Assembly (NCBI RefSeq): GCF_988242995.1 | Contig: NZ_OZ547043.1 | Length of the DNA: 64,000 nt | Reading direction: 5' to 3' (one strand) | In this document: one piece after another, positions 1 through 64,000 of the stretch | Position numbering within the stretch: position 1 is the stretch's first letter | How the letters are laid out: each line of letters opens with the position of its first letter | The notes under the pieces: model-generated | Told to the model about the DNA's origin: nothing | Databases searched by the model: none | The model's input: the letters and a program-made list of their open reading frames with translations, nothing else | Made by a program: the position numbers and the translations under genes

Positions 1-597
1 GGCTTCAAAAAGGTCTATTTCTGTTAATCCCGCTTCAAGAGCTGCATCCGGAGAAGAGGGGAGTAAATCATCTACGCGAAGTTTTGCGCCGTTAGCTTCG
101 TCTGTTCTTTGTTGCGCCATTGCTTCGAGTGCTCCGATAGGATTAAACGCTGTAAATCCCTCACGCATAAGACGCCCGTAGTTTGCACCCGTGACAGTAC
201 CAATAGCTTTAATTCGACGTTCTGTCATTGCGGCATTAATGGCATATCCACCTCCACCACAAATACCCAGTACACCAATACGCCCGGCATCAACGTAAGG
301 TAAGGTGGTAAGGTAATCAACGACAATGCTGAAGTCTTTTACTCGCATTGTTGGATCTTCCAGATAACGCGGTTCTCCACCGCTGCTTCCCTGAAAACTG
401 GCATCAAAAGCAATGACGATAAAGCCAGCTTTTGCCAGGGCGGCACCATACACACTACCCGATGTCTGTTCTTTGCAGCTTCCAATTGGATGGGCGCTGA
501 TAATGGCAGGATACTTTTTTTCACTATTAAAATCGTCAGGGAAATAGATATCAGCAGCTATATCCCAGTAAGTGTGTTTTATCGAAACAGTTTTCAT
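1..597 (-). CDS. alpha/beta hydrolase, dienelactone-hydrolase-like (partial; C-terminus beyond window edge)
   Basis: Hand translation of minus strand from ATG at 595-597: MKTVSIKHTYWDIAADIYFPDDFNSEKKYPAIISAHPIGSCKEQ...GVLGICGGGGY... reads open to position 1; GxCxG nucleophile-elbow-like motif. Family call from motif only. Confidence 0.55.
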   Translation of the reverse strand, partial: MKTVSIKHTYWDIAADIYFPDDFNSEKKYPAIISAHPIGSCKEQTSGSVYGAALAKAGFIVIAFDASFQGSSGGEPRYLEDPTMRVKDFSIVVDYLTTLPYVDAGRIGVLGICGGGGYAINAAMTERRIKAIGTVTGANYGRLMREGFTAFNPIGALEAMAQQRTDEANGAKLRVDDLLPSSPDAALEAGLTEIDLFEA

Positions 598-753
598 TTC
601 AAGCTCCGGGGATTTGCCTAAACAGATTTAAATATCATTTCTATTATCCGCAACTGGCATTTGTGTTCATATCGAGAACGGCGTAATAGTATGACTTGTA
701 TTGGTTATCATCAATGGTCTAATATCTATCACAGTGTTAAGTTAAGGTTTACA

Positions 754-1680
754 ATGATGAAAATAGAGCCTTCAATTTTGCCTTCTCTTGCCTGGTTTGC
801 GCTGATTGTTCGTGCCGGCAGTTTTTCCAGAGCCGCTTCTGAAATGGGTATTACGCGGGCCGCATTGTCCCAGAATTTAAAATCTCTTGAGGAACGTCTT
901 AACACCAAGCTGATATACCGTACGACCCGCAATATGTCGCTTACTGAGGAAGGACAGCGTCTGTATGAAGTGCTGGTGTCGGCTTTGGGGCAAATTGATG
1001 ATGCTTTGAAAGATGTTGGTGATACCCAACTTGAACCTACAGGCCTGTTGAGAATAAATTCCTCCCGTGTTGCAGCACGGATGCTTGTTGAGCCTCATAT
1101 TGGCGAGTTTCTTACTCGTTACCCCAAAACAAAGATAGAACTCATTATGGATGACGGTTTATCTAACATTATTGCGGACGGCTGTGATGTGGGCATACGT
1201 CTTGAGCAAGGACTGGATGAGCATATGACTGCCGTTCCTGTTTCTCCGCTTATTAAACTGGTTACTGTGGCATCGCCAGATTATTTAAAAGAACACGGTA
1301 TTCCTGAAACTCCTCAGGAACTGAGTAACCATAATTGCCTTCGGTTGCGGCATAAAAGTAGCGGTGCACTCTCTGCATGGGTGTTTTCTAATGTTGTGGG
1401 GGGTAATGAAGAGTTCGAAATAGAGGTTTCAGGTAAGTATATTTCTAATGATGACGAAAGCATGATACGAATGGCGCTGAATGGAACGGGTATCATTCAA
1501 CATCTGGATTTTGCAATCGCTGAACATATCAATGCGGGCAAGTTACAGCCGATTCTTGAGGATTGGGCCGTTTCATTTCCTGGATTTTATATATATGTTT
1601 CATCACGGGTGAGAATGCCCTCTAAAGTTCGTGCTTTTATTGATTTTATGGTGGAGAAAAGAGTAAAAATAGAAAGTTAA
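754..1680 (+). CDS. LysR-family transcriptional regulator
   Basis: ORF 661..1680; N-terminal HTH signature (AWFALIVRAGSFSRAASEMGITRAALSQNLKSLEERL) and LysR substrate-binding domain. Start chosen at MMKIEP; upstream ATGs at 661/691 are possible. Confidence 0.7.
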   Translation: MMKIEPSILPSLAWFALIVRAGSFSRAASEMGITRAALSQNLKSLEERLNTKLIYRTTRNMSLTEEGQRLYEVLVSALGQIDDALKDVGDTQLEPTGLLRINSSRVAARMLVEPHIGEFLTRYPKTKIELIMDDGLSNIIADGCDVGIRLEQGLDEHMTAVPVSPLIKLVTVASPDYLKEHGIPETPQELSNHNCLRLRHKSSGALSAWVFSNVVGGNEEFEIEVSGKYISNDDESMIRMALNGTGIIQHLDFAIAEHINAGKLQPILEDWAVSFPGFYIYVSSRVRMPSKVRAFIDFMVEKRVKIES

Positions 1681-1820
1681 TGATGTGTGTCAGAATATCG
1701 GTAAGAAGAATGGCGCAATCGTGAGGATACGTTTATTCATAATAAATCTCCTGAAAGTTTAGAATTATTTTCGATACAGCCAGATTATCATTGTTACTAA
1801 TAATGTGGTTAAAATAATAG

Positions 1821-4687
<2,867 letters not shown>

Positions 4688-5236
4688 TTATCGTTCATGA
4701 GAAGCATAACGTAAAGGGAAAAGCTCGATTAGACGGCAGGATTTGTCAGGGGTTATGAACGAAATTCATAAATCTGCTTAAGTGTTGCGATGAGTCGTGC
4801 AAGTTCGATATCCCTGCAATTCACAGTCTGATGAAGGAAAATGAATATCCATAAAAAATATATCGGTTTATCCTGGCGTATATACCTACTTCGACGTATT
4901 TCCAATAGTTGTTAATTAAAGGCAGGCCATTATTATTCACTCTGAATAATGAATTATTCACTGTCCGCAGAGTAAAAATATAACTTAGGTATCTATTTAA
5001 TAACTTGCACAAAAAGCTAAATTTTTACCCATAAATAAAAATATAATCCCGCGCCCAACCACCTGATGAGTGGCTACAGACACTGGATATATTAGGTGGC
5101 GGTGTACTTTCTTACATAAAGGTATTTCCTTTTCTGCGGAAAAGGAAATCGGGGATTTCCCGGTTTTTCTGACAAGCAGACGCCACTATTTGTGTCTGCC
5201 TATGTTCGTTAATTCGTTCATCAGGAAATTATCTCA

Positions 5237-8200
5237 ATGTCACGTTATAAAACAGGTCATAAACAACCACGATTTCGTTATTCAGTTCTGGCCCGCTGCG
5301 TGGCGTGGGCAAATATCTCTGTTCAGGTTCTTTTCCCACTCGCTGTCACCTTTACCCCAGTAATGGCGGCACGCGCGCAGCATGCGGTTCAGCCACGGTT
5401 GAGCATGGAAAATACTACGGTAGCTGCTGATAATAATGTGGAAAAAAATGTCGCGTCGTTTGCCGCAAATGCCGGGACATTTTTAAGCAGTCAGCCAGAT
5501 AGCGATGCGACACGTAACTTTATTACCGGAATGGCCACAGCTAAAGCTAACCAGGAAATACAGGAGTGGCTCGGGAAATATGGTACTGCGCGCGTCAAAC
5601 TGAATGTCGATAAAGATTTCTCGCTGAAGGATTCTTCGATGGAAATGCTTTATCCGATTTATGATACGCCGACAAATATGTTGTTCACTCAGGGGGCAAT
5701 ACATCGTACCGACGAGCGTACTCAGTCAAATATTGGTTTTGGCTGGCGTCATTTTTCAGAAAATGACTGGATGGCGGGGGTGAATACTTTTATCGATCAT
5801 GATTTATCCCGTAGTCATACCCGCATTGGTGTTGGTGCGGAATACTGGCGTGATTATTTGAAACTGAGCGCCAATGGTTATATCCGGGCTTCTGGCTGGA
5901 AAAAATCGCCGGATGTTGAGGATTATCAGGAACGCCCGGCGAATGGCTGGGATATTCGTGCTGAGGGCTATTTACCCGCCTGGCCGCAGCTTGGCGCAAG
6001 CCTGATGTATGAACAGTATTATGGCGATGAAGTCGGGCTGTTTGGTAAAGATAAACGCCAGAAAGATCCACATGCGATTACCGCTGAAGTGAATTACACG
6101 CCAGTGCCTCTTCTGACCCTGAGTGCTGGGCATAAGCAGGGCAAGAGTGGTGAGAATGACACTCGCTTTGGCCTGGAAGTTAATTATCGGATTGGCGAAC
6201 CTCTGGAAAAACAACTCGATACAGACAGCATTCGCGAGCGTCGAATGCTGGCAGGCAGCCGCTATGACCTGGTTGAGCGTAATAACAATATCGTTCTTGA
6301 GTATCGCAAATCTGAAGTGATCCGTATTGCTCTGCCTGAGCGTATTGAAGGCAAGGGCGGCCAGACGGTTTCCCTGGGGCTTGTGGTCAGCAAAGCAACT
6401 CACGGTCTGAAAAATGTGCAATGGGAAGCGCCGTCTTTGCTGGCCGCAGGCGGAAAAATTACGGGGCAGGGCAATCAGTGGCAAGTGACGCTCCCGGCTT
6501 ATCAGGCAGGCAAAGACAATTATTATGCGGTTTCAGCGATTGCCTACGATAACAAAGGCAATGCCTCGAAACGTGTGCAGACAGAAGTGGTTATTAGCGG
6601 AGCTGGTATGAGCGCCGATCGTACGGCGTTAACGCTTGACGGTCAGAGCCGTATTCAAATGCTTGCTAACGGTAATGAGCAAAAGCCGCTGGTGCTGTCT
6701 CTGCGCGACGCCGAGGGTCAGCCAGTCACGGGCATGAAAGATCAGATCAAGACTGAACTAACTTTCAAACCGGCTGGAAATATTGTGACTCGTTCTCTGA
6801 AGGCCACTAAATCACAGGCAAAGCCAACACTGGGTGAGTTCACCGAAACTGAAGCAGGGGTGTATCAGTCTGTCTTTACTACCGGAACGCAGTCAGGTGA
6901 GGCAACGATTACTGTTAGCGTTGATGACATGAGCAAAACTGTCACTGCAGAACTGCGGGCCACGATGATGGATGTGGCAAACTCCACCCTGAGCGCTAAC
7001 GAGCCGTCAGGTGATGTGGTTGCTGATGGTCAGCAAGCCTACACGCTGACACTGACAGCGGTGGACTCCGAGGGTAATCCGGTGACGGGAGAAGCCAGCC
7101 GCCTGCGACTTGTTCCGCAAGACACTAATGGTGTAACCGTTGGTGCCATTTCGGAAATAAAACCAGGGGTTTACAGCGCCACGGTTTCTTCGACCCGTGC
7201 CGGAAACGTTGTTGTGCGTGCCTTCAGCGAGCAGTATCAGCTGGGCACATTACAACAAACGCTGAAGTTTGTTGCAGGGCCGCTTGATGCAGCACATTCG
7301 TCCATCACCCTGAATCCTGATAAACCGGTGGTTGGCGGTACAGTTACGGCAATCTGGACGGCAAAAGATGCCTATGACAACCCTGTGACCAGCCTCACGC
7401 CGGAAGCGCCGTCATTAGCGGGGGCTGCGGCTGTAGGTTCTACAGCATCTGGCTGGACAAATAATGGTGATGGGACGTGGACTGCGCAGATTACTCTCGG
7501 CTCTACGGCGGGTGAATTAGAAGTTATGCCGAAGCTAAATGGACAGGATGCGGCAGCAAACGCGGCAAAAGTAACCGTGGTGGCTGATGCGTTATCTTCA
7601 AACCAGTCGAAAGTCTCTGTCGTAAAAGATCACGTAAAAGCCGGCGAAAGCACAACCGTGACGCTGGTGGCGAAAGATGCGCATGGCAACGCTATCAGTG
7701 GTCTTTCGTTGTCGGCAAGTTTGACGGGGACCGCCTCTGAAGGGGCGACTATTTCCAGTTGGACCGAAAAAGGTGACGGTTCCTATGTTGCTACGTTGAC
7801 TACAGGCGGAAAGACGGGCGAGCTTCGCGTCATGCCTCTCTTCAATGGCCAGCCAGCAGCCACCGAAGCCGCGCAGTTGACGGTCATCGCTGGAGAGATG
7901 TCATCAGCTAACTCTACGCTTGTTGCGGACAATAAGGCTCCGGTCGTCAAAACGACGACGGAACTCACCTTCACCGTGAAGGATGCGTACGGGAACCCGG
8001 TCACCGGGCTGAAGCCAGATGCACCAGTGTTTAGCGGTGCCGCCAGCACGGGGAGTGAGCGTCCTTCAGCAGGAAACTGGACAGAGAAAGGTAATGGGGT
8101 CTACGTGTCGACCTTAACGCTGGGATCTGCCGCGGGTCAGTTGTCTGTGATGCCACGCGTGAACGGCCTAAATGCCGTTGCTCAGCCACTGGTGCTGAAT

Positions 8201-9490
8201 GTTGCAGGCGACGCTTCCCGGGCAGTGATCAGTGATATGGCGGTGAAGGTGAATAACCAACTGGCAAATGGACAGTCTGCTAACCAGATAACCCTGACCG
8301 TCGTGGACAGCTATGGTAACCCGTTGCAGGGGCAAGAAGTTACGCTGACTTTACCGCAGGGTGTGACCAGCAAGACGGGGAATACGGTAACAACCAATAC
8401 GGCAGGTAAAGCTGACATTGAGCTGATGTCAACGGTTGCCGGGGAACTTGAGATCGAGGCCGCGGTGAAAAACTCTCAGAAGACGGTCACGGTGAAATTC
8501 AACGCGGATGCCAGCACCGGTCAGGCGAGCCTGGAGGTAGACGCCGCTGCTCAAAAAGTGGCAAACGGCAAAGATGCCTTTACGCTGACGGCGACCGTTG
8601 AGGATAAAAACGGTAACCCTGTTCCAGGCACTCTGGTGACCTTTAATCTGCCCCGAGGTGTCAAGCCGCTTACTGGCGATAATGTCTGGGTGAAAGCCAA
8701 CGATGAGGGGAAAGCAGAGTTGCAGGTGGTTTCCGTGACTGCCGGAACCTATGAGATCACGGCGTCGGCAGGAAATGACCAGCCTTCGGATGCGCAGACT
8801 ATAACGTTTGTGGCCGATAAGGCGACCGCAACCGTCTCCGGTATTGAGGTGATTGGCAACTATGCACTGGCGGATGGCAAAGCCAAACAGACGTATAAAG
8901 TTACGGTGACTGATGCCAATAACAACCTGTTGAAAGATAGCGAGGTGACGCTGACTGCCAGCCCGGCAAATTTAGCTCTGGATCCCGATGGGACGGCGAA
9001 AACTAATGAGCAAGGGCAGGCTATTTTCACCGCCACGACCACTGTCGCAGCGAAATATACACTCACGGCGAAAGTGGAACAGGCCAACGGTCAGGAATCG
9101 ACGAAAACTGCTGAATCTAAATTCGTCGCGGATGATAAAAACGCGGTGCTCGCCGCATCATCTGATGTGCAATCGCTGGTGGCGGATGGGAAATCGACTG
9201 CGAAGCTGGAGGTGACCCTGATGTCGGCAAATAACCCCGTTGGCGGAAATATGTGGGTCGACATTCAGACGCCGGAAGGGGTGACGGAGAAGGATTATCA
9301 GTTCCTGCCGTCGAAAAATGACCATTTCGTGAGCGGAAAAATCACGCGTACATTTAGTACCAACAAGCCAGGTGTCTATACGTTCACATTTAACGCCCTG
9401 ACGTATGGCGGGTACGAAATGAAGCCAGTGACGGTGACCATAACCGCGGTGGATGCCGATACGGCAAAGGGCGAGGTGGCGATGAAATAA
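5237..9490 (+). CDS. eaeH: intimin/invasin-family inverse-autotransporter adhesin with repeated bacterial Ig-like (Big) domains (EaeH/FdeC), full length
   Basis: 1417-aa uninterrupted ORF; N-terminal beta-barrel region followed by about ten ~100-aa repeats carrying T(L)T..VDSYGNPV.G-type Big_1 motifs. Confidence 0.85.
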   Translation: MSRYKTGHKQPRFRYSVLARCVAWANISVQVLFPLAVTFTPVMAARAQHAVQPRLSMENTTVAADNNVEKNVASFAANAGTFLSSQPDSDATRNFITGMATAKANQEIQEWLGKYGTARVKLNVDKDFSLKDSSMEMLYPIYDTPTNMLFTQGAIHRTDERTQSNIGFGWRHFSENDWMAGVNTFIDHDLSRSHTRIGVGAEYWRDYLKLSANGYIRASGWKKSPDVEDYQERPANGWDIRAEGYLPAWPQLGASLMYEQYYGDEVGLFGKDKRQKDPHAITAEVNYTPVPLLTLSAGHKQGKSGENDTRFGLEVNYRIGEPLEKQLDTDSIRERRMLAGSRYDLVERNNNIVLEYRKSEVIRIALPERIEGKGGQTVSLGLVVSKATHGLKNVQWEAPSLLAAGGKITGQGNQWQVTLPAYQAGKDNYYAVSAIAYDNKGNASKRVQTEVVISGAGMSADRTALTLDGQSRIQMLANGNEQKPLVLSLRDAEGQPVTGMKDQIKTELTFKPAGNIVTRSLKATKSQAKPTLGEFTETEAGVYQSVFTTGTQSGEATITVSVDDMSKTVTAELRATMMDVANSTLSANEPSGDVVADGQQAYTLTLTAVDSEGNPVTGEASRLRLVPQDTNGVTVGAISEIKPGVYSATVSSTRAGNVVVRAFSEQYQLGTLQQTLKFVAGPLDAAHSSITLNPDKPVVGGTVTAIWTAKDAYDNPVTSLTPEAPSLAGAAAVGSTASGWTNNGDGTWTAQITLGSTAGELEVMPKLNGQDAAANAAKVTVVADALSSNQSKVSVVKDHVKAGESTTVTLVAKDAHGNAISGLSLSASLTGTASEGATISSWTEKGDGSYVATLTTGGKTGELRVMPLFNGQPAATEAAQLTVIAGEMSSANSTLVADNKAPVVKTTTELTFTVKDAYGNPVTGLKPDAPVFSGAASTGSERPSAGNWTEKGNGVYVSTLTLGSAAGQLSVMPRVNGLNAVAQPLVLNVAGDASRAVISDMAVKVNNQLANGQSANQITLTVVDSYGNPLQGQEVTLTLPQGVTSKTGNTVTTNTAGKADIELMSTVAGELEIEAAVKNSQKTVTVKFNADASTGQASLEVDAAAQKVANGKDAFTLTATVEDKNGNPVPGTLVTFNLPRGVKPLTGDNVWVKANDEGKAELQVVSVTAGTYEITASAGNDQPSDAQTITFVADKATATVSGIEVIGNYALADGKAKQTYKVTVTDANNNLLKDSEVTLTASPANLALDPDGTAKTNEQGQAIFTATTTVAAKYTLTAKVEQANGQESTKTAESKFVADDKNAVLAASSDVQSLVADGKSTAKLEVTLMSANNPVGGNMWVDIQTPEGVTEKDYQFLPSKNDHFVSGKITRTFSTNKPGVYTFTFNALTYGGYEMKPVTVTITAVDADTAKGEVAMK

Positions 9491-9523
9491 TATTAAGAAT
9501 ATGAAAGTAACATTCTAATAAAC

Positions 9524-9556
9524 AATAATGGCGTTGACATCTTCAACGCCATTATT
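9524..9556. terminator. 14-bp perfect inverted repeat between convergent eaeH and ykgA; likely bidirectional terminator
   Basis: aataatggcgttga-catct-tcaacgccattatt, T-rich on both flanks. Confidence 0.45.
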
Positions 9557-9610
9557 TATTGAATTGCCTGACAGTAGTCTCGTTATATATTCATTTAGAT
9601 ATAGCGACAA

Positions 9611-10516
9611 CTAAACCGGACGAACGGGGATAAAAATTTCGCAAACAATGTTATTGCTATCAATTTCGACGAAATTTTCATTGTAATAAAACCGCTCAAT
9701 ATCACTGCCGTTCACTCTGGCTAACCCCCTGGCAGGTAATTCCATCAGATAGAGGTTTCGCGCCCATTCAGGGTAGTGCTCCCACTCACCTTCATAGCGG
9801 AAAGAGGCATACAGTCCTCGGTTAATTGTCCACTCTTTCGACATCTCTGAATCGGTTTGTTTGCATACCGTACCGGCAAAAGTTTCAACTGTGAGCAAAT
9901 CGACCGATTTTGTTGACGGTTCGAATGTGGAGACGAAATAGATATCCGTCTTAAAACTCTTCATACATCTGGCTAAATGATGACGTCGCAGTTTGACTTC
10001 TTCATCCGGTGATTTATTCGACACTTCAATGTCATATTTAAATGAATCGCCAAAAATAGGTGTCTCAGGAAAGTTGACTAATTTACACTCCGTCTTTTGC
10101 TGTTGACGTATTAAAAAAGAAGGGAAGATATTTGCGAGATCCCAATAATCACGGTGGCGGTATTCACGGGGAGAGCAGCCGAATAACTTTTTAAATTCGC
10201 GGCTGAATGACTGCTGTGAATCAAAATGCAAAGAGAGTGCAATATCAAGCATAGATTTCGCGGTGAGCCGGACAAGAATGGCGGCACGACAAAGCCTTCG
10301 TTTGCGAATGTATTCTCCCAAAGGCACATGCATGAAATTTCGGAACAGAAGCTGGATGTTGCGTCTGCTGTAGCCAGATTTCTGTGCGATATCTTCGATT
10401 GAAATAGGGTGTTCGAGATTGCACTCAATCCACTCCAGGAGCTGCTGTAGAATCTTCTGCCTGATCATCACATTCTCCGTTAATTCTTTGTCATATCGCA
10501 CATTTTCGTTATGCAC
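9611..10516 (-). CDS. ykgA: AraC-family regulator with C-terminal GyrI-like effector domain (Rob-like architecture)
   Basis: 301-aa ORF; AraC HTH signatures (IEDIAQKSGYSRRNIQLLFRNF..., SQQSFSREFKKLFGCSPREYR). Start may be the internal MIRQKIL. Gene name from recalled K-12 neighbourhood. Confidence 0.65.
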   Translation of the reverse strand: MHNENVRYDKELTENVMIRQKILQQLLEWIECNLEHPISIEDIAQKSGYSRRNIQLLFRNFMHVPLGEYIRKRRLCRAAILVRLTAKSMLDIALSLHFDSQQSFSREFKKLFGCSPREYRHRDYWDLANIFPSFLIRQQQKTECKLVNFPETPIFGDSFKYDIEVSNKSPDEEVKLRRHHLARCMKSFKTDIYFVSTFEPSTKSVDLLTVETFAGTVCKQTDSEMSKEWTINRGLYASFRYEGEWEHYPEWARNLYLMELPARGLARVNGSDIERFYYNENFVEIDSNNIVCEIFIPVRPV

Positions 10517-10716
10517 TGGGCCCTAAGTGTATCAAAAACAGCAAGGGCGAAGGCAAAAGCACTGGTAGCGTCTGCTTCGTTGTCCCCTAAAATAGAGAGG
10601 TTTCAGTCCTACATTATTAATGAATTTTTTGCATAAGTGATATCAAAATCCACATACTAATTTGAGGTTACGTTTTAACGTAGACTCATTGTTCATGCCT
10701 AATGGAGGGACTGACA

Positions 10717-11586
10717 GTGGAATTTTCCGTATTAAGTAACAATCTGAAAATGCCGATGATGGGATTTGGTGTTTTTCAGGTTACCGATAAAAACGTGTGC
10801 AAACAGTCAGTGTTGAACGCTATCCGCACGGGTTATCGACTCATCGACACTGCAGCGGTATACGGTAATGAAGATGCCGTCGGTGAAGCCGTTCGTGAAG
10901 CTATATCTGAAGGTTTATGTACCCGAGATGAGTTATTTATAACGTCTAAATTGTGGGTGCAGGATATGTTGAATCAGGATACGGCAAAAGCAGGTATTGA
11001 AGCGTCATTAAAAAAATCGGAACTAGAATACTTCGACCTCTATTTATTGCACCAGGCTATGCGCGATTATTTCAGTGCGTGGCGTGCACTCGAAGATGCC
11101 TATGAAGAGGGCAAATTAAAAGCAATTGGGGTTTCCAATTTCTATCCTCATGTTCTGGCGAACTTTTGTGAAACGGTAAGAGTTAAACCGATGGTCAACC
11201 AGGTCGAGTTGCATCCCTATTTTGCCCAACCAGAGGCGCTGGCAACCATGAAGTATTATAACGTGCAGCCTGAAGCATGGGCTCCGTTAGGTGGTGGACG
11301 ACATAAACCCTTTGAAAATAATCTGCTTCAGAGTATTGCAGATGCCCATCAAAAATCGATTTCTCAGGTCATTCTGCGTTGGAATATTCAACGGGGAGTG
11401 GTCGTTATTCCGAAATCGACACATCAACAGCGTATCGAAGAAAATTTTGCTATCTGGGATTTCTCACTGACAGAGAAAGAAATGGCACAAATTAGCTCGC
11501 TTGATTTGGGTTATGTTGGGGAGTCGGTAAAACATTTTAATCCTGAATTTGTTCGTGGTTGTCTTGCTGTAAAAATACATGATTGA
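10717..11586 (+). CDS. aldo-keto reductase (DkgA-like)
   Basis: ORF 10702..11586; GGAGGG at 10704-10709 then in-frame GTG at 10717; MPMMGFGVFQ...[14 protein letters not shown]...IGVSNF motifs. Confidence 0.7.
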   Translation: MEFSVLSNNLKMPMMGFGVFQVTDKNVCKQSVLNAIRTGYRLIDTAAVYGNEDAVGEAVREAISEGLCTRDELFITSKLWVQDMLNQDTAKAGIEASLKKSELEYFDLYLLHQAMRDYFSAWRALEDAYEEGKLKAIGVSNFYPHVLANFCETVRVKPMVNQVELHPYFAQPEALATMKYYNVQPEAWAPLGGGRHKPFENNLLQSIADAHQKSISQVILRWNIQRGVVVIPKSTHQQRIEENFAIWDFSLTEKEMAQISSLDLGYVGESVKHFNPEFVRGCLAVKIHD

Positions 11587-11745
11587 TATTAATCATGTAT
11601 TTTACCTGAGACGACAAGAATCTTTTAACAGGGGAGTGATATTGATCTTCACTCTGTCATGTCTCCGGTAATATGGCGTCAGGCTTCATCATCAGAAAGG
11701 GGGCCTGACGCCTGCAAAAGTGAACAACAGACAGTGTTCGGATTA

Positions 11746-12339
11746 TCAATATTCAGTTTTTAGCGTTGAACTGGATTCATTACTGCGTTGTTTAAGAATT
11801 TCCCGCGCCGAATCTGCCATTATCATGACAGCACCTGCCAGCATCAGAGTATCTTTCAATACCAGGCGACCAGCACCGGATAAATAAGGGAAACCATGAT
11901 GAGCGTCACCCAATGCGGGTACCCATGCCTCCGGGGTGGTGATTAAAAATGAGAGTGTTACCAACGGTGTGGTAAATGCCATCAGCCCTCCCAATAAACC
12001 TAACCAGCGATTGACAGGATTAGCCAAAACCAGCAGAGCAATAATCACCTCCACGACGCCAAGACCGTTGGAAAAACCATAGGTATTATTGGCCGATTGC
12101 CATGCCCTTGCTTCTGGTTTGTATTCGCCTTCGTGAGTCAGATACTGTTTATAGTCTTCCGGGTGTTCATAAAAGAACGACATTAGTGGACTGTTTGCGA
12201 CGAATGGTGTAATGCTGTCTGCCTCGTAAGGGACAAACTTTAATAACCCAATCCACATAAAAACAATCGCAATACTCAGACGAATCAATGTCAGGCCAAT
12301 TTTATCTCCCCGACTTAACAGGTGCAGGTATTTCTCCAT
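11746..12339 (-). CDS. rclC: inner-membrane protein of the reactive-chlorine resistance operon
   Basis: ORF 11746..12348; start set to MEKYLHLLSRG; multiple hydrophobic segments; position matches recalled K-12 rclC/ykgB. Confidence 0.8.
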   Translation of the reverse strand: MEKYLHLLSRGDKIGLTLIRLSIAIVFMWIGLLKFVPYEADSITPFVANSPLMSFFYEHPEDYKQYLTHEGEYKPEARAWQSANNTYGFSNGLGVVEVIIALLVLANPVNRWLGLLGGLMAFTTPLVTLSFLITTPEAWVPALGDAHHGFPYLSGAGRLVLKDTLMLAGAVMIMADSAREILKQRSNESSSTLKTEY

Positions 12340-12350
12340 TGTAAACATCC

Positions 12351-12587
12351 TTATTTATACAATACTGCTGTTGCGGTTGAATTATTATCAATTCGCATCG
12401 ATGTGACTTTCCAGGATGAAGCATTATATTTTCTAGCCATATCAGCAATGGCATCCTCAAGAACTGTCGGTGATGCTGATACTGACGAGACGCTGATATG
12501 TTTCAGAATTATTTTATCATCTGCATTGGTGGAAAATGCCATAACGCCAGATAATAGTGTTGCAAATAAAACAGGTTTTTTAAACAT
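12351..12587 (-). CDS. rclB: small periplasmic DUF1471-type protein
   Basis: ORF 12351..12602; signal peptide MFKKPVLFATLLSGVMAFSTNA; start set to MFKKP. Confidence 0.7.
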   Translation of the reverse strand: MFKKPVLFATLLSGVMAFSTNADDKIILKHISVSSVSASPTVLEDAIADMARKYNASSWKVTSMRIDNNSTATAVLYK

Positions 12588-12695
12588 ATAAAATACCATC
12601 AATGAAGTGATTAAGAAGTTATATAATAACAGGGAATTAATAAGATTCTTTTCTCTGAGACGCCAGAATATTTGTCCTGGCGTCTGATTTTGGGT

Positions 12696-14021
12696 TTATT
12701 TGACTAATGAAAATAGATCATTGAGTGATTCGCTCATCGACGGATGAGTAAATATCTGATCGCGTAATATGCTATAAGGCAGCCCGGCATCCATCACCAT
12801 TTTCACTATATTGATCATCTCGTGGGAGTCAACACACAGCAGTGATGCCCCTAATATACGTTGGGTTTTATTATCAACAATCGCTTTTAATACCCCACGG
12901 GTATCGTTCATCACTCTGGCGCGCGGAATTGCAGCTACAGGCAATGTCACCACCTGAATATCAGCACCACTCTCTCTGGCCTGTTCTTCTGTCATACCAA
13001 CCCTGGACAGGGGCGGTGTCATAAATACGGAATAAGGCACATTTTTCCGATCATCAGTACTACGTTTGCCTTCACCCAGTAACTCATCACGTACAATGCG
13101 GTAATCATCCAGTGAAATATAAGTAAATTGCAGCCCGCCGGTAACATCTCCCATCGCCCAAATATTGTCTGCGGTGGTATGTAATCGCTTGTCAACGACA
13201 ATTGCCCCGCGCTCGTTTACTGCGATACCGGCATTTTCTGGATGTAACGAAGCGGTAGCCGGTTGACGACCGGAAGCTATTAACAGTGCATCCACCGCCA
13301 GTTGGGCGTGCTCGCTATGCACTTGCACTTGATTTTCATGGTGACTGATTCGCTCCACATGGGCATTGAGGATAATATCGACGCCCTGATCGCGTAAAAT
13401 CGTCGCGATATTATCAGCAATATCCCGATCTTCCCGAGGCAAAAACAGCGAAGCTGCTTCTAAAATGGTTACCTTGCTGCCAAAATTAGCGAACATAGAG
13501 GCGAACTCAACGCCAATATATCCGCCGCCCAAAATACCTAAATGCCCAGGCAATTCTTTTAGATTAAGTAATCCGGTGCTGTCATATACTCCTGGCGTGG
13601 TGGTAATTCCAGGAATTGGCGGAACCACGGTTTGTGCACCGGTATTAATAAAAATTTTCTCGCCATGAATTTCCAGATTTCCCTCAGGCCGATGAACACG
13701 CAGGCTATGATTATTGATAAACTCCGCCTGGCCGTCGATCACGTCGATATTGGGCATATCCGCAAGATTATGAAAATTCTTATTACGTAAAAAATTAACC
13801 ACTTCATTTTTACGCTGTATGGCACGGACAAAATCTGTGTGCTGCTGTGCGTCATGAACCAATGTTTTGGTTGGGATGCAGCCGATATTAATACAGGTCC
13901 CGCCATACATTGCATTTGATTGTTCGATGAGAGCCACACGCCAACCTGCTTTTGCCAGCGTGACGGCTAATGTTTTTCCAGCCTTGCCAAAACCAATAAT
14001 AACTGCCTGATATTTATTCAT
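12696..14021 (-). CDS. rclA: pyridine nucleotide-disulfide oxidoreductase (FAD/NAD-binding)
   Basis: ORF 12696..14048; GFGKAG dinucleotide motif and GGTCINIGCIPTK redox-active CxxxxC motif; start set to MNKYQAVIIG. Confidence 0.85.
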   Translation of the reverse strand: MNKYQAVIIGFGKAGKTLAVTLAKAGWRVALIEQSNAMYGGTCINIGCIPTKTLVHDAQQHTDFVRAIQRKNEVVNFLRNKNFHNLADMPNIDVIDGQAEFINNHSLRVHRPEGNLEIHGEKIFINTGAQTVVPPIPGITTTPGVYDSTGLLNLKELPGHLGILGGGYIGVEFASMFANFGSKVTILEAASLFLPREDRDIADNIATILRDQGVDIILNAHVERISHHENQVQVHSEHAQLAVDALLIASGRQPATASLHPENAGIAVNERGAIVVDKRLHTTADNIWAMGDVTGGLQFTYISLDDYRIVRDELLGEGKRSTDDRKNVPYSVFMTPPLSRVGMTEEQARESGADIQVVTLPVAAIPRARVMNDTRGVLKAIVDNKTQRILGASLLCVDSHEMINIVKMVMDAGLPYSILRDQIFTHPSMSESLNDLFSLVK

Positions 14022-14247
14022 GATGATTTCCTGTCGAAACGCGTTCATTTGACATCATGACTATAGACGCAAAAGAGCAAATAACATTTCTTCACAACGC
14101 TTGATATTTTGTCTTATCGTCTGGTATTTTCTTTTTCATAATCAGAATCACAAAACAAAAATCATGATTAACCATTTGATGGTATTAGATTAATTATTGA
14201 CTAAGATTGTTGGTGTTTGTAATCAAAAAACTACTCAGGAGTCTGAT

Positions 14248-15102
14248 ATGGATGCTCTTAGCCGTTTGTTGATGCTTAACGCTCCACAAGGAACGATCGA
14301 TAAGAATTGCGTGTTAGGAAGTGACTGGCAACTTCCACATGGTGCCGGGGAATTGTCGGTTATTCGTTGGCATGCGTTAACGCAAGGAGCGGCGAAGCTG
14401 GAAATGCCGACGGGAGAGATTTTTACATTACGCCCGGGAAATGTGGTCCTGCTACCACAAAATTCAGCTCATCGCCTGAGTCATGTCGATAATGAATCGA
14501 CCTGTATTGTCTGTGGCACTCTTCGGCTGCAACATTCGGCGCGTTATTTTTTAACGTCTTTGCCGGAAACGCTGTTTGTAGCACCAGTGAACCATAGCGT
14601 GGAATATAACTGGCTGAGGGAGGCGATCCCGTTTTTACAACAGGAATCCAGATCGGCAATGCCGGGAGTGGATGCTCTGTGTAGCCAGATCTGCGCTACA
14701 TTCTTTACCCTCGCGGTGCGTGAGTGGATTGCACAGGTTAATACTGAGAAAAACATTCTCAGTTTGCTTCTGCATCCACGTCTTGGTGCGGTAATACAGC
14801 AAATGCTGGAAATGCCAGGACACGCCTGGACCGTCGAATCGCTGGCCAGCATCGCCCACATGTCCCGGGCAAGTTTTGCCCAGCTTTTCCGTGATGTTTC
14901 CGGAACCACGCCGCTAGCTGTATTAACAAAGTTGCGTCTACAAATAGCGGCCCAGATGTTTTCCCGGGAAATGCTCCCTGTTGTGGTGATCGCTGTGTCA
15001 GTAGGCTATGCCAGTGAATCATCTTTTCACAAGGCGTTTGTCCGCGAGTTTGGTTGTACCCCGGGAGAATATCGGGAAAGGGTCAGACAGCTTGCACCCT
15101 GA
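14248..15102 (+). CDS. rclR: AraC-family redox-sensing activator, divergent from rclABC
   Basis: ORF 14197..15102; C-terminal AraC HTH (SESSFHKAFVREFGCTPGEYR); start set to MDALSRLL. Confidence 0.8.
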   Translation: MDALSRLLMLNAPQGTIDKNCVLGSDWQLPHGAGELSVIRWHALTQGAAKLEMPTGEIFTLRPGNVVLLPQNSAHRLSHVDNESTCIVCGTLRLQHSARYFLTSLPETLFVAPVNHSVEYNWLREAIPFLQQESRSAMPGVDALCSQICATFFTLAVREWIAQVNTEKNILSLLLHPRLGAVIQQMLEMPGHAWTVESLASIAHMSRASFAQLFRDVSGTTPLAVLTKLRLQIAAQMFSREMLPVVVIAVSVGYASESSFHKAFVREFGCTPGEYRERVRQLAP

Positions 15103-15628
15103 ATAAAACCGCCAGAAATCAGGGCAAAGATAATCCGCATTCCGGGAGTTGTGAGCCTTTCAACTATTTCTATTTCCAACGGTGGTTTGGGCTTTATATA
15201 TTTTTTCTGATGGACTCTAGCTCAGTTTTTAAATAAAAATGCAAACTAAATTGCTTCAATTAAATAAAATGCCGATTATTACTTGATACGTAATTATTGT
15301 TGGTGATTTTGTTTGTACACCATCAGTGTATATCTCAATAACCCCTGAATAAGTAGCACTGAATAGGTATAAGGGATGTAGCCTTTTTAAATGGATTTCT
15401 TATGCCAAAAATGATCGTCGATTTCCCTATAAAATGTGAGCGATGCCGAAAGAAATAAAATTAGTTATTGCATTTGAAGTTTGGATGAAAGATTATCATT
15501 TGTCATACAAATGAGGGGTGGTATGTTGCTAGCCAATTAAAAAAGAACGCCATATTTATTGATGATTGATCCCCCGGAAGGGGGGAACCATCGGGCATAA
15601 ATGGGCATGAAGTAATGGAGTATTAGTT

Positions 15629-16348
15629 GTGAATGTCAATTTCTTTGTCACCTGTATTGGTGACGCCCTGAAATCAAGAATGGCACGAGACTCCGTGCTG
15701 CTACTGGAAAAACTCGGCTGTCGCGTAAATTTCCCGGAGAAACAGGGATGCTGCGGTCAGCCTGCGATCAATAGTGGTTATATCAAAGAAGCGATTCCAG
15801 GGATGAAAAATCTGATCGCCGCACTGGAGGATAACGACGATCCCATTATTTCACCGGCTGGCTCTTGCACCTATGCCGTAAAAAGTTACCCGACGTATCT
15901 GGCGGATGAACCTGAATGGGCATCACGTGCCGAAAAGGTAGCCGCGCGTATGCAGGATCTCACCTCTTTTATTGTTAATACATTAGGGGTAGTCGATGTA
16001 GGTGCCAGTTTGCAAGGGAGAGCGGTGTATCACCCATCTTGTAGCCTGGCCCGTAAGCTGGGGGTGAAGGACGAGCCACTTATGCTGCTGAAAAATGTGC
16101 GTGGACTGGAGCTGTTGACCTTTGCTGAACAGGATACCTGCTGCGGATTTGGCGGCACGTTCTCGGTCAAAATGGCCGAAATATCCGGCGAGATGGTGAA
16201 AGAAAAGGTTGCGCACCTGATGGAAGTCCGCCCTGAGTATTTAATTAGTGCTGACGTGAGTTGCCTGCTGAACATCAGTGGGCGATTACAACGGGAAGGG
16301 CAGAAAGTCAAAGTAATGCATATTGCTGAAGTGCTGATGAGCCGCTGA
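15629..16348 (+). CDS. ykgE: LutA-like cysteine-rich (CCG-domain) Fe-S oxidoreductase subunit
   Basis: 239 aa, GTG start, MNVNFFVTCIGD..., paired CCG motifs. Confidence 0.8.
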   Translation: MNVNFFVTCIGDALKSRMARDSVLLLEKLGCRVNFPEKQGCCGQPAINSGYIKEAIPGMKNLIAALEDNDDPIISPAGSCTYAVKSYPTYLADEPEWASRAEKVAARMQDLTSFIVNTLGVVDVGASLQGRAVYHPSCSLARKLGVKDEPLMLLKNVRGLELLTFAEQDTCCGFGGTFSVKMAEISGEMVKEKVAHLMEVRPEYLISADVSCLLNISGRLQREGQKVKVMHIAEVLMSR

Positions 16349-16358
16349 GGATATAAAG

Positions 16359-17786
16359 ATGTCGATCAAAACCAGTAATACAGATTTTAAGACACGCATC
16401 CGTCAGCAAATTGAAGATCCTATCATGCGCAAAGCGGTGGCAAACGCGCAGCAGCGTATCGGGGCAAATCGGCAAAAAATGGTCGATGAATTGGGGCACT
16501 GGGAGGAGTGGCGCGATCGGGCCGCCCAGATACGTGATCATGTTCTGAGTAATCTCGACGCTTATCTGTACCAGCTCTCAGAAAAAGTGACGCAAAACGG
16601 CGGTCACGTCTATTTTGCAAAAACCAAAGAAGACGCTACCCGCTACATTTTACAGGTTGCCCAACGCAAAAATGCCCGGAAGGTGGTGAAATCTAAATCG
16701 ATGGTGACCGAAGAGATTGGTGTCAATCATGTGTTGCAGGATGCTGGCATTCAGGTGATTGAAACCGATCTGGGTGAATATATTCTCCAGCTGGATCAAG
16801 ATCCGCCCTCTCATGTTGTGGTCCCGGCAATTCATAAAGATCGCCATCAGATCCGTCGAGTGCTACACGAACGTCTGGGCTATGAGGGGCCGGAAACGCC
16901 TGAAGCGATGACCTTATTCATTCGGCAAAAAATCCGCGAAGATTTCCTCAGTGCTGAAATAGGTATTACCGGCTGTAATTTCGCGGTGGCAGAGACCGGT
17001 TCGGTATGCCTGGTGACCAATGAAGGTAATGCGCGAATGTGTACCACGCTGCCTAAAACGCATATTGCAGTGATGGGAATGGAGCGTATTGCTCCCACGT
17101 TTGCAGAGGTAGATGTATTGATCACCATGCTGGCGCGCAGTGCCGTTGGTGCACGTTTGACGGGATACAACACCTGGCTGACAGGACCACGCGAAGCGGG
17201 GCACGTTGATGGTCCTGAAGAGTTTCATCTGGTTATTGTCGATAACGGGCGTTCTGAGGTGCTGGCCTCTGAATTTCGGGATGTGCTGCGCTGTATTCGC
17301 TGCGGGGCTTGTATGAATACTTGTCCGGCATATCGCCATATTGGCGGTCATGGATATGGCTCTATTTATCCAGGGCCAATTGGTGCGGTGATTTCTCCGC
17401 TACTTGGCGGCTATAAAGATTTTAAAGATTTACCCTACGCCTGCTCTTTATGCACTGCTTGTGACAACGTGTGTCCGGTGCGTATTCCGCTATCAAAACT
17501 GATTTTGCGTCATCGTCGGGTGATGGCTGAAAAAGGGATCACCGCAAAAGCAGAGCAACGGGCGATAAAAATGTTCGCTTATGCCAATAGTCATCCAGGA
17601 TTGTGGAAAGTCGGGATGATGGCCGGTGCTCATGCGGCAAGCTGGTTTATCAATGGCGGCAAAACACCACTCAAATTTGGCGCGATTAGCGACTGGATGG
17701 AAGCACGCGATCTTCCTGAAGCTGACGGAGAGAGTTTCCGTAGTTGGTTTAAGAAACATCAGGCGCAGGAGAAAAAGAATGGATAA
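16359..17786 (+). CDS. ykgF: LutB-like iron-sulfur protein (4Fe-4S ferredoxin motifs)
   Basis: 475 aa; CIRCGACMNTCP and CSLCTACDNVCP ferredoxin-type motifs. Confidence 0.85.
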   Translation: MSIKTSNTDFKTRIRQQIEDPIMRKAVANAQQRIGANRQKMVDELGHWEEWRDRAAQIRDHVLSNLDAYLYQLSEKVTQNGGHVYFAKTKEDATRYILQVAQRKNARKVVKSKSMVTEEIGVNHVLQDAGIQVIETDLGEYILQLDQDPPSHVVVPAIHKDRHQIRRVLHERLGYEGPETPEAMTLFIRQKIREDFLSAEIGITGCNFAVAETGSVCLVTNEGNARMCTTLPKTHIAVMGMERIAPTFAEVDVLITMLARSAVGARLTGYNTWLTGPREAGHVDGPEEFHLVIVDNGRSEVLASEFRDVLRCIRCGACMNTCPAYRHIGGHGYGSIYPGPIGAVISPLLGGYKDFKDLPYACSLCTACDNVCPVRIPLSKLILRHRRVMAEKGITAKAEQRAIKMFAYANSHPGLWKVGMMAGAHAASWFINGGKTPLKFGAISDWMEARDLPEADGESFRSWFKKHQAQEKKNG

Positions 17787-18474
17787 TCGGAGCGAATTTT
17801 TGAATAACGTTGCTCAGGCACTGGGTCGCCCGCTGCGACTTGAACCGCAAGCAGAAGATGCGCCGCTTAACAACTATGCTAACGAGCGGCTTACCGAACT
17901 TAACCAAAAGCAGCGCTGTGACGCGTTTATTCAGTTTGCCAGCGATGTTATGTTGACGCGCTGTGAGCTGACCAGCGAGGCGAAGGCGGCAGAAGCTGCA
18001 ATACGTCTGTGTAAAGAGCTGGGAGATCAGTCGGTCGTGATTAGCGGTGACACGAGGCTGGAGGAATTGGGGATTAGCGAACGTTTGCAGCAGGAATGCA
18101 ATGCCGTTGTTTGGGATCCGGCGAAAGGTGCCGAGAATATCTCGCAGGCAGAGCAGGCTAAAGTGGGTGTCGTGTATGCTGAATATGGTTTAACCGAATC
18201 GGGAGGCGTGGTTCTTTTTTCCGCCGCCGGGCGCGGGCGTTCATTGAGCCTGCTCCCGGAATCTTCTCTTTTTATCCTGCGTAAAAGCACAATCCTACCG
18301 CGTGTAGCGCAACTTGCAGAAAAATTGCATCAGAAAGCGCAGGCCGGTGAACGAATGCCGTCATGTATTAACATCATCAGTGGTCCCAGTTCAACGGCGG
18401 ACATTGAGCTTATCAAAGTCGTCGGGGTTCATGGTCCGGTGAAAGCGGTGTATCTGATTATTGAGGATTGCTGA
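17779..18474 (+). CDS. ykgG: LutC-like protein
   Basis: ORF 17626..18474; start set to MDNRSEFLNN (ATG 17779), overlapping the ykgF stop. Confidence 0.8.
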   Translation: MDNRSEFLNNVAQALGRPLRLEPQAEDAPLNNYANERLTELNQKQRCDAFIQFASDVMLTRCELTSEAKAAEAAIRLCKELGDQSVVISGDTRLEELGISERLQQECNAVVWDPAKGAENISQAEQAKVGVVYAEYGLTESGGVVLFSAAGRGRSLSLLPESSLFILRKSTILPRVAQLAEKLHQKAQAGERMPSCINIISGPSSTADIELIKVVGVHGPVKAVYLIIEDC

Positions 18475-18716
18475 GAGAGATATGAAGTCTGGACATAAAC
18501 CTGAAGGCGGTGTACGAGGTTGTGAATAGCGTTAAGGACAACCTGACTTAACCCCGTTCCGTCATGGTTATGCTCCTCTTCTGTAAATATCCTGGCATTA
18601 CTAATGCCAGGATATTTAAAGTGAAAAAGACAGGCATCCATTCCTGAAAACGGGTTCCCTTCCCGGTCATTGTCACTATAGTTTTATACAGGCACTCTCT
18701 GTCAGAATGCTGTTTA

Positions 18717-18914
18717 TTACTGCCCAGAGTTTTGTTGGTATTCATCTACCATTTTTTTGACAAGGCAAAACATTACAGAAATCACAATGCTTAGAAAAAA
18801 TCCCAGAGCCAGGCAAATGGTAGCAGGGTATTTATTTTTTATTTCTGGTGAGCTTATAGTGACACAGCCATCACCGTTCGGATACAATGACCAGTTCCTG
18901 GTCAGGTATATCAT
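18717..18914 (-). CDS. small membrane ORF overlapping the ykgH stop (separate coupled gene or 3' part of frameshifted ykgH)
   Basis: 65-aa ORF, TM helix ATICLALGFFLSIVISVMFCLV, ATGA start/stop overlap with upstream ORF. Confidence 0.35.
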   Translation of the reverse strand: MIYLTRNWSLYPNGDGCVTISSPEIKNKYPATICLALGFFLSIVISVMFCLVKKMVDEYQQNSGQ

Positions 18915-19267
18915 TTTTGTACAGCAGTTGGTAAATCTCTCTTATCTCCTGACCATTCCAGTTTTATTTCTCTGTTCTTGACATCTGGGCTGGTGTGAAA
19001 AAATGTAGTAATTCGCTGAATAACATCTTCAGTCATTGTGGTCTGACAGGCAAAGTTATTATTGCTATCACAGCTAACAAGTATGCCTGGTGTTGTTTGG
19101 TTTATTTTTAGACTGTAAGTCACTTTTATATTATCTTTATTGATATACAGAAACAACAGCACCATTGCCATACAGATAGCTATAATAAAAAGGATAACAC
19201 GAATCTTTTTCTTCAGATAAAATAAAATCTCAATCAGATCGATATCCTGTTTGATTTGTTCACTCAT
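18911..19267 (-). CDS. ykgH: membrane protein (ykgH-like), possibly the 5' part of a frameshifted gene
   Basis: 118-aa ORF with one TM helix (VILFIIAICMAMVLLFLYI); stop TGA overlaps the next ATG in an ATGA junction beside an A5 run. Confidence 0.5.
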   Translation of the reverse strand: MSEQIKQDIDLIEILFYLKKKIRVILFIIAICMAMVLLFLYINKDNIKVTYSLKINQTTPGILVSCDSNNNFACQTTMTEDVIQRITTFFHTSPDVKNREIKLEWSGDKRDLPTAVQK

Positions 19268-19479
19268 AATATATCCAGAAAATAAAATCTGTCGCAGATA
19301 AGATTGTATTAATAGTCTGTATCAGGAATGTTCAGGGTAAATATCAGCAAAAAGCCAGCATCATGAATACTGGATATGAAGCATGAGAGTTACCTCAGTG
19401 TTTTATATAAGGATTCGGTCCTCATAGTAGAACGGTAACTCTCAATCTGATAGGTTCCTGAGTCAGTTCACATCACGAC

Positions 19480-21150
19480 TCATTTTTTCGCTCTCACCGG
19501 CATCCCATTTGCCACATAATATCCCGCCGTGCTCCTCGGCAACGCATCCTTCCCGCGAATCATATCCGCCATTTTCTCGCCAATCATAATAGTCGTGGCG
19601 TTCAAATTGCCGGTGATAATCTGCGGCATAATTGACGCATCTACCACGCGCAGGCCTTCCAGCCCGTGTACGCGGCCTTCGGCGTCAACCACTGCCATCT
19701 CGTCATAACCCATTTTGCAGGTACCGCACGGGTGGAAGGCGGTTTCGGCGTGGTTACGCACGAACTCATCGAGCTGCTCATCCGTCTGGCATTCGACACC
19801 GGGGCTGATTTCGCGGCCACGATACTGATCCAGCGCCGGTTGATGCATGATCTCCCGGGTGATGCGAATTGCGTCGCGGAACTCCTGCCAGTCCTGCTCG
19901 TGCGACATGTAGTTAAACAGAATCGCTGGATGCTGGTGCGGGTCGCGGGATTTAATCCGCACATGCCCACGGCTTGGCGAGCGCATCGATCCGACGTGGC
20001 ACTGGAAGCCGTGCTCTTTCACTGCGTTCGAGCCGTTATAGTTAATCGCCACTGGCAGGAAATGGTACTGAATATTCGGCCACGCAAATTCCTCACGGCT
20101 GCGAATAAATCCGCCTGCTTCAAAGTGGTTGCTGGCACCAACGCCGGTGCCGCCAAACAGCCACTCCGCACCGATTTTCGGCTGATTCCACCACTGCAGG
20201 GCAGGGTAGAGGGAAACCGGTTCTTTGCACTCATATTGCAGGTACATCTCCAGGTGATCCTGAAGATTTTCGCCGACGCCGGGTAAATCATGCACCAGCG
20301 GAATATCAAACTCCGCCAGCAGTTCAGCGCTACCCACGCCGGAACGTTGCAGGATCTGCGGAGAGGCGATCGCACCTGCACATAACAGCACCTCTTTATT
20401 CGCTGTCGCGCGGGTTGGAATGGTGCTGTCGCCTTCCAGCCACTCGACGCCCACCGCGCGTTTGCCGTCAAAAATGATGTGATCGGTCATGGCGTGAGTA
20501 CGAATGGTCAGGTTAGGGCGCGATTTGGCCTGATCGAGATAGCTACGCGCGGTGCTGGCGCGACGGCCATGCGGCGTGACGGTGCGATCCATCGGGCCAA
20601 AACCTTCCTGCTGATAGCCGTTGAGATCGTCCGTGCGCGGGTAGCCTGCCTGCACGCCCGCTTCAATCATCGCTTCAAACAGCGGATTGACGCCGGGTTT
20701 GGAGGTAGTGACGCTCACCGGGCCATCGCCACCGTGGTAGTCGTTCTCGCCTACATCGCGAGTCTCGGCCTTGCGGTAGTAGGGCAGGCAGTCGAGATAA
20801 CTCCAGTTCTCCAGACCGGGTTCTTGCGCCCAGTTATCGAGATCCAGCGCATTGCCACGGATGTAGCACATGCCGTTGATCAGTGATGACCCGCCAAGCC
20901 CCTTACCGCGTCCGCACTCCATGCGACGGTTGTTCATAAACGGTTCCGGTTCCGTCTCATAGGCCCAGTTATAGCGTTTACCCTGTAGCGGGAATGCCAG
21001 CGCGGCGGGCATCTGGGTGCGGAAGTCAAAGCGATAGTCCGGGCCGCCTGCTTCAAGCAGCAGCACGGTTGTGTTCGGATCTTCAGTCAGACGGGTAGCG
21101 AGAACGTTGCCGGCTGAGCCGGCACCAATAATGATGTAGTCAAATTGCAA
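19480..21150 (-). CDS. betA: choline dehydrogenase (GMC oxidoreductase)
   Basis: ORF 19480..21195; [15 protein letters not shown] motif; GGAGG then TTG at 21150-21148 gives 556 aa. Confidence 0.9.
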
Positions 21151-21163
21151 ATAAACCTCCTGG

Positions 21164-22636
21164 TTAGAATATGGACTGGAATTTAGCCATCTCAACCTGG
21201 ATGGACTTCACCTGGGTGTAACTCTGGAGCGTCATCACGCCGTTCTCGCGACCAATGCCGGAGTGTTTGTAGCCGCCAACGGGCATCTCAGCAGGGGATT
21301 CGCCCCAGGTGTTGATCCAGCAAATACCCGCTTCCAGCTGATGAATGACGCGATGCGCGCGGTTCAGGTCCGCCGTCACGATGCCCGCCGCCAGGCCGTA
21401 GTCGGTATCATTGGCGCGGCGAATCACTTCGTCCTCAGATTCATAAGTGAGAAGCGACATCACCGGACCGAAGATCTCTTCGCGCACGATGGTCATTTCG
21501 TCGCGGCAATCGGTGAACACGGTCGGTGCAACCCATGCGCCGTTATCGAAGCCATCGCCTTTCAGTACATCGCCGCCGCACAGTACGCGCGCGCCTTCCT
21601 CTTTGCCTTTGGCGATGTAACGCAGCACGTTATCGCGATGCGGGAAGCTGACCAGCGGGCCAAAGTTAGTTTGCGGATCGAAAACGTCGCCCGCGCGAAT
21701 GCGCTCAACGCGCGCCAGAATCTTTTGTTCAAATGCGGCTTTGCATTTCGCCGGAACGAAGACGCGGGTGCCGTTGGTACACACCTGACCGGAGCTGAAG
21801 AAGTTCGCCATCATGGCGATATCAGCGGCGAGATCGAGATCTGCATCGTCGAAAACGATCAGCGGCGATTTACCGCCCAGCTCCATGGTCACTTCTTTCA
21901 GGGAGGAAGCTGCCGAGTTAGCCATCACTTTTTTGCCGCTGGCGACACCGCCGGTAAATGACACTTTGGCAATGCCCGGATGATCGGTCAGATATTGCCC
22001 GGTCTCCGCGCCCACGCCCGGCAACACGTTAAATACACCGTCCGGCAGGCCCGCTTCGCTGTAAATTTCAGCCAGCTTTAACGCGGTAAGCGGGGTGACT
22101 TCGCTCGGTTTGAAGATCATTGCATTGCCTGCCGCCAGCGCCGGGGCGGATTTCCACAGGGCAATCTGGATCGGGTAGTTCCATGCGCCAATCCCTGCCA
22201 CTACGCCCAGCGGTTCGCGGCGGGTATAGACAAATGACGTCTCACGCAATGGGATCTGGCTGCCTTCCAGCGACGGGATCAGCCCGGCGTAGTACTCGAG
22301 CACGTCCGCGCCGGTAACGATATCGACGGTTGAGGTTTCCGAATACGCTTTTCCGGTGTCGAGGGTTTCCAGTTTTGCGAGTTCGTTATTGCGTTCACGC
22401 AGAATATCAACGGCCCGACGCAGAATACGCGAGCGTTCCATAGCGGTCATCGCCGCCCAGATTTTTTGCCCCTGTTGGGCACTCTTCACGGCGCGATCGA
22501 CATCCTCACGCCCGGCGGCCTGCACGGTCGCCAGCACGTTACCGTTGGCCGGGTTAATGGTCTCGAAGGTGCGACCGCTGGTGGCGGAGGTATAACCACC
22601 ATGTATATAAAGCTGCTGTTCTGCCATTCGGGACAT
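21164..22636 (-). CDS. betB: betaine aldehyde dehydrogenase
   Basis: ORF 21164..22639; [15 protein letters not shown]...; aldehyde dehydrogenase family. Confidence 0.9.
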
Positions 22637-22649
22637 CACGTCTCCTCGG

Positions 22650-23237
22650 TTAATCGGTGGGTAAATGCTGAGTAATAAAGTGACGGGTCAGCGAGTGTGC
22701 GAGAGGTTTATCCAGCGGTTTGCCGCTCAGTGCCGCGCGCAGCCATAATCCGTCAATCAGCGCGGCAAGGCCGTAGCCCGCTTCCTGTGCCTGTTGGCGC
22801 GGTAACTCGCGGTGAAATTCGCTCACCAGATTCGACAACAAGCGGCGGCTGCTCACCTGCTGCAAACGGTAAAGCATCGGCTGATGCATACTGCTGGCCC
22901 AAAACGCCAACCAGGCTTTCATCGCAGCATTACTGACCTGCGATTCATCGAAATTCCCGTCAACAATCGCCTGTAATCGCTGCTCTGCACTGCCCTGCGG
23001 AAGAGCATGTAATCGATTCAAAACCGCGTCACGCAGCTGACTGGTGATATCGCGCATGGTTGCTTCCAGCAGACCATTTTTGTCCCTGAAATAGTGGCTG
23101 ATGATCCCCGTAGAAACGCCTGCACGGCGGGCGATCTGCGCGATCGTTGCATCGTGCATGCCCACTTCATTTATTGCTTCCAGCGTGGCGTCGATCAGTT
23201 GTCTGCGCCGGATCGACTGCATCCCCAATTTGGGCAT
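22650..23237 (-). CDS. betI: TetR-family repressor of bet genes
   Basis: ORF 22650..23255; start set to [22 protein letters not shown]; TetR HTH ([21 protein letters not shown]). Confidence 0.9.
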
Positions 23238-23365
23238 TTTCGCCACTCCATTCATCAGCGTTGTTTATCTATTAAAGCGGTTATTGATTGGACGTTCAAT
23301 ATAAAATGTGTCTTAATTGTTACGAATTTGATTTTAAATGGTAACAATAACAGTGGGGATACTGG

Positions 23366-25399
23366 ATGACAGACCTTTCACACAGCAGGGAAAAGGACAA
23401 AATCAATCCGGTGGTGTTTTACACTTCCGCCGGACTGATTTTGTTGTTTTCCCTGACAACGATCCTGTTTCGCGACTTCTCGGCCCTGTGGATTGGCCGC
23501 ACGCTGGACTGGGTTTCTAAAACCTTCGGTTGGTACTATCTGCTGGCGGCAACGCTCTATATTGTCTTTGTGGTCTGTATTGCTTGTTCGCGTTTTGGTT
23601 CGGTGAAGCTCGGGCCAGAACAATCCAAACCGGAATTCAGCCTGCTGAGCTGGGCGGCGATGCTGTTTGCTGCCGGGATCGGTATCGACCTGATGTTCTT
23701 CTCCGTAGCCGAACCGGTAACGCAGTATATGCAGCCGCCGGAAGGCGCGGGTCAGACGATTGAGGCCGCGCGTCAGGCGATGGTCTGGACGCTGTTTCAC
23801 TACGGCTTAACCGGCTGGTCGATGTATGCGCTGATGGGCATGGCGCTCGGATACTTTAGCTATCGTTATAATTTGCCGCTCACCATCCGCTCGGCGCTGT
23901 ACCCGATCTTCGGTAAACGGATTAACGGGCCGATTGGTCATTCAGTGGATATTGCAGCGGTAATCGGCACCATCTTCGGTATTGCCACTACGCTCGGTAT
24001 CGGTGTGGTGCAGCTTAACTATGGCTTGAGCGTACTGTTTGATATTCCCGATTCAATGGCGGCGAAAGCGGCACTGATCGCCTTGTCGGTGATCATCGCC
24101 ACGATCTCTGTCACCTCCGGTGTCGATAAGGGCATTCGTGTGTTATCGGAACTTAACGTTGCGCTGGCGCTGGGATTGATCCTTTTCGTGCTGTTTATGG
24201 GCAACACCTCGTTCCTGCTTAATGCGCTGGTGCTGAACGTTGGCGACTATGTGAATCGCTTTATGGGCATGACGCTCAACAGTTTTGCCTTCGACCGTCC
24301 GGTTGAGTGGATGAATAACTGGACGCTCTTCTTCTGGGCATGGTGGGTGGCATGGTCGCCGTTTGTCGGCCTGTTTCTGGCGCGTATCTCGCGCGGGCGT
24401 ACCATTCGCCAGTTCGTGCTGGGCACGTTGATTATTCCGTTTACCTTCACGCTGTTATGGCTCTCGGTGTTCGGCAATAGCGCGCTGTATGAAATCATCC
24501 ACGGCGGCGCGGCATTTGCCGAGGAAGCGATGGTCCATCCGGAGCGCGGCTTCTACAGCCTGCTGGCGCAGTATCCGGCGTTTACCTTTAGCGCCTCCGT
24601 CGCCACCATTACTGGCCTGCTGTTTTATGTGACCTCGGCGGACTCCGGGGCGCTGGTGCTGGGGAATTTCACCTCGCAGCTTAAAGATATCAACAGCGAC
24701 GCCCCCGGCTGGCTGCGCGTCTTCTGGTCGGTGGCGATTGGCCTGCTAACGCTCGGCATGCTGATGACCAACGGGATATCCGCGCTGCAAAACACCACGG
24801 TAATCATGGGGCTGCCGTTCAGCTTTGTGATTTTCTTCGTGATGGCGGGGTTGTATAAATCTCTGAAGGTAGAAGATTACCGCCGTGAAAGTGCCAACCG
24901 TGATACCGCGCCGCGACCGCTGGGGCTTCAGGATCGCCTGAGCTGGAAAAAACGTCTCTCGCGCCTGATGAATTATCCGGGCACGCGTTACACTAAACAG
25001 ATGATGGAGACGGTCTGTTACCCGGCAATGGAAGAAGTGGCGCAGGAGCTGCGGTTGCGCGGCGCGTACGTGGAGCTAAAAAGCCTGCCGCCGGAAGAGG
25101 GACAACAGTTGGGGCATCTGGATTTGTTGGTGCATATGGGCGAAGAGCAAAACTTTGTCTATCAGATTTGGCCGCAGCAATATTCGGTGCCGGGCTTTAC
25201 CTACCGCGCACGTAGCGGTAAATCGACCTACTACCGGCTGGAAACCTTCCTGTTAGAAGGCAGCCAGGGCAACGACCTGATGGACTACAGCAAAGAGCAG
25301 GTGATCACCGATATTCTTGACCAGTACGAGCGGCATCTTAACTTTATCCATCTCCATCGTGAAGCGCCGGGCCATAGCGTGATGTTCCCGGACGCGTGA
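23366..25399 (+). CDS. betT: choline transporter, BCCT family
   Basis: 677 aa, polytopic, divergent from betIBA. Confidence 0.9.
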   Translation: MTDLSHSREKDKINPVVFYTSAGLILLFSLTTILFRDFSALWIGRTLDWVSKTFGWYYLLAATLYIVFVVCIACSRFGSVKLGPEQSKPEFSLLSWAAMLFAAGIGIDLMFFSVAEPVTQYMQPPEGAGQTIEAARQAMVWTLFHYGLTGWSMYALMGMALGYFSYRYNLPLTIRSALYPIFGKRINGPIGHSVDIAAVIGTIFGIATTLGIGVVQLNYGLSVLFDIPDSMAAKAALIALSVIIATISVTSGVDKGIRVLSELNVALALGLILFVLFMGNTSFLLNALVLNVGDYVNRFMGMTLNSFAFDRPVEWMNNWTLFFWAWWVAWSPFVGLFLARISRGRTIRQFVLGTLIIPFTFTLLWLSVFGNSALYEIIHGGAAFAEEAMVHPERGFYSLLAQYPAFTFSASVATITGLLFYVTSADSGALVLGNFTSQLKDINSDAPGWLRVFWSVAIGLLTLGMLMTNGISALQNTTVIMGLPFSFVIFFVMAGLYKSLKVEDYRRESANRDTAPRPLGLQDRLSWKKRLSRLMNYPGTRYTKQMMETVCYPAMEEVAQELRLRGAYVELKSLPPEEGQQLGHLDLLVHMGEEQNFVYQIWPQQYSVPGFTYRARSGKSTYYRLETFLLEGSQGNDLMDYSKEQVITDILDQYERHLNFIHLHREAPGHSVMFPDA

Positions 25400-25412
25400 T
25401 TGTTATTGCATA

Positions 25413-25449
25413 AAACCGCGCCATGTCTGCATATGGCGCGGTTTCTCTT
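25413..25449 (+). terminator. rho-independent terminator downstream of betT
   Basis: aaaccgcgccat-(8 nt loop)-atggcgcggttt followed by tctctt. Confidence 0.45.
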
Positions 25450-26275
25450 ACCTCTTGATACGTTATATCTGTGTACAGTTAAGCCCTTAGTATCGATTGA
25501 TGATTGCCAGGCAACAGATAATAAAAAAGAAAAGAACTATTGAAGCCCAAAACCTACGCTTGGACTGTTGTGAATGTTCAATAAGCTTAGTCTTATTTAA
25601 TGTAAATATTGGTGCTAATTTGAAATGACGCTTTATTCATGGGAAACGCGTAGCGCAAATCAACTAAAATCAATGTAACTGTTTGTTGTTTAAGGTTTAA
25701 TTGTCTGTGTCTGATATTTTATTGATTGTTTTAAATATTGTTTTTATTGTCATTGTTATAATGTTGGCTATCTATTGCTGAATGGATTCAGCCTTAAAAA
25801 GCAGGTTGTTAAGGGATAGGCATAGAGTAATGACGTGTATGCATAACCAACATCTTTACTCATTATGTCATTGAATGTTGACGCTATGTGTTTATGAGGT
25901 TGAGGTATTTTCAGTTGATCTGGATTGTTAAATTCATATAATGCGCCTTTACTCATGAATGGGCGTCAATACGTAGTGGGAAATTATAAATATTGAAATA
26001 GTCCAACTACTTCTTTATTACCAAAAATGAGTATCTGAATTTTAATATTGCATTCTTGCGTGATTATCTCCTGAGTTTGACTTGTGATTACCTTTTTAAG
26101 GTATTTAGCGTAACTGTTTTTGAGCGAGCATCAGAGGTAAAGATAATCTTTTTGATAGTGATGTGGGATGTTATGCGTATGGCATCGCTGATGTTTATGG
26201 TTACCCCTTATGTGTGCTCAGGAATCCACAGGTAATCACTCATACTGAACAGCGATAAAAGATAAAGGTGTGTTC

Positions 26276-27364
26276 ATGAATTCATGTGATTTTCGTGTTT
26301 TTCTGCAAGAGTTCGGTACAACGGTTCATTTGTCATTGCCTGGTAGCGTATCCGAGAAAGAACGACTGCTACTCAAGCTGCTGATGCAGGGAATGTCTGT
26401 AACAGAAATATCACAGTACAGAAATCGCAGTGCAAAGACCATTTCACATCAAAAGAAACAGCTCTTTGAGAAACTGGGGATTCAGAGCGATATTACTTTC
26501 TGGCGGGATATTTTCTTTCAGTACAATCCGGAGATCATATCCGCCACGGGTAATAATAGTCACAAATATATTAATGATAATCACTATCACCATATCGTCA
26601 CGCCTGAAGCCATCAGTCTGGCGTTGGAAAACCATGAGTTTAAACCGTGGATCCAACCGGTTTTCTGCGCGCAGACTGGGGTACTGACGGGCTGTGAGGT
26701 GCTTGTCCGCTGGGAACATCCACAAACGGGAATTATCCCACCGGATCAGTTTATTCCTCTGGCGGAGTCATCTGGTCTTATCGTCATAATGACTCGCCAG
26801 TTGATGAAACAGACTGCGGATATTCTGATGCCGGTAAAACATTTGCTGCCGGATAATTTCCATATTGGCATCAACGTCTCGGCGGGTTGTTTTTTGGCCG
26901 CGGGATTTGAAAAAGAATGCCTGAACCTGGTCAAGAAATTAGGAAACGATAAAATCAAACTGGTTCTCGAGCTAACGGAACGTAACCCTATTCCGGTAAC
27001 GCCAGAAGCCAGAGCGATATTTGACAGCCTTCATCAGCACAACATTACCTTTGCGCTGGATGACTTTGGTACGGGTTATGCGACCTATCGTTACTTGCAG
27101 GCGTTCCCGGTCGATTTTATTAAGATCGATAAGTCATTTGTGCAAATGGCGAGCGTGGACGAAATATCCGGTCATATTGTGGACAATATTGTCGAACTGG
27201 CGCGTAAGCCTGGTCTGAGTATCGTGGCGGAAGGGGTAGAAACCCAGGAGCAGGCGGATTTAATGATCGGCAAAGGCGTTCACTTTTTGCAGGGCTATTT
27301 GTACTCTCCGCCAGTACCGGGTAATAAATTTATCTCTGAATGGGTAATGAAAGCAGGTGGTTGA
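26276..27364 (+). CDS. pdeL: c-di-GMP phosphodiesterase with N-terminal LuxR-type HTH and C-terminal EAL domain
   Basis: ORF 26270..27364; LuxR HTH (LLKLLMQGMSVTEISQYRNRSAKTISHQKKQLFEKLG), EAL-domain motifs (ELTER, DDFGTGY). Confidence 0.85.
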   Translation: MNSCDFRVFLQEFGTTVHLSLPGSVSEKERLLLKLLMQGMSVTEISQYRNRSAKTISHQKKQLFEKLGIQSDITFWRDIFFQYNPEIISATGNNSHKYINDNHYHHIVTPEAISLALENHEFKPWIQPVFCAQTGVLTGCEVLVRWEHPQTGIIPPDQFIPLAESSGLIVIMTRQLMKQTADILMPVKHLLPDNFHIGINVSAGCFLAAGFEKECLNLVKKLGNDKIKLVLELTERNPIPVTPEARAIFDSLHQHNITFALDDFGTGYATYRYLQAFPVDFIKIDKSFVQMASVDEISGHIVDNIVELARKPGLSIVAEGVETQEQADLMIGKGVHFLQGYLYSPPVPGNKFISEWVMKAGG

Positions 27365-27405
27365 TGTAAACCGCTATTCACAGCGCATCGGGAGGTTGGC
27401 AGCGA

Positions 27406-28338
27406 TTAATTCTCCCGATGCAGTAAATCCTGATAGATCCCCGTTAATATGCCATTTGGCGAAAATTGTTTTTTAATCCACTGCGTCACCTGACCCGTAG
27501 CAGAATGCTGAGTTGCGAGTAACATGCGTGAATCCTGGCGCGGATTATGGATTTGTCGGGTAACCAGCAGGGATTGCGCCATCGCCTCACGGACCATGTA
27601 ATCCGGCAAAAAACCAATCCCTTCACCTAAAATCTGGCACTGACATTTGGTGTTGAAATCTGGCACCAGAATCGACTCCTGCCCATGCAGCAACCAGCCC
27701 ACTTTTTTATTAATCGTATGCGCGGTGTCCTCCACCATGATATTAGGATAGAGACGCAGTTGGCTTTCGGCGATGGGTTCCGGCACAAAGGCTAATGGGT
27801 GATCCGGGGTGATAGCAAAAGCCCAGCGAATTGCGCCAATCTCCGTGTAATCAATGCCGCCGCCGTCCAGCAGTGTGTCGGGCGCGCCGATAGCAATATT
27901 CGCCTGATTATTAATAATCGCATCCCAGACGCCGTTATACACTTCGGTCGTCACGGTAATCTGGCAGGTTGGAAACTGCTTTTTCAGTACCTGTAATAAG
28001 CGTGCGGTGTGTTTGGGCGTATAAAGCAGTTGGTTAATACAAATGCGCACCCGTGCTTCTATACCCTGCGAAATAGTATCGATGCTGCGTTTGATGGCGT
28101 GAAAATCATTCAGCAGGTCGGTAGCTTTGCGGAAAAAATAACGCCCGGACTCCGTTAACTCAATGCTGCGGGTACTGCGAGTGAACAGCACCACATCCAG
28201 CCCTGTTTCCATTCGCTTGATGGTGTAGCTAATGGCGGAAGTGGTTAAACCCAACTCTTCTGCGGCTTTACTGAAACTGCCAAAACGCGCAGCGGTAGTA
28301 AATGCCAACAGATTCTCTTCGGTAAAAATTGAGTTCAT
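27406..28338 (-). CDS. yahB: LysR-family transcriptional regulator
   Basis: 310 aa; HTH (LLAFTTAARFGSFSKAAEELGLTTSAISYTIKRME). Confidence 0.8.
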   Translation of the reverse strand: MNSIFTEENLLAFTTAARFGSFSKAAEELGLTTSAISYTIKRMETGLDVVLFTRSTRSIELTESGRYFFRKATDLLNDFHAIKRSIDTISQGIEARVRICINQLLYTPKHTARLLQVLKKQFPTCQITVTTEVYNGVWDAIINNQANIAIGAPDTLLDGGGIDYTEIGAIRWAFAITPDHPLAFVPEPIAESQLRLYPNIMVEDTAHTINKKVGWLLHGQESILVPDFNTKCQCQILGEGIGFLPDYMVREAMAQSLLVTRQIHNPRQDSRMLLATQHSATGQVTQWIKKQFSPNGILTGIYQDLLHREN

Positions 28339-28429
28339 TAAACCATTCCCGCCATTATCTACTATGAATTTCTCCAGCTATGACTGTAGAGGTATCGGTT
28401 AAAGATAGATAATCATTTTTGAATAACTT

Positions 28430-28927
28430 TTAATACCCGTCGCGTTTAGTCGTCGCTTCGCTTAATTTTTGTCCGCCATATTCTGAAATTATCCCCACGC
28501 AGTTACCCGCCAGAAAACCCAGTAATGTCACCGTCCAGTTCATCCCGCTGGCAAAAAATAGCGTCATGCCGAGAAAGCCTCCGGGAATAAAAGACAGTAA
28601 ACCGAAACGTCCTTGCCAGACCACCACCGCCGAGAAGGGTACAGTCATAATCACGCTCGCCCAGAACGTGGACAATCCACTCACCGAGGCCAGCCAACCG
28701 GCAGCCAGCGCGGCGAAAAACGCCCACACCATCCCGGAATAATTAACCGCCAGGCTTCTGATAAACCCCGATTTACCGCCGCCTGCGGCATAAAAACTGC
28801 AAAAGGCGACGAAGCCAATAGTTCCTAATAATTCCCATCCCTGAGAGAGCCCGACATGTGAAGACACTAACTGCCAAAGCCCTGCACAAATACCGACGGT
28901 GACACCCGTTGCCGTGAGTCCGTTCAT
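28430..28927 (-). CDS. yahC: small inner-membrane protein
   Basis: 165 aa, four to five hydrophobic helices. Confidence 0.7.
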   Translation of the reverse strand: MNGLTATGVTVGICAGLWQLVSSHVGLSQGWELLGTIGFVAFCSFYAAGGGKSGFIRSLAVNYSGMVWAFFAALAAGWLASVSGLSTFWASVIMTVPFSAVVVWQGRFGLLSFIPGGFLGMTLFFASGMNWTVTLLGFLAGNCVGIISEYGGQKLSEATTKRDGY

Positions 28928-29184
28928 CTTGTTCCCCTCTGGTTAGACATGGACGAAAGCTACTCTTACATGTGCAGACTATAGAGAAATAAAACCTGAT
29001 TGAGTGAAAGGGTATCGGGTCAAAGAAACAAATATTGCACTACCGCACACTGCGAAAAGATTGTTGAACATCATTCAACAAAAAGGCGAAATACGGCGAA
29101 TTAAATTTAAGCGGGTTCTTTTATCAGATTATCGTTGCTATTCTCAATTCATCGAAAACAGCCACAAAAATCAGGGGAATGTGA

Positions 29185-29790
29185 ATGACTATAAAAAATC
29201 TACCTGCCGACTATTTATTGGCTGCGCAACAGGGTGATATCGATAAAGTAAAAACCTGCCTTGCGCTGGGTGTCGATATTAATACCTGCGATCGTCAGGG
29301 GAAAACGGCAATTACGCTGGCAAGTTTATATCAGCAATATGCTTGCGTTCAGGCATTAATTGATGCCGGAGCAGATATTAATAAGCAAGATCAAATATGT
29401 TCAAATCCTTTTTTAATTAGCTGCCTGACCGGCGATTTAACCCTGTTACGGATTATTTTACCGGCTAAACCTGATCTTAATTGCGTCACCCGTTTTGGCG
29501 GTGTCGGCCTGACGCCTGCCTGTGAAAAAGGCCATTTAAGTATTGTAAAAGAGCTTTTGGCGCATACGGAGATTAACGTTAACCAGACCAACCATGTTGG
29601 CTGGACGCCGCTACTGGAAGCAATCGTGCTTAATGATGGCGGGATTAAACAGCAGGCGATTGTCCAGTTATTGCTGGAACACGGTGCCAGCCCGCACATG
29701 ACGGATAAATATGGCAAAACGCCGCTGGAACTGGCGCGGGAACGAGGCTTTGAAGAGATTGCTCAGTTGCTGATTGCGGCAGGTGCATAA
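29185..29790 (+). CDS. yahD: ankyrin-repeat protein
   Basis: 201 aa; repeated ankyrin signatures (GKTAITLASLYQQYACVQALIDAGADIN, GWTPLLEAIVLN...VQLLLEHGASPH, GKTPLELARERGFEEIAQLLIAAGA). Confidence 0.8.
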   Translation: MTIKNLPADYLLAAQQGDIDKVKTCLALGVDINTCDRQGKTAITLASLYQQYACVQALIDAGADINKQDQICSNPFLISCLTGDLTLLRIILPAKPDLNCVTRFGGVGLTPACEKGHLSIVKELLAHTEINVNQTNHVGWTPLLEAIVLNDGGIKQQAIVQLLLEHGASPHMTDKYGKTPLELARERGFEEIAQLLIAAGA

Positions 29791-29829
29791 ACCGGGAGGC
29801 TTGCTATCAATACACCAGAAAGACGGTGT

Positions 29830-30693
29830 GTGTGGGCGCTAACTGCGGATGCTGATTTTCTGGCGCAGCGGGGGCAAGGACAGGTTGAACAGGTCTTTGC
29901 CAGAGCGGTAAATATCGCACTTCCGGCCCGCCAGCAGTTGCTGACGCTGCTTTGTGAAGAGTACGACAATGCGCCAAACAGTTGTCGGTTGGCACTCACT
30001 CACTTTGATGGTCTGTTCCGGCATGGTGATAAGGTTCAGTTTGACGATCAAGGCATTACGGTTGGTCAACATCTTCATATAGAGATGAGTCATTGCCTGC
30101 GTTGGCTGTCCCCAACCTTGCAAATGACCGCTGTGAATTTTCACCTTATTGCCTGGCAACAGTGGCACGACATTATTCATCAGCACCTGGGGGAAAATGA
30201 AACCCTGTTTAATTATCGCGGCGATAATCCGTTTTATCAGGCGTTAAATAAAGAATTACATATTAAACGACGGGCAGTTATTCAGGAAGTAAACGATAAA
30301 CAAAATATCGCCTTAGCGGTCGCCAGTATGATGGGGTTAGGGATTGGCCTTACGCCATCAGCCGATGATTATTTAACAGGTCTGGCGCTTATTTTATTTA
30401 TTTCCGGACATCCGGCGGAAAAATACAAAGAGGAATTTTATATCGGTCTGCAACGCGGCAGAAATAATACCACGTTATTAAGTGCCATAACGCTGGAAGC
30501 CGCATTACAACAACGCTGCCGGGAAAATATTCATCATTTTATTCACGATATTATTTATGGTGTCCCTGGGAATTCAACCCAGGCAATAGAAAAAATTAAA
30601 CATATTGGCTCCAGTTCCGGCTGCGACATGCTGTATGGCATGGCCGATGGTTGTGCGCTGAGCCAAACCTACGGAGGGAATTATGTCAGTTAA
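29830..30693 (+). CDS. yahE: DUF2877-type protein (YlbF/AllH-like)
   Basis: 287-aa ORF; 3' end overlaps yahF start by 11 nt. Confidence 0.7.
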   Translation: MWALTADADFLAQRGQGQVEQVFARAVNIALPARQQLLTLLCEEYDNAPNSCRLALTHFDGLFRHGDKVQFDDQGITVGQHLHIEMSHCLRWLSPTLQMTAVNFHLIAWQQWHDIIHQHLGENETLFNYRGDNPFYQALNKELHIKRRAVIQEVNDKQNIALAVASMMGLGIGLTPSADDYLTGLALILFISGHPAEKYKEEFYIGLQRGRNNTTLLSAITLEAALQQRCRENIHHFIHDIIYGVPGNSTQAIEKIKHIGSSSGCDMLYGMADGCALSQTYGGNYVS

Positions 30694-32230
30694 AATAGTC
30701 ATTAAACCGAATACCTATTTTGATTCTGTCTCGCTGATGTCTATCTCCACGCGTGCAAATAAACTCGACGGCGTCGAGCAGGCATTTGTGGCGATGGCGA
30801 CCGAAATGAACAAAGGCGTGCTGAAGAATTTAGGACTGCTGACGCCGGAACTGGAGCAGGCGAAAAACGGTGACCTGATGATTGTCATCAATGGTAAATC
30901 GGGTGCGGACAACGAGCAGTTGCTGGTGGAGATTGAAGAACTGTTCAACACCAAAGCTCAAACTGGTTCACATGAAGCACGCTATGCCACTATTGCCAGC
31001 GCCAAAAAGCATATCCCGGAAAGTAACCTGGCGGTGATTTCGGTCAACGGTCTGTTTGCCGCTCGCGAAGCGCGTCAGGCGCTGCAAAACGATCTTAACG
31101 TGATGCTGTTTTCCGATAACGTCTCAGTTGAAGATGAACTGGCGCTCAAACAGTTGGCCCACGAAAAAGGGCTGCTGATGATGGGGCCAGACTGCGGTAC
31201 GGCGATTATCAACGGCGCGGCGCTCTGCTTTGGTAACGCCGTGCGTCGCGGCAACATCGGCATTGTTGGCGCATCCGGCACCGGTAGCCAGGAACTGAGC
31301 GTCCGCATTCATGAATTTGGCGGCGGCGTTTCGCAACTGATCGGCACCGGCGGGCGCGACCTGAGCGAGAAAATCGGCGGCCTGATGATGCTCGACGCCA
31401 TCGGGATGCTGGAAAACGATCCGCAAACTGAAATTATTGTGCTTATCTCCAAACCGCCTGCGCCTGCGGTGGCCCGCAAAGTGCTGGAACGCGCACGTGC
31501 CTGCCGCAAGCCGGTGGTGGTCTGCTTCCTCGGTCGTGGCGAAACGCCAGTGGATGAGCAGGGGCTACAGTTTGCTCGCGGCAGCAAAGAAGCGGCGCTG
31601 AAAGCGGTAATGCTCTCCGGCGTGAAACAGGAACATCTCGATCTGCATACCCTGAACCAGCCATTGATTGCTGACGTGCGCGCTCGCCTGAAGCCACAAC
31701 AGAAATACATTCGTGGCCTGTTCTGCGGCGGTACGCTGTGTGACGAAACCATGTTCGCGGTGATGGAAAAACACGGCGATGTCTACAGCAACATCCAGCC
31801 CGATCCTGAATTCCGCCTGAAAGATATCAACCGCAGCATCAAACACACCTTCCTCGACTTTGGTGATGACGACTTCACCAACGGCAAGCCGCATCCAATG
31901 ATTGACCCCACCAACCGCATCAGCCGGTTGATCGAAGAAGCGCGCGATCCAGAAGTGGCGGTGATCGTGATGGATTTTGTGCTCGGATTTGGATCGCATG
32001 AAGATCCGGTCGGTTCCACCATTGAGGCGATCAAAGAGGCGAAAGCGATCGCCGCTGCCGAAGGACGTGAGTTGATCATTCTCGCCTATGTGCTGGGTAC
32101 CGATCTTGATACGCCATCATTAGAACAACAAAGCCAGATGTTGCTTGATGCCGGAGTGATTCTGGCCAGCAGCAGCACCAATACCGGATTGCTGGCGCGT
32201 GAATTTATCTGCAAAGGGGAGGAAGCCTGA
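30683..32230 (+). CDS. yahF: FdrA-like protein (CoA-ligase/succinyl-CoA-synthetase alpha-like fold)
   Basis: 515-aa ORF; glycine-rich Rossmann-like stretches (GIVGASGTGSQE). Confidence 0.8.
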   Translation: MSVKIVIKPNTYFDSVSLMSISTRANKLDGVEQAFVAMATEMNKGVLKNLGLLTPELEQAKNGDLMIVINGKSGADNEQLLVEIEELFNTKAQTGSHEARYATIASAKKHIPESNLAVISVNGLFAAREARQALQNDLNVMLFSDNVSVEDELALKQLAHEKGLLMMGPDCGTAIINGAALCFGNAVRRGNIGIVGASGTGSQELSVRIHEFGGGVSQLIGTGGRDLSEKIGGLMMLDAIGMLENDPQTEIIVLISKPPAPAVARKVLERARACRKPVVVCFLGRGETPVDEQGLQFARGSKEAALKAVMLSGVKQEHLDLHTLNQPLIADVRARLKPQQKYIRGLFCGGTLCDETMFAVMEKHGDVYSNIQPDPEFRLKDINRSIKHTFLDFGDDDFTNGKPHPMIDPTNRISRLIEEARDPEVAVIVMDFVLGFGSHEDPVGSTIEAIKEAKAIAAAEGRELIILAYVLGTDLDTPSLEQQSQMLLDAGVILASSSTNTGLLAREFICKGEEA

Positions 32231-33648
32231 TGAGCCCGTCACTGTTTAGCCAACCGTTGAACGTTATTAACGTCGGTATCGCCATGTTTAGCGATGATCT
32301 GAAAAAGCAGCATGTAGAAGTGACCCAACTCGACTGGACGCCGCCGGGGCAGGGCAATATGCAGGTGGTGCAGGCGCTGGATAACATTGCCGATTCGCCG
32401 CTGGCAGACAAAATCGCCGCCGCTAACCAGCAGGCGCTGGAGCGCATTATCCAGTCGCATCCGGTGCTGATTGGTTTTGATCAGGCGATAAACGTGGTGC
32501 CGGGCATGACGCCGAAAACCATTCTTCACGCCGGGCCGCCGATCACCTGGGAAAAAATGTGCGGCGCGATGAAAGGCGCGGTCACCGGGGCGCTGGTGTT
32601 CGAAGGGCTGGCGAAAGATCTCGACGAGGCGGCTGAACTGGCGGCCTCCGGGGAGATCTCCTTCTCGCCGTGCCACGAACATGACTGCGTGGGATCGATG
32701 GCGGGTGTTACCTCGGCCTCGATGTTTATGCACATCGTAAAAAACAAAACCTACGGCAACATCGCTTACACCAATATGAGTGAGCAGATGGCGAAGATTT
32801 TGCGTATGGGCGCTAACGACCAGAGCGTGATTGACCGCCTCAACTGGATGCGCGATGTGCAGGGGCCAATGCTGCGCGACGCGATGAAAATTATCGGCGA
32901 AATCGATCTGCGCTTAATGCTGGCGCAAGCGCTGCATATGGGCGATGAATGCCATAACCGCAATAACGCCGGGACGACGCTGCTGATTCAGGCGCTGACG
33001 CCGGGGATTATTCAGGCGGGTTATTCCGTCGAGCAACAGCGCGAAGTGTTTGAGTTTGTCGCCAGCAGCGACTACTTCTCCGGCCCGACGTGGATGGCGA
33101 TGTGTAAAGCGGCGATGGATGCGGCGCACGGCATCGAATACAGCACCGTGGTCACCACCATGGCGCGTAACGGCGTCGAGTTCGGCCTGCGGGTCAGCGG
33201 CCTGCCGGGGCAATGGTTTACCGGCCCGGCGCAGCAGGTGATCGGCCCGATGTTTGCCGGTTATAAGCCGGAAGATTCGGGGCTGGATATCGGCGACAGC
33301 GCCATCACTGAAACCTACGGCATTGGCGGATTTGCCATGGCGACCGCGCCTGCTATCGTCGCGCTGGTGGGCGGTACGGTGGAAGAGGCTATCGATTTCT
33401 CCCGCCAGATGCGTGAAATCACTCTCGGTGAAAACCCCAACGTCACCATTCCGCTGCTCGGTTTTATGGGCGTGCCGTCGGCAATCGACATCACCCGCGT
33501 GGGCAGCAGCGGCATTCTGCCGGTGATCAACACCGCCATCGCCCATAAAGATGCGGGCGTCGGCATGATTGGTGCGGGCATTGTGCATCCACCATTCGCC
33601 TGCTTCGAGAAAGCCATTCTCGGCTGGTGCGAACGTTACGGCGTCTGA
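32230..33648 (+). CDS. yahG: DUF1116-type protein (YlbE/AllG-like)
   Basis: 472-aa ORF; ATG overlaps yahF TGA in a TGATG junction. Confidence 0.8.
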   Translation: MSPSLFSQPLNVINVGIAMFSDDLKKQHVEVTQLDWTPPGQGNMQVVQALDNIADSPLADKIAAANQQALERIIQSHPVLIGFDQAINVVPGMTPKTILHAGPPITWEKMCGAMKGAVTGALVFEGLAKDLDEAAELAASGEISFSPCHEHDCVGSMAGVTSASMFMHIVKNKTYGNIAYTNMSEQMAKILRMGANDQSVIDRLNWMRDVQGPMLRDAMKIIGEIDLRLMLAQALHMGDECHNRNNAGTTLLIQALTPGIIQAGYSVEQQREVFEFVASSDYFSGPTWMAMCKAAMDAAHGIEYSTVVTTMARNGVEFGLRVSGLPGQWFTGPAQQVIGPMFAGYKPEDSGLDIGDSAITETYGIGGFAMATAPAIVALVGGTVEEAIDFSRQMREITLGENPNVTIPLLGFMGVPSAIDITRVGSSGILPVINTAIAHKDAGVGMIGAGIVHPPFACFEKAILGWCERYGV

Positions 33649-33742
33649 CCTGCAAACGCACCTTACGATCCCTTCTCCCTTCTGGGGAGAGGGGCAACCT
33701 CACTCTCATAACCCCATCACCCACTGTAGCGGACATAACAAC

Positions 33743-34693
33743 ATGAAAGAACTTGTGGTCGTTGCCATTGGTGGCAACAGCATTATCAAAGATAACGCCA
33801 GCCAGTCGATTGAGCATCAGGCGGAGGCGGTGAAAGCCGTCGCCGATACGGTGCTGGAAATGCTGGCTTCCGATTACGACATTGTGCTGACCCACGGCAA
33901 CGGACCGCAGGTCGGTTTGGATTTACGCCGCGCGGAGATTGCCCACGAGCGCGAAGGGCTGCCCTTAACGCCGCTGGCGAACTGTGTGGCGGATACGCAA
34001 GGCGGCATTGGCTACTTGATCCAACAGGCGCTGAATAACCGACTGGCGCGTCACGGTGAGAAAAAAGCCGTCACCGTGGTGACTCAGGTGGAAGTGGATA
34101 AAAACGATCCGGGTTTTGCTCATCCCACCAAGCCCATCGGCGCATTCTTCAGTGAAAGCCAGCGTGACGAATTACAAAAGGCAAACCCTGACTGGCGTTT
34201 TGTTGAAGATGCCGGACGGGGCTATCGCCGCGTGGTCGCCTCGCCGGAACCGAAACGTATTGTCGAAGCACCTGCCATTAAGGCGCTGATCCAACAAGGT
34301 TTTGTGGTGATTGGCGCGGGCGGCGGTGGAATTCCGGTGGTGTGCAGTGAAGCGGGGGATTACCAAAGCGTGGACGCGGTTATCGACAAAGATCTCTCTA
34401 CCGCGCTATTGGCCCGTGAAATTCACGCCGACATTCTGGTGATCACCACCGGCGTCGAAAAAGTGTGTATTCACTTTGGCAAGCCGCAGCAGCAGGCGCT
34501 GGATCGGGTGGATATTGCCACCATGACCCGCTATATGCAGGAAGGGCATTTCCCGCCTGGCAGCATGTTGCCAAAAATCATCGCCAGCCTGACGTTCCTG
34601 GAGCAGGGCGGCAAAGAAGTGATTATCACCACGCCGGAATGCCTGCCTGCGGCGCTGCGCGGTGAAACAGGCACACATATTATTAAAACGTAA
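33743..34693 (+). CDS. yahI: carbamate kinase
   Basis: ORF 33569..34693; start set to MKELVVVAIGGNSI (ATG 33743); carbamate/amino-acid kinase signatures (LTHGNGPQVG, GGGGIPV). Confidence 0.85.
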   Translation: MKELVVVAIGGNSIIKDNASQSIEHQAEAVKAVADTVLEMLASDYDIVLTHGNGPQVGLDLRRAEIAHEREGLPLTPLANCVADTQGGIGYLIQQALNNRLARHGEKKAVTVVTQVEVDKNDPGFAHPTKPIGAFFSESQRDELQKANPDWRFVEDAGRGYRRVVASPEPKRIVEAPAIKALIQQGFVVIGAGGGGIPVVCSEAGDYQSVDAVIDKDLSTALLAREIHADILVITTGVEKVCIHFGKPQQQALDRVDIATMTRYMQEGHFPPGSMLPKIIASLTFLEQGGKEVIITTPECLPAALRGETGTHIIKT

Positions 34694-34702
34694 GGACGTA
34701 AG

Positions 34703-36085
34703 ATGAAAAAAAACAATAGCCGCCGTGAGTTTCTGAGCCAGAGCTGTAAGATGGTCACCGCCGCCGCGCTGTTTGGTACCTCTGTGCCGCTCGCCCATGC
34801 GGCAGTCTCTGGCACCCTAAACTGCGACGCGAATAACACCATGAAAATCACTGACCCGCACTACTATCTCGACAACGTGCTGCTGGAAACCGGTTTTGAC
34901 TACGAAAACGGTGTGGCGGTACAGACCCGCACGGCGCACCAGACCGTAGAGATTCAGAACGGCAAAATTGTTGCCCTGCGCGAGAACAAGCAGCATCCGG
35001 ACGCCACGCTGCCGCACTATGACGCTGGCGGTAAGCTGATGCTGCCCACCACCCGCGACATGCATATTCATCTCGACAAAACCTTTTACGGCGGGCCGTG
35101 GCGCTCGCTCAATCGCCCGGCAGGCACCACCATCCAGGACATGATCAAACTCGAGCAGAAAATGCTGCCGGAGCTGCAACCGTACACTCAGGAACGAGCG
35201 GAAAAACTGATCGATTTATTGCAGTCGAAAGGCACTACCATTGCCCGCAGCCACTGCAATATCGAACCGGTTTCCGGCCTGAAAAATCTGCAAAATTTGC
35301 AGGCGGTGCTGGCGCGACGTCAGGCGGGCTTCGAGTGTGAAATTGTCGCCTTCCCGCAGCACGGTTTGCTGCTGTCGAAATCGGAACCCTTAATGCGTGA
35401 AGCGATGCAGGCGGGGGCGCATTACGTCGGCGGTCTGGATCCGACCAGTGTTGATGGCGCGATGGAAAAATCCCTCGATACCATGTTCCAGATTGCGCTG
35501 GACTACGACAAAGGCGTTGATATTCACCTGCACGAAACCACTCCGGCAGGCGTGGCAGCCATCAATTATATGGTTGAAACGGTGGAGAAAACGCCGCAAC
35601 TGAAGGGCAAGCTGACCATCAGCCACGCCTTTGCGCTGGCAACGCTCAATGAGCAACAGGTAGATGAACTGGCGCACCGGATGGCGGCGCAGCAAATTTC
35701 TATCGCCTCGACGGTGCCGATTGGCACGCTGCATATGCCGCTCAAACAGTTGCACGACAAAGGCGTAAAAGTGATGACCGGCACCGACAGCGTTATCGAC
35801 CACTGGTCGCCTTACGGCCTGGGCGACATGCTGGAAAAAGCCAATCTGTACGCGCAGCTCTATATTCGTCCTAACGAACAGAACCTCTCCCGCTCGCTGT
35901 TTTTAGCCACTGGCGATGTATTGCCGCTCAACGAAAAAGGCGAGCGCGTGTGGCCCAAAGCGCAGGATGATGCCAGCTTTGTGCTGGTGGACGCCTCCTG
36001 TTCCGCCGAGGCGGTGGCGCGTATCTCGCCGAGAACGGCGACGTTCCATAAAGGGCAACTGGTGTGGGGGAGTGTGGCAGGTTGA
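34703..36085 (+). CDS. yahJ: amidohydrolase-superfamily deaminase with twin-arginine (Tat) signal peptide
   Basis: 460 aa; N-terminus MKKNNSRREFLSQSCKMVTAAALFGTSVPLAHAA (RR-x-FL plus AxA site); metal-binding HxH (MHIHLDKT). Confidence 0.85.
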   Translation: MKKNNSRREFLSQSCKMVTAAALFGTSVPLAHAAVSGTLNCDANNTMKITDPHYYLDNVLLETGFDYENGVAVQTRTAHQTVEIQNGKIVALRENKQHPDATLPHYDAGGKLMLPTTRDMHIHLDKTFYGGPWRSLNRPAGTTIQDMIKLEQKMLPELQPYTQERAEKLIDLLQSKGTTIARSHCNIEPVSGLKNLQNLQAVLARRQAGFECEIVAFPQHGLLLSKSEPLMREAMQAGAHYVGGLDPTSVDGAMEKSLDTMFQIALDYDKGVDIHLHETTPAGVAAINYMVETVEKTPQLKGKLTISHAFALATLNEQQVDELAHRMAAQQISIASTVPIGTLHMPLKQLHDKGVKVMTGTDSVIDHWSPYGLGDMLEKANLYAQLYIRPNEQNLSRSLFLATGDVLPLNEKGERVWPKAQDDASFVLVDASCSAEAVARISPRTATFHKGQLVWGSVAG

Positions 36086-36379
36086 TACGCATTTGAAACG
36101 CCTGCAATGGTGAATCGTAAGAGATTTAAAGCCCCAGGGAGTGGGGCGGGAATGGTTTGTTAATGAATGATCCTGAACTTTATAATCTCCCGGCATAATT
36201 TCCAGGGGATTATTTGAGAGAAATACACAAAAGTGAGTTTTAACAATATTTATCAAGCCATAAATGTGACCTGCTTCGGATAAAAAAGATTAAAAATAGA
36301 AAAACCAATGATACTCTTGCTGATGGTTATCAACAGTAATTAAGATGTGATTTTTTTCCGTAATCGCGAAAATATTCTC

Positions 36380-36790
36380 ATGACCATAAAAGAAAAAATC
36401 TCACAAAAATATCCCCATGCTTCCTTTTGTACTTTTGGCGATTCAGCAGCGTTGGCCGATCACCTCGCAACGTTGATTGCGACAGGTGTTAAAACAGCTT
36501 CCTGTGGTTCGCTGGCGGGATGTATTGAAGACAACGCATTTCCGATGATTGGTGAGTATAAGATTGTAGAAAATAGCCGTGGTGAGCCTGTCTGTGTTAT
36601 CAGAGTGATTGGCCTGCATTTACTGCGCTTTTCTGATGTCACCGCGGAGCTTGCCCGTAAGGAAGGTGAAGGTGACCTCAGTCTTGAATATTGGCGTAAT
36701 GAACACCGTCGTTTTTTCCAGGCAGAAGGATGCTATTCACCCGAAATGGACGTTATCTTTGAAGAATATGCCCTTATTGACGTTGTGTAG
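36380..36790 (+). CDS. ASCH-domain (PUA-like) protein
   Basis: ORF 36347..36790; start set to MTIKEK; FGDSAALADHLATLIATGVKTASCGS resembles ASCH N-terminal signature. Domain call from motif recall only. Confidence 0.55.
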   Translation: MTIKEKISQKYPHASFCTFGDSAALADHLATLIATGVKTASCGSLAGCIEDNAFPMIGEYKIVENSRGEPVCVIRVIGLHLLRFSDVTAELARKEGEGDLSLEYWRNEHRRFFQAEGCYSPEMDVIFEEYALIDVV

Positions 36791-37040
36791 ATAACTATTT
36801 TTCTACGCGAAATAAGCTCACAAACATAAAGTATCGCTAATTTTGTTTATTTTGCTGTTTTTTACGTGATGATTGTCACACTTATTGTTACTGCCCGTTT
36901 TGTCCATATTTATAACCAAATTTTTAATAGCTGCCTGAAATAGGGCTGTTTATTCTGCATAAAAATATTCGAAAATTCTTATTCTCTCCAGCGCGCTAAT
37001 TTGGGCGAACACTTCCTGACTACCCTGCAATGAGGCTGAA

Positions 37041-38027
37041 ATGATGAATAAACGTTTTGTTATCAATATGGTGTCTTCGCTGTTATTAGGCGCTGCGCTA
37101 ATTTCTGCGCCGCTCCAGGCAGCGGAAAAAGTCGTGGTGAATATCTCTAAAGTCGATGGTATGCCGTGGTTTAATCGCATGGGCGAAGGTGTGGTCGAGG
37201 CGGGTAAAGCCTTTGGTGTTAATGCGTCACAGGTGGGGCCTTCAAGTACTGATGCTCCGCAACAGGTTAAAATCATTGAGGATTTAATCGCCCGTAAGGT
37301 TAATGCAATTACAATTGTGCCAAACGATGCCAACGTGCTGGAACCGGTATTCAAAAAAGCGCGAGATGCCGGAATTGTGGTTCTGACCAACGAATCCCCC
37401 GGTCAGCCAAGTGCTAACTGGGATATCGAAATCATTGATAACGAAAAATTTGCCGCTGAATATGTTGAGCATATGGCGAAACGCATGGGTGGCAAGGGCG
37501 GCTATGTGATTTACGTGGGTAGTTTGACCGTGCCGCAGCATAACTTATGGGCTGACTTGCTGGTGAAATACCAGAAAGAGCATTACCCGGATATGCATGA
37601 AGTTACCCGCCGCATGCCGGTTGCCGAGAGTGTGGATGACTCACGTCGTACCACACTGGACCTCATGAAAACCTATCCTGACTTGAAAGCGGTTGTCTCC
37701 TTTGGTTCAAACGGTCCGATTGGCGCGGGACGTGCAGTGAAAGAGAAACGGGCGAAAAATAAAGTCGCAGTCTATGGCATGATGATCCCTTCACAGGCGG
37801 CATCACTGATTAAAAGTGGTGATATCACCGAAGGGATTACTTACGATCCGGCCTCTGCAGGTTACGCACTCGCGGCCGTCGCCAGCACGTTGCTGAAGGG
37901 TGAAGAGATCAAACCTGGATTAGAAATGGAGAATCTCGGTAAGGCCGACGTAGATATGGATAAGCGAATTATCCGTTTCCATAAGGTATTACTGGTCAAC
38001 AAAGACAATATCGACTCACTTTATTAA
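37041..38027 (+). CDS. periplasmic substrate-binding protein of a CUT2 (ribose/AI-2-type) ABC transporter
   Basis: 328 aa; signal peptide MMNKRFVINMVSSLLLGAALISAPLQAAEK; type-I PBP features. Confidence 0.8.
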   Translation: MMNKRFVINMVSSLLLGAALISAPLQAAEKVVVNISKVDGMPWFNRMGEGVVEAGKAFGVNASQVGPSSTDAPQQVKIIEDLIARKVNAITIVPNDANVLEPVFKKARDAGIVVLTNESPGQPSANWDIEIIDNEKFAAEYVEHMAKRMGGKGGYVIYVGSLTVPQHNLWADLLVKYQKEHYPDMHEVTRRMPVAESVDDSRRTTLDLMKTYPDLKAVVSFGSNGPIGAGRAVKEKRAKNKVAVYGMMIPSQAASLIKSGDITEGITYDPASAGYALAAVASTLLKGEEIKPGLEMENLGKADVDMDKRIIRFHKVLLVNKDNIDSLY

Positions 38028-38075
38028 TCCATTTCTTCGGGGCGAAAGCCCCGATTCTTATTGCCAGGGGATGCT

Positions 38076-39560
38076 ATGGAAACCTTCCTTTCCCTTCGTC
38101 ATATCAACAAAACGTTTCATGCCACGCGAGCGCTGCGCGATGTTTCTCTCGACTTTATGTCGGGTGAGGTGCACTGCCTTGCCGGGCAAAACGGCTGTGG
38201 TAAATCGACGTTGATTAAAATTATGTCCGGTGTTTATCGCCCGGATGAGGGGGCGGAAATTACGCTTGGTGGGAAAAACTGGTCAAAGCTGACACCCGCC
38301 GCTTCGGTGGCGCAGGGGATTCAGGTGATTTATCAGGACCTCTCTTTATTTCCTAACCTGAGTGTCTGGGAGAATATCGCCGTGAATCACTATCACCACG
38401 GTCTGTTTGTTAACCGCCGTCGTCTGCGTGAGGTGGCGCAGGCGGCAATGACCAGTATTAACGTCACATTGCCACTGGATACGCTCGTTTCTGAGCTTTC
38501 AATTGCCCGCTGTCAGCTGGTGGCAATTTGCCGTGCACTGGCGCAGGACGCACGGTTGATCGTGATGGATGAACCAACCGCTTCGCTGACCCATCAGGAA
38601 GTGCAAGGGTTATTACAGGTGGTGCATCAATTGCGGGAACGCGGGATCTGCGTGGTCTTCGTCAGTCATCGTCTGGAAGAAGTGATGGAAGTTTCCGACC
38701 GTATTTCAGTGCTGAAAGATGGTGAGCTGGTCGGGACCTTTCCGGCCGCAGAGATGACCACAAAACAACTCAGTTTTCTGATGACCGGCCAGGAGTTCGA
38801 ATATCAGGTACGAGAGTTGTGGCAGGGAAAATCCAGCACCCCGGTGCTGGAGGTGCGTAATTTAAGTCGTCATGGGGAATATCAAAATATTAACTTGCGG
38901 GTGGAAGCGGGCGAAGTGGTGTCGATTGTTGGCCTGCTTGGTGCGGGGCGCACGGAATTATGTCTGAGTCTGTTTGGTATGACCCGACCGGATGCTGGTG
39001 AGATCCTCATCAACGGTCAGCCGGTTACACTGCATAGTAACCAGGACGCCATCCGCCACGGTATTGGTTATGTTTCGGAAGATCGCATGTCGCGCGGTTT
39101 GGTGATGGCGCAATCTATTGAAGACAACATCATTAGCACTGTTTTTCACAAGGTAAAAGATCGCTTCGGCTTTCTGAGTGAAGCTAAAGTGCGTGACCTG
39201 GTGGACAGGCTAATCAAGGCATTGACCATCAAAGTCTCTGACCCACATCTCCCGGTGAATACGCTTTCCGGGGGTAACGCGCAGCGAGTATCGATCGCCA
39301 AATGGCTGGCGATTGGGCCACGACTGTTGATTCTCGATAGCCCGACAGTCGGTGTTGATATCGCCAACAAAGCAGGAATATACGGCATTATCAGCGATCT
39401 GGCGGCTCATGGCATTGCGGTATTGATGATCTGCGATGAAATTGAAGAAGCGTGGTATCAAAGCCACCGGATTTTGGTAATGCAGAAAGGTCAGATCACC
39501 CATAGCTTCCTGCCTGACAGCAGTTCTCAGGCCAGGATTGCGGAGGTGGTAAATGGCTGA
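38076..39560 (+). CDS. ABC transporter ATPase with duplicated nucleotide-binding domains (RbsA-like)
   Basis: ORF 38061..39560; Walker A GQNGCGKST, signature LSGGNAQRV, Walker B LLILDSPT; start set to METFLSL. Confidence 0.8.
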   Translation: METFLSLRHINKTFHATRALRDVSLDFMSGEVHCLAGQNGCGKSTLIKIMSGVYRPDEGAEITLGGKNWSKLTPAASVAQGIQVIYQDLSLFPNLSVWENIAVNHYHHGLFVNRRRLREVAQAAMTSINVTLPLDTLVSELSIARCQLVAICRALAQDARLIVMDEPTASLTHQEVQGLLQVVHQLRERGICVVFVSHRLEEVMEVSDRISVLKDGELVGTFPAAEMTTKQLSFLMTGQEFEYQVRELWQGKSSTPVLEVRNLSRHGEYQNINLRVEAGEVVSIVGLLGAGRTELCLSLFGMTRPDAGEILINGQPVTLHSNQDAIRHGIGYVSEDRMSRGLVMAQSIEDNIISTVFHKVKDRFGFLSEAKVRDLVDRLIKALTIKVSDPHLPVNTLSGGNAQRVSIAKWLAIGPRLLILDSPTVGVDIANKAGIYGIISDLAAHGIAVLMICDEIEEAWYQSHRILVMQKGQITHSFLPDSSSQARIAEVVNG

Positions 39561-40524
39561 ACTGAAAAAACGTCATGAATTCTGGCTGGCATTACTGATT
39601 GTGGGGCTGTTTGTTGGCCTTGCCTGGCGCAGCGACGAGTTTCTGACATTCGGTAATTTGTACGATCTCGCCAATAACTATGCCATGTTGACTATTCTCG
39701 CCTGTGGTTTGTTTGTGGTGTTAATTTCCGGTGGGATTGATATTTCGTTTCCGGCAATGACCATCATTGCGCAATACGGCATGGTGCTGTTGCTGCAAAA
39801 AATTGGTGGCAACTTTGCTGTCGCGTTTGCACTGGCGGGCGGCATCGGCATTTTACTTGGCTTAATAAACGCCTTACTGGTTAATCGCCTACGGGTGCCG
39901 TCTATCATCATCACCATTTCGACGCTGAATATTTTCTATGGCCTGCTGTTATGGTTGAGTAAAGGTGTGTGGCTGTACGACTTTCCGCCGTGGTTTGAGC
40001 AGGGGGTAATGTTGTTCAAGTACACCGATGCTGACGGCTATGACTATGGCCTTGGTCTGCCGCTGATCGCCATGATTACGGTGGTGCTGCTAACAGCGTT
40101 TATCATGAATTTCACCAGTGTAGGGCGCAAAATTTATGCCCTTGGCGGGAACCGTGAATCAGCCAGTCGCATCGGCTTTAGCGTGCTGAAACTGCAACTT
40201 TTCGTTTACGGCTATATGGGATTGATGTCTGGTGCTGCGGGTGTAGTGCAGTCGTGGACGGTGATGACTGTCGCCCCCGATTCTCTTCTGGGTTATGAGC
40301 TGACAGTACTGGCTGCGGTGGTGCTTGGCGGCACTAGTTTGCTCGGCGGGCGCGGCACGTTAACCGGTACTTTGCTCGGCGTGGTGTTGTTGGCAGTGAT
40401 GCAAAACGGGCTAAATTTATTGGGAGTCTCGTCTTACTGGCAAACATTGATCACCGGCATCATCATCGTTGCCAGCATTAGTGCCACGGCGTGGAGTCAG
40501 CATCAGAACCGGAGTCTGCTATGA
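39553..40524 (+). CDS. ABC transporter permease (RbsC-like)
   Basis: 323-aa polytopic ORF; start overlaps ATPase stop by 8 nt. Confidence 0.8.
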   Translation: MAELKKRHEFWLALLIVGLFVGLAWRSDEFLTFGNLYDLANNYAMLTILACGLFVVLISGGIDISFPAMTIIAQYGMVLLLQKIGGNFAVAFALAGGIGILLGLINALLVNRLRVPSIIITISTLNIFYGLLLWLSKGVWLYDFPPWFEQGVMLFKYTDADGYDYGLGLPLIAMITVVLLTAFIMNFTSVGRKIYALGGNRESASRIGFSVLKLQLFVYGYMGLMSGAAGVVQSWTVMTVAPDSLLGYELTVLAAVVLGGTSLLGGRGTLTGTLLGVVLLAVMQNGLNLLGVSSYWQTLITGIIIVASISATAWSQHQNRSLL

Positions 40525-41477
40525 AAAAATCGTGGCGTAACAACGTTGAGTTTTACTTGATCGGCCTGCTGGTGCTAACTGTTGCAGCCTTCAGCATTAC
40601 TATGCCGGAGATTTTCTGGTCGATAAGTAATTTCCAGTCCGTCGCTTCGCAAATGCCCGTGCTGGGCATTCTGGCGTTGGCTATGGCGGTGACCATGCTT
40701 TGCGGTGGCATTAACTTGTCAATTATTGCCACTGCTAACGCCTGTTCACTGGTAATGGCGTGGGTGGCGACTCAGTATCCACCGGGTATTGCTACGGTTG
40801 TCGCTACGCTGCTGGCGGGCGCTGGCGCGGCGGTGATAATCGGTTTATGTAACGGCGTATTGATTGCTGGTATTCGAGTGTCGCCAATTCTTGCAACGCT
40901 TGGGATGATGACGTTGCTCAAAGGGGTAAATATTCTGGTGACAGGCGGTAGCGCCATTGCCAATTATCCCTCATGGGTGCTGTGGTTGAATCATGCGCAA
41001 TGGTTCGGTATTCCGCTACCGATGTGGTTGTTTGCCGCAGTGGCACTGGGGCTGTGGATATTGCTGGAGAAAACGCCGCTCGGTAAAGCCATTTATCTGA
41101 TTGGTTCTAACGAACGAGCAACACTTTACTCCGGTATTAACACTCGTCGGGTGCTGATATGGGTGTATGTCATTTCCGCCTTACTTTGTGCGGTAGCGGC
41201 ATTTTTGATGATGTCGAAACTCAACTCGGCTAAGGCCTCTTATGGCGAATCGTACTTGCTGGTGTCAATCCTCGCGGCAGTACTCGGCGGGGTTAATCCG
41301 GACGGCGGCAGCGGGCGGATAATTGGTATGGTGCTGGCGCTGTTTCTTCTGCAAATTATTGAAAGCGGCTTCAATATTCTCGGTATAAGCCCCTACCTGA
41401 CGATGGCCTTATGGGGAACGTTGCTGCTCTGTTTCATTCAGGCTCGCGGCATGTTGGGGCTGGATCGGGTGGTTTAA
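40521..41477 (+). CDS. ABC transporter permease (RbsC-like), second copy
   Basis: ORF 40491..41477; start set to MKKSWRNN (ATG 40521) forming an ATGA overlap with the upstream stop. Confidence 0.8.
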   Translation: MKKSWRNNVEFYLIGLLVLTVAAFSITMPEIFWSISNFQSVASQMPVLGILALAMAVTMLCGGINLSIIATANACSLVMAWVATQYPPGIATVVATLLAGAGAAVIIGLCNGVLIAGIRVSPILATLGMMTLLKGVNILVTGGSAIANYPSWVLWLNHAQWFGIPLPMWLFAAVALGLWILLEKTPLGKAIYLIGSNERATLYSGINTRRVLIWVYVISALLCAVAAFLMMSKLNSAKASYGESYLLVSILAAVLGGVNPDGGSGRIIGMVLALFLLQIIESGFNILGISPYLTMALWGTLLLCFIQARGMLGLDRVV

Positions 41478-41563
41478 ATATTGGCTATATTCAATGGACG
41501 CGTTTTGCCGCGATGACATATCAGGCATCGCCAAATACACATAGCTAATCAGGAGTAAACACA

Positions 41564-42613
41564 ATGAAGATCAAAGCTGTTGGTGCATATTCCGCTAAAC
41601 AACCGCTGGAACCGATGGATATTACCAGGCGTGAACCGGGACCGCATGATGTCAAAATTGAAATCGCTTACTGTGGCGTCTGCCATTCCGATCTCCACCA
41701 GGTCCGTTCCGAGTGGGCGGGGACGGTTTACCCCTGCGTGCCGGGTCATGAAATTGTGGGGCGTGTGGTAGCCGTTGGTGATCAGGTAGAAAAACATGCG
41801 CCGGGCGATCTGGTTGGTGTCGGCTGTATTGTCGACAGTTGTAAACATTGCGAAGAGTGTGAAGACGGGCTGGAAAACTACTGTGATCACATGACCGGCA
41901 CCTATAACTCGCCGACGCCGGACGAACCGGGCCATACTCTGGGCGGCTACTCACAACAGATCGTCGTTCATGAGCGATATGTTCTGCGTATTCGTCACCC
42001 GCAAGAGCAGCTGGCGGCGGTGGCACCTTTGTTGTGTGCAGGGATCACCACGTATTCGCCGCTACGTCACTGGCAGGTCGGTCCGGGTAAAAAAGTGGGC
42101 GTGGTCGGCATCGGCGGTCTGGGACATATGGGGATTAAGCTGGCCCACGCGATGGGGGCGCATGTGGTGGCATTTACCACTTCTGAGTCAAAACGCGAAG
42201 CGGCAAAAGCCCTGGGGGCCGATGAAGTTGTTAACTCACGCAATGCCGATGAGATGGCGGCTCATGTGAAGAGTTTCGATTTCATTTTGAATACAGTAGC
42301 TGCGCCACATAATCTCGACGATTTTACCACCTTGCTGAAGCGTGATGGCACCATGACGCTGGTTGGTGCGCCTGCGACACCGCATAAATCACCGGAAGTT
42401 TTCAACCTGATCATGAAACGCCGTGCGATAGCCGGTTCTATGATTGGCGGCATTCCAGAAACACAGGAGATGCTCGATTTTTGCGCCGAACATGGCATCG
42501 TGGCTGATATAGAGATGATTCGGGCCGATCAAATTAATGAAGCCTATGAGCGAATGCTGCGTGGTGATGTGAAATATCGTTTTGTTATCGATAATCGCAC
42601 ACTAACAGACTGA
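41564..42613 (+). CDS. yahK: NADPH-dependent aldehyde reductase, zinc-dependent MDR/ADH family
   Basis: 349 aa; GVCHSDLH and GHEIVGRV zinc motifs, GIGGLGHMG NAD(P)-binding motif. Confidence 0.9.
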   Translation: MKIKAVGAYSAKQPLEPMDITRREPGPHDVKIEIAYCGVCHSDLHQVRSEWAGTVYPCVPGHEIVGRVVAVGDQVEKHAPGDLVGVGCIVDSCKHCEECEDGLENYCDHMTGTYNSPTPDEPGHTLGGYSQQIVVHERYVLRIRHPQEQLAAVAPLLCAGITTYSPLRHWQVGPGKKVGVVGIGGLGHMGIKLAHAMGAHVVAFTTSESKREAAKALGADEVVNSRNADEMAAHVKSFDFILNTVAAPHNLDDFTTLLKRDGTMTLVGAPATPHKSPEVFNLIMKRRAIAGSMIGGIPETQEMLDFCAEHGIVADIEMIRADQINEAYERMLRGDVKYRFVIDNRTLTD

Positions 42614-42648
42614 AAAAATTAATAAATATCCTGTGGTTTAACATATTA

Positions 42649-42690
42649 ATTTCGCTCTCCACTTAACTTTTTAGTTAAGGAGAGCGAAAT
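42649..42690. repeat. long inverted repeat downstream of yahK (12-bp outer stem plus inner 5-bp stem, T-rich loop)
   Basis: atttcgctctcc...ggagagcgaaat with nested ttaac/gttaa; no clear U-tract. Confidence 0.35.
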
Positions 42691-42855
42691 AATATCAAAG
42701 TAGCAGTAAAACCTATAACGTAAATTCAAATTGTTAAATTAACTCCCTCCAGGACACAATACTTCACACGTTAGTTATGAGCGATTTCTGATAGTGCATG
42801 GTTTAATCAGGGCTTTATTATCTGCGACGTTTATTTTTATTTAAGAGAGATCGCG

Positions 42856-43671
42856 ATGATATCATTAAAAGCTCCGCACAATAATTTGATGCCATATACG
42901 CAACAAAGCATACTTAATACAGTAAAAAACAATCAGTTACCAGAGGATATCAAAAGCTCCCTGGTTTCCTGTGTCGATATATTCAAGGTTTTGATTAAAC
43001 AATATTATGATTATCCTTATGATTGTCGTGATGATTTAGTCGATGACGACAAACTCATTCATCTCATGGCTGCCGTACGAGACTGTGAGTGGTCAGACGA
43101 TAACGCACTCACCATAAATGTGCAGTTTAATGATTTCCCAGGATTTTATGACTGGATGGATTACCCTGATCACCCGGTTAAGTTTGTTTTTCGCATACTT
43201 GAAAATCAAAAAGGGACAGTTTGGGTATATGACCAGGATGATGCGTTTCTTGATATTAAAGCAAATGTGCAGGCTGGACGCTTTACCGGGCTTAAGAAAT
43301 TAGTGCAGTTTATCGATTCAGTGCGAACAGATTGCAAATGTATTCTTCTTGAACACCATATGCCTTTGCTGAGACTTTTCCCTAAAGGGAAAGAGTGTAT
43401 GCATGTGGAAAAATGGCTTCGCGAAATGTCGTCTATTCCGGAGACCGACGCACCCATTAAGCAGGCGCTTGCGCATGGATTATTATTACACTTAAAAAAT
43501 ATCTACCCTGTTTTTCCTGAATCACTGGTGATGTTATTGCTCTCTGTTCTGGACGTAAAAACATACAGAGATGATGCGCGATTAAATCAATGGATATCTA
43601 ATAGAGTGCAGGAATTAGGTGACAGATATTATCCTGTAAATAAGCACGTTAAAATCCGCTACACTCTTTAG
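42856..43671 (+). CDS. yahL: uncharacterised protein
   Basis: 271-aa ORF; no recognisable domain; name from recalled K-12 synteny. Confidence 0.65.
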   Translation: MISLKAPHNNLMPYTQQSILNTVKNNQLPEDIKSSLVSCVDIFKVLIKQYYDYPYDCRDDLVDDDKLIHLMAAVRDCEWSDDNALTINVQFNDFPGFYDWMDYPDHPVKFVFRILENQKGTVWVYDQDDAFLDIKANVQAGRFTGLKKLVQFIDSVRTDCKCILLEHHMPLLRLFPKGKECMHVEKWLREMSSIPETDAPIKQALAHGLLLHLKNIYPVFPESLVMLLLSVLDVKTYRDDARLNQWISNRVQELGDRYYPVNKHVKIRYTL

Positions 43672-43897
43672 TTCAGAAAGGGTTCCACCTGCGAGTTGTT
43701 ATTCCACCAGAGAGTGAATCGCAAAGCAGGTGATCATTTCATCTGTATATCCGTATGCCAAATGGCATTCCACCGCCTTTTTCGCCGATATTTTGTTGTG
43801 ATCGGCGACACTTCGCTTAAAAAAGCATCAGCAGTGGTTTCGCAGCTATACGGTGTATAAAAAATGATCTCATGCAGATGTTTTGTGAATGTGTGGG

Positions 43898-43926
43898 TTG
43901 ACATTCATATGAAAAAAATCATAATT
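43898..43926 (+). promoter_or_regulatory. sigma70-like promoter (TTGACA, 16-17 nt spacer, CATAAT) upstream of yahM
   Basis: ttgaca 43898-43903, cataat 43920-43925. Confidence 0.25.
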
Positions 43927-44083
43927 CCATCATGTTTGTGTGGGGTCTTTTCTGTATCTTACGCATCGCACTCAAGCCTGACAGAAAATATGCTGTAAGG
44001 CTCATATCAAAAACCGCCATTAGCTCATCAGGAAGAGCAGACGACAACCAGGATTGTTGTATGGTACGGGGTTCGAGGCCTCG

Positions 44084-44329
44084 ATGGCGGTCCAACTTTT
44101 CATAACTCTTCTGAATCAGATCCCCTTATTATCATCCCTGCAAAGTGGAACATTGCCATTGTTTGGCTATTCAGGACGGGTCAGAGCAATGAAAAAAGCC
44201 CACACAGGGGAGAGTGGGCTGAAATGGGAAGCTAAAGACTCAAGTAAACTTATCGGAAATAAGGACCACGCATTACGGGGGCTATCATCGCCGATGGTCG
44301 GGATTCGGCAAATCAGGTTGATTACGTAG
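44084..44329 (+). CDS. yahM: small uncharacterised protein
   Basis: ORF 44054..44329; start set to MAVQLF; weak evidence (ORF plus synteny). Confidence 0.4.
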   Translation: MAVQLFITLLNQIPLLSSLQSGTLPLFGYSGRVRAMKKAHTGESGLKWEAKDSSKLIGNKDHALRGLSSPMVGIRQIRLIT

Positions 44330-44345
44330 AGAGTAAATTATCTGC

Positions 44346-45017
44346 TCACCGCTGTGTCACCCCTTCGTAAATCAGGCGTAGCGCGAATACACCAATAATT
44401 GCACCAATAACCCGACTGGCAACGCGTTGCATACGCCCATAAGCACGACGCACAGCGGGCAAAGAAAACGCCTGACTAAGAAAAACGCGCCAGATAATTG
44501 ATGCGAGCACAATCCCCGCTCAGGCCATTAAACGTGCCCATGTTGGTGTTTCGGCATTTAATGTTACTGAGAAAATACTGATAAAAAATAAAACGGTTTG
44601 CGGGTTAGAGAGATCGGTAATTAATCCACGGCGAAAAAAGACATACCAGGGGGCGTTAATCGGTTGTTGTAGTGTGCTCATTTGCGGTGTTGACTGGCGG
44701 CGCATGCTGCACCACGCAAACCATAAGAGATAAGCGCCGCCGACGATTCTGATAAGCGAAAAAATCTCCTCACACTGCGTAATTAGCGTTGCAAGACCAA
44801 ACAAACCCAACCCGGAATAAAATGCATCGCCCAGCGCCACGCCCAGCCCGGTCAGCACCCCTGCGCGTCGACCGGAAGCCAGGCTGGTTTGTACTACCAC
44901 AAAGAGATTGGCTCCCGGATTAAAAAAAGTAATCACGAACAGTCCTACGGTCAGATAAACGGCGTGCAAAGGATCCATAGTGATTTCATCCATAAATAAG
45001 TGAAGTAACTTCATCAT
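44346..45017 (-). pseudogene. yahN: LysE/RhtB-family amino-acid exporter interrupted by an in-frame TGA
   Basis: ORF 44520..45017 ends ...TWARLMA-TGA; same frame continues 57 codons (AGIVLASIYLARFLSQAFSLPAVRRAYGRMQRVASRVIGAIIGVFALRLIYEGVTQR) to TGA at 44346-44348. Confidence 0.65.
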
Positions 45018-45163
45018 ATTTCTACCAAAAATAATCGGGTGCGAGAGAGATCACAAAGTGTCTTATTTCCGGTTACTGGCGTTTATGCCCTGACTGAACT
45101 AATTATTAATCAACCCAATAATGTGGGTGGGTGATAGTGTGATAACAACTCTGGAGCCGTAAT

Positions 45164-45439
45164 ATGAAAATAATCTCTAAAATGTTAGTCGGTGCGTTAG
45201 CGTTTGCCGTTACCAATGTCTATGCCGCAGAATTAATGACCAAAGCGGAATTTGAAAAGGTTGAATCGCAATATGAAAAAATAGGTGATATTTCAACCAG
45301 TAATGAAATGTCGACTGCAGATGCAAAAGAAGATTTAATCAAAAAAGCCGATGAAAAAGGGGCTGATGTGTTGGTACTGACCTCCGGTCAAACTGACAAT
45401 AAGATCCACGGCACGGCAAATATTTATAAGAAGAAGTAA
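45164..45439 (+). CDS. yahO: small periplasmic DUF1471 (YdgH/BhsA-like) protein
   Basis: 91 aa; signal peptide [23 protein letters not shown]. Confidence 0.8.
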
Positions 45440-45506
45440 TTCTGAATCCTATGTAAACATCCCCGATGCGTAAGTTTATCGGTGATCATCATCTATTGAA
45501 ATTTAT

Positions 45507-45536
45507 GCCGGATAAAGCGTTCGCGCTGCATTCGGC
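45507..45536. repeat. REP-like palindromic unit between convergent yahO and prpR
   Basis: gccggataaagcgttcgcgctgcattcggc, resembles REP consensus. Confidence 0.4.
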
Positions 45537-45539
45537 AGT

Positions 45540-47126
45540 TCAGTTTTTCAGCCGCCGCCAGAACGTCGTCCGGCTTATGCCTAAATAATTCGCCGCTGCT
45601 GTTTTATCGCCTTTAAATTTCTCCAGTGCCTGTTGTGGTGTCAGTAAGCGTGGAGCGGGAATTTTCGCCGACTCGCGCGCCAGTTCCGGCAGTAGCAGCT
45701 GCAAAAATTGCGGCGTTAAATCCGGCGTCGGTTCCACACTTAAAAACAGCGCCAGTCGCTCCATCATATTGCGCAGTTCACGAATATTGCCCGGCCAGTC
45801 GTAGTGCACCAGCACGGTTTCGCTTGCCTGTAACCCCTGGCGTAATGCGGCAGAAAACGGGGCGGAGAGCGCCGCCAGAGACACTTTCAAAAAGCTTTCC
45901 GCCAGCGGCAGAATATCCGCCACCCGCTCGCGCAGTGGTGGCAATTGCAGACGCAAAATACTCAGCCGATAAAACAGATCACGGCGAAAACGTCCTTGCT
46001 GCATATCTTCTTCCAGATTGCAGTGAGTGGCGCTAATGACCCGCACATCTAACGGAACAGGCTGATGCCCGCCGACGCGGGTGACCTCTTTTTCTTCCAG
46101 CACCCGTAACAGGCGAGTCTGCAAAGGTAGCGGCATTTCGCCAATCTCATCCAGAAACAGCGTACCGCCGTGGGCAATTTCGAACAGCCCGGCGCGACCT
46201 CCACGTCGCGAGCCGGTGAACGCCCCTTCCTCATAGCCAAACAGCTCTGCTTCCAGCAGCGATTCGGCAATCGCCCCGCAGTTGACGGCAACAAACGGAT
46301 GCGACTTTTTGCCCTGTCGCGCATCGTGGCGGGCAAAATATTCCCGATGAATCGCCTGGGCCGCCAGCTCTTTGCCCGTCCCCGTTTCCCCTTCAATCAA
46401 CACCGCTGCACTGGAGCGGGCATACAGCAAAATAGTCTGCCGTACCTGTTCCATCTGTGGTGATTGACCGAGCATATCGCCCAGCACGTAACGAGTACGC
46501 AGGGCGTTGCGGGTGGCATCGTGAGTGTTATGGCGTAACGACATGCGCGTCATATCCAGCGCATCGCTGAATGCCTGGCGCACGGTGGCGGCGGAATAGA
46601 TAAAAATTCCGGTCATTCCGGCTTCTTCTGCCAAATCGGTAATCAGCCCCGCGCCGACCACCGCTTCGGTGCCGTTAGCTTTCAGCTCGTTAATCTGCCC
46701 GCGCGCGTCTTCTTCGGTAATGTAGCTACGTTGGTCGAGGCGCAAATTAAAGGTTTTTTGAAACGCCACCAGCGCTGGAATGGTTTCCTGATAAGTGACA
46801 ACGCCGATAGAAGAGGTGAGTTTTCCGGCTTTTGCCAGTGCCTGTAACACATCGTAGCCGCTCGGTTTAATCAAAATAACTGGCACTGACAGGCGGCTTT
46901 TCAGGTACGCGCCGTTAGAGCCAGCAGCGATGATGGCGTCACAGCGTTCGCTTGCCAGTTTCTTGCGGATGTAGGTCACCGCTTTTTCAAAGCCAAGCTG
47001 GATAGGGGTAATGTTCGCCAGATGATCAAACTCGAGGCTGATATCGCGAAACAGCTCGAACAGGCGCGTCACCGATACCGTCCAGATAACCGGTTTGTCG
47101 TCATTCAGCCGTGGTGGATGTGCCAT
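45540..47126 (-). CDS. prpR: sigma-54-dependent enhancer-binding activator of propionate catabolism
   Basis: ORF 45540..47138; start set to [10 protein letters not shown] (528 aa); AAA+ sigma54-activator motifs ([14 protein letters not shown]) and C-terminal HTH. Confidence 0.9.
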
Positions 47127-47302
47127 AGCGCACCGCAAAATTAAGAAACCGAATATTGGGTTTAGCCTTGTTTCATAATTGTTGCAATGAAACGCGGTGA
47201 AACATTGCCTGAAACGTTAACTGAAACGCATATTTGCGGATTACTTCATGACTTTATTTATAACAAATTGAAATTAAACATTTAATTTTATTCAGTCAAT
47301 TG

Positions 47303-47318
47303 TGGCACACCCCTTGCT
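47303..47318 (+). promoter_or_regulatory. sigma-54 (-24/-12) promoter for prpBCDE
   Basis: TGGCAC-N5-TTGCT (tggcacaccccttgct), ~47 nt upstream of prpB ATG. Confidence 0.6.
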
Positions 47319-47364
47319 TTGTCTTTATTAACGCAAATAACAAGTTGATAACAAAGGATGGGCT

Positions 47365-48255
47365 ATGTCTCTACACTCTCCAGGTAAAGCGTTTCGCGCT
47401 GCACTGTCTAAAGAAAATCCATTGCAGATTGTCGGCACCATCAACGCTAACCATGCGCTGCTGGCGCAGCGTGCCGGATATCAGGCAATTTATCTCTCCG
47501 GCGGTGGCGTGGCGGCAGGGTCGCTGGGGCTGCCCGATCTCGGTATTTCTACTCTTGATGACGTGCTGACAGATATTCGCCGTATCACCGACGTTTGTTC
47601 GCTGCCGCTGCTGGTGGATGCGGATATCGGTTTTGGTTCTTCTGCTTTTAACGTGGCGCGCACCGTGAAATCGATGATTAAAGCCGGTGCGGCAGGATTG
47701 CATATTGAAGATCAGGTTGGTGCGAAACGCTGCGGTCATCGTCCGAATAAAGCGATCGTCTCGAAAGAGGAGATGGTGGATCGGATCCGCGCGGCGGTGG
47801 ATGCGAAAACCGATCCTGATTTTGTGATCATGGCGCGCACCGATGCGCTGGCGGTTGAAGGGCTGGACGCCGCGATCGAGCGTGCGCAGGCCTACGTTGA
47901 AGCGGGTGCCGAGATGTTGTTCCCGGAGGCGATTACCGAACTCGCCATGTACCGCCAGTTTGCCGATGCGGTGCAGGTGCCGATCCTCGCCAACATCACC
48001 GAATTTGGCGCAACACCGCTGTTTACCACCGACGAATTACGCAGCGCCCATGTTGCAATGGCGCTGTACCCGCTTTCAGCGTTTCGCGCCATGAACCGCG
48101 CCGCCGAACATGTCTACAACGTCCTGCGTCAGGAAGGCACGCAGAAAAGCGTCATCGACACCATGCAAACCCGCAACGAGCTGTACGAAAGCATCAATTA
48201 CTACCAGTACGAAGAGAAGCTCGACGACCTGTTTGCCCGTAGCCAGGTGAAATAA
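47365..48255 (+). CDS. prpB: 2-methylisocitrate lyase
   Basis: 296 aa; isocitrate-lyase/PEP-mutase family. Confidence 0.9.
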
Positions 48256-48299
48256 AACACAACGAAAAATATCTCGACCCTACAAATGACGAGGACAAT

Positions 48300-49469
48300 A
48301 TGAGCGACACAACGATCCTGCAAAACAGTACCCATGTCATTAAACCGAAAAAATCGGTGGCACTTTCTGGCGTTCCGGCGGGCAATACGGCGCTCTGCAC
48401 CGTGGGTAAAAGTGGCAATGATTTGCATTACCGAGGCTACGACATTCTTGATCTGGCGGAACATTGCGAATTTGAAGAAGTGGCGCATCTGCTGATCCAC
48501 GGCAAACTGCCGACCCGTGACGAACTCGCCGCCTACAAAACGAAACTGAAAGCCCTGCGCGGTTTACCGGCTAACGTGCGTACCGTGCTGGAAGCCTTAC
48601 CGGCGGCGTCACACCCGATGGATGTTATGCGCACCGGCGTTTCCGCGCTCGGCTGCACGCTGCCAGAAAAAGAGGGGCATACCGTCTCTGGCGCGCGGGA
48701 TATTGCCGACAAACTGCTGGCGTCACTTAGCTCGATTCTTCTCTACTGGTATCACTACAGCCACAACGGCGAACGCATTCAGCCGGAAACCGATGACGAC
48801 TCCATCGGCGGTCACTTCCTGCATCTGCTGCATGGCGAAAAGCCGTCGCAAAGCTGGGAAAAGGCGATGCATATTTCGCTGGTGCTGTACGCCGAACACG
48901 AGTTTAACGCCTCCACCTTTACCAGCCGGGTGATTGCGGGCACCGGCTCTGATATGTATTCCGCGATTATTGGCGCGATTGGTGCACTGCGCGGGCCGAA
49001 GCACGGCGGGGCGAATGAAGTGTCGCTGGAGATCCAGCAACGCTACGAAACGCCGGACGAAGCCGAAGCCGATATCCGCAAGCGGGTGGAAAACAAAGAA
49101 GTGGTCATTGGTTTTGGTCATCCGGTTTATACCATCGCCGACCCGCGTCATCAGGTGATCAAACGCGTGGCGAAGCAGCTCTCGCAGGAAGGCGGTTCGC
49201 TGAAGATGTATAACATCGCCGATCGCCTGGAAACAGTGATGTGGGAGAGCAAAAAGATGTTCCCCAATCTCGACTGGTTCTCCGCTGTTTCCTACAACAT
49301 GATGGGCGTTCCCACCGAGATGTTCACCCCACTGTTTGTTATCGCCCGCGTCACCGGCTGGGCGGCGCACATTATCGAACAACGTCAGGACAACAAAATT
49401 ATCCGTCCTTCCGCCAATTATGTTGGACCGGAAGACCGCCAGTTTGTCGCGCTGGATAAGCGCCAGTAA
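48300..49469 (+). CDS. prpC: 2-methylcitrate synthase
   Basis: 389 aa; citrate-synthase family. Confidence 0.9.
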
Positions 49470-49502
49470 ACCTCTACGAATAACAATAAGGAAACGTACC
49501 CA

Positions 49503-50954
49503 ATGTCAGCTCAAATCAACAACATCCGCCCGGAATTTGATCGTGAAATCGTTGATATCGTCGATTACGTGATGAACTACGAAATCAGCTCCAGAGTGGC
49601 CTACGAGACCGCACATTACTGCCTGCTCGACACGCTCGGCTGCGGTCTGGAAGCTCTCGAATACCCGGCCTGTAAAAAACTGCTGGGGCCAATTGTCCCT
49701 GGCACCGTCGTACCCAACGGCGTGCGCGTCCCCGGAACTCAGTTCCAGCTCGACCCCGTCCAGGCGGCATTTAACATCGGCGCGATGATCCGTTGGCTCG
49801 ATTTCAACGATACCTGGCTGGCGGCGGAGTGGGGCCATCCTTCCGACAACCTCGGCGGCATTCTGGCAACGGCGGACTGGCTTTCGCGCAACGCGGTCGC
49901 TAGCGGCAAAGCGCCGTTGACCATGAAGCAGGTGCTGACCGGAATGATCAAAGCCCATGAAATTCAGGGCTGCATCGCGCTGGAAAACTCCTTTAACCGC
50001 GTCGGCCTCGACCACGTTCTGTTAGTGAAAGTGGCTTCCACCGCCGTGGTCGCCGAAATGCTCGGCCTGACCCGCGAGGAAATTCTCAACGCCGTTTCGC
50101 TGGCGTGGGTGGACGGTCAGTCGCTGCGCACCTATCGCCATGCGCCGAACACCGGCACGCGTAAATCCTGGGCGGCGGGCGATGCCACTTCCCGCGCGGT
50201 ACGTCTGGCACTGATGGCGAAAACGGGCGAAATGGGTTACCCGTCAGCCCTGACTGCGCCGGTATGGGGCTTCTACGACGTCTCCTTCAAAGGTGAATCG
50301 TTCCGCTTCCAGCGCCCGTACGGTTCTTACGTCATGGAAAATGTGCTGTTCAAAATCTCCTTCCCGGCGGAGTTCCACTCCCAGACGGCAGTTGAAGCAG
50401 CGATGACGCTCTATGAACAGATGCAGGCAGCAGGCAAAACGGCGGCAGATATCGAAAAAGTGACCATTCGCACCCACGAAGCCTGTATTCGCATCATCGA
50501 CAAAAAAGGACCGCTCAATAACCCGGCAGACCGCGACCACTGCATTCAGTACATGGTGGCGATCCCGCTGCTGTTCGGACGCTTAACGGCGGCAGATTAC
50601 GAGGACAACGTTGCGCAAGATAAACGCATCGACGCCCTGCGCGAGAAGATCAATTGCTTTGAAGATCCGGCATTTACCGCTGACTACCACGACCCGGAAA
50701 AACGTGCCATCGCCAATGCCATAACCCTTGAGTTCACCGACGGTACGCGATTTGAAGAAGTGGTGGTGGAGTACCCAATTGGTCATGCTCGCCGCCGTCA
50801 GGATGGCATTCCGAAGCTGGTCGATAAATTCAAAATCAATCTCGCGCGCCAGTTCCCGACTCGCCAACAGCAGCGCATTCTGGAGGTTTCTCTCGACAGA
50901 GCTCGCCTGGAACAGATGCCGGTTAATGAGTATCTCGACCTGTACGTCATTTAA
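49503..50954 (+). CDS. prpD: 2-methylcitrate dehydratase
   Basis: 483 aa; MmgE/PrpD family. Confidence 0.9.
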
Positions 50955-50993
50955 GCAAACAGCGGTAAGGCGTAAGTTCAACAGGAGAGCATT

Positions 50994-52880
50994 ATGTCTT
51001 TTAGCGAATTTTATCAGCGTTCGATTAACGAACCGGAGCAGTTCTGGGCCGAGCAGGCCCGGCGTATTGACTGGCAGACGCCCTTTACGCAAACGCTCGA
51101 TCACAGCAATCCGCCGTTTGTCCGTTGGTTTTGTGAAGGCCGAACCAACTTGTGTCACAACGCTATCGACCGCTGGCTGGAGAAACAGCCAGAGGCGCTG
51201 GCGCTGATTGCCGTCTCTTCGGAAACAGAAGAAGAGTGCACCTTTACCTTCCGCCAGTTACATGACGAAGTGAATGCGGTGGCCTCAATGCTGCGCTCGC
51301 TGGGTGTGCAGCGCGGCGATCGGGTGCTGGTGTATATGCCGATGATTGCCGAAGCGCATATTACTCTGCTGGCTTGCGCGCGCATTGGCGCTATTCACTC
51401 GGTGGTGTTTGGGGGATTTGCCTCGCACAGCGTGGCGGCGCGAATTGATGATGCTAAACCGGTGCTGATTGTCTCGGCTGATGCCGGAGCGCGCGGTGGC
51501 AAAATCATTCCCTATAAAAAATTGCTCGACGATGCGATAAGTCAGGCGCAGCACCAGCCACGCCATGTTTTGCTGGTGGATCGCGGGCTGGCGAAAATGG
51601 CACGCGTCAGCGGGCGGGATGTCGATTTCGCGTCGTTGCGCCATCAACACATCGGCGCACGGGTACCGGTGGCGTGGCTGGAATCCAACGAAACCTCCTG
51701 CATTCTCTACACCTCCGGCACGACCGGCAAACCTAAAGGCGTGCAGCGTGACGTTGGCGGATATGCGGTGGCGCTGGCGACCTCGATGGACACCATTTTT
51801 GGCGGCAAAGCGGGCGGTGTGTTCTTTTGTGCTTCGGATATCGGCTGGGTGGTGGGGCATTCGTATATCGTCTACGCGCCGCTGCTGGCGGGGATGGCGA
51901 CTATCGTTTACGAAGGATTACCGACCTGGCCGGACTGCGGCGTGTGGTGGAAAATCGTCGAGAAATATCAGGTTAGCCGCATGTTCTCAGCGCCGACCGC
52001 CATTCGCGTGCTGAAAAAATTCCCTACCGCTGAAATTCGCAAACACGATCTCTCGTCGCTGGAAGTGCTCTATCTGGCTGGAGAACCGCTGGACGAGCCG
52101 ACCGCCAGTTGGGTGAGCAATACGCTGGATGTGCCGGTCATCGACAACTACTGGCAGACCGAATCCGGCTGGCCGATTATGGCGATTGCTCGCGGTCTGG
52201 ACGACAGGCCGACGCGTCTGGGAAGCCCCGGCGTGCCGATGTATGGCTATAACGTGCAGTTGCTTAATGAAGTCACCGGCGAACCGTGTGGCGTCAACGA
52301 GAAAGGGATGCTGGTGGTGGAAGGGCCATTGCCGCCGGGGTGTATTCAGACCATTTGGGGCGACGACGACCGCTTTGTGAAGACGTACTGGTCGCTGTTT
52401 TCCCGCCCGGTGTACGCCACCTTTGACTGGGGCATCCGTGACGCTGACGGTTATCACTTTATTCTCGGGCGCACTGACGATGTAATTAACGTTGCCGGGC
52501 ATCGGCTGGGGACGCGCGAGATTGAAGAGAGTATCTCCAGTCATCCGGGCGTTGCCGAAGTGGCGGTGGTTGGGGTGAAAGATGCGCTGAAAGGGCAGGT
52601 GGCGGTGGCGTTTGTTATTCCGAAAGAGAGCGACAGTCTGGAAGATCGTGATGTGGCGCATTCGCAAGAGAAGGCGATTATGGCGCTGGTGGACAGCCAG
52701 ATTGGCAACTTTGGCCGCCCGGCGCACGTCTGGTTTGTCTCGCAATTGCCAAAAACGCGATCCGGAAAAATGCTGCGCCGCACGATCCAGGCGATTTGCG
52801 AAGGACGCGATCCTGGGGATCTGACGACCATTGATGATCCTGCGTCGTTGGATCAGATCCGCCAGGCGATGGAAGAGTAG
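50994..52880 (+). CDS. prpE: propionyl-CoA synthetase
   Basis: 628 aa; acyl-CoA synthetase AMP-binding motif (YTSGTTGKPKG). Confidence 0.9.
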   Translation: MSFSEFYQRSINEPEQFWAEQARRIDWQTPFTQTLDHSNPPFVRWFCEGRTNLCHNAIDRWLEKQPEALALIAVSSETEEECTFTFRQLHDEVNAVASMLRSLGVQRGDRVLVYMPMIAEAHITLLACARIGAIHSVVFGGFASHSVAARIDDAKPVLIVSADAGARGGKIIPYKKLLDDAISQAQHQPRHVLLVDRGLAKMARVSGRDVDFASLRHQHIGARVPVAWLESNETSCILYTSGTTGKPKGVQRDVGGYAVALATSMDTIFGGKAGGVFFCASDIGWVVGHSYIVYAPLLAGMATIVYEGLPTWPDCGVWWKIVEKYQVSRMFSAPTAIRVLKKFPTAEIRKHDLSSLEVLYLAGEPLDEPTASWVSNTLDVPVIDNYWQTESGWPIMAIARGLDDRPTRLGSPGVPMYGYNVQLLNEVTGEPCGVNEKGMLVVEGPLPPGCIQTIWGDDDRFVKTYWSLFSRPVYATFDWGIRDADGYHFILGRTDDVINVAGHRLGTREIEESISSHPGVAEVAVVGVKDALKGQVAVAFVIPKESDSLEDRDVAHSQEKAIMALVDSQIGNFGRPAHVWFVSQLPKTRSGKMLRRTIQAICEGRDPGDLTTIDDPASLDQIRQAMEE

Positions 52881-52884
52881 GTTA

Positions 52885-52960
52885 TTGTCGGATGCGTCGC
52901 CTGGCGTATCCGACACCATGCGCCGATGCCTGATGCGACGCTTACCGCGTCTTATTATGG
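52885..52960. repeat. two REP palindromic units (BIME-like) downstream of prpE
   Basis: tgtcggatgcgtcgcctggcgtatccgaca and gcctgatgcgacgcttaccgcgtcttat. Confidence 0.55.
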
Positions 52961-53034
52961 CTACCCACTGTTTTTACACCGATAATTTTTCCCCCACCTT
53001 TTTGCACTCATTCATATAAAAAATATATTTCCCC

Positions 53035-53050
53035 ACGAAAACGATTGCTT
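53035..53050. promoter_or_regulatory. candidate PurR operator upstream of codBA
   Basis: acgaaaacgattgctt matches recalled PUR-box consensus at ~13/16 positions. Confidence 0.3.
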
Positions 53051-53116
53051 TTTATCTTCAGATGAATAGAATGCGGCGGATTTTTTGGGTTTCAAACAGC
53101 AAAAAGGGGGAATTTC

Positions 53117-54376
53117 GTGTCGCAAGATAACAACTTTAGCCAGGGGCCAGTCCCGCAGTCGGCGCGGAAAGGGGTATTGGCATTGACGTTCGTCATGCTG
53201 GGATTAACCTTCTTTTCCGCCAGTATGTGGACCGGCGGCACTCTCGGAACCGGTCTTAGCTATCATGATTTCTTCCTCGCAGTTCTCATCGGTAATCTTC
53301 TCCTCGGTATTTACACTTCATTTCTCGGTTACATTGGCGCAAAAACCGGCCTGACCACTCATCTTCTTGCTCGCTTCTCGTTTGGTGTTAAAGGCTCATG
53401 GCTGCCTTCACTGCTACTGGGCGGCACCCAGGTTGGCTGGTTTGGCGTTGGCGTGGCGATGTTTGCCATTCCGGTGGGCAAGGCAACTGGGCTGGATATT
53501 AATTTGCTGATTGCCGTCTCCGGTGTACTGATGACCGTCACCGTCTTCTTTGGTATTTCGGCGCTGACGGTTCTTTCGGTGATTGCAGTTCCGGCTATCG
53601 CCTGCCTGGGCGGTTATTCCGTGTGGTTGGCCGTTAACGGCATGGGCGGCCTGGACGCATTAAAAGCGGTCGTTCCCGCACAACCGTTAGATTTCAATGT
53701 CGCGCTGGCGCTGGTTGTGGGGTCATTTATCAGTGCGGGCACGCTCACCGCTGACTTTGTCCGGTTTGGTCGTAATGCCAAACTGGCGGTGCTGGTGGCG
53801 ATGGTGGCCTTTTTCCTCGGCAACTCGTTGATGTTTATTTTCGGTGCAGCGGGCGCGGCGGCACTGGGGATGGCGGATATCTCTGATGTGATGATTGCTC
53901 AGGGTCTGCTGCTGCCTGCGATTGTGGTGCTGGGGCTGAATATCTGGACCACCAACGATAACGCGCTCTATGCGTCGGGCTTAGGTTTCGCCAACATTAC
54001 CGGGATGTCGAGCAAAACCCTTTCGGTAATCAACGGTATTATCGGTACGGTCTGCGCACTATGGCTGTATAACAATTTTGTCGGCTGGCTGACCTTCCTT
54101 TCGGCAGCTATTCCTCCGGTAGGGGGCGTGATCATCGCTGACTATCTGATGAACCGTCGCCGCTATGAGCACTTTGCGTCCACGCGTATGATGAGTGTCA
54201 ATTGGGTGGCGATTCTGGCGGTCGCCTTGGGGATTGCCGCAGGCCACTGGTTACCGGGAATTGTTCCGGTCAACGCGGTATTAGGTGGCGCGCTGAGCTA
54301 TCTGATCCTTAACCCGATTTTGAATCGTAAAACGACAGCAGCAATGACGCATGTGGAGGCTAACAGTGTCGAATAA
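53117..54376 (+). CDS. codB: cytosine permease (NCS1 family)
   Basis: 419 aa, GTG start after AAGGGGG, polytopic. Confidence 0.9.
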
Positions 54377-55649
54377 CGCTTTACAGACAATTATTAACGC
54401 CCGGTTACCCGGCAAAGAGGGGCTGTGGCAGATTCATCTGCTGGACGGAAAAATCAGCGCCATTGATGCGCAATCCGGGGTGATGCCCGTAACTGAAAAC
54501 AGCCTGGATGCCGAACAAGGTTTAGTTATACCGCCGTTTGTGGAGCCACATATTCACCTGGACACCACGCAAACCGCCGGACAACCGAACTGGAATCAGT
54601 CTGGCACGCTGTTTGAAGGCATTGAACGCTGGGCCGAGCGCAAAGCGTTATTAACCCATGACGATGTGAAACAACGCGCCTGGCAAACGCTGAAATGGCA
54701 GATTGCCAACGGCATTCAGCATGTGCGTACCCATGTCGATGTTTCGGATGCAACGCTGACCGCGCTGAAAGCAATGCTGGAAGTGAAGCAGGAAGTCGCG
54801 CCGTGGATTGATCTGCAAATCGTCGCCTTCCCGCAGGAAGGGATTTTGTCGTATCCCAACGGTGAAGCGTTGCTGGAAGAGGCGTTACGCTTAGGGGCAG
54901 ACGTAGTGGGGGCGATTCCGCATTTTGAATTTACCCGTGAATATGGCGTGGAGTCGCTGCATAAAACCTTCGCCCTGGCGCAAAAATACGACCGTCTCAT
55001 CGATGTTCACTGTGATGAGATTGATGACGAACAGTCGCGCTTTGTTGAAACCGTTGCTGCCCTGGCGCACCGTGAAGGCATGGGCGCGCGAGTCACCGCC
55101 AGCCACACTACGGCAATGCACTCCTATAACGGGGCGTATACCTCGCGCCTGTTCCGCTTGCTGAAAATGTCCGGTATTAACTTTGTCGCCAACCCGCTGG
55201 TCAATATTCATCTGCAAGGACGTTTCGATACGTATCCAAAACGTCGCGGCATCACGCGCGTTAAAGAGATGCTGGAGTCCGGCATTAACGTCTGCTTTGG
55301 TCACGATGATGTCTTCGATCCGTGGTATCCACTGGGAACGGCGAATATGCTGCAAGTGCTGCATATGGGGCTGCATGTTTGTCAGTTGATGGGCTACGGG
55401 CAGATTAACGACGGCCTGAATTTAATCACCCACCATAGCGCCAGGACGTTGAATTTGCAGGATTACGGCATTGCCGCCGGAAACAGCGCCAACCTGATTA
55501 TCCTGCCTGCAGAAAATGGGTTTGATGCGCTGCGCCGTCAGGTTCCTGTACGTTATTCGGTACGTGGCGGTAAGGTGATTGCCAGCACACAACCGGCACA
55601 AACCACCGTATATCTGGATCAGCCAGAAGCCATCGATTACAAACGGTAA
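54366..55649 (+). CDS. codA: cytosine deaminase (amidohydrolase superfamily)
   Basis: ORF 54351..55649; GTG at 54366 ([16 protein letters not shown]) gives 427 aa; overlaps codB by 11 nt. Confidence 0.9.
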
Positions 55650-55666
55650 TTTCCTCTGTGTTGAAG

Positions 55667-55690
55667 AGCCACTGACCTGTGTCAGTGGCT
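55667..55690. terminator. 10-bp stem hairpin between convergent codA and cynR
   Basis: agccactgac-ctgt-gtcagtggct. Confidence 0.4.
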
Positions 55691-56588
55691 ACCGTGATTC
55701 ATTCCCGCCAACAACCGCGCATTCCTCCAACGCCATGTGCAAAAATGCCTTCGCGGCGGCTGTCTGCCAGCTATTTTTCCGCCGCAATAAAACCGCCGTT
55801 CTCTCCAGTAACGGTGGGGCAAGGGATATAGCTTTAAGCCCGTCATGTTGTGTGGCAATCGCTGCTGGCAACAATGTGGAAAGGGAAGTGCGGCGAATCA
55901 GCTCCAGAACCGCGCTAATTGAGTTCGCCTCAATGACCACCTGTGGATGTAGCCCCGCTTTCTCGCAGTAGTGGTCAATTTGCTCTCTGGTGGCAAATTC
56001 CGCGCTGAGCAGGACCAGTTTTTCATCATGCAAGCGACTCAACGCCACCTGTTCACAGGCAGCCAGCGGATGATGTTGCGCCACGACTAACGCTAAACTT
56101 TCTGTCAGTAAAGGAATTGCCTCCAGCTCCGGCGAATGCACAGGCGCGAAGGCAATCCCAACGTCCAACTCGTCGCGACAAAGCAGATCTTCGATTTTCT
56201 CCTGCGACATTTCCTGTAGCTGGAGCGTGATGCCGGGGTAGCGCGCATAGAAATCCGCCATTAAAGGGCCGATAAAGTAGCTTGTAAAGGTGGGAGTGAC
56301 GGCGATACGCAGCGATCCTCGCGTCAGATCGGCAACATCATGAATCGCCCGTTTACCCGCCCCCAGTTCCTGTAACGCCCGGCTGGCGTACTGTCGCCAG
56401 ACTTCTCCTGCATCAGTGAGACGAATCGTTCGCCCGCTACGGTCAAACAGCGGCACGCCTAAACTCTCCTCTAACTGGCGAATCTGCTGGGAAAGCGCAG
56501 GCTGGGAGACGTGCAACGCACTGGCGGCACGGGTAAAGCTGCCATGTTCAGCCACGGCAAGAAAATAATTGATATGTCGAGAGAGCAT
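55689..56588 (-). CDS. cynR: LysR-family activator of the cyn operon
   Basis: ORF 55689..56612; start set to [22 protein letters not shown] (299 aa). Confidence 0.9.
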
Positions 56589-56697
56589 TCGCCAACCTAT
56601 AAGTAAATCCAATAGAACTCATCATAAATGAGACTTTTACCTTATGACAATCGGCGAGTAGTCTGCCTCTCATTCCAGAGACAGACAGAGGTTAACG

Positions 56698-57357
56698 GTG
56701 AAAGAGATTATTGATGGATTCCTTAAATTCCAGCGCGAGGCATTTCCGAAGCGGGAAGCCTTGTTTAAACAGCTGGCGACACAGCAAAGCCCGCGCACAC
56801 TTTTTATCTCCTGCTCCGACAGCCGTCTGGTCCCTGAGCTGGTGACGCAACGTGAGCCTGGCGATCTGTTCGTTATTCGCAACGCGGGCAATATTGTCCC
56901 TTCCTACGGGCCGGAACCCGGTGGCGTTTCTGCTTCGGTGGAGTATGCCGTCGCTGCGCTTCGGGTATCTGACATTGTGATTTGCGGTCATTCCAACTGT
57001 GGCGCGATGACCGCCATTGCCAGCTGTCAGTGCATGGACCATATGCCTGCCGTCTCCCACTGGCTGCGTTATGCCGATTCAGCCCGCGTCGTTAATGAGG
57101 CGCGCCCGCATCCCGATTTACCGTCAAAAGCTGCGGCGATGGTACGTGAAAACGTCATTGCTCAGTTGGCTAATTTGCAAACTCATCCATCGGTGCGCCT
57201 GGCGCTCGAAGAGGGGCGGATCGCCCTGCACGGCTGGGTCTACGACATTGAAAGCGGCAGCATCGCAGCTTTTGACGGCGCAACCCGCCAGTTTGTGCCA
57301 CTGGCAGCTAATCCTCGCGTTTGTGCCATACCGCTACGCCAACCGACCGCAGCGTAA
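56698..57357 (+). CDS. cynT: beta-class carbonic anhydrase
   Basis: 219 aa; CSDSR and HSNCGA zinc-ligand motifs. Confidence 0.9.
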
Positions 57358-57369
57358 CCTTATTTTTAA

Positions 57370-57858
<489 letters not shown>

Positions 57859-58181
57859 CAGCCATGCGCAACCATCAAAAGACGTTCACGATGCTGCTGG
57901 TTCTGGTGCTGATTGGTCTTAATATGCGACCACTGCTCACCTCCGTCGGGCCACTGCTACCGCAATTGCGCCAGGCAAGCGGAATGAGCTTTAGCGTGGC
58001 TGCCCTGTTGACCGCTCTGCCGGTGGTTACCATGGGCGGGCTGGCGCTGGCCGGAAGCTGGCTTCATCAGCATGTCAGCGAACGTCGCAGCGTCGCCATC
58101 AGTTTGTTACTGATTGCCGTCGGTGCATTGATGCGTGAGCTTTACCCCCAAAGTGCGCTGCTGCTTAGCAGCGCACTGCTT

Positions 58182-58893
58182 GTGCACAGAAAACCCCCAG
58201 CTAGGCTGGGGGTTCCGGAAAGCTTTCAGCTTTGAGCCAGTTATTAAAACCCCTTTTGATTTGTTAAAACACCTTGCGGTCTGGCAACTGCAAGTGTCAA
58301 ACAAGAAATCAAAAGGGGGTCCCAATGGGGAACGAAAAGAGCTTAGCGCACACCCGATGGAACTGTAAATATCACATAGTTTTTGCGCCAAAATACCGAA
58401 GACAGGTGTTCTACAGAGAGAAGCGTAGAGCAATAGGCAGTATTTTGAGAAAGCTGTGTGAGTGGAAAAGCGTACGGATTCTGGAAGCTGAATGCTGTGC
58501 AGATCATATCCATATGCTTGTGGAGATCCCGCCCAAAATGAGCGTATCCGGGTTTATGGGATATCTGAAAGGGAAAAGCAGTCTGATGCTTTACGAGCAG
58601 TTTGGTGATTTGAAATTCAAATACAGGAACAGGGAGTTCTGGTGCAGAGGGTACTACGTCGATACAGTGGGTAAGAACACGGCGAAGATACAGGATTACA
58701 TAAAGCACCAGCTTGAAGAGGATAAAATGGGAGAGCAGTTATCGATTCCCTATCCGGGCAGCCCGTTTACGGGCCGTAAGTAACGAAGTTGGATGCAAAT
58801 GTCAGATCGTGTGCGCCTGTTAGGGCGCGGCTGGTAAGAGAGCCTTATAGGCGCATTTGAAAAACCTCCGGCTATGCCGGAGGATATTTATTT
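58182..58893 (+). mobile_element. IS200 (IS200/IS605 family) insertion element, ~712 bp
   Basis: Carries a 152-aa tnpA, left-end hairpin aaacccccagctaggctgggggtt and right-end hairpin cctccggctatgccggagg; precisely interrupts cynX with no evident target duplication. Confidence 0.85.
58325..58783 (+). CDS. tnpA: IS200 transposase TnpA (HUH Y1 transposase)
   Basis: ORF 58274..58783; MGNEKSLAHTRWNCKYHIVFAPKYRRQVFY...HIHMLVEIPPK (HuH motif)...YYVDTVG (catalytic Tyr region); matches recalled Salmonella IS200 TnpA. Confidence 0.9.
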   Translation: MGNEKSLAHTRWNCKYHIVFAPKYRRQVFYREKRRAIGSILRKLCEWKSVRILEAECCADHIHMLVEIPPKMSVSGFMGYLKGKSSLMLYEQFGDLKFKYRNREFWCRGYYVDTVGKNTAKIQDYIKHQLEEDKMGEQLSIPYPGSPFTGRK

Positions 58894-59771
58894 GGTGGAG
58901 TGGGGATCGGCATCATTCAGGCAGTGATGCCTTCGGTAATTAAGCGGCGGTTTCAGCACCGTACGCCACTGGTGATGGGGCTGTGGTCCGCGGCTCTGAT
59001 GGGCGGCGGTGGACTTGGTGCCGCCATTACGCCCTGGTTAGTTCAACATAGCGAAACCTGGTATCAAACACTCGCCTGGTGGGCGCTGCCTGCCGTTGTT
59101 GCGCTCTTTGCCTGGTGGTGGCAAAGCGCCCGCGAGGTCGCCTCTTCTCACAAGACAACAACCACTCCGGTTCGCGTGGTATTTACTCCCCGCGCGTGGA
59201 CGCTGGGTGTTTACTTCGGTCTGATTAACGGTGGTTACGCCAGCCTGATTGCCTGGTTACCCGCTTTCTATATTGAGATTGGTGCCAGCGCGCAGTACAG
59301 CGGTTCCTTGCTGGCATTGATGACGCTTGGGCAAGCAGCAGGGGCATTGCTGATGCCTGCTATGGCTCGCCATCAGGATCGGCGCAAACTTTTGATGCTG
59401 GCGCTGGCGTTACAACTGGTGGGGTTCTGCGGCTTTATCTGGCTGCCGCTGCAATTGCCGGTATTGTGGGCAATGGTGTGTGGGTTAGGTCTGGGCGGCG
59501 CATTTCCGCTCTGTTTGCTGCTGGCGCTCGATCACTCTGCGCAACCCGCTATTGCTGGCAAACTGGTGGCGTTTATGCAGGGGATCGGTTTTATCATCGC
59601 CGGGCTTGCCCCGTGGTTTTCTGGTGTGCTGCGTAGTATCAGTGGCAATTACTTGATGGACTGGGCGTTTCATGCGCTGTGCGTCGTTGGGCTGATGATC
59701 ATAACCCTGCGTTTTGCACCAGCACGTTTTCCGCAGCTGTGGGTCAAAGAGGCATGATGCGACGCTTGTTT

Positions 59772-59827
59772 CGCCAGATAATGGAAGAGTGAATTATTGT
59801 CGGATGTGCCCAATGGCGCATCCGACA
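59772..59827. repeat. copy of the prpE 3'-end/REP junction followed by a REP-like palindrome, downstream of cynX
   Basis: cgccagataatggaagagtgaattattgtcggatg (vs 52859-52893, 4 mismatches in 35) then tgtcggatgtgcccaatggcgcatccgaca. Confidence 0.5.
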
Positions 59828-59844
59828 TTTATTTCAGTGCTTAT

Positions 59845-60456
59845 TTAAACTGAAGGTTCAACTTTATAATCTTTGTAATAATAGTGCTTATCCCGGTCGT
59901 TTATTTCGCGAATAACCCGGCAAGGAACGCCAGCAGCCACGACGTTTGGTGGAATGTCTTTTATGACGACACTACCCGCGCCAATAACAGAATTATCCCC
60001 GATGGTGACGCCTGGATTAATGACCACATGACTTCCGATCCAGACGTTATTGCCAATCGTTATCGGAAAAGAGTACATCTCACCGTTTTTTCTCAATTCA
60101 TGGTGTACAGGGTGTCCCGTAACGGAAAGAGTAACATTGGGAGCAATCAGTACGTTATCACCGATTGTTACCGTGTAGTCATCGACAATGGTTAAATTAA
60201 AATTTGCATAAAAATTGCGGCCTATATGGATGTTGGAACCGTAAGAGAAATAGACGGGTGGTTCTACCCAGGCGTTTTCCCCTACCGTGGCAAACATTTC
60301 TTTAATCAGGCTTTCTCTTTTTTCAACTTCTGATGGATGCGAGTGATTAAACTCATACATTAACGTTTTCCCACGAAGTCTTTTTTCCGGTAAGCCTTCG
60401 CACATATCGGTAAATAGCTTGCCTGCTTTTATTCTTTCGGTCATCGACATGTTCAT
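59845..60456 (-). CDS. lacA: galactoside O-acetyltransferase (hexapeptide-repeat)
   Basis: ORF 59845..60507; start set to MNMSMTERIKAGKLF (203 aa). Confidence 0.9.
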   Translation of the reverse strand: MNMSMTERIKAGKLFTDMCEGLPEKRLRGKTLMYEFNHSHPSEVEKRESLIKEMFATVGENAWVEPPVYFSYGSNIHIGRNFYANFNLTIVDDYTVTIGDNVLIAPNVTLSVTGHPVHHELRKNGEMYSFPITIGNNVWIGSHVVINPGVTIGDNSVIGAGSVVIKDIPPNVVAAGVPCRVIREINDRDKHYYYKDYKVEPSV

Positions 60457-60482
60457 TGCGATCATTCCGTCCTGATATGTTG

Positions 60483-60512
60483 GTCGGATAAGGCGCTCGC
60501 GCCGCATCCGAC
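60483..60512. repeat. REP palindromic unit between lacY and lacA
   Basis: tcggataaggcgctcgcgccgcatccgaca. Confidence 0.5.
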
Positions 60513-60521
60513 ATTGATTGC

Positions 60522-61820
<1,299 letters not shown>

Positions 61821-61826
61821 TTATTA

Positions 61827-64000
<2,174 letters not shown>

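What the first reader, a model, noticed from the sequence alone, without database searches (positions are those of the whole stretch)
5237..9490. Full-length 1417-aa intimin/invasin-type adhesin (EaeH/FdeC)
The ORF is uninterrupted and encodes an inverse-autotransporter beta-barrel followed by about ten Ig-like repeats. From memory, K-12 carries only a disrupted eaeH next to an IS3 copy, whereas intact FdeC-type adhesins are described in pathogenic E. coli, so this strain probably expresses a functional adhesin. A 564-bp AT-rich region upstream (4673-5236) suggests tight, possibly H-NS-type, regulation.
Basis: partly seen in the sequence, partly recalled or inferred. Interest (0 to 1): 0.5.

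Follow-up and report, generated by a model that had tools for sequence, protein, structure and literature searches.

The report
Intact FdeC adhesin gene of E. coli
This is an intact copy of fdeC, a well-studied surface adhesin gene that most E. coli strains carry; laboratory K-12 has lost most of it, so the finding is correct but ordinary.

Summary
Window 5237-9490 (+) is one uninterrupted 1417-codon ORF. It encodes an N-terminal inverse-autotransporter beta-barrel (Pfam IAT_beta, E 1.5e-109) followed by ten Ig-like domains, with no LysM and no C-type lectin tip.

It is the chromosomal orthologue of fdeC (eaeH):
- It is 91-98.6% identical in protein to six E. coli FdeC alleles and 94.9% identical to the crystallised FdeC fragment (PDB 4E9L).
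- It sits in the same gene neighbourhood as other fdeC copies.
- This exact protein is already in NCBI as "inverse autotransporter adhesin FdeC".

K-12 keeps only codons 1-292.

Two points need correcting. First, intact fdeC is the norm, not a pathogen marker: at least 80% of the gene's DNA is present in 4585 of 5426 complete E. coli genomes. Second, an intact ORF does not show expression. Published work reports H-NS and temperature control and silence under laboratory conditions.

The 564-bp upstream region is AT-rich (37.8% GC; core 28.6%). My sequence tests for H-NS motifs were not significant.

One small new lead: the conserved 180 nt before the start codon folds unusually well, and one hairpin shows compensatory changes. 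The gene itself is already known and of low interest.

The parts
5237..9490 (+). fdeC (eaeH) coding sequence, 1417 aa, intact
   Evidence: ORF list and translation. The orthologue is annotated 'fdeC: inverse autotransporter adhesin FdeC' in RefSeq. The exact protein is in NCBI (EFQ2925989.1 and others).
5237..5377 (+). Long N-terminal signal peptide, about aa 1-47: a basic n-region, a hydrophobic core CVAWANISVQVLFPLAVTFTPVMA, and an A-R-A motif
   Evidence: Read from the translation. The cleavage site is inferred and was not predicted with a tool.
5462..6286 (+). Inverse-autotransporter beta-barrel (translocator), aa 76-350
   Evidence: Pfam PF11924 IAT_beta, E 1.5e-109, covering the full model. 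Matches the invasin and intimin barrel structures 4E1T (E 3.4e-84) and 4E1S (E 5.6e-72). dN/dS is 0.04.
6308..6634 (+). Barrel-proximal Ig-like domain (D00-like), aa 358-466
   Evidence: Matches the intimin chain of PDB 6TQD, E 4.5e-12. Calling it D00-like is my own reading of that entry.
6656..9448 (+). Nine tandem Big_1/Invasin_D3 Ig-like domains: aa 474-572, 579-680, 684-783, 789-885, 891-985, 999-1090, 1096-1193, 1199-1298 and 1309-1404. No lectin tip.
   Evidence: Pfam. Residues 595-1008 are 393/414 identical to PDB 4E9L, FdeC region B. The four distal domains are the most variable, with 23-32% variable columns and dN/dS of 0.19-0.45.
4673..5236 (.). 564-bp intergenic region shared with the divergent aldo/keto reductase gene. 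AT-rich core at 4841-5050 (28.6% GC).
   Evidence: Composition. It is 93-97% identical and of almost the same length (single-base indels only) in 7 other E. coli, apart from the first ~14 bp, which differ in K-12-type strains (homology from 4687). A/T tracts of 5 or more occur at 10.6 per kb, against 4.0 per kb for the window.
4974..5236 (+). Conserved fdeC control region. Homology with E. marmotae and a cryptic-clade Escherichia begins here. It contains an invariant TATAAT at 5042-5047, a candidate -10 box with no mapped transcription start.
   Evidence: blastn and alignment A1. A published promoter-containing fdeC clone starts at about window 4987, judged from primer P0184 in PMC11143625.
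5051..5228 (+). Predicted structured leader. Hairpins at 5051-5105, 5106-5123, 5126-5147, 5148-5164 (followed by a U-run, terminator-like), 5176-5199 and 5203-5220. An optional pairing joins 5165-5172 to 5221-5228, which covers the AGGA ribosome-binding site.
   Evidence: Folding z-score of -4.53 on the + strand and -3.25 on the - strand. RNAalifold consensus structure. Hairpin 5176-5199 has 2 pairs with compensatory changes and 3 with one-sided compatible changes. This is a prediction only.
9524..9556 (.). 14-bp-stem palindrome between the convergent fdeC and AraC-type genes; probably a bidirectional terminator
   Evidence: Terminator-like scan hit and the sequence itself.
6113..9807 (.). The stretch that K-12 lacks, where IS3 sits instead. 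It covers fdeC codons 293-1417, the spacer, and the 3' end of the AraC-type gene.
   Evidence: K-12 locus L001 aligns to window 4687-6112 and 9808-10732. K-12 annotation shows a partial inverse-autotransporter gene followed by an IS3 transposase.
9611..10468 (-). Downstream convergent AraC/GyrI-like regulator (ykgA-type, Rob-like), intact here
   Evidence: Gene call and Pfam hits in the identical locus L003. NCBIfam RobA-like hit at 2.3e-57, below the curated cutoff.
2805..4672 (-). Two aldo/keto reductase genes (2805-3794 and 3821-4672) transcribed divergently from fdeC. They belong to the long form of the fdeC cluster and are absent in K-12-type strains.
   Evidence: K-12-type genomes lose homology to the left of window 4687.

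Best explanation
Window 5237-9490 is the intact chromosomal fdeC (eaeH) gene of an E. coli strain. It encodes a type Ve (inverse autotransporter) adhesin.

Likely mechanism, taken from the family's literature: a long signal peptide sends the protein through Sec. The N-terminal 12-stranded barrel (aa 76-350) is inserted into the outer membrane with help from BAM and TAM. The C-terminal passenger is then exported through the barrel. It forms a rod of ten Ig-like domains with no lectin tip, and it binds collagen, epithelial cells and other bacteria.

Transcription starts in the conserved roughly 260 bp upstream of the gene. An adjacent AT-rich tract probably nucleates H-NS silencing, so the protein is made only under inducing conditions such as 39 deg C or above, or host-cell contact.

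Shown here: the gene's identity, its intactness, its domain architecture, orthology and synteny, purifying selection, and the K-12 deletion. Inferred from the literature and not tested here: secretion route, ligands, H-NS binding and conditional expression.
For: - ORF: intact and 1417 aa.
- Domains: IAT_beta at E 1.5e-109, plus nine Pfam Ig domains and one barrel-proximal Ig domain that matches intimin chain 6TQD.
- Structures: the PDB FdeC fragment 4E9L matches at E 2e-245 with 393/414 identical residues.
- Annotation: the orthologous DNA is annotated fdeC in RefSeq genomes; at least 80% of the gene's DNA is present in 4585 of 5426 genomes, with one copy per genome at the median.
- Synteny: the same neighbours occur in GF60, T-HYM1 and the draft assemblies: LysR, two AKR genes, fdeC, an AraC-type gene, AKR, then rclCBA.
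- Known allele: the exact protein is recorded as FdeC on 86 contigs, and locus L003 is 100% identical to window 2237-12490.
- Similarity: protein identity to six alleles is 91.0-98.6%, with indels of at most 2 aa. This meets the >91% conservation reported by Nesta et al. 2012 (PMC3324786).
- Selection: dN/dS is 0.19 overall and 0.04 in the barrel, as expected for a working gene.
- Literature: FdeC function, structure and the K-12 pseudogene; 10 Big domains and TAM-assisted assembly; regulation by H-NS and temperature; the eaeH locus silences an inserted lac promoter in K-12.
Against: Nothing argues against the identity. Several points weaken the functional and regulatory parts:
- No expression data exist for this strain.
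- A test for the H-NS nucleation motif in the intergenic region was not significant: 2 hits, and 161 of 500 shuffles did as well.
- The sigma-70 scan found no more sites than in shuffled sequence: 7 against 5.8.
- No FdeC-specific NCBIfam model exists, and every named inverse-autotransporter model scored below its curated cutoff.
- Some strains carry frameshifted copies (O157:H7 SS TX 754-1 and KSC64), so the gene is dispensable in some lineages.
- One study found that deleting fdeC increased adhesion of an avian strain (PMC11143625). Its role as a plain adhesin therefore depends on context.
Confidence: 0.95

Rival explanations
1. The ORF is intact but is effectively a silent relic in this strain. 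It would never be expressed at useful levels, like the many H-NS-silenced cryptic adhesin genes of E. coli.
For: FdeC is not detected under standard laboratory conditions (PMC3324786 abstract; PMC11143625 discussion). The K-12 eaeH locus lies in a transcriptionally silent domain. Several lineages have lost or frameshifted the gene.
Against: Purifying selection is strong across alleles: dN/dS is 0.04 in the barrel and 0.19 overall. The leader is almost invariant. The allele circulates unchanged on 86 contigs. Published in vivo work shows expression and a colonisation phenotype in other strains.
Confidence: 0.15
2. The gene is a different inverse-autotransporter paralogue (intimin, invasin, YeeJ, IatC, SinH or YchO) rather than FdeC.
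For: It shares the barrel and Ig-repeat plan with all of these. NCBIfam hits to their models have very low E-values, for example the IatC N-terminal model at 1.7e-192 and intimin at 1.2e-114.
Against: All of those hits fall far below the curated cutoffs: IatC 642 against 2400 bits, intimin 384 against 1400, SinH 306 against 999, YchO 287 against 508. Pfam finds no LysM domain and no lectin domain. The protein is 94.9% identical to the FdeC crystal construct and sits at the fdeC chromosomal position.
Confidence: 0.01
3. In addition to H-NS silencing, fdeC is controlled after transcription starts by its conserved, structured leader of about 180 nt. This could work by attenuation at the hairpin-plus-U-run at 5148-5170, or by masking of the ribosome-binding site, and could contribute to temperature dependence.
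For: - The leader folds far better than shuffled sequence: z = -4.53 for 5055-5260 and -4.39 for 5100-5236. The AT-rich core does not (z = +1.14).
- The leader is more conserved than the coding sequence, and is 82% identical even in E. marmotae.
- Hairpin 5176-5199 keeps its pairing through compensatory G-C to A-U and C-G to U-A changes; 95% of cells are paired, against 37-53% when the partners are slid.
- In the RNAalifold consensus, UUUUCUGA pairs with UCAGGAAA, which covers the ribosome-binding site.
Against: - The opposite strand also folds well (z = -3.25), so these could be DNA palindromes bound by proteins.
- The transcription start is unknown.
- The pairs that would mask the site are invariant in chromosomal copies and partly broken in the plasmid paralogue.
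- Only about 3-4 independent lineages were compared.
- There is no Rfam match.
Confidence: 0.15

Closest known systems
FdeC of ExPEC IHE3034 (ECOK1_0290; PDB 4E9L), also called EaeH of ETEC H10407
   Same: Same gene at the same chromosomal locus. Length is 1417 aa against 1416 aa. The architecture is the same: barrel plus ten Ig domains, with no lectin domain. Identity to the crystallised region B is 393/414, and identity to six other alleles is 91-98.6%.
   Different: Allelic differences only. They are concentrated in the four membrane-distal Ig domains and the last 13 residues. This allele's leader has a different loop (GAUUU rather than AAAUC/AAAUU/AAAUA) in hairpin 5148-5164, shared with strain M11957.
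K-12 eaeH pseudogene
   Same: Same promoter region and the same first 292 codons, at 96.3% nucleotide identity over window 4687-6112.
   Different: K-12 has an IS3 copy and lacks the stretch corresponding to window 6113-9807. It also lacks the two upstream AKR genes and most of the downstream AKR gene.
Intimin (EaeA) and Yersinia invasin
   Same: The same type Ve topology and homologous barrels (4E1S at E 5.6e-72, 4E1T at E 3.4e-84), with Ig-like passenger domains.
   Different: FdeC has no LysM domain and no C-type lectin receptor-binding tip (PMC3324786). It has ten Ig domains; intimin and invasin have fewer. The intimin NCBIfam model scores 384 bits against a cutoff of 1400.
YeeJ, IatC and the other E. 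coli inverse autotransporters
   Same: A related barrel (59% identity between YeeJ and FdeC, reported in PMC5595812) and Big_1 repeats.
   Different: They sit at different loci and differ in size, and YeeJ has LysM and lectin domains. The IatC model scores 642 bits against a cutoff of 2400.
Plasmid-borne FdeC-like paralogue (for example on NZ_CP117002.1, 108 kb)
   Same: About 80% protein identity, the same length (1414-1416 aa), an AT-rich upstream region, and homologous sequence over the last ~75 nt before the start codon.
   Different: It lies on a plasmid between PerC/MarR genes and ParA. The rest of the leader is unrelated, and the ribosome-binding site reads AAGA instead of AGGA.

Membership tests
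Inverse autotransporter (type Ve secretion; intimin/invasin superfamily) | N-terminal IAT_beta (PF11924) outer-membrane barrel | tested here: met
   Pfam E 1.5e-109 at aa 76-350, model positions 3-279 of 279. Barrel structures 4E1T and 4E1S match.
Inverse autotransporter (type Ve secretion; intimin/invasin superfamily) | Passenger of IgSF (Big/Invasin_D3) domains lying C-terminal to the barrel, i.e. the inverted order | tested here: met
   Nine Pfam Ig domains at aa 474-1404 plus a barrel-proximal Ig domain at 358-466, all after the barrel.
Inverse autotransporter (type Ve secretion; intimin/invasin superfamily) | N-terminal Sec signal peptide | tested here: inconclusive
   A basic n-region, a hydrophobic core and an A-R-A motif are visible in the translation. 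No signal-peptide predictor was available.
Inverse autotransporter (type Ve secretion; intimin/invasin superfamily) | Surface display of the passenger, with BAM/TAM-dependent assembly | not testable with these tools
   Shown for CFT073 FdeC in PMC4943183. Not shown for this allele.
FdeC / EaeH orthologue group | At least ~91% protein identity to reference FdeC alleles over the full length | tested here: met
   91.0-98.6% identity to six alleles and 94.9% to the 4E9L construct. The criterion comes from PMC3324786.
FdeC / EaeH orthologue group | Chromosomal position in the fdeC cluster, between the reductase/regulator genes and rclCBA | tested here: met
   K-12 carries its remnant at the same place.
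FdeC / EaeH orthologue group | Ten Big domains, no C-type lectin tip and no LysM domain | tested here: met
   The last Ig domain ends at aa 1404 of 1417, which leaves no room for a lectin domain. The literature gives 10 Big domains and no lectin domain.
FdeC / EaeH orthologue group | Adhesion to collagen or epithelial cells, and conditional expression controlled by H-NS and temperature | not testable with these tools
   Known only from the literature. The sequence-level H-NS motif test was not significant.
Intimin (EaeA) | NCBIfam intimin_all score at or above the 1400-bit cutoff; LysM domain; C-type lectin tip that binds Tir | tested here: not met
   384 bits against a cutoff of 1400. Pfam finds no LysM and no lectin domain.
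IatC, Ilp, YrIlm, Inv, SinH and YchO named families | Score at or above the curated NCBIfam cutoff | tested here: not met
   All score below their cutoffs: 642/2400, 408/1125, 403/750, 313/710, 306/999 and 287/508 bits.

The most novel reading that the evidence does not exclude
The nearly invariant ~180-nt stretch just upstream of fdeC (window 5051-5228) may be a structured 5' leader. It would add a post-initiation control step on top of the published H-NS silencing and help explain the induction at 39-42 deg C. Candidate mechanisms are attenuation at the hairpin-plus-U-run at 5148-5170, or masking of the AGGA ribosome-binding site by UUUUCUGA. In the held literature I found no description of such an element for fdeC, and Rfam has no match.
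Probability: 0.15. Interest if true: 0.4.

Novelty: already known. Interest (0 to 1): 0.1.

Why it matters
FdeC is a broadly conserved E. coli surface antigen. It has been studied as a vaccine candidate against urinary-tract infection and as a colonisation factor. Knowing that this strain carries an intact allele is useful for annotation and typing.

It tells us nothing new about biology, however. Intact fdeC is the usual state in E. coli, and this exact allele is already in public databases. It is therefore neither a marker of pathogenicity nor evidence of expression.

Two points have some forward value. Variation is concentrated in the four distal Ig domains, which matters for antigen design. 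The conserved, well-folding leader could be tested as a second layer of temperature control.

Tried and rejected
1. H-NS nucleation motif (TCGATAAATT, recalled from memory, up to 2 mismatches) in the intergenic region. There were 2 hits, and 161 of 500 composition-matched shuffles did as well. This gives no sequence-specific support; only AT-richness and A/T tracts remain.
2. Sigma-70 promoter and terminator scans over 4500-9800 found no more sites than in shuffled sequence: 7 against 5.8, and 8 against 5.6. The invariant TATAAT at 5042-5047 is a candidate only.
3. RNA thermometer idea. The predicted probability that the ribosome-binding site is unpaired stays at about 0.5 from 25 to 45 deg C for two transcript models. 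The idea is not supported, and it depends on an unknown transcription start.
4. Rfam found nothing in 4673-5300, even at E up to 1. At gathering threshold the only hit in the whole window is STnc490.
5. NCBIfam has no model that reaches its cutoff. This was useful only for excluding the named paralogue families.
6. The Easton et al. 2014 paper on H-NS and temperature control of FdeC is not held. A search for 'FdeC' with 'hns mutant' found nothing. The H-NS evidence therefore rests on that paper's title and on how others cite it.
7. No complete RefSeq E. coli genome is more than about 98.9% identical to any part of the window. I considered that the window might not be E. coli. This was rejected, because draft E. 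coli assemblies are 100% identical over the 10 kb checked.
8. I did not run a structure prediction. Pfam coverage up to aa 1404 of 1417 already excludes a lectin tip.

Full report
**1. The observation**

The window holds one uninterrupted ORF at 5237-9490 on the + strand. It starts with ATG and encodes 1417 aa. A stop-free run of that length would occur by chance with probability about 3e-30 (my arithmetic). RefSeq places the same start and the same length on the orthologue in strain GF60.

The gene upstream (3821-4672, - strand) is transcribed divergently. Its GC content is 37.8%, against 50.5% for the window. Only 3.3% of 564-bp windows are as low, although about eleven other spots in the window are comparable. 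The AT-richness is uneven: 42.3% GC for 4673-4840, 28.6% for 4841-5050 and 44.1% for 5051-5236.

**2. What the gene is**

- Pfam finds a full-length inverse-autotransporter barrel (IAT_beta, aa 76-350, E 1.5e-109).
- Pfam also finds nine Big_1/Invasin_D3 Ig-like domains tiling aa 474-1404.
- The stretch at aa 358-466 matches the intimin chain of PDB 6TQD, which I read as the barrel-proximal Ig domain. That gives ten Ig domains, the number quoted in the literature (PMC4943183).
- There is no LysM hit. The last Ig domain ends 13 residues before the C-terminus, so there is no room for a C-type lectin tip. This agrees with Nesta et al. 2012 (PMC3324786).
- Residues 595-1008 match the crystallised FdeC fragment 4E9L at E 2e-245, with 393 of 414 residues identical.
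- NCBIfam models for intimin, IatC, Ilp, YrIlm, Inv, SinH and YchO all hit the barrel but fall far below their curated cutoffs. The protein is therefore none of those named paralogues.

**3. Orthology and population context**

- Megablast against 5426 complete E. coli genomes finds the locus in 5074 of them, once per genome at the median. At least 80% of the gene's DNA is present in 4585 genomes, and it is annotated 'fdeC: inverse autotransporter adhesin FdeC'.
- The gene order matches the published fdeC cluster: two LysR genes, two aldo/keto reductases, fdeC, an AraC/GyrI-like regulator, another reductase, then rclCBA and rclR.
- The exact 1417-aa protein is already in NCBI as FdeC and has been seen on 86 contigs. 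A draft E. coli assembly (GCA_025034035.1) is 100% identical to window 2237-12490.
- The closest complete genomes are only 98-98.9% identical across the window. This lineage is simply poorly represented among finished genomes.

**4. The K-12 comparison**

K-12 MG1655 aligns only to window 4687-6112, that is the promoter region plus codons 1-292. An IS3 transposase follows, and homology resumes at window 9808, inside the AraC-type gene. K-12 therefore lacks 3695 bp that this strain has.

K-12 and many phylogroup A/B1-type genomes also lack the two upstream reductase genes. Their homology starts at window 4687.

**5. Is the gene in working order?**

I compared six intact alleles: the window, GF60, M11957, 1916D18, an ST131 strain and LR-21-1.
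- Protein identity to the window allele is 91.0-98.6%, with indels of at most two residues.
- dN/dS is 0.19 overall, 0.04 in the barrel and 0.19-0.45 in the four distal Ig domains.
- Variable columns rise from 2.5% in the barrel to 23-32% in Ig6-Ig9.

This pattern fits a functional surface protein whose exposed tip diversifies. It does not fit a decaying gene. The gene is not universally kept, however. An O157:H7 strain and strain KSC64 carry frameshifted copies, and Goh et al. 2019 found a complete gene in 67% of 126 genomes (PMC6714894).

**6. How it most likely works**

This part is inferred from the family's literature. A Sec signal peptide is followed by barrel insertion helped by BAM and TAM. 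The Ig-domain rod is exported through the barrel. It then mediates adhesion to collagen and epithelial cells and cell-cell aggregation. None of this can be shown from sequence for this allele.

**7. Regulation**

[quoted passage not shown] 2014) is cited, but the paper itself was not retrievable. A later paper summarises it as expression detected only at 39 deg C or above, and reports induction at 42 deg C in an avian strain.

In K-12, the eaeH locus lies in a transcriptionally silent protein-occupancy domain that silences an inserted lac promoter (PMC4191405).

My own sequence tests add little. A/T tracts are 2.7-fold enriched, but the H-NS motif count is not significant, and the sigma-70 scan finds no more sites than in shuffled sequence. 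H-NS control is therefore plausible and published for other strains, but not demonstrated here. Expression of this intact gene should be assumed conditional, not constitutive.

**8. A side lead: the leader**

- The last ~200 bp before the start codon are more conserved than the coding sequence across E. coli.
- Homology with E. marmotae and a cryptic-clade Escherichia begins at window ~4974-5004, at 82% identity. The AT-rich core upstream of that point is not shared. In E. marmotae a sulfatase-family gene lies upstream instead of the reductase genes.
- A published clone of 'fdeC with promoter' begins at about window 4987.
- An invariant TATAAT sits at 5042-5047.
- The stretch 5055-5260 folds with z = -4.53, and 5100-5236 with z = -4.39, whereas 4850-5054 gives z = +1.14.
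- RNAalifold predicts a chain of hairpins. Hairpin 5176-5199 keeps its pairing through G-C to A-U and C-G to U-A double changes and three one-sided compatible changes. In that analysis, 94-95% of cells are paired, against 37-53% when the partners are slid.

Caveats are substantial. The opposite strand also folds well (z = -3.25). The transcription start is unknown. Only a few independent lineages were compared. [quoted passage not shown] Rfam has no match. I rate this a 15% possibility of a real post-initiation control element.

**9. Verdict**

The finding is correct in its observation and in its main interpretation. The gene is fdeC, which is already known. The specific allele is already deposited, and an intact copy is the common state in E. 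coli. The implied significance (pathogen-type adhesin, probably expressed) is overstated. Interest is low.

Noticed in passing
window 58183-58891 (cynX region, 57864-59757): The cyanate transporter gene cynX is split by a 709-bp IS200-family insertion. The insertion carries a 153-aa IS200/IS605 transposase (58322-58783, NF033573, E 1.9e-43). It also carries the window's only Rfam hit, STnc490 (58192-58315, 146 bits), which I take to be the IS200 leader. The cynX fragments are 57864-58235 and 58900-59757.
   Followed up: yes
L015 1501-5745 and L016 1501-5751; plasmids NZ_CP117002.1 and CP056250.1: A plasmid-borne FdeC-like paralogue, about 80% identical in protein and 1414-1416 aa long. It lies between PerC and MarR genes on one side and ParA on the other, on ~110-kb E. 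coli plasmids. More distant copies occur on E. albertii and Salmonella plasmids. Its 540-bp upstream region is also very AT-rich, and it shares only the last ~75 nt before the start codon with chromosomal fdeC.
   Followed up: partly
window 4673-4687 (left edge of the fdeC intergenic region): E. coli genomes fall into two context classes. In one, homology continues leftward into two aldo/keto reductase genes and LysR genes, as in this window and in the ST131 and O157 strains. In the other, it breaks at window 4687 and the ykgR/ykgM/ykgO side follows, as in K-12, 1916D18, LR-21-1 and KSC64.
   Followed up: partly
L005 839-5091 (O157:H7 SS TX 754-1); L010 2052-5311 (KSC64): Some complete genomes that score as carrying fdeC by DNA coverage in fact have a frameshifted copy. 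In the O157 strain the first stop is at codon 1280. KSC64 has both a deletion and a frameshift. Coverage-based prevalence therefore overestimates the number of intact genes.
   Followed up: partly
window 1-64000: No complete RefSeq E. coli genome is more than about 98.9% identical to any third of the window, yet draft assemblies are 100% identical over the 10 kb checked. The lineage seems under-represented among finished genomes.
   Followed up: no
window about 19480 and about 25400-26270: This strain lacks two islands that some strains carry nearby. One is the autotransporter gene ehaA next to betT, present in T-HYM1. The other is the hyxRAB/ipbA island next to ykgH, present in AF39. Here betT is followed directly by pdeL across a low-GC spacer with a minimum of 31.7% GC.
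   Followed up: no
L017 977-1513 and 1501-5859; proteins P0098 and P0099: More divergent FdeC forms exist. One is a 1452-aa cryptic-clade Escherichia version whose N-terminus is split by a frameshift. Another is a 1627-1630-aa form in E. coli, 67-68% identical, with 234 members recorded for P0099; its extra length suggests roughly two additional Ig domains.
   Followed up: no
window 5148-5164: The window and strain M11957 share three substitutions that change the loop of a conserved CGGG/CCCG hairpin from AAAUC, AAAUU or AAAUA to GAUUU. In these two strains the changes also extend the possible stem to GGAAAUC/GAUUUCC.
   Followed up: partly

What the first reader, a model, noticed from the sequence alone, without database searches (positions are those of the whole stretch)
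9611..11586. Intact AraC/GyrI-like regulator (ykgA) and adjacent intact aldo-keto reductase
Both ORFs are full length and convergent with eaeH across a clean bidirectional terminator. From memory the K-12 counterparts are affected by an IS3 insertion and a pseudogene (ykgQ), so this window may preserve the ancestral functional pair: a Rob-like ligand-sensing regulator with a reductase.
Basis: partly seen in the sequence, partly recalled or inferred. Interest (0 to 1): 0.3.

Follow-up and report, generated by a model that had tools for sequence, protein, structure and literature searches.

The report
Intact ykgA regulator beside reductase
This E. coli window keeps working copies of a Rob-like regulator gene (ykgA) and a neighbouring aldo-keto reductase gene that are broken in laboratory strain K-12; this is the common, already annotated wild-type state, and comparative genomics shows the regulator travels with the adhesin gene fdeC, not with the reductase.

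Summary
ykgA (9611-10468, minus strand; 285 aa; dual-HTH plus GyrI-like domains) and an aldo-keto reductase (10717-11586, plus strand; 289 aa; Asp/Tyr/Lys/His tetrad intact) are full length and under purifying selection. ykgA ends tail-to-tail with fdeC/eaeH across a strong hairpin.

MG1655 carries eaeH', IS3A, ykgA' and ykgQ' as pseudogenes. An IS3-linked deletion removes window 6113-9807, and two internal deletions remove most of the reductase.

The intact state is ordinary. About 54% of 5,426 complete E. coli genomes hold the full reductase segment, both exact proteins are already in public databases, and the fdeC cluster with its regulators and reductases was published in 2012.

The "ancestral functional pair" idea is only partly supported. 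Reductase orthologues (81-85% identity) in six other settings, including E. marmotae, never sit beside a Rob-like gene. YkgA orthologues in four of five other contexts lie tail-to-tail with an FdeC-like adhesin and never with the reductase. E. marmotae lacks fdeC and ykgA as one block.

Function remains untested.

The parts
5237..9490 (+). fdeC/eaeH, a full-length inverse-autotransporter adhesin (1417 aa). It is the conserved tail-to-tail partner of ykgA.
   Evidence: ORF. RefSeq names the orthologue FdeC. FdeC-like genes lie convergent with YkgA orthologues in E69, Salmonella L020, L021 and L025.
4778..10613 (.). The fdeC-ykgA block, which also includes the ykgA promoter-proximal half of the intergenic region. 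It is present in E. coli, E. whittamii and E1V33 and absent as one piece from E. marmotae.
   Evidence: blastn of the window against E. marmotae L019: window 1736-4777 is joined almost directly to window 10614-11591.
9524..9556 (.). Hairpin between the stop codons of fdeC and ykgA (13-14 bp stem, 5-nt loop) with A/T-rich flanks. It is a probable bidirectional intrinsic terminator.
   Evidence: The terminator scan called it on the minus strand. Folding gave -19.2 and -21.1 kcal/mol with z -6.2 and -6.5 on the two strands.
9611..10468 (-). ykgA, an intact Rob paralogue (285 aa) with an N-terminal dual-HTH AraC-type domain and a C-terminal GyrI-like domain. The longest ORF extends to the GTG at 10516.
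   Evidence: Pfam. NCBIfam RobA scores 194 bits against a cut-off of 380. Collinear alignment to Rob structures 7VWY and 1D5Y. dN/dS 0.13-0.15 against sister species. The exact sequence is found on 494 public contigs.
10469..10716 (.). Divergent intergenic region between ykgA and the reductase. It is a composite: the left part belongs with ykgA and the right part (from 10614) belongs with the reductase.
   Evidence: Alignment A1, the E. marmotae junction at 10614 and the Salmonella and Klebsiella matches starting at about 10614.
10524..10537 (+). Box A, TAAGTGTATCAAAA, 56 bp upstream of the ykgA ATG. It is a candidate operator or promoter element.
   Evidence: One of only two matches in the 64-kb window. 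Invariant in E. coli, E. whittamii and E1V33. Present with 2 substitutions at the same place upstream of ykgA in E69.
10614..10716 (+). Reductase-linked upstream region (promoter/operator and leader) that accompanies the reductase gene in genomes without ykgA.
   Evidence: Conserved upstream of the reductase in E. marmotae, Salmonella salamae and Klebsiella.
10634..10648 (+). Box B, TAAGTGATATCAAAA, 69 bp upstream of the reductase GTG. It is a near copy of box A.
   Evidence: Exact in the Escherichia genomes that have ykgA adjacent. In E. marmotae it has 2 substitutions, and in Klebsiella and Salmonella the aligned stretch is less similar.
10717..11586 (+). Intact aldo-keto reductase (289 aa) with catalytic Asp44, Tyr49, Lys78 and His112. 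It is the counterpart of the K-12 pseudogene ykgQ. The longest ORF starts at the ATG at 10702.
   Evidence: Pfam 147.7 bits. NCBIfam DkgA scores 236.6 bits against a cut-off of 425. Best solved relative is 1VP5 at E 7e-86. Tetrad positions. dN/dS 0.06-0.07. The exact sequence is found on 93 public contigs.
11572..11603 (.). AT-rich perfect palindrome overlapping the reductase stop codon.
   Evidence: Self-match. Folding gave -13.4 and -14.1 kcal/mol with z about -5.
11675..11712 (.). GC-rich hairpin between the convergent reductase and rclC genes.
   Evidence: Folding gave -25.2 and -21.2 kcal/mol with z -5.0 and -4.0.

Best explanation
Shown: the region carries the undamaged wild-type E. coli versions of two genes that are pseudogenes in K-12. 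These are ykgA, a paralogue of the ligand-responsive activator Rob, and an aldo-keto reductase, which K-12 retains only as the remnant ykgQ. K-12 lost them by an IS3-associated 3.7-kb deletion and two internal deletions.

Shown: the two genes are neighbours by juxtaposition, not an old module. ykgA is one half of a two-gene unit with fdeC, arranged tail-to-tail around a shared hairpin. That unit occurs at different chromosomal sites in different enterobacteria. In the E. coli, E. whittamii and E1V33 lineage it lies next to a reductase gene that carries its own conserved upstream region and circulates on its own, including on plasmids.

Inferred: YkgA binds a small hydrophobic or electrophilic ligand through its GyrI-like domain and activates transcription as Rob does. 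It probably recognises a site different from the marbox, because two of the three helix-3 base-contact residues differ.

Inferred: its likely targets are its own promoter (box A), the adjacent reductase promoter in Escherichia (box B) and possibly fdeC. The reductase is most likely an NADPH-dependent carbonyl or aldehyde detoxifying enzyme.
For: - ORFs and domains.
- K-12 pseudogenes and breakpoints.
- Distribution in E. coli: 2,935 of 5,426 genomes hold the full reductase segment and about 2,106 hold only the 49-bp K-12-type piece. About 4,701 genomes match the ykgA 3' end.
- Purifying selection: dN/dS is 0.06-0.07 for the reductase and 0.13-0.15 for ykgA, with 0.05 in the HTH half and about 0.2 in the GyrI-like half.
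- Reductase orthologues at 81-85% identity have no Rob-like neighbour in Klebsiella, Vibrio, Salmonella salamae, Enterobacter or Kluyvera. They also occur on true plasmids.
- E. marmotae has the reductase without fdeC-ykgA, with the junction at window 10614.
- The reductase upstream element is conserved without ykgA.
- YkgA orthologues at 66-81% identity lie convergent with FdeC-like genes in four unrelated contexts: E69, L020, L021 and L025.
- Helix 3 reads SRRNIQLLF where Rob has SKWHLQRMF, and this difference is conserved across YkgA-type proteins.
- No marbox at 2 or fewer mismatches lies in the intergenic region.
- Boxes A and B.
Against: - No expression, binding or enzyme data exist for either protein. 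[quoted passage not shown]
- fdeC and ykgA are convergent, so they share no promoter, and no box-like site lies upstream of fdeC in the window.
- One YkgA orthologue, L024, has no FdeC neighbour. It sits in an IS-riddled region.
- The sample of contexts outside Escherichia is small: five for ykgA and five for the reductase.
- Whether E. marmotae lost fdeC-ykgA or the E. coli lineage gained it was not resolved, because E. albertii and E. fergusonii were not examined.
- Boxes A and B were noticed by eye before being tested, so the statistics are post hoc.
Confidence: 0.75

Rival explanations
1. One reading: YkgA and the reductase are an ancestral regulator-target pair. YkgA senses a ligand and switches on the divergently transcribed reductase.
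For: - The two genes are divergent across a 248-bp shared region.
- The same 14-15 bp box lies upstream of both genes. It occurs nowhere else in the 64 kb and is invariant in E. whittamii and E1V33 despite synonymous divergence of about 0.5.
- Box B matches box A exactly only in genomes that have ykgA adjacent. It has 2 substitutions in E. marmotae, and the aligned stretch is less similar in Klebsiella and Salmonella.
- From general knowledge, AraC-type regulators next to aldehyde reductases are a known arrangement, for example YqhC with yqhD-dkgA.
Against: - The pairing is absent from all six other reductase contexts examined, counting E. marmotae, and from all five other ykgA contexts.
- The reductase upstream region is conserved in genomes that lack ykgA, so something else must act there.
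- ykgA remains intact in the AKR-deleted E. coli strains examined, and the deletion itself is carried by about 39% of complete genomes.
- The spacing between the two boxes is not conserved: 110 bp in E. coli against 257 bp in E. whittamii.
Confidence: 0.3
2. YkgA is the dedicated local regulator of the adhesin gene fdeC, relaying a host or environmental small-molecule cue, and its position beside the reductase is incidental.
For: - fdeC-like and ykgA-like genes are co-inherited tail-to-tail in the E. coli-type locus and in four further unrelated contexts.
- They are absent together in E. marmotae.
- The direct specific regulators of fdeC are still described as unknown (PMC11657066).
- FdeC expression is conditional (abstract of PMC3324786).
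- A box-like sequence with 2 substitutions lies upstream of fdeC in Salmonella L020, matched or beaten by 4 of 300 shuffles.
Against: - The genes are convergent and share no promoter.
- The fdeC upstream region in the window has no box-like site; the best match has 5 mismatches, which every one of 300 shuffles equalled or bettered.
- Co-inheritance could simply reflect joint transfer of neighbouring genes.
- Per the title of Easton et al. 2014, which I saw only in a reference list, fdeC is regulated by H-NS and temperature, which does not require YkgA.
Confidence: 0.3
3. YkgA is a fourth member of the mar/sox/rob regulon activators. It would bind marboxes genome-wide to drive efflux and stress genes, with no special link to its neighbours.
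For: - Full-length homology to Rob, and homology of the DNA-binding domain to SoxS, RamA and MarA.
- It is grouped with MarA, SoxS and Rob in the literature (PMC2064960).
- The helix-6 motif FDSQQSFSREFKK is close to that of Rob.
Against: - Helix-3 residues equivalent to Rob W36 and R40 are Arg and Leu in all YkgA-type proteins examined.
- No marbox at 2 or fewer mismatches lies near either gene, and the window-wide count (19) equals chance (18.1).
- Scores are well below the RobA, SoxS and MarA family cut-offs.
Confidence: 0.1
4. The two ORFs are intact by chance in this strain but are decaying and non-functional, as in K-12.
For: Both genes have been lost repeatedly: the K-12 deletions, and the reductase deletion carried by about 39% of complete genomes.
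Against: - dN/dS is well below 1 against species at synonymous divergence of about 0.5.
- The catalytic tetrad and both regulator domains are intact.
- Ribosome-binding sites are present.
- Thousands of intact copies exist in public data.
Confidence: 0.03

Closest known systems
E. coli K-12 pseudogenes ykgA (b0300) and ykgQ (b4631), with eaeH (b0297) and IS3A
   Same: Same locus and orthologous DNA. Identity is 96-98% over the parts K-12 retains.
   Different: The genes are complete here. K-12 lacks window 6113-9807, which covers the 3' 3.4 kb of fdeC, the terminator and the last 66 codons of ykgA; IS3 takes its place. K-12 also lacks 10733-11317 and 11367-11457 of the reductase.
Rob (right origin-binding protein, PDB 1D5Y and 7VWY) of the MarA/SoxS/Rob group of AraC-family activators
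   Same: Same two-domain architecture and length. The alignment is collinear over residues 5-283 (E about 5e-39), and the second recognition helix is conserved.
   Different: YkgA is not Rob itself: 194 bits against the 380-bit RobA cut-off. Two of the three helix-3 base-contact positions differ (R36 and L40 where Rob has W36 and R40). No marbox lies nearby. The gene is linked to an adhesin gene.
The 'fdeC cluster' described by Nesta et al. 2012 (PMC3324786)
   Same: Same locus. [quoted passage not shown]
   Different: According to the passages I read, that paper assigned no roles to the neighbours.
DkgA/YqhE, B. subtilis YvgN/YtbE and Thermotoga TM1009 (PDB 1VP5), small monomeric aldo-keto reductases
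   Same: Same fold family and length, with the catalytic Asp-Tyr-Lys-His tetrad aligned.
   Different: It scores below the DkgA and DkgB equivalog cut-offs. The substrate is unknown. It is unusually well conserved, at 81-85% identity from Escherichia to Vibrio.
YqhC with yqhD-dkgA, an AraC-type regulator divergent from aldehyde reductase genes (from general knowledge, not tested here)
   Different: Here the pairing is confined to one Escherichia lineage. The regulator has a GyrI-like sensor domain and a different conserved neighbour, fdeC.

Membership tests
AraC/XylS family, Rob-like two-domain subgroup | N-terminal AraC-type DNA-binding domain of about 100 aa with two helix-turn-helix motifs | tested here: met
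   Pfam HTH_18 70.6 bits (cut-off 33.6) and HTH_AraC 59.7 bits (cut-off 26.6) over residues 43-122 of the 301-aa ORF.
AraC/XylS family, Rob-like two-domain subgroup | C-terminal GyrI-like small-molecule-binding domain | tested here: met
   Pfam GyrI-like 44.7 bits (cut-off 26), covering profile positions 2-155 of 155. The domain aligns collinearly with the Rob C-terminal domain.
Rob itself (NCBIfam RobA_TF / PRK15121 equivalogs) | Score above the curated equivalog cut-off | tested here: not met
   194.4 bits against 380, and 172.7 bits against 426. YkgA is a paralogue, not Rob.
MarA/SoxS/Rob marbox-binding activators | Helix-3 base-contact residues (Rob W36, Q39, R40) conserved | tested here: not met
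   YkgA has R36, Q39 and L40. The same residues occur in all Escherichia and Salmonella orthologues examined. That these positions contact bases is from published Rob and MarA structures (general knowledge).
MarA/SoxS/Rob marbox-binding activators | Marbox (AYNGCACNNWNNRYYAAAY) in the promoters it would control | tested here: not met
   No match at 2 or fewer mismatches in 10469-10716. The window-wide count of 19 matches the chance expectation of 18.1.
MarA/SoxS/Rob marbox-binding activators | Ligand-dependent activation of transcription | not testable with these tools
   This needs reporter assays and ligand-binding experiments.
Aldo-keto reductase superfamily | Aldo_ket_red (TIM-barrel) domain over the full length | tested here: met
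   Pfam 147.7 bits (cut-off 24). 1VP5 matches at E 7e-86 over residues 10-289.
Aldo-keto reductase superfamily | Catalytic tetrad Asp-Tyr-Lys-His | tested here: met
   Asp44, Tyr49, Lys78 and His112 in 289-aa numbering. They lie in motifs aligned with solved reductases.
DkgA / DkgB (2,5-didehydrogluconate reductases) | Score above the curated equivalog cut-off | tested here: not met
   236.6 bits against 425 for DkgA, and 164.5 bits against 327 for DkgB.
Conserved divergent regulator-target gene pair | The pairing is kept across taxa that carry either gene | tested here: not met
   The pairing is present only in E. coli, E. whittamii and E1V33. It is absent in six other reductase contexts and five other ykgA contexts.
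Conserved divergent regulator-target gene pair | Shared operator in the common intergenic region | tested here: inconclusive
   Boxes A and B are near-identical, unique in the 64 kb and invariant in Escherichia. The protein that binds them is unknown, and box B has relatives in genomes without ykgA.
Bidirectional intrinsic terminator | Stable hairpin followed by a U-tract on both strands | tested here: inconclusive
   The hairpin is strong on both strands. The scan's T-tract rule is met on the minus strand only, and the plus-strand tail falls just below it.

The most novel reading that the evidence does not exclude
YkgA is the missing specific regulator of the FdeC adhesin. On this reading it is a Rob-like sensor that detects a host-derived small molecule, such as a bile salt or fatty acid, through its GyrI-like domain and relieves silencing of fdeC. 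It would have been transferred together with fdeC as a two-gene sense-and-stick unit among enterobacteria. In Escherichia it may additionally have recruited the neighbouring reductase through a copy of its own operator box.
Probability: 0.2. Interest if true: 0.5.

Novelty: already known. Interest (0 to 1): 0.2.

Why it matters
As stated, the finding adds little. Intact ykgA and the reductase are the normal state in most E. coli, are annotated in RefSeq, and were drawn as part of the fdeC cluster in 2012.

It is a useful reminder that K-12 is a poor reference for this locus. Studies of YkgA done in K-12 used a truncated protein that lacks part of its sensor domain.

The one useful lead from this work is that ykgA is consistently linked to fdeC rather than to the reductase. 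FdeC is a vaccine-candidate adhesin whose inducing signal and direct regulators are unknown, so YkgA is a cheap and testable candidate.

Tried and rejected
- Marbox search (AYNGCACNNWNNRYYAAAY, up to 2 mismatches): nothing in the intergenic region, and the window-wide count equals chance.
- Rfam scan of 9300-11900 at permissive E-values: only three sub-threshold chance hits, so there is no known riboswitch or leader.
- Sigma-70 promoter scan: no consensus promoter called inside 10469-10716, and the overall count is at the chance level.
- Search for boxes A/B upstream of fdeC in the window, and upstream of ykgA or fdeC in the distant orthologues L020, L021, L025, L022 and L023: not better than shuffles. 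The exceptions are weak hits in E69 (10 of 300 shuffles as good) and in the Salmonella fdeC upstream region (4 of 300).
- blastn of the ykgA upstream region against the Salmonella and L021 upstream regions: no significant similarity.
- The HTH plus GyrI-like gene 3.5 kb from the reductase in Salmonella salamae: not a YkgA orthologue, with no tblastn hit.
- Plasmid hits for ykgA: these are mislabelled chromosomes, K-12 F-prime factors, or a 68-kb circular copy of the chromosomal locus, so there is no evidence that ykgA is plasmid-borne.
- Target-site duplications or repeats at the edges of the fdeC-ykgA block relative to E. marmotae: none seen by eye.
[quoted passage not shown] 2014 (FdeC regulation) are not held in the library and could not be read.
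Full report
**1. The observation**

The window holds an ORF at 9611-10516 on the minus strand and one at 10702-11586 on the plus strand, as reported. The first matches Pfam HTH_18 and HTH_AraC plus GyrI-like. The second matches Aldo_ket_red. All scores are far above the curated cut-offs.

The probable true starts lie a little inside the longest ORFs:
- For the regulator, the ATG at 10468 gives 285 aa. It follows a GGAG, it is the start RefSeq uses, and it matches the start of the Salmonella orthologue and of the Rob alignment.
- For the reductase, the GTG at 10717 gives 289 aa. It follows GGAGGG at ideal spacing and is conserved as the start codon in Salmonella, Klebsiella and Vibrio.

The regulator aligns collinearly with the Rob crystal and cryo-EM chains over residues 5-283 (E about 5e-39). 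The reductase aligns over nearly its whole length with solved small aldo-keto reductases (1VP5 at E 7e-86; E. coli DkgA 1MZR at E 2e-58). It keeps the Asp44, Tyr49, Lys78, His112 tetrad.

ykgA ends 120 bp from the stop codon of fdeC/eaeH (5237-9490). A 13-14 bp hairpin at 9524-9556 lies between them. It folds at -19 to -21 kcal/mol on either strand, about 6 standard deviations beyond shuffles. The terminator scan called it on the minus strand only. The reductase is divergent from ykgA and convergent with rclC, with two further hairpins in between.

**2. The K-12 comparison**

MG1655 annotates eaeH (b0297), ykgA (b0300) and ykgQ (b4631) as pseudogenes, with IS3A between eaeH' and ykgA'. RR1, a K-12 derivative, is the same.

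Direct alignment places the IS3 junctions at window 6112 and 9808. IS3 therefore sits in place of 3.7 kb, comprising most of fdeC, the terminator and the last 66 codons of ykgA. It also shows that ykgQ is what remains after two internal deletions, window 10733-11317 and 11367-11457. The remnants prove that the K-12 state is derived.

**3. How common the intact state is**

| Class among 5,426 complete E. coli genomes | Count | Source |
|---|---|---|
| Hold some part of the 2.4-kb region | 5,074 | |
| Hold the full reductase segment that K-12 lacks | 2,935 (54%) | |
| Hold only the 49-bp K-12-type piece | about 2,106 (39%) | |
| Match the 3' end of ykgA that K-12 lost to IS3 | about 4,701 (87%) | |

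Strains such as 1283, BL21 and TUM18781 have fdeC and ykgA intact but the reductase deleted. O157:H7, ATCC 25922 and SC418 have everything intact.

The exact window proteins already exist in public records, the regulator on 494 contigs and the reductase on 93. They are annotated only as 'helix-turn-helix domain-containing protein' and 'aldo/keto reductase'. Nesta et al. [quoted passage not shown]

The window therefore shows the ordinary wild-type arrangement, not a rare survival.

**4. Are the genes functional?**

Against E. whittamii and Escherichia sp. E1V33 (synonymous divergence about 0.5), dN/dS is 0.06-0.07 for the reductase and 0.13-0.15 for ykgA. Within ykgA it is 0.05 in the DNA-binding half and about 0.2 in the GyrI-like half. 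Both genes are clearly maintained by selection.

**5. Are they a pair?**

The reductase is very well conserved, at 81-85% identity in Klebsiella, Enterobacter, Kluyvera, Salmonella salamae, Vibrio and Marinomonas. It also occurs on genuine plasmids. In none of the five non-Escherichia contexts examined is a Rob-like gene adjacent:
- Klebsiella has a LysR regulator, a hydrolase, an MFS transporter and then the reductase, on both chromosome and plasmid.
- Vibrio has the reductase alone, next to ATP synthase genes.
- Salmonella salamae has it beside an SDR gene and a TetR gene.
- Enterobacter has it after a LysR gene and an SDR gene.
- Kluyvera has it isolated among mobile-element genes.

E. marmotae has the reductase directly beside the two other aldo-keto reductase genes that the window carries at 2805-4672. 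Window 4778-10613, which holds fdeC, ykgA and the ykgA-proximal part of the intergenic region, is missing as one block.

Homology resumes at window 10614. That is also the left edge of a reductase-linked upstream element conserved in Salmonella salamae and Klebsiella. The reductase therefore brings its own control region, and that region predates its contact with ykgA.

Conversely, the nearest YkgA orthologues are each tail-to-tail with an FdeC-like inverse autotransporter, in four unrelated chromosomal settings and without the reductase:

| Orthologue | YkgA identity | FdeC-like identity | Context |
|---|---|---|---|
| 'E. coli' E69 | 81% | 56-68% | type II secretion genes |
| Salmonella enterica (L020) | 68% | 70% | HipA-like gene |
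| L021 | 66% | 59-80% | DUF4440 gene |
| L025 | 66% | 47% | PrpR-like gene |

One further orthologue, L024 at 65%, sits in an IS-riddled region without FdeC. More distant relatives at 43-47% identity have neither neighbour.

The conserved partner of ykgA is therefore fdeC, not the reductase.

**6. Evidence that still favours a ykgA-reductase link in Escherichia**

The motif TAAGTG(N)TATCAAAA occurs only twice in the 64-kb window. Site A is 56 bp upstream of ykgA (10524-10537) and site B is 69 bp upstream of the reductase (10634-10648). Shuffled sequence gives 0.6 hits even when 2 substitutions are allowed.

Both sites are invariant in E. coli, E. whittamii and E1V33, while the flanking bases vary. 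Site A persists with 2 substitutions upstream of ykgA in E69. Site B has 2 substitutions in E. marmotae, and the aligned stretch in Klebsiella and Salmonella is less similar.

This fits YkgA autoregulation plus recruitment of the reductase promoter in this lineage. Three cautions apply:
- The binding protein is unknown.
- The motif was noticed by eye before it was tested.
- The spacing between the sites is not conserved, because E. whittamii and E1V33 carry 147 extra bases between them.

**7. Likely mechanism (inferred)**

YkgA should act like Rob, as an activator with two helix-turn-helix motifs whose GyrI-like domain senses a small molecule. It probably does not read marboxes:
- The helix-3 positions equivalent to Rob W36 and R40 are Arg and Leu in every YkgA-type protein examined, while helix 6 is conserved.
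- No marbox lies nearby.
- Scores are far below the RobA, SoxS and MarA family cut-offs.

The reductase is most plausibly an NADPH-dependent carbonyl or aldehyde reductase. This rests on its solved relatives and on the detoxification-type genes that accompany it elsewhere: other aldo-keto reductases, NmrA, zinc-type alcohol dehydrogenase, CMD, cupin, SDR and LysR genes.

No experiment bears on either protein. [quoted passage not shown] A 2024 study concludes that fdeC is controlled through unknown intermediate regulators (PMC11657066).

**8. Verdict**

The K-12 comparison is confirmed. The 'ancestral functional pair' reading is only partly supported.

The feature is already known and annotated, so interest is low. 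The modest new lead is the consistent fdeC-ykgA linkage, which makes YkgA a testable candidate regulator of the FdeC adhesin.

Noticed in passing
window 661-4672: Two LysR-type regulator genes (661-1680, 1839-2774) and two further aldo-keto reductase genes (2805-3794 of 329 aa; 3821-4672 of 283 aa, 47% identical to the reductase in the finding) lie left of fdeC. The 11-kb MG1655 stretch I fetched has no match left of window 4687. E. marmotae has the second LysR gene and both reductases directly next to the third reductase. The locus therefore carries three aldo-keto reductases that K-12 lacks or has lost.
   Followed up: partly
window about 11600-15430 (rclC, rclB, rclA, rclR): The reactive-chlorine resistance cluster rclRABC is absent at this position in E. 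whittamii and Escherichia sp. E1V33. There the reductase is followed by sequence homologous to window 15431 onward. The region is a patchwork of gene cassettes gained or lost independently.
   Followed up: partly
window 9611-10100 (GyrI-like half of ykgA) and the 3' end of fdeC: E. coli has two allele classes of the YkgA sensor domain. In strain 1283, which lacks the reductase, the HTH half has the same amino acid sequence as the window (dS 0.03). The GyrI-like half is divergent (dN 0.07, dS 0.27) and carries a 2-codon deletion shared with E1V33. About 1,494 genomes fall in the 80-90% identity class, for example BL21. O157 is mosaic at the extreme C-terminus. This suggests recombination breakpoints inside ykgA, next to the variable adhesin gene.
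   Followed up: partly
between window 10554 and 10570; L006 4755-4901: E. whittamii and E1V33 carry 147 extra bases in the ykgA-reductase intergenic region, between boxes A and B. The segment folds at -32 kcal/mol and has no other copy in the window or in any fetched locus. Its origin is unknown.
   Followed up: partly
window 10717-11586: The reductase is unusually conserved across distant Gammaproteobacteria, at 81% identity in Vibrio and Marinomonas. It occurs on Klebsiella, Salmonella and E. coli plasmids. Its G+C content is low (0.43, with GC3 0.39, against 0.50 for the window). Together these point to horizontal spread of an enzyme with a tightly constrained function.
   Followed up: partly
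window 11020-11022 (codon 102 of the reductase): The window allele has Glu102 (KKSELEY) where every other Escherichia sequence compared has Gly. The position is variable in solved homologues, being Gln or Gly. The exact allele is found on 93 public contigs, so it is probably neutral.
   Followed up: partly
window 11572-11603: A perfect 14-bp AT-rich palindrome overlaps the reductase stop codon. It is also present in K-12 next to the ykgQ remnant. A second, GC-rich hairpin lies at 11675-11712. Which of them terminates the reductase transcript and which the rclC transcript was not resolved.
   Followed up: partly
window 9400-11800: The closest complete genome over this stretch is the sediment isolate SC418, and it is the only record at 99% or more (99.0%). 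All other complete E. coli genomes are below 99%. The window therefore comes from a lineage that is thinly represented among finished genomes, although the exact proteins are common in draft assemblies.
   Followed up: no

What the first reader, a model, noticed from the sequence alone, without database searches (positions are those of the whole stretch)
18717..19267. ykgH region reads as two ORFs joined by an ATGA overlap next to an A5 tract
A 118-aa and a 65-aa membrane ORF overlap by 4 nt (CAAAAATGATATAC). Adding one A in the run would fuse them into a single 183-aa protein. This is either a frameshifted gene, a slippage-prone site, or a genuinely translationally coupled pair.
Basis: seen in the sequence. 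Interest (0 to 1): 0.3.

Follow-up and report, generated by a model that had tools for sequence, protein, structure and literature searches.

The report
ykgH broken by 118-bp deletion
The two overlapping small ORFs are the two halves of the E. coli membrane-protein gene ykgH, split by a 118-base internal deletion rather than a slip in the A-run; this is an ordinary lineage-specific pseudogene that RefSeq already annotates as 'frameshifted'.

Summary
On the minus strand a 118-aa ORF (19267..18911) and a 65-aa ORF (18914..18717) overlap by ATGA, next to an A5 run (18918..18914).

The proposed cause is wrong. Intact ykgH is 669 bp (222 aa), not 183 aa. The window lacks 118 bp (CDS nt 347-464, codons 116-155), and the breakpoint lies 3 nt upstream of the A-run (junction 18922|18921). 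The A-run is A5 in the intact alleles too, where it reads in frame as Thr-Lys-Met. The ATGA overlap is a by-product: the shifted frame meets TGA across the old Met158 codon.

- **Frequency:** the junction occurs in 4 of 5,426 complete E. coli genomes, all annotated by PGAP as a 551-bp 'frameshifted' pseudogene. The exact 118-aa product is on 636 or more public contigs.
- **Origin:** carriers share one haplotype block with divergent flanks, which points to a single deletion event followed by recombination.
- **No repair seen:** no assembly encodes the 183-aa fused product.
- **Homologues:** distant relatives (20-28% identity) are single collinear ORFs of 211-229 aa.
- **Other lesions:** O157:H7 carries an independent Q139* nonsense allele (308 genomes).

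As a side result, intact YkgH models as a short polysaccharide co-polymerase (Wzz/Wzc/KpsE-like) fold, and the deletion removes most of its periplasmic helical hairpin. Interest is low.

The parts
18717..19267 (-). ykgH pseudogene remnant (551 bp; the intact gene is 669 bp, 222 aa)
   Evidence: Collinear with K-12 and MS21324 ykgH at 96-98% identity apart from a 118-bp gap. The identical 551-bp span is annotated 'hypothetical protein, frameshifted' (pseudogene) by PGAP in KE55, NRZ14408 and isolate 362.
18911..19267 (-). ORF1: YkgH codons 1-115 (N-terminal TM helix plus the first part of the periplasmic domain), then 3 out-of-frame codons (Val-Gln-Lys) and TGA
   Evidence: Protein alignment; hydropathy puts TM1 at about residues 22-42; the exact 118-aa product P0002 is on 636 or more public contigs.
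18921..18922 (-). Deletion junction: 118 bp (CDS nt 347-464, codon 116 position 2 to codon 155 position 2) are missing between these two bases
   Evidence: DNA alignment A1; breakpoint script found 0 bp of microhomology; the junction 44-mer occurs in only 4 of 5,426 complete genomes.
18914..18918 (-). A5 run. It has the normal length and in intact alleles is read in frame as ACA-AAA-ATG (Thr156-Lys157-Met158)
   Evidence: The run length is 5 in the window, K-12, MS21324, KE55 and all 9 deletion carriers.
18911..18914 (-). ATGA overlap: the former internal Met158 codon, overlapped by the first stop codon of the shifted frame
   Evidence: Read directly from the sequence and the alignment.
18717..18914 (-). 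ORF2: YkgH codons 158-222 in the original frame (end of the periplasmic domain plus the C-terminal TM helix). It carries the A189T change specific to the window and L010 (base 18821)
   Evidence: 98% identical to the YkgH C-terminus; TM2 at ORF2 residues 28-57; no Shine-Dalgarno pairing upstream (duplex energy +0.6 kcal/mol); not called as a gene in L006-L010.
18882..18909 (-). Local RNA hairpin starting 2 nt after the ORF1 stop. It is part of the normal ykgH coding sequence
   Evidence: Fold of 18910..18830, z-score -2.6. In the 4-sequence alignment the stretch differs by only one base, in MS21324.
18581..18621 (.). 41-bp perfect palindrome between the convergent genes ykgH and ykgG (likely a bidirectional terminator or 3'UTR hairpin)
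   Evidence: Self reverse-complement BLAST match; strong hairpin, region z-score -5.3; no Rfam family.

Best explanation
The region is a pseudogene of ykgH, a gene for a two-TM inner-membrane protein found essentially only in Escherichia. One 118-bp internal deletion removed codons 116-155 and shifted the reading frame. Translation from the native start therefore runs through 115 native codons and 3 out-of-frame codons, then stops at a TGA that overlaps the old Met158 codon. The rest of the original frame, from Met158 onward, shows up mechanically as a second 65-aa ORF. The A5 run is the normal wild-type sequence that happens to sit 3 nt from the breakpoint. The deletion arose once and has since been carried into different flanking backgrounds by homologous recombination. 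The gene is most likely non-functional: the missing segment forms most of the predicted periplasmic helical hairpin, and the two TM helices now lie on separate polypeptides, the second of which lacks a ribosome-binding site. Shown directly: the deletion, its frame consequence, its rarity and its shared haplotype. Inferred: loss of function.
For: - **Deletion:** 118-bp gap against K-12 and MS21324, with otherwise collinear sequence at 96-98% identity.
- **A-run:** length 5 in intact and deleted alleles alike.
- **Frequency and annotation:** the junction 44-mer is in 4 of 5,426 complete genomes, each annotated as a frameshifted pseudogene.
- **Real allele:** the exact 118-aa product is on 636 or more contigs, and L010 matches the window at 6,356 of 6,357 bp.
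- **Single origin:** all carriers share an SNP-free block from mid-betA to about 90 bp past the junction, with flanks 1-2% divergent.
- **Ancestral state:** the segment is present in the most divergent full-length Escherichia homologue (80% identity, 222 aa) and in 7 distant homologues of 211-229 aa. The near-invariant W129 lies inside the deleted part.
- **What was lost:** in the AlphaFold model (pLDDT 81) residues 116-155 cover most of helix 109-143, helix 147-150 and the start of helix 153-167.
- **No Shine-Dalgarno sequence** before ORF2.
- **Dispensability:** an independent nonsense allele (Q139*) is present in 308 of 5,426 genomes, including O157:H7 Sakai. About 5% of genomes have no match at all. 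ykgH is used as a chromosomal integration site and its locus is poorly expressed (PMC8497626).
Against: Loss of function is inferred and not measured. ORF1 keeps its native start, TM1 and 115 native residues, so a truncated protein could still be made. The ATGA overlap could allow some termination-reinitiation. The A_AAA_UGA context plus a hairpin just downstream could allow a little -1 frameshifting. The allele persists in hundreds of assemblies, so it is at least not strongly deleterious.
Confidence: 0.93

Rival explanations
1. Homopolymer frameshift, or a sequencing or assembly error: one A was lost from an original A6 run, and the true gene encodes a 183-aa protein.
For: Adding one A does fuse the two ORFs in silico.
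Against: Intact alleles have A5, not A6, and encode 222 aa. All 9 independent carriers have A5. The 183-aa fused protein is absent from a 15-billion-protein collection in both sequence variants. The only 183-aa cluster member is an N-terminally cut fragment of the intact protein.
Confidence: 0.01
2. Recoding site: the ribosome slips -1 on A_AAA with UGA in the A site (or RNA polymerase slips on the A-run). This would yield a 183-aa protein that joins both halves, so the allele would keep partial function.
For: Lys-tRNA can re-pair perfectly after a -1 shift (AAA to AAA), and a stop codon in the A site favours slippage (general knowledge of 'shifty stops'). A hairpin starts 2 nt after the stop, z-score -2.6.
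Against: The context was created by accident in a rare allele (4 of 5,426 genomes). The hairpin and the A-run are ordinary coding sequence, also present in intact alleles, so nothing has been selected for recoding. A5 is below the run length usually needed for efficient transcriptional slippage (general knowledge). The product would still lack 39 residues, including the family's best-conserved W129. The window sub-lineage carries a replacement (A189T) at a near-invariant TM2 position.
Confidence: 0.04
3. A genuine two-gene operon: the halves are translationally coupled through ATGA and reassemble as a split membrane protein.
For: ATGA overlaps are typical of coupled genes, and each half keeps one TM helix.
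Against: The split is not conserved. The 222-aa single-ORF layout is the dominant form in E. coli, where 35 of 40 genomes sampled evenly down the ranking carry a 'protein YkgH' annotation, and all 7 distant full-length homologues are single ORFs. There is no Shine-Dalgarno sequence. Gene callers ignore ORF2 in all 5 carrier loci inspected (L006-L010). 39 residues of the fold's core helices are missing.
Confidence: 0.02

Closest known systems
ykgH (b0310) of E. coli K-12, 'protein YkgH', predicted inner-membrane protein
   Same: Same locus between betA and ykgG. 93-98% amino-acid identity over both fragments.
   Different: 118 bp (codons 116-155) are deleted and the frame is shifted, giving 118-aa and 65-aa fragments in place of 222 aa.
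PGAP-annotated 'hypothetical protein, frameshifted' pseudogenes U8P18_RS17760 (KE55), ABS748_RS21525 (NRZ14408) and LQ124_RS17865 (isolate 362)
   Same: Identical deletion junction, identical 551-bp extent and the same neighbours.
   Different: The window differs by one SNP inside the remnant (A189T, base 18821) and by a cluster of SNPs in the ykgH-ykgG spacer and flanks.
O157:H7 Sakai ykgH pseudogene ECs_0348
   Same: The same gene, also inactivated in a natural lineage.
   Different: A different and independent lesion: the nonsense codon Q139* (CAA to TAA), found in 308 of 5,426 genomes.
Polysaccharide co-polymerases (PCP: Wzz/WzzE, Wzc, KpsE)
   Same: The intact parent protein has the PCP topology: TM helix, periplasmic alpha/beta base with a helical hairpin, then a second TM helix. 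Roughly the top 36 Foldseek hits in the PDB are all PCPs (6rbg E 4e-5, TM-score normalised to the query about 0.4-0.5). Weak Wzz N-terminal matches appear in Pfam and the PDB. A distant homologue passes the Pfam GNVR threshold.
   Different: It is much shorter (222 aa against about 320-720 aa). E. coli YkgH is below the Pfam gathering score for both Wzz and GNVR. There are no polysaccharide synthesis or export genes next to it. The window copy lacks the helical hairpin.

Membership tests
YkgH (E. coli b0310 orthologue) | High collinear sequence identity to YkgH | tested here: met
   ORF1 is 93% and ORF2 98% identical to K-12 YkgH. DNA identity is 96-98% outside the gap.
YkgH (E. coli b0310 orthologue) | Position between betA (or the autotransporter island) and ykgG | tested here: met
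   betA at 21195..19480 and ykgG ending at 18474 flank the remnant, the same order as in K-12.
YkgH (E. coli b0310 orthologue) | Single uninterrupted ORF of about 222 aa (a functional member) | tested here: not met
   A 118-bp deletion with a frameshift. It is therefore a pseudogene of the family and not a functional member.
Programmed frameshift or transcriptional-slippage gene (dnaX, prfB, IS3-type) | Two-frame layout conserved among orthologues | tested here: not met
   Found only in the deletion lineage (4 of 5,426 genomes). All full-length homologues are single-frame.
Programmed frameshift or transcriptional-slippage gene (dnaX, prfB, IS3-type) | Slippery motif and a stimulatory element in the right register | tested here: inconclusive
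   A_AAA_UGA allows -1 re-pairing of Lys-tRNA, and a hairpin with z-score -2.6 starts 2 nt after the stop. Both are ordinary coding sequence shared with intact alleles. There is no X_XXY_YYZ heptamer, and an A-run of 5 is short for RNA polymerase slippage.
Programmed frameshift or transcriptional-slippage gene (dnaX, prfB, IS3-type) | A trans-frame protein is actually produced | not testable with these tools
   This needs a reporter assay, a Western blot or proteomics. At the DNA level no fused 183-aa gene exists in the public collection.
Translationally coupled gene pair (ATGA overlap) | Both cistrons conserved as separate genes in relatives | tested here: not met
   Relatives encode one polypeptide.
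Translationally coupled gene pair (ATGA overlap) | Ribosome-binding site or other initiation signal for the downstream cistron | tested here: not met
   Best anti-Shine-Dalgarno duplex upstream of the ORF2 ATG is +0.6 kcal/mol.
Polysaccharide co-polymerase (PCP) superfamily - the intact parent protein | N- and C-terminal TM helices flanking a periplasmic domain | tested here: met
   Hydropathy segments at about 22-42 and 188-210. The model has helices 22-42 and 188-220.
Polysaccharide co-polymerase (PCP) superfamily - the intact parent protein | Pfam Wzz (PF02706) or GNVR (PF13807) at or above the gathering score | tested here: not met
   Wzz scores 18.5-22.7 bits against a cut-off of 25.5, in 10 of 11 members. 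GNVR scores 10.6 bits in K-12 YkgH. Only the distant homologue P0090 passes GNVR (33.2 against 27.7).
Polysaccharide co-polymerase (PCP) superfamily - the intact parent protein | PCP fold (alpha/beta base plus periplasmic helical hairpin) | tested here: met
   Foldseek against the PDB: ranks 1-36 are all Wzz, Wzc, WzzE or KpsE, with best E 4e-5, probability about 1.0 for the top hits and query-normalised TM-scores mostly 0.3-0.5. The model has pLDDT 81. The strength is moderate and it rests on a predicted model.
Polysaccharide co-polymerase (PCP) superfamily - the intact parent protein | Genomic association with polysaccharide polymerase or export genes | tested here: not met
   The neighbours are betA and ykgEFG. 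In other lineages, and in one distant homologue, the neighbour is an autotransporter.

The most novel reading that the evidence does not exclude
The deletion happens to place A_AAA_UGA directly upstream of a pre-existing hairpin. A measurable fraction of ribosomes might therefore shift -1 and make a 183-aa YkgH lacking 39 residues, with both TM helices, that keeps some activity. Alternatively the two halves might co-assemble. Separately, intact YkgH may be an unrecognised 'mini' polysaccharide co-polymerase that works with the neighbouring autotransporter island and not with a polysaccharide pathway.
Probability: 0.04. Interest if true: 0.3.

Novelty: already known. Interest (0 to 1): 0.06.

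Why it matters
It matters little. This is a routine case of gene decay in a poorly expressed, AT-rich, dispensable E. coli accessory gene, and reference annotation already flags the same allele as a frameshifted pseudogene.

It has two practical uses. First, it is a cautionary example: an ATGA overlap beside a homopolymer looks like a slippage site, but comparison with intact alleles shows a larger deletion. Second, the 118-bp junction is a clean lineage marker that also reveals a local recombination mosaic.

The side observation that intact YkgH has a short PCP-like fold, and is sometimes linked to an autotransporter, gives a modest functional lead for a protein of unknown function.

Tried and rejected
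- **Family libraries:** NCBIfam found nothing meaningful for either ORF. Pfam gave only sub-threshold matches.
- **Breakpoint repeats:** a search for microhomology or direct repeats at the deletion breakpoints found 0 bp of microhomology and only chance 4-mers, so the deletion mechanism is unexplained.
- **The 183-aa cluster member P0005** looked like the predicted fused protein. It is an N-terminally truncated fragment of the intact protein that still contains the deleted segment.
- **First AlphaFold run:** with only Escherichia sequences it gave pLDDT 46 and was discarded without a fold search. The second run, with distant homologues added, was usable.
- **PDB sequence and profile searches** gave only a marginal N-terminal Wzz hit.
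- **Rfam** found no RNA family in the region.
- **Promoter and terminator scan** gave only weak consensus matches, which I did not rely on.
- **Genomic context of distant homologues** was mostly on contigs too short to be informative.
- **Sakai allele length:** the 797-bp (not 799-bp) match is a 2-bp indel upstream of the CDS. It is not the lesion; the lesion is a nonsense codon.

Full report
**1. The observation**

On the minus strand of the window there are two ATG-initiated ORFs, 19267..18911 (118 aa) and 18914..18717 (65 aa). The minus strand reads ...CCAACTGCTGTACAAAAATGATATACC.... The ORF1 stop (TGA, 18913..18911) and the ORF2 start (ATG, 18914..18912) overlap as ATGA. The A of that ATG is the last base of an A5 run (18918..18914). 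Inserting one A in silico joins the ORFs into 183 aa. Each ORF contains one strongly hydrophobic segment. The description is therefore accurate.

**2. What it really is**

A megablast of the region against 5,426 complete E. coli genomes matched 5,161 of them. In nearly all, the 681-bp query was spread over 799 bp in two pieces. Alignment with K-12 MG1655 and with the closest intact allele (MS21324) shows that the window lacks 118 consecutive bases and is otherwise collinear.

- In those genomes ykgH is a single 669-bp, 222-aa CDS.
- ORF1 equals YkgH residues 1-115 plus three out-of-frame codons (Val-Gln-Lys). ORF2 equals residues 158-222.
- The deletion covers CDS nt 347-464, from codon 116 position 2 to codon 155 position 2. 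Because 118 = 3 x 39 + 1, it shifts the frame.
- The junction lies between window bases 18922 and 18921, 3 nt upstream of the A-run.
- The run is A5 in K-12 and MS21324 too, where it is read in frame as ACA-AAA-ATG (Thr156-Lys157-Met158).

The A-run is therefore wild type and is not the lesion. The ATGA overlap arises because the shifted frame meets TGA across the former Met158 codon. ORF2 is simply the remainder of the original frame, starting from its first Met.

**3. Is the deletion real, and which state is ancestral?**

A 44-mer centred on the junction cannot seed a megablast hit unless the junction is present. It matched 4 of 5,426 genomes: KE55, two assemblies of NRZ14408, and isolate 362. 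In KE55, one NRZ14408 assembly and isolate 362 (the three inspected), PGAP annotates a 551-bp 'hypothetical protein, frameshifted' pseudogene with exactly the extent of the finding.

The exact 118-aa product is present on 636 or more contigs from NCBI, ENA, JGI and Logan. One metagenome scaffold (L010) differs from the window by 1 base in 6,357. All nine carrier loci have the identical junction and an A5 run.

SNP maps show that carriers share an SNP-free block from the 3' half of betA to about 90 bp past the junction. Their flanks differ by 1-2%. This is the signature of one deletion event followed by homologous recombination, not of recurrent deletion.

The long form is ancestral. The segment is present in the most divergent full-length Escherichia homologue (80% identity, 222 aa). 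It is also present in seven distant homologues (20-28% identity, 211-229 aa), which are single collinear ORFs. The near-invariant W129 lies inside the deleted stretch.

**4.

- **Lost A, or sequencing error:** refuted by section 2. In addition, the fused 183-aa protein is not in the 15-billion-protein collection in either sequence variant. The one 183-aa cluster member is an N-terminally truncated fragment of the intact protein.
- **Coupled gene pair:** the split is confined to the deletion lineage. There is no Shine-Dalgarno complementarity before the ORF2 ATG (+0.6 kcal/mol). Gene callers do not call ORF2 in the carrier loci.
- **Slippage-prone site:** A5 is short for transcriptional slippage (general knowledge). 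A -1 P-site slip of Lys-tRNA on A_AAA with UGA in the A site is chemically plausible, and a hairpin begins 2 nt after the stop (z-score -2.6). But both the A-run and the hairpin are ordinary ykgH coding sequence shared with intact alleles. Any frameshifting would therefore be fortuitous, and the product would still lack 39 residues.

**5. What the gene was, and what the deletion removes**

YkgH homologues found by word-indexed search are all Escherichia proteins without Pfam domains. Sub-threshold Wzz N-terminal matches recur in 10 of 11 members. A profile search of the PDB gives only the N-terminus of Wzz 6rbg (E 0.0019). One distant homologue passes the Pfam GNVR threshold.

An AlphaFold model built with the distant homologues reached pLDDT 81 and pTM 0.65. 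Its layout is TM helix 22-42, a small alpha/beta base, a long helix 109-143 followed by helices 147-150 and 153-167, then TM helix 188-220. In a Foldseek search of the PDB, roughly the top 36 hits are all polysaccharide co-polymerases: Wzz, WzzE, Wzc and KpsE, with best E 4e-5 and query-normalised TM-scores mostly 0.3-0.5.

I read intact YkgH as a short PCP-like protein. It fails the Pfam thresholds and has no polysaccharide genes nearby, so I do not file it as a confirmed member of that family. The deleted residues 116-155 make up most of the periplasmic helical hairpin. Together with the frameshift, this makes loss of function the most likely outcome (an inference).

**6. Dispensability of ykgH**

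- O157:H7 Sakai carries an independent nonsense mutation, Q139*. The same allele is in 308 of 5,426 genomes.
- About 5% of genomes have no match to the region at all.
- The locus is AT-rich, with GC 0.32-0.40 against 0.5-0.6 in the flanks.
- Engineering papers use it as a chromosomal integration site, and reporter expression there is about 4-fold reduced (PMC8497626).
- The function of the protein is still described only as a 'predicted inner membrane protein' (bioRxiv 10.1101/2024.11.06.622226).

**7. Verdict**

This is an ordinary lineage-specific pseudogene that RefSeq already annotates, so it counts as already known, with interest of about 0.06. The residual novel reading, fortuitous recoding or a functional split protein, has a probability of about 0.04.

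Noticed in passing
window 18581-18621: A 41-bp perfect palindrome lies in the spacer between the convergent genes ykgH and ykgG. It forms a very stable hairpin (region z-score -5.3) and matches no Rfam family. A RIL-seq study (PMC8175672) listed the ykgH 3'UTR as an sRNA candidate with read accumulation, but could not verify it by northern blot.
   Followed up: partly
window about 15900-22270 compared with L002 and L004-L010: Carriers of the deletion share an SNP-free block from mid-betA to about 90 bp past the junction. They diverge by 1-2% on both sides, and one recombination breakpoint (in L008) lies only about 30 bp downstream of the junction. This is a local recombination mosaic around a single-origin deletion.
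   Followed up: yes
L011 (O157:H7 Sakai) 776-778; ykgH codon 139: An independent inactivation of ykgH by a CAA-to-TAA nonsense codon (Q139*). It is present in 308 of 5,426 complete genomes, and the sampled hits are labelled 'ykgH: protein YkgH'.
   Followed up: yes
L003 (MS21324) 1-1380; L011 (Sakai) 1-180; L014 1-4581; window 19268-19479: In some E. coli lineages a large autotransporter gene (hyxB, or ECs_0349/0350) lies directly upstream of ykgH. A distant YkgH homologue (28% identity) also lies about 1.4 kb downstream of a 1,608-aa autotransporter. In the window and in K-12 the island is absent and betA abuts ykgH. This may point to a functional link, and to a reason why an orphaned ykgH decays.
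   Followed up: partly
intact YkgH (L001 1564-2232; model m2c7ea5e8cd52): Intact YkgH, a protein of unknown function, models with good confidence as a short (222 aa) polysaccharide co-polymerase-like fold. Its best PDB matches are Wzz, Wzc, WzzE and KpsE, although it falls below the Pfam Wzz and GNVR thresholds.
   Followed up: partly
window 18821: A replacement specific to the window and L010, A189T, at a nearly invariant position in TM2 of the 3' fragment. It fits relaxed constraint after pseudogenisation, but it is a single data point.
   Followed up: no
window 58192-58315 (+): A full-length Rfam match to the Hfq-binding sRNA STnc490 (146 bits). This is an ordinary known feature, unrelated to the finding.
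   Followed up: no
window 19355-19373 (-): A terminator-like hairpin followed by a T-run about 105 nt downstream of the betA stop codon. It is probably the betA terminator, lying just upstream of the AT-rich ykgH promoter region.
   Followed up: no

Follow-up and report, generated by a model that had tools for sequence, protein, structure and literature searches.

In Escherichia coli, the choline dehydrogenase gene betA very probably starts naturally at a conserved TTG codon

A UUG start codon is read by the initiator tRNA as methionine. In Escherichia coli K-12 MG1655, the betA gene (b0311, NP_414845.1; 325577..327247) is annotated from such a codon and encodes a protein of 556 aa. About 3% of E. 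coli genes have UUG starts, and proteins with GUG or UUG starts are reported to carry an N-terminal methionine (bioRxiv 10.1101/063800). We analysed a stretch of 64,000 nt from contig NZ_OZ547043.1 (assembly GCF_988242995.1; the window, to whose positions all coordinates below refer unless K-12 is named), which carries betA with the same operon layout, length and TTG start as K-12. The window is E. coli DNA, and a 501-nt query spanning its betB-betA junction was 100% identical to strain 746. The K-12 b0311 sequence is identical to the window from the betB end through the first ~79 nt of betA. Further in, a few residues of BetA differ (e.g. PNTTV in the window and PNTSV in K-12), and none of these differences lies at the start site. 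RefSeq starts betA at the same TTG in strains 746, LTE950, O157:H7 and K-12 MG1655.

The locus comprises the following features.

19480..21150, minus strand: betA coding sequence, 556 aa plus stop (TIGR01810, 1026.7 bits; Pfam GMC_oxred_N and GMC_oxred_C)
21148..21150, minus strand: TTG, very probable initiation codon of betA (sequence, PGAP and K-12 annotation, conservation, INRI-seq peak at K-12 position 327247)
21155..21161, minus strand: Shine-Dalgarno sequence AGGAGGT, whose core GGAGG (21160-21156) ends 5 nt ahead of the TTG; GGAGGT is invariant in 34 TTG-type junctions
21164..21166, minus strand: betB stop codon TAA, 13 nt before the betA TTG, a geometry that suits translational coupling
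21193..21195, minus strand: upstream in-frame TTG within betB, a decoy 15 codons before the real start, which sets the longest ORF of 571 aa
21164..22636, minus strand: betB, encoding betaine-aldehyde dehydrogenase; starts with ATG 22636-22634, separated from the betI stop by 13 nt (NF009725)
22650..23237, minus strand: betI, encoding the choline-responsive repressor and opening the betIBA operon; likely ATG at 23237-23235 (BetI profiles)
23366..25399, plus strand: betT (choline BCCT transporter), divergent from betIBA (NF007399, 1314 bits)

The identity of betA was clear from profile scores. The TIGR01810 equivalog model for BetA was matched with 1026.7 bits (cut-off 732.1), which places the product in the BetA family, and NF002550 with 999.7 (cut-off 605). 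The Pfam domains GMC_oxred_N and GMC_oxred_C scored 214 and 141.7 bits, respectively, and the GxGxxG FAD motif is retained as GAGSAG. From the near-identity to the E. coli K-12 gene, we infer that the BetA protein of the window would oxidize choline. BetI, BetB and BetT profiles matched the adjoining ORFs in the expected order and orientation, and NCBIfam matches of these neighbours identify betA as the last gene of betIBA with betT divergent from it. The betaine-aldehyde dehydrogenase profile of NCBIfam was matched by betB over its full length. The longest betB ORF opens at a GTG (22639; 22637-22639), and both the profile, as NF009725 starts at residue 2 of this ORF (the ATG), and the K-12 length favour the adjacent ATG 22636. 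The longest ORF of betI opens at ATG 23255 (23253-23255), and BetI profiles start at its residue 7-8; the ATG at 23237 fits these profiles and gives 195 aa by its coordinates. Both internal junctions of betIBA have the same geometry, i.e. TAA, a 13-nt spacer with a Shine-Dalgarno sequence, and a start codon (betI stop 22650-22652 to betB ATG 22636-22634, and betB stop 21164-21166 to betA TTG 21150-21148, all on the minus strand). The betI-betB junction thus shares the 13-nt geometry, but its start codon is ATG.

On the minus strand, betB ends with GAG ATG GCT AAA TTC CAG TCC ATA TTC TAA. The stop codon is followed by CC AGGAGG TTTAT, and the betA TTG opens the sequence TTG CAA TTT GAC TAC ATC ATT ATT GGT GCC GGC TCA GCC GGC. 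The spacer between the Shine-Dalgarno core and the TTG is TTTAT (5 nt), and the calculated duplex energy of GGAGGT with the anti-Shine-Dalgarno sequence was -11.0 kcal/mol. From the TTG to the stop (21150 to 19480), betA has 1671 nt, corresponding to 556 codons plus stop, and its product, choline dehydrogenase, begins with (L/M)[13 protein letters not shown]. Numbered from the TTG, the GAGSAG motif for FAD binding occupies residues 9-14. A sequence-only reading of the window had placed the betA start at TTG 21150-21148, preceded by GGAGG and giving a product of 556 aa; our analysis agreed in positions, 5-nt spacer and length.

That reading had left two options for the TTG: a natural non-ATG start, or an ATG-to-TTG change that may lower choline dehydrogenase expression, with a comparison of betA in other strains as the check. 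We made this comparison with 5426 complete E. coli genomes. The 501-nt junction query was found in 5179 of them; ten of the matches sit on plasmids, and 247 genomes had no betB-betA junction match. We then used 41-mer megablast queries in which position 21 was occupied by the first start-codon base, and seed words of 28 bases. With this centring, every seed word contains the start base. The TTG version matched 5183 records in the 5179 genomes, and 5149 of these records were 100% identical. The ATG and GTG versions had zero matches among the 5426 genomes. Hence, the TTG is present in every complete genome that bears the locus (5179/5179), and the arrangement of Shine-Dalgarno sequence, spacer and TTG is identical in all of these and kept in representatives of 33 other species. 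In an alignment of five strains, a K-12-like strain, O157:H7, 746 and a strain with an IS1-disrupted betA were identical to the window over 131 nt. In RefSeq, betA of each of these strains is annotated from the TTG.

A recent mutation from ATG (or GTG) to TTG in the strain or its lineage, with weakened expression of choline dehydrogenase as its consequence, has in its favour that ATG is the commonest start codon in general and that more distant BetA genes use it. The absence of ATG and GTG versions from all 5426 complete E. coli genomes, against 5179 with TTG, and the occurrence of the TTG in K-12 MG1655 and 33 other species make such a mutation virtually inconceivable, and the searches with the three 41-mers ruled out a strain-specific change. 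Of the two options, the natural non-ATG start was therefore right: the codon is fixed in E. coli, shared with 33 other species and annotated in K-12.

Two deviating betA genes were seen among the E. coli isolates. In NRZ100600 (NZ_OZ501616.1), betA is a pseudogene that is cut by an IS1B insertion after ~74 codons. In O157:H7 (NZ_CP038302.1), betA is annotated with 1689 nt (562 aa) vs 1671 nt (556 aa) in K-12 and the window; since the start is shared, the difference in length must be C-terminal.

To cover other genera, one genome per species was scanned, and the codon aligned to residue 1 was compared in the best 80 BetA loci. TTG was found in 33 loci, belonging to Pseudocitrobacter, Enterobacter, Lelliottia, Leclercia, Huaxiibacter, the Klebsiella oxytoca group, Raoultella, Citrobacter amalonaticus and C. 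sedlakii. ATG stood at the aligned position in 19 loci, three of them from Pseudomonas and 16 enteric (Trabulsiella, Pluralibacter, Cedecea, Pantoea, Kosakonia, Tatumella, Rosenbergiella and relatives). The remaining Pseudomonas loci and all Moraxella loci (28 together) had an ATG one or two codons further upstream. Escherichia and Shigella loci were absent among the best 80 despite the E. coli query, and the top locus was that of Pseudocitrobacter (97%). One conceivable cause is that the genome representing the species lacks the locus, another is an oddity of the pattern scan. In Pantoea sp. SOD02 (NZ_CP102605.1), the betA locus is located on a 927-kb plasmid (megaplasmid or chromid).

In an unbootstrapped neighbour-joining tree of BetA, the ATG-type proteins of Moraxella, Pseudomonas, Erwiniaceae and Cedecea fell outside a core Enterobacteriaceae clade. 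This core clade was mostly TTG-type, with the ATG-type Trabulsiella and Pluralibacter nested inside. The simplest reading of this distribution would be an ancient switch from ATG to TTG in an ancestor of the core clade, with sporadic returns to ATG later on; the weakness of the tree precludes a count of switch events. Trabulsiella combines an ATG start with the MQFDY N-terminus of the TTG clade, and Pluralibacter an ATG start with the MEFDY N-terminus and the Shine-Dalgarno sequence typical of the ATG group. These patterns give a hint of either a reversion or a recombined 5' end.

We also considered other start codons in the same reading frame. The longest ORF (19480-21195) has 571 aa, and the betA TTG is its residue 16. 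According to the sequence-only reading, starting at the first in-frame ATG would lengthen the protein by 15 residues, and this ATG has no Shine-Dalgarno sequence. The codon 15 positions upstream is not an ATG but a TTG (21195-21193), and no in-frame ATG occurs between the in-frame stop TGA (21210-21208) and betA codon 47. The ATG at 21190-21188, which is a betB-frame codon one base off the betA frame, is probably what had been seen. The second part of the statement was borne out, as the upstream TTG sits within betB and is not preceded by a Shine-Dalgarno sequence; for this reason the conclusion holds despite the mislabelled codon.

Translation from the upstream TTG would yield a protein of 571 aa with 15 extra residues. 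This codon comes first among the start-type codons of the ORF, and 23 of the 33 TTG-type species have it at the corresponding position. Its persistence can be attributed to the conservation of the betB coding sequence itself, in which it lies. In the other ten species, the stretch from the preceding in-frame stop to the conserved TTG holds no in-frame ATG, GTG or TTG. Seven of these belong to the Klebsiella oxytoca/Raoultella cluster, where a 14-nt spacer changes the frame relation to betB and an in-frame stop stands at codon -15, and three to the Citrobacter amalonaticus/sedlakii group, in which the upstream TTG is missing. Moreover, the family profiles begin close to the conserved TTG: on the 571-aa ORF, position 1 of TIGR01810 aligned with residue 19, position 5 of NF002550 with residue 17, and position 1 of Pfam GMC_oxred_N with residue 18. 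The 15 upstream residues are thus outside the BetA family and covered by no BetA or GMC profile, and no annotation starts betA at the upstream TTG. Taken together with the lack of a Shine-Dalgarno sequence, these observations make initiation at this codon highly improbable. Downstream, the next canonical in-frame starts of betA, codon 29 (GTG) and codon 47 (ATG), lie past the GAGSAG motif, so that initiation at either would lose the FAD-binding motif. The cross-species frames and stops and the start positions of the profiles ruled out the 571-aa form and the starts at GTG29 and ATG47.

Experimental data on the K-12 gene are available from INRI-seq, in which a synthetic pool that represents each K-12 coding sequence by its segment from -30 to +150 is translated in a cell-free system and initiating ribosomes are trapped by retapamulin (PMC9825163). 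The printed betA template equals the window sequence from -30 to about +79. In Table S2 of that study, the betA start (b0311, 327247, minus) is listed as identified in five of five replicates, with peaks of 104.8, 89.4, 84.6, 69.7 and 91.3 CPM, obtained in vitro and with heights that are not rates and are not normalized to template abundance (PMC9825163). The peaks at the betB ATG were 29-52 CPM and those of betT 30-58 CPM (PMC9825163). The annotated K-12 betI start (b0313, corresponding to ~23237 in the window) had no peak in any replicate (PMC9825163 Table S2). The list of peaks at unannotated sites, which we take to be Table S3, has no entry for b0311 (PMC9825163). The template begins at -30, so that the upstream TTG (-45) is missing from it and the assay itself does not bear on that codon. 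Results of Ribo-RET in vivo from Meydan et al. 2019, tabulated in the same Table S2 (PMC9825163), show no betA or betB peak, presumably because the operon was uninduced. In the literature, including N-terminomics, we found no N-terminal protein sequence of BetA; a b0311 entry was not found in the TRAINSPOTTER N-terminomics supplements, of which the files were incomplete, and a full-text search on the betA start codon or N-terminus returned nothing specific.

The distance to the Shine-Dalgarno sequence, the start of homology, the conservation and the initiation in vitro all identify the TTG as a genuine UUG start. We conclude with high confidence that betA naturally initiates at TTG 21150-21148 and that this codon is a normal trait rather than a lesion of the strain. 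As is general for UUG starts, the initiator tRNA would read the codon and BetA would begin with fMet. The strong AGGAGGU 5 nt upstream is expected to place the 30S subunit. Because the Shine-Dalgarno sequence starts 3 nt and the TTG 13 nt after the betB stop, ribosomes that terminate on betB probably aid the initiation of betA, either by unfolding the region or by re-initiating, as far as the geometry suggests. In the predicted fold from -50 to +40, a hairpin pairs the first two Shine-Dalgarno bases with the betB end, and this fold was no more stable than those of shuffled sequences (z=-0.85). A structured RNA element around the betA start was dropped as a candidate on this ground. The TTG would have replaced an ancestral ATG well before the origin of E. 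coli, in which it is now fixed; it is common to a wide clade of Enterobacteriaceae.

It is plausible that the TTG lowers BetA expression. In one reporter study, expression from GTG and TTG starts taken together reached 10-100% of that from ATG (bioRxiv 10.1101/063800). A modest constitutive reduction of BetA output compared with an ATG version is the one functional effect of the TTG that we would propose. Whether selection keeps the TTG as a deliberately weak start is a separate matter. Such a start could hold BetA below BetB and thereby limit toxic betaine aldehyde or an overload of membrane-associated flavoprotein, or it could make BetA synthesis dependent on betB translation or on IF3 levels. 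The 34 sequences, which differ from the window at 25-54% of fourfold-degenerate sites, all have the TTG; of 199 such sites, just 8 are invariant among them. The GGAGGT (-11.0 kcal/mol) is likewise invariant at all 34 TTG junctions; at ATG junctions, the energies range from -5.2 to -12.1 kcal/mol. The comparison of the 34 TTG junctions with 11 distinct ATG junctions gave a trend only (Mann-Whitney P=0.057), with data that are not independent. The trend runs in the same direction as the tendency of suboptimal start codons to come with stronger Shine-Dalgarno sequences, described by Belinky et al. (PMC5622118).

However, the relevant changes at the first base of the start codon are T-to-A and T-to-G, and with this restriction the case from conservation is weak. 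Among 110 fourfold-degenerate sites with a pyrimidine majority, 19 (17%) have no purine in any of the 34 sequences, which are not independent of each other. Retention of the T at a single site is therefore expected in about one of six cases without selection and is not significant, and the statistical case for selection on the T was rejected by this test. ATG in Trabulsiella and Pluralibacter, nested among TTG lineages in the unsupported neighbour-joining tree, indicates that an ATG is tolerated. In the cell-free INRI-seq assay, the betA TTG peak (70-105 CPM) was about twice as high as that of the betB ATG (29-52 CPM), so that the initiation region is not obviously weak, although these peaks are not rates and not normalized to template (PMC9825163). 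We therefore regard selection for a weak start as unlikely. The broader proposal, that the TTG, the invariant GGAGGT and the 13-14-nt gap after the betB stop form one selected tuning device, appears quite doubtful. Such a device would match BetA output to that of BetB or hold it lower, which would curb betaine-aldehyde toxicity, or it would confer sensitivity to IF3 and to translational coupling under osmotic stress, and the ATG codons of Trabulsiella and Pluralibacter would be secondary reversions. If it were true that the weak codon sets the BetA:BetB ratio, betA would be a small, tidy case of start-codon tuning within an operon, and such tuning might serve the engineering of glycine-betaine synthesis. 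Beyond correct annotation, the significance of the natural TTG start is small.

Compared with described genes, the ATG-initiated betA genes of Trabulsiella, Pluralibacter, Cedecea, Pantoea, Kosakonia, Tatumella, Rosenbergiella, Pseudomonas and Moraxella are orthologous, with 77-90% protein identity. As in the window, the enterobacterial genes of this type follow an upstream stop codon after a short spacer. Their Shine-Dalgarno sequences vary in strength, and the spacer after the upstream stop is often longer than in the TTG type. ATG-type BetA proteins mostly begin with MEFDY, in Pseudomonas and Moraxella mostly with one or two residues before it. Like other UUG-start genes of E. coli, betA is preceded by a Shine-Dalgarno sequence, which is stronger than average (GGAGGT, -11 kcal/mol), and its start lies 13 nt past the stop of the preceding cistron; otherwise, nothing distinguishes it from them. 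The TTG start of betA is already known from the K-12 reference and the RefSeq annotation of E. coli. Our analysis adds that the codon is fixed across E. coli, common to many enteric genera, apparently derived from an ancestral ATG and always accompanied by a strong Shine-Dalgarno sequence.

What the first reader, a model, noticed from the sequence alone, without database searches (positions are those of the whole stretch)
25450..26275. Unusually long (~830 bp) AT-rich non-coding leader upstream of pdeL
Between the betT terminator and the pdeL start there is no credible ORF and the sequence is strongly AT-rich with many A/T tracts. This is typical of nucleoid-protein-silenced, multi-input promoters and could also hold an unannotated small RNA or leader peptide controlling the c-di-GMP phosphodiesterase.
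Basis: seen in the sequence. Interest (0 to 1): 0.3.

Follow-up and report, generated by a model that had tools for sequence, protein, structure and literature searches.

The report
Known H-NS-silenced pdeL regulatory region
The long AT-rich gap between betT and pdeL is real, but it is the already well-studied control region of the E. coli pdeL gene, and it also contains the known tiny gene yahV, so it is ordinary rather than new.

Summary
betT ends at 25399 and pdeL starts at 26276. The 876-bp gap has 34.8% GC against 50.4% for the window and is its most AT-rich stretch.

Two details are wrong:
- The gap holds yahV (25707-25781). This 24-codon ORF is annotated in K-12, and its tagged product has been detected.
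- Only the last ~328 nt is a transcribed leader. The rest is upstream regulatory DNA.

The interpretation, a nucleoid-protein-silenced multi-input promoter, is correct and already published for K-12:
- ChIP-chip found H-NS, Fis, IHF and RNA polymerase at this region.
- Cra and PdeL co-activate the promoter.
- PdeL counters H-NS silencing through a distal box (CIB) and a proximal box (CDB).

I located these elements here:
- CIB palindrome: 25580-25597.
- Cra box: 25777-25792.
- Promoter TTGATC-16-TATAAT: 25915-25942.

K-12 Cappable-seq starts map to about 25948, 26034 and 26184.

Across Escherichia alleles only these islands, the ribosome-binding site and partly the proximal leader are conserved. 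yahV and the spacers drift at or above the neutral rate. No Rfam family, terminator or conserved leader peptide was found.

Verdict: already known, low interest.

The parts
25413..25452 (+). betT intrinsic terminator: hairpin 25413-25444 followed by the T-rich tail TTTCTCTT
   Evidence: The two 12-nt arms are 100% complementary with an 8-nt loop (I4). The sequence was read. It is the last stretch shared with genomes that carry ehaA instead of this segment.
25580..25597 (.). CIB, the distal Cra-independent PdeL box: palindrome AATAAG-N6-CTTATT. It lies about 360 bp upstream of the main start.
   Evidence: The K-12 EMSA oligos 'CIB fwd/rev' map to 25567-25633. The palindrome occurs once in the window with no mismatch. 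Block 25574-25600 differs by only 4-11% in alleles whose spacers differ by 39-52%.
25707..25781 (+). yahV homologue: GTG start, 24 codons, product MSDILLIVLNIVFIVIVIMLAIYC. Its stop codon lies inside the Cra box.
   Evidence: It is homologous in position to the K-12 CDS 'protein YahV'. The K-12 protein was detected by tagging. The ORF is intact in E. coli alleles but broken in two deeper Escherichia lineages. Eight nucleotide differences from K-12 give 7 amino-acid changes.
25777..25792 (.). Cra (FruR) operator GCTGAATGGATTCAGC
   Evidence: It matches the core of the K-12 'CB CDB' EMSA oligo exactly. It is the only such site in the window. It shows 0-6% divergence across all alleles.
25793..25805 (.). 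CDB, the Cra-dependent PdeL box: a half-site next to the Cra box. This allele reads CTTAAAAAGCAGG; K-12 reads CTTAATGAGTGGG.
   Evidence: Placed by mapping the K-12 'CB CDB' oligo, which shows 5 substitutions here. The box is poorly conserved between alleles.
25915..25942 (+). Main pdeL promoter P1: TTGATC (25915-25920), 16-bp spacer, TATAAT (25937-25942)
   Evidence: The consensus scan scores it 10 of 12. Shimada 2014 list the same hexamers for the betT>yahA spacer. It lies inside the RNA polymerase EMSA fragment, 25776-25954. It has 0/45 differences from K-12 and 7-9% from the deep alleles.
25948..26275 (+). pdeL 5' leader from P1, about 328 nt. Two weaker internal starts map to about 26034 and about 26184.
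   Evidence: K-12 Cappable-seq plus-strand starts are at 331267, 331353 and 331503 in U00096.2. SMRT-Cappable-seq gives the b0315 operon start at 332042 in U00096.3. Coordinates were transferred through the yahV and pdeL positions and an alignment without indels.
26116..26225 (+). Candidate long imperfect RNA hairpin in the leader. Its function is unproven.
   Evidence: RNAalifold predicts it on 5 alleles. Folding z-scores are -2.5, -5.4 and -1.2 in three lineages, and the minus strand folds far less well. There are no compensatory changes. The whole leader folds with z = -1.0.
26191..26235 (+). 14-codon upstream ORF (MFMVTPYVCSGIHR): weak candidate, probably not a gene
   Evidence: It is the only small ORF intact in all 9 alleles compared. 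Every substitution is nonsynonymous, and there is no Shine-Dalgarno sequence.
26264..27364 (+). pdeL Shine-Dalgarno AAAGG (26264-26268) and pdeL coding sequence (ATG 26276 to stop 27364)
   Evidence: From the ORF list and the sequence. RefSeq annotates identical or nearly identical genomes this way. The last ~14 nt before the ATG are shared even with ehaA-type genomes.

Best explanation
The segment is the transcriptional control region of pdeL. pdeL encodes a c-di-GMP phosphodiesterase that is also a LuxR-type regulator. This is the regulatory architecture already worked out in E. coli K-12.

How it works:
- The AT-rich DNA is coated and silenced by H-NS, with Fis and IHF also bound.
- The sigma-70 promoter P1 (TTGATC-16-TATAAT, 25915-25942) starts transcription at about 25948 and gives a ~328-nt leader. 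Two weaker starts lie inside the leader.
- Cra binds the operator at 25777-25792. There it helps PdeL bind the adjacent CDB half-site.
- At low c-di-GMP, PdeL also occupies the distal palindrome CIB (25580-25597). It competes with H-NS there, and RNA polymerase is recruited.
- The result is a bistable, autoregulated switch.

Shown here:
- The sequence elements, their positions and their selective conservation.
- A small ORF, yahV (25707-25781), lies between CIB and the Cra box. It evolves without protein-level constraint.
- Most of the remaining length is fast-evolving AT-rich spacer.

Taken from K-12 papers: protein binding, silencing and the transcription starts.

Inferred: that this allele, about 6% different from K-12, behaves the same way.
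For: Identity of the locus:
- The 1001-bp query is 100-93.6% identical to the betT-pdeL region of 3663 of 5426 complete E. coli genomes, including K-12.

K-12 reagents map onto the window:
- The CIB fragment maps to 25567-25633, the Cra/CDB oligo to 25776-25805, and the end of the RNA polymerase fragment to 25954.

Motifs:
- The Cra box and the CIB palindrome each occur once in the window.
- The best promoter match equals the one listed for the yahA spacer.

Published function in K-12:
- H-NS, Fis, IHF and RNA polymerase ChIP-chip.
- RpoD SELEX with an H-NS mark.
- Derepression in an hns mutant; Cra Kd 49 nM; PdeL Kd 76 nM at CDB and 573 nM at CIB; competition between H-NS and PdeL at CIB.
- Hysteresis is lost without CIB.

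Transcription starts:
- The strongest K-12 Cappable-seq start (331267, U00096.2) and the SMRT-Cappable-seq start of the b0315 operon (332042, U00096.3) map to 25948, 6 nt after the -10 hexamer.

Phylogenetic footprint against K-12, Escherichia sp. E1V33 and a divergent E. coli lineage:
- CIB differs by 4-11%, the Cra box by 0-6%, the promoter by 0-9% and the ribosome-binding site by 0-6%.
- Spacers differ by 16-52%.
- Fourfold-degenerate sites of pdeL differ by 7.8%, 12.5% and 23.3% in the same three comparisons.
Against: - All binding, silencing and start-site data come from K-12. This allele differs at 61 positions in the gap.
- The differences include 5 substitutions in the CDB oligo region. 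They also include the -10 of the proximal K-12 start, TATACG in K-12 and TATGCG here.
- The H-NS nucleation motif TCGATAAATT is not enriched. The gap holds 2 sites with 2 mismatches each, and the window total equals chance.
- The Cra box sits about 164 bp and CIB about 360 bp upstream of the start, unusually far for simple activation. The published authors themselves leave the looping/anti-silencing mechanism open.
- The transfer of start coordinates relies on an inferred ~776-bp offset between the two K-12 genome versions.
Confidence: 0.9

Rival explanations
1. The segment is mainly a gene locus. In this reading its important content is yahV, a functional 24-residue single-pass membrane protein, possibly linked to osmotic stress or motility. 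The AT-richness would partly reflect its hydrophobic codons.
For: - The ORF is intact here at 25707-25781.
- RefSeq annotates it as 'protein YahV' in K-12-type genomes and as 'hypothetical protein' in the 96-97% alleles.
- Tagged YahV was detected in K-12.
- A pangenome study proposes a link to osmotic stress or motility.
Against: - Eight nucleotide differences from K-12 give 7 amino-acid changes.
- The ORF region diverges by 11%, 37% and 43%, against 7.8%, 12.5% and 23.3% at pdeL fourfold sites.
- The GTG start is GTA in a 98.5% allele. The ORF is interrupted in both deeper lineages.
- There is no well-spaced Shine-Dalgarno sequence.
- K-12 Cappable-seq lists no plus-strand start between the betT terminator and yahV.
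- PGAP does not call the ORF in genomes with this window's own allele.
- No NCBIfam model matches.
- It covers 75 of the 826 bp.
Confidence: 0.25
2. The ~328-nt leader carries a cis-acting RNA control element. Candidates are the conserved ~110-nt hairpin at 26116-26225, a 14-codon upstream ORF, or an sRNA or Rho target. Such an element would set pdeL expression after initiation.
For: - The proximal leader (26090-26262) is more conserved than the neutral rate in the most distant allele: 16% against 23%.
- The same long hairpin is predicted in three lineages, with z down to -5.4. It is much more stable on the sense strand.
- One upstream ORF is intact in all 9 alleles.
- ChIP-chip reported RNA polymerase bound at the yahA regulatory region without moving into the gene.
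- pdeL is thermoregulated in CFT073.
Against: - No Rfam match at E <= 10 is relevant.
- The whole leader folds no better than shuffles, z = -1.0.
- None of the 66 predicted pairs shows a compensatory change, and about half of the one-sided changes break pairs.
- No intrinsic terminator was found.
- The leader is G-rich and C-poor (C/G 0.70), which is unfavourable for Rho loading.
- All substitutions in the upstream ORF are nonsynonymous and it has no Shine-Dalgarno sequence.
- Stalled polymerase and thermoregulation are both expected from H-NS silencing alone.
- Conservation could equally reflect the internal promoters or downstream H-NS sites.
Confidence: 0.12
3. Apart from a short promoter module, the segment is evolutionary filler. 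In this reading it is an AT-rich, largely unconstrained spacer occupying the slot that holds the ehaA autotransporter gene in other Escherichia. Its length would have no function.
For: - Between the betT terminator and about 14 nt before the pdeL ATG, E. coli has two alternative fillings. One is this ~830-bp segment. The other is a 574-bp spacer, ehaA (3984 bp) and a 141-bp spacer.
- E. albertii and E. whittamii have the autotransporter arrangement.
- Spacers within the segment evolve at or above the neutral rate.
- IS1 insertions and an IS1-linked deletion are tolerated here.
Against: - The conserved islands are spread over about 700 bp: CIB, Cra box, promoter, proximal leader and ribosome-binding site.
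- The distal CIB at about -360 is functionally required in K-12.
- H-NS silencing needs extended AT-rich DNA, so the length itself is plausibly functional.
Confidence: 0.2

Closest known systems
E. coli K-12 pdeL (yahA) promoter region, as dissected by Reinders et al. (J Bacteriol 2016; bioRxiv 2021) with Shimada et al. Cra SELEX
   Same: - Same locus, flanked by the same genes.
- The Cra box is identical.
- The CIB palindrome is the same apart from one spacer base.
- The P1 promoter block is identical (0/45 differences).
- The leader is almost identical (9 differences in 25951-26262).

   Different: - This is another allele, 93.9% identical over the query.
- 25450-25849 is 12% diverged, against about 2.5% in pdeL.
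- The CDB half-site and its flank differ.
- The -10 of the proximal K-12 start is weakened.
- YahV differs at 7 of 24 residues.

Classical H-NS-silenced AT-rich control regions of E. coli, such as bgl and proU (from general knowledge)
   Same: - A long AT-rich tract around the promoter.
- Silencing that a specific regulator can counter.
- IS1 insertions occur in natural isolates, as is known for activation of bgl.
   Different: - The counter-silencer here is the gene's own product, and c-di-GMP controls it.
- No effect of the IS1 insertions on pdeL expression has been tested.
- No consensus H-NS nucleation site is present.
Upstream region of ehaA in ehaA-positive E. coli (e.g. strain CP55_Sichuan, L004 3051-3624)
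   Same: - It carries the same Cra box (GCTGAATGGATTCAG).
- It has a PdeL-box-like palindrome (AATAAG-N5-CTTAT).
- It has a near-identical promoter (TTGATT-16-TATAAT GCGC).
- The spacing from Cra box to -10 is nearly the same, 155 against 157 bp.
- Local alignment of this module scores z = 5.5 against shuffles.

   Different: - It drives ehaA, not pdeL. There pdeL lies behind ehaA, a terminator and a 141-bp spacer.
- The distal part and the leader show no detectable similarity (z -0.9 to 0.5).
- The palindrome lies downstream of the Cra box there, not upstream.
YahV (b4730), a small membrane protein of K-12 (VanOrsdel et al. 2018)
   Same: Same position, same length of 24 codons, same hydrophobic single-helix character and same GTG start.
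   Different: 17 of 24 residues are identical. No expression data exist for this allele, and PGAP does not annotate it in genomes carrying this allele.

Membership tests
H-NS-silenced AT-rich regulatory region | Several hundred bp with A+T content well above the genome average | tested here: met
   GC is 0.341-0.348 against 0.504 for the window, and this is the lowest-GC 826-bp stretch of the window.
H-NS-silenced AT-rich regulatory region | H-NS occupancy in vivo and derepression in an hns mutant | not testable with these tools
   Published for the K-12 allele only: ChIP-chip, the SELEX 'HNS' mark, and hns-mutant derepression with an EMSA.
H-NS-silenced AT-rich regulatory region | High-affinity nucleation motif TCGATAAATT | tested here: not met
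   The gap holds only 2 sites, each with 2 mismatches. The window total of 72 equals the chance expectation of 70. The motif is not obligatory for H-NS binding.
Cra (FruR) regulon operator | Palindromic Cra box upstream of the regulated promoter | tested here: met
   GCTGAATGGATTCAGC at 25777-25792 is the only such site in the window. It is identical to the core of the K-12 oligo that binds Cra at 49 nM and is invariant across alleles.
PdeL-autoregulated promoter | Distal Cra-independent PdeL palindrome (CIB) | tested here: met
   AATAAG-N6-CTTATT at 25580-25597 lies inside the mapped CIB EMSA fragment. It differs by 4-11% across alleles.
PdeL-autoregulated promoter | Cra-dependent PdeL half-site (CDB) next to the Cra box | tested here: inconclusive
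   The position is conserved but the sequence differs from K-12 (CTTAAT... in K-12, CTTAAA... here), with 5 substitutions in the oligo region. Binding was not tested.
Sigma-70 promoter with a mapped start | -35/-10 hexamers with a transcription start 6-8 nt downstream | tested here: met
   TTGATC-16-TATAAT. K-12 Cappable-seq and SMRT-Cappable-seq starts transfer to 25948. The promoter block is identical to K-12. The start itself was measured in K-12, not in this strain.
yahV small-protein gene | Intact ORF at the homologous position | tested here: met
   25707-25781, GTG start, 24 codons.
yahV small-protein gene | Purifying selection on the protein, and conservation beyond close relatives | tested here: not met
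   Seven of 8 differences from K-12 change the amino acid. The start is lost in one E. coli allele, and the ORF is broken in E1V33 and the divergent E. coli lineage. Divergence is at or above that of fourfold sites.
Described cis-regulatory RNA or sRNA (Rfam) | Match to a covariance model, or structure supported by covariation | tested here: not met
   Only three chance-level hits were found, with E 8.5-9.9, far below the gathering scores. None of the 66 predicted pairs shows a compensatory change. The whole-leader z-score is -1.0.
Leader-peptide transcription attenuator | Translated upstream ORF followed by an intrinsic terminator before the gene | tested here: not met
   No terminator-like site lies in 25300-26400. 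The one conserved upstream ORF has no Shine-Dalgarno sequence and only nonsynonymous changes.

The most novel reading that the evidence does not exclude
The 328-nt pdeL leader may contain a functional RNA element. The candidate is the ~110-nt hairpin at 26116-26225, which recurs in three Escherichia lineages. The weak internal start at about 26184 would bypass it. Such an element would add a post-initiation layer, for example temperature- or elongation-dependent, to the c-di-GMP switch. Nothing of the kind has been described for pdeL in the papers I could read.
Probability: 0.12. Interest if true: 0.4.

Novelty: already known. Interest (0 to 1): 0.1.

Why it matters
pdeL encodes a bistable switch that sets global c-di-GMP levels, and with them motility, biofilm formation and sensitivity to phage N4. 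Its control region therefore matters biologically. However, silencing by H-NS, the inputs from Cra and PdeL, the transcription starts and the small gene yahV are all already published for K-12, so the finding adds nothing new.

Three by-products of this check may be useful:
- This allele differs from K-12 exactly in the CDB box and in the proximal promoter. Strains may therefore differ in how the switch is tuned.
- yahV shows no protein-level constraint.
- The same Cra/PdeL-box/promoter module sits in front of the adhesin gene ehaA in EHEC-type genomes. This suggests a testable link between the c-di-GMP switch and adhesin expression.

Tried and rejected
- Rfam scan at a permissive threshold: only three chance-level hits, to eukaryotic snoRNA and unrelated sRNA models. 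Rejected.
- Terminator scan of the gap: none found, so there is no attenuator. The scan also missed the betT terminator, which the repeat search found.
- H-NS nucleation motif search: uninformative.
- A/T-tract enrichment: not above what composition predicts.
- Small ORFs: the 47-, 43-, 26-, 62-, 30-, 59- and 31-codon ORFs all lose their start or frame in other alleles. Rejected as genes.
- Long-range pairing 26084-26093 with 26230-26239, 10 perfect bp (I13): not kept in E1V33, and the left arm is deleted in the divergent E. coli lineage. Rejected.
- Hypothesis that the segment is a simple deletion derivative of the ehaA cassette: only the Cra-to-promoter module is similar. The distal part, the leader and both ends of ehaA are not. 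Rejected as stated.
- NCBIfam search for a YahV model: none exists.
- My recollection that yahA was a BglJ-RcsB target in Salscheider 2014: the paper does not mention yahA. Dropped.
- Papers not held in the library: Reinders 2016, Yilmaz 2020 and Shimada 2011.
- Literature search for a published ehaA-pdeL link: returned only noise.

Full report
**What is at the coordinates.**
- The window is E. coli. betT is the 677-codon ORF 23366-25399, and pdeL (362 codons, ATG at 26276) runs to 27364.
- RefSeq annotation of identical or near-identical genomes names both genes.
- The gap is 25400-26275, 876 bp. A perfect 12-bp hairpin at 25413-25444, followed by TTTCTCTT, is the betT terminator. The finding therefore starts just after it and ends exactly at the pdeL start.
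- GC is 0.348 for the gap and 0.341 for the finding's interval, against 0.504 for the window. No other 826-bp stretch of the 64 kb is as AT-rich.
- The number of A/T tracts is what this composition gives by chance.

**How common it is.** Of 5426 complete E. coli genomes, 5220 match some part of a 1001-bp query centred on the gap, and 3663 hold at least 80% of it. K-12 MG1655 is 93.9% identical.

- K-12-type genomes carry a 75-nt CDS 'protein YahV' in the gap. It corresponds to window 25707-25781: GTG start, product MSDILLIVLNIVFIVIVIMLAIYC.
- VanOrsdel et al. detected the tagged K-12 product VCDILLNVLNIVFIGIAIILVIIC, encoded between betT and pdeL (PMC6001520). A pangenome paper discusses it as b4730 (PMC9976479).
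- 'No credible ORF' is therefore wrong as stated.
- The ORF nevertheless looks unconstrained:
  - Eight nucleotide differences from K-12 give 7 amino-acid changes.
  - The GTG is GTA in a 98.5% allele.
  - The frame is broken in the two deeper Escherichia lineages.
  - K-12 Cappable-seq lists no plus-strand start between the betT terminator and yahV. Transcription probably comes from read-through of betT; this step is inferred.

**What the region does, according to published K-12 work.**
[quoted passage not shown] The polymerase did not move into the gene (PMC1636352).
- Shimada et al. found that RpoD holoenzyme binds the betT>yahA spacer. They marked it as an H-NS site and listed TTGATC-16-TATAAT as its best promoter match (PMC3946193).
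- Reinders et al. (bioRxiv 10.1101/2021.10.01.462762) reported the following:
  - Cra (Kd 49 nM) and PdeL (Kd 76 nM) bind a proximal site, and PdeL binding there needs Cra. This site is the CDB.
  - PdeL alone binds a distal palindrome, the CIB (Kd 573 nM), where it competes with H-NS.
  - Both proteins help recruit RNA polymerase.
  - c-di-GMP controls the system, and hysteresis collapses without CIB.

**Mapping these elements onto the window.** The oligos in Table S4 of that preprint locate as follows:

| Element | Window coordinates |
|---|---|
| CIB fragment | 25567-25633, with the palindrome AATAAG-N6-CTTATT at 25580-25597 |
| Cra box plus CDB oligo | 25776-25805, with the Cra box GCTGAATGGATTCAGC at 25777-25792 |
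| End of the RNA polymerase fragment | 25954 |

- The only strong promoter match in the gap is TTGATC-16-TATAAT at 25915-25942.
- K-12 Cappable-seq lists plus-strand starts at 331267 (the strongest), 331353 and 331503 in U00096.2.
- SMRT-Cappable-seq gives 332042 in U00096.3 as the start of the b0315 transcript.
- I transferred these coordinates using yahV (331802 in U00096.3), the yahV-to-pdeL distance and the ~776-bp offset between the two genome versions. I recalled that offset from memory, and the 775-bp difference between the two datasets supports it.
- On that basis the starts lie 328, 242 and 92 nt before the ATG. No indels separate K-12 and the window downstream of 25472, so they fall at about 25948, 26034 and 26184.
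- The first is 6 nt after the -10 hexamer.
- Only the last ~328 nt of the '830-bp leader' is therefore leader.

**Comparative evidence.**
- pdeL orthologues were found only in Escherichia.
- I aligned nine alleles of the gap: seven from E. coli genomes, plus Escherichia sp. E1V33 and a divergent E. coli lineage.
- Against pdeL fourfold-degenerate sites as a neutral yardstick, the conserved and variable blocks are:

| Block | K-12 | E1V33 | Divergent E. coli |
|---|---|---|---|
| pdeL fourfold sites (yardstick) | 7.8% | 12.5% | 23.3% |
| CIB | 4% | 7% | 11% |
| Cra box | 6% | 6% | 0% |
| Promoter | 0% | 7% | 9% |
| Ribosome-binding site | 0% | 6% | 6% |
| Proximal leader 26090-26262 | 2% | 16% | 16% |
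| yahV | 11% | 37% | 43% |
| CDB flank | 16% | 50% | 43% |

- The other spacers differ by up to 52%.
- Against K-12 alone, 25450-25849 is 12% diverged, whereas betT and pdeL are about 2-2.5% diverged.
- This is the pattern of a regulatory region made of short operators set in fast-evolving AT-rich spacer.

**The leader.**
- No Rfam family matches, and there is no terminator.
- The whole leader folds no better than shuffles, z = -1.0.
- A long imperfect hairpin at 26116-26225 is predicted in all lineages, with z = -2.5, -5.4 and -1.2. It is much weaker on the opposite strand.
- None of the 66 predicted pairs shows a compensatory change.
- The leader is C-poor (C/G 0.70), which does not favour Rho loading.
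- A 14-codon upstream ORF at 26191-26235 is intact in all nine alleles. It has only nonsynonymous changes and no Shine-Dalgarno sequence.
- I treat an RNA-level element as possible but unsupported.

**Context outside the finding.**
- About 28% of the genomes match only up to the betT terminator.
- In the two I inspected, the slot holds a 574-bp spacer, the autotransporter gene ehaA (3984 bp), a terminator and a 141-bp spacer before pdeL.
- E. whittamii has an autotransporter gene there, confirmed by Pfam. The E. albertii upstream sequence aligns with it.
- The two fillings share only the terminator on the left and about 14 nt before the ATG on the right.
- The ehaA upstream spacer nevertheless carries the same Cra box, a PdeL-box-like palindrome and a near-identical promoter, at nearly the same spacing. 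Module alignment scores z = 5.5, and the other parts are not similar.
- This suggests a shared regulatory module. I found no paper on it, and its function is untested.

**Verdict.**
- The main interpretation is correct and already in the literature.
- The speculative extras (an sRNA or a leader peptide) are not supported.
- Novelty: already known. Interest: low.

Noticed in passing
L004 3051-3624; L049; L055 6551-7122 (ehaA-positive E. coli): In genomes where ehaA fills the slot between betT and pdeL, the spacer upstream of ehaA carries the same Cra box, a PdeL-box-like palindrome (AATAAG-N5-CTTAT) and a near-identical promoter (TTGATT-16-TATAAT). The spacing matches that of the pdeL control region here. 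The adhesin gene may therefore be under the Cra/PdeL/c-di-GMP switch.
   Followed up: partly
window 26121-26129 (L003 1272-2057); window ~26033 (L054 3183 onward): Natural IS1 insertions occur in the pdeL leader. One has the 9-bp target duplication TGAGCGAGC between P1 and pdeL, in a strain otherwise identical to the window. Another is followed by a deletion that removes pdeL through to just before yahL. A third genome (H4) also has an IS1 here. The effect on pdeL expression is unknown.
   Followed up: partly
window 25793-25817 and 26175: Two allelic differences from K-12 fall in functional elements. The CDB half-site and its flank read CTTAAAAAGCAGG here and CTTAATGAGTGGG in K-12. The -10 of the proximal K-12 start reads TGtTATGCG here and TGtTATACG in K-12 and most other alleles.
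   Followed up: no
window 25450-25849: The distal half of the gap is 12% diverged from K-12, while the flanking genes are about 2-2.5% diverged. E. coli genomes fall into distinct allele classes, at >=99%, 95-99% and 90-95% identity to the query.
   Followed up: partly
L005 and L006, 1-3100: In Escherichia sp. E1V33 and a divergent E. coli lineage the bet operon is absent. ykgE-F-G (lutABC-like) lies directly upstream of the homologous AT-rich segment. A terminator hairpin homologous to the one after betT is retained.
   Followed up: partly
window ~25352 (inside the betT 3' end): K-12 Cappable-seq lists weak plus-strand starts inside betT, at U00096.2 330673 and a stronger one at 330322. These are the nearest upstream starts that could feed read-through transcripts to yahV.
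   Followed up: no
window 25952-25960 and 26280-26288: The 5' end of the P1 transcript (CUCAUGAAU) is nearly complementary to the first codons of pdeL (AUUCAUGUG), and the two pair in the minimum-free-energy fold. The fold as a whole is not significant.
   Followed up: no
L009 (Stappia sp. contig, 385 bp) and L014 (Collinsella MAG contig): Sequences with 99% and 84% protein identity to the query PdeL (tblastn) sit on contigs attributed to unrelated organisms. This is most likely contamination or mis-binning.
   Followed up: no
window 18584-19409, 42567-43392, 36158-36983: These are the next most AT-rich stretches of the window, with GC 0.356, 0.362 and 0.377. I did not examine them.
   Followed up: no
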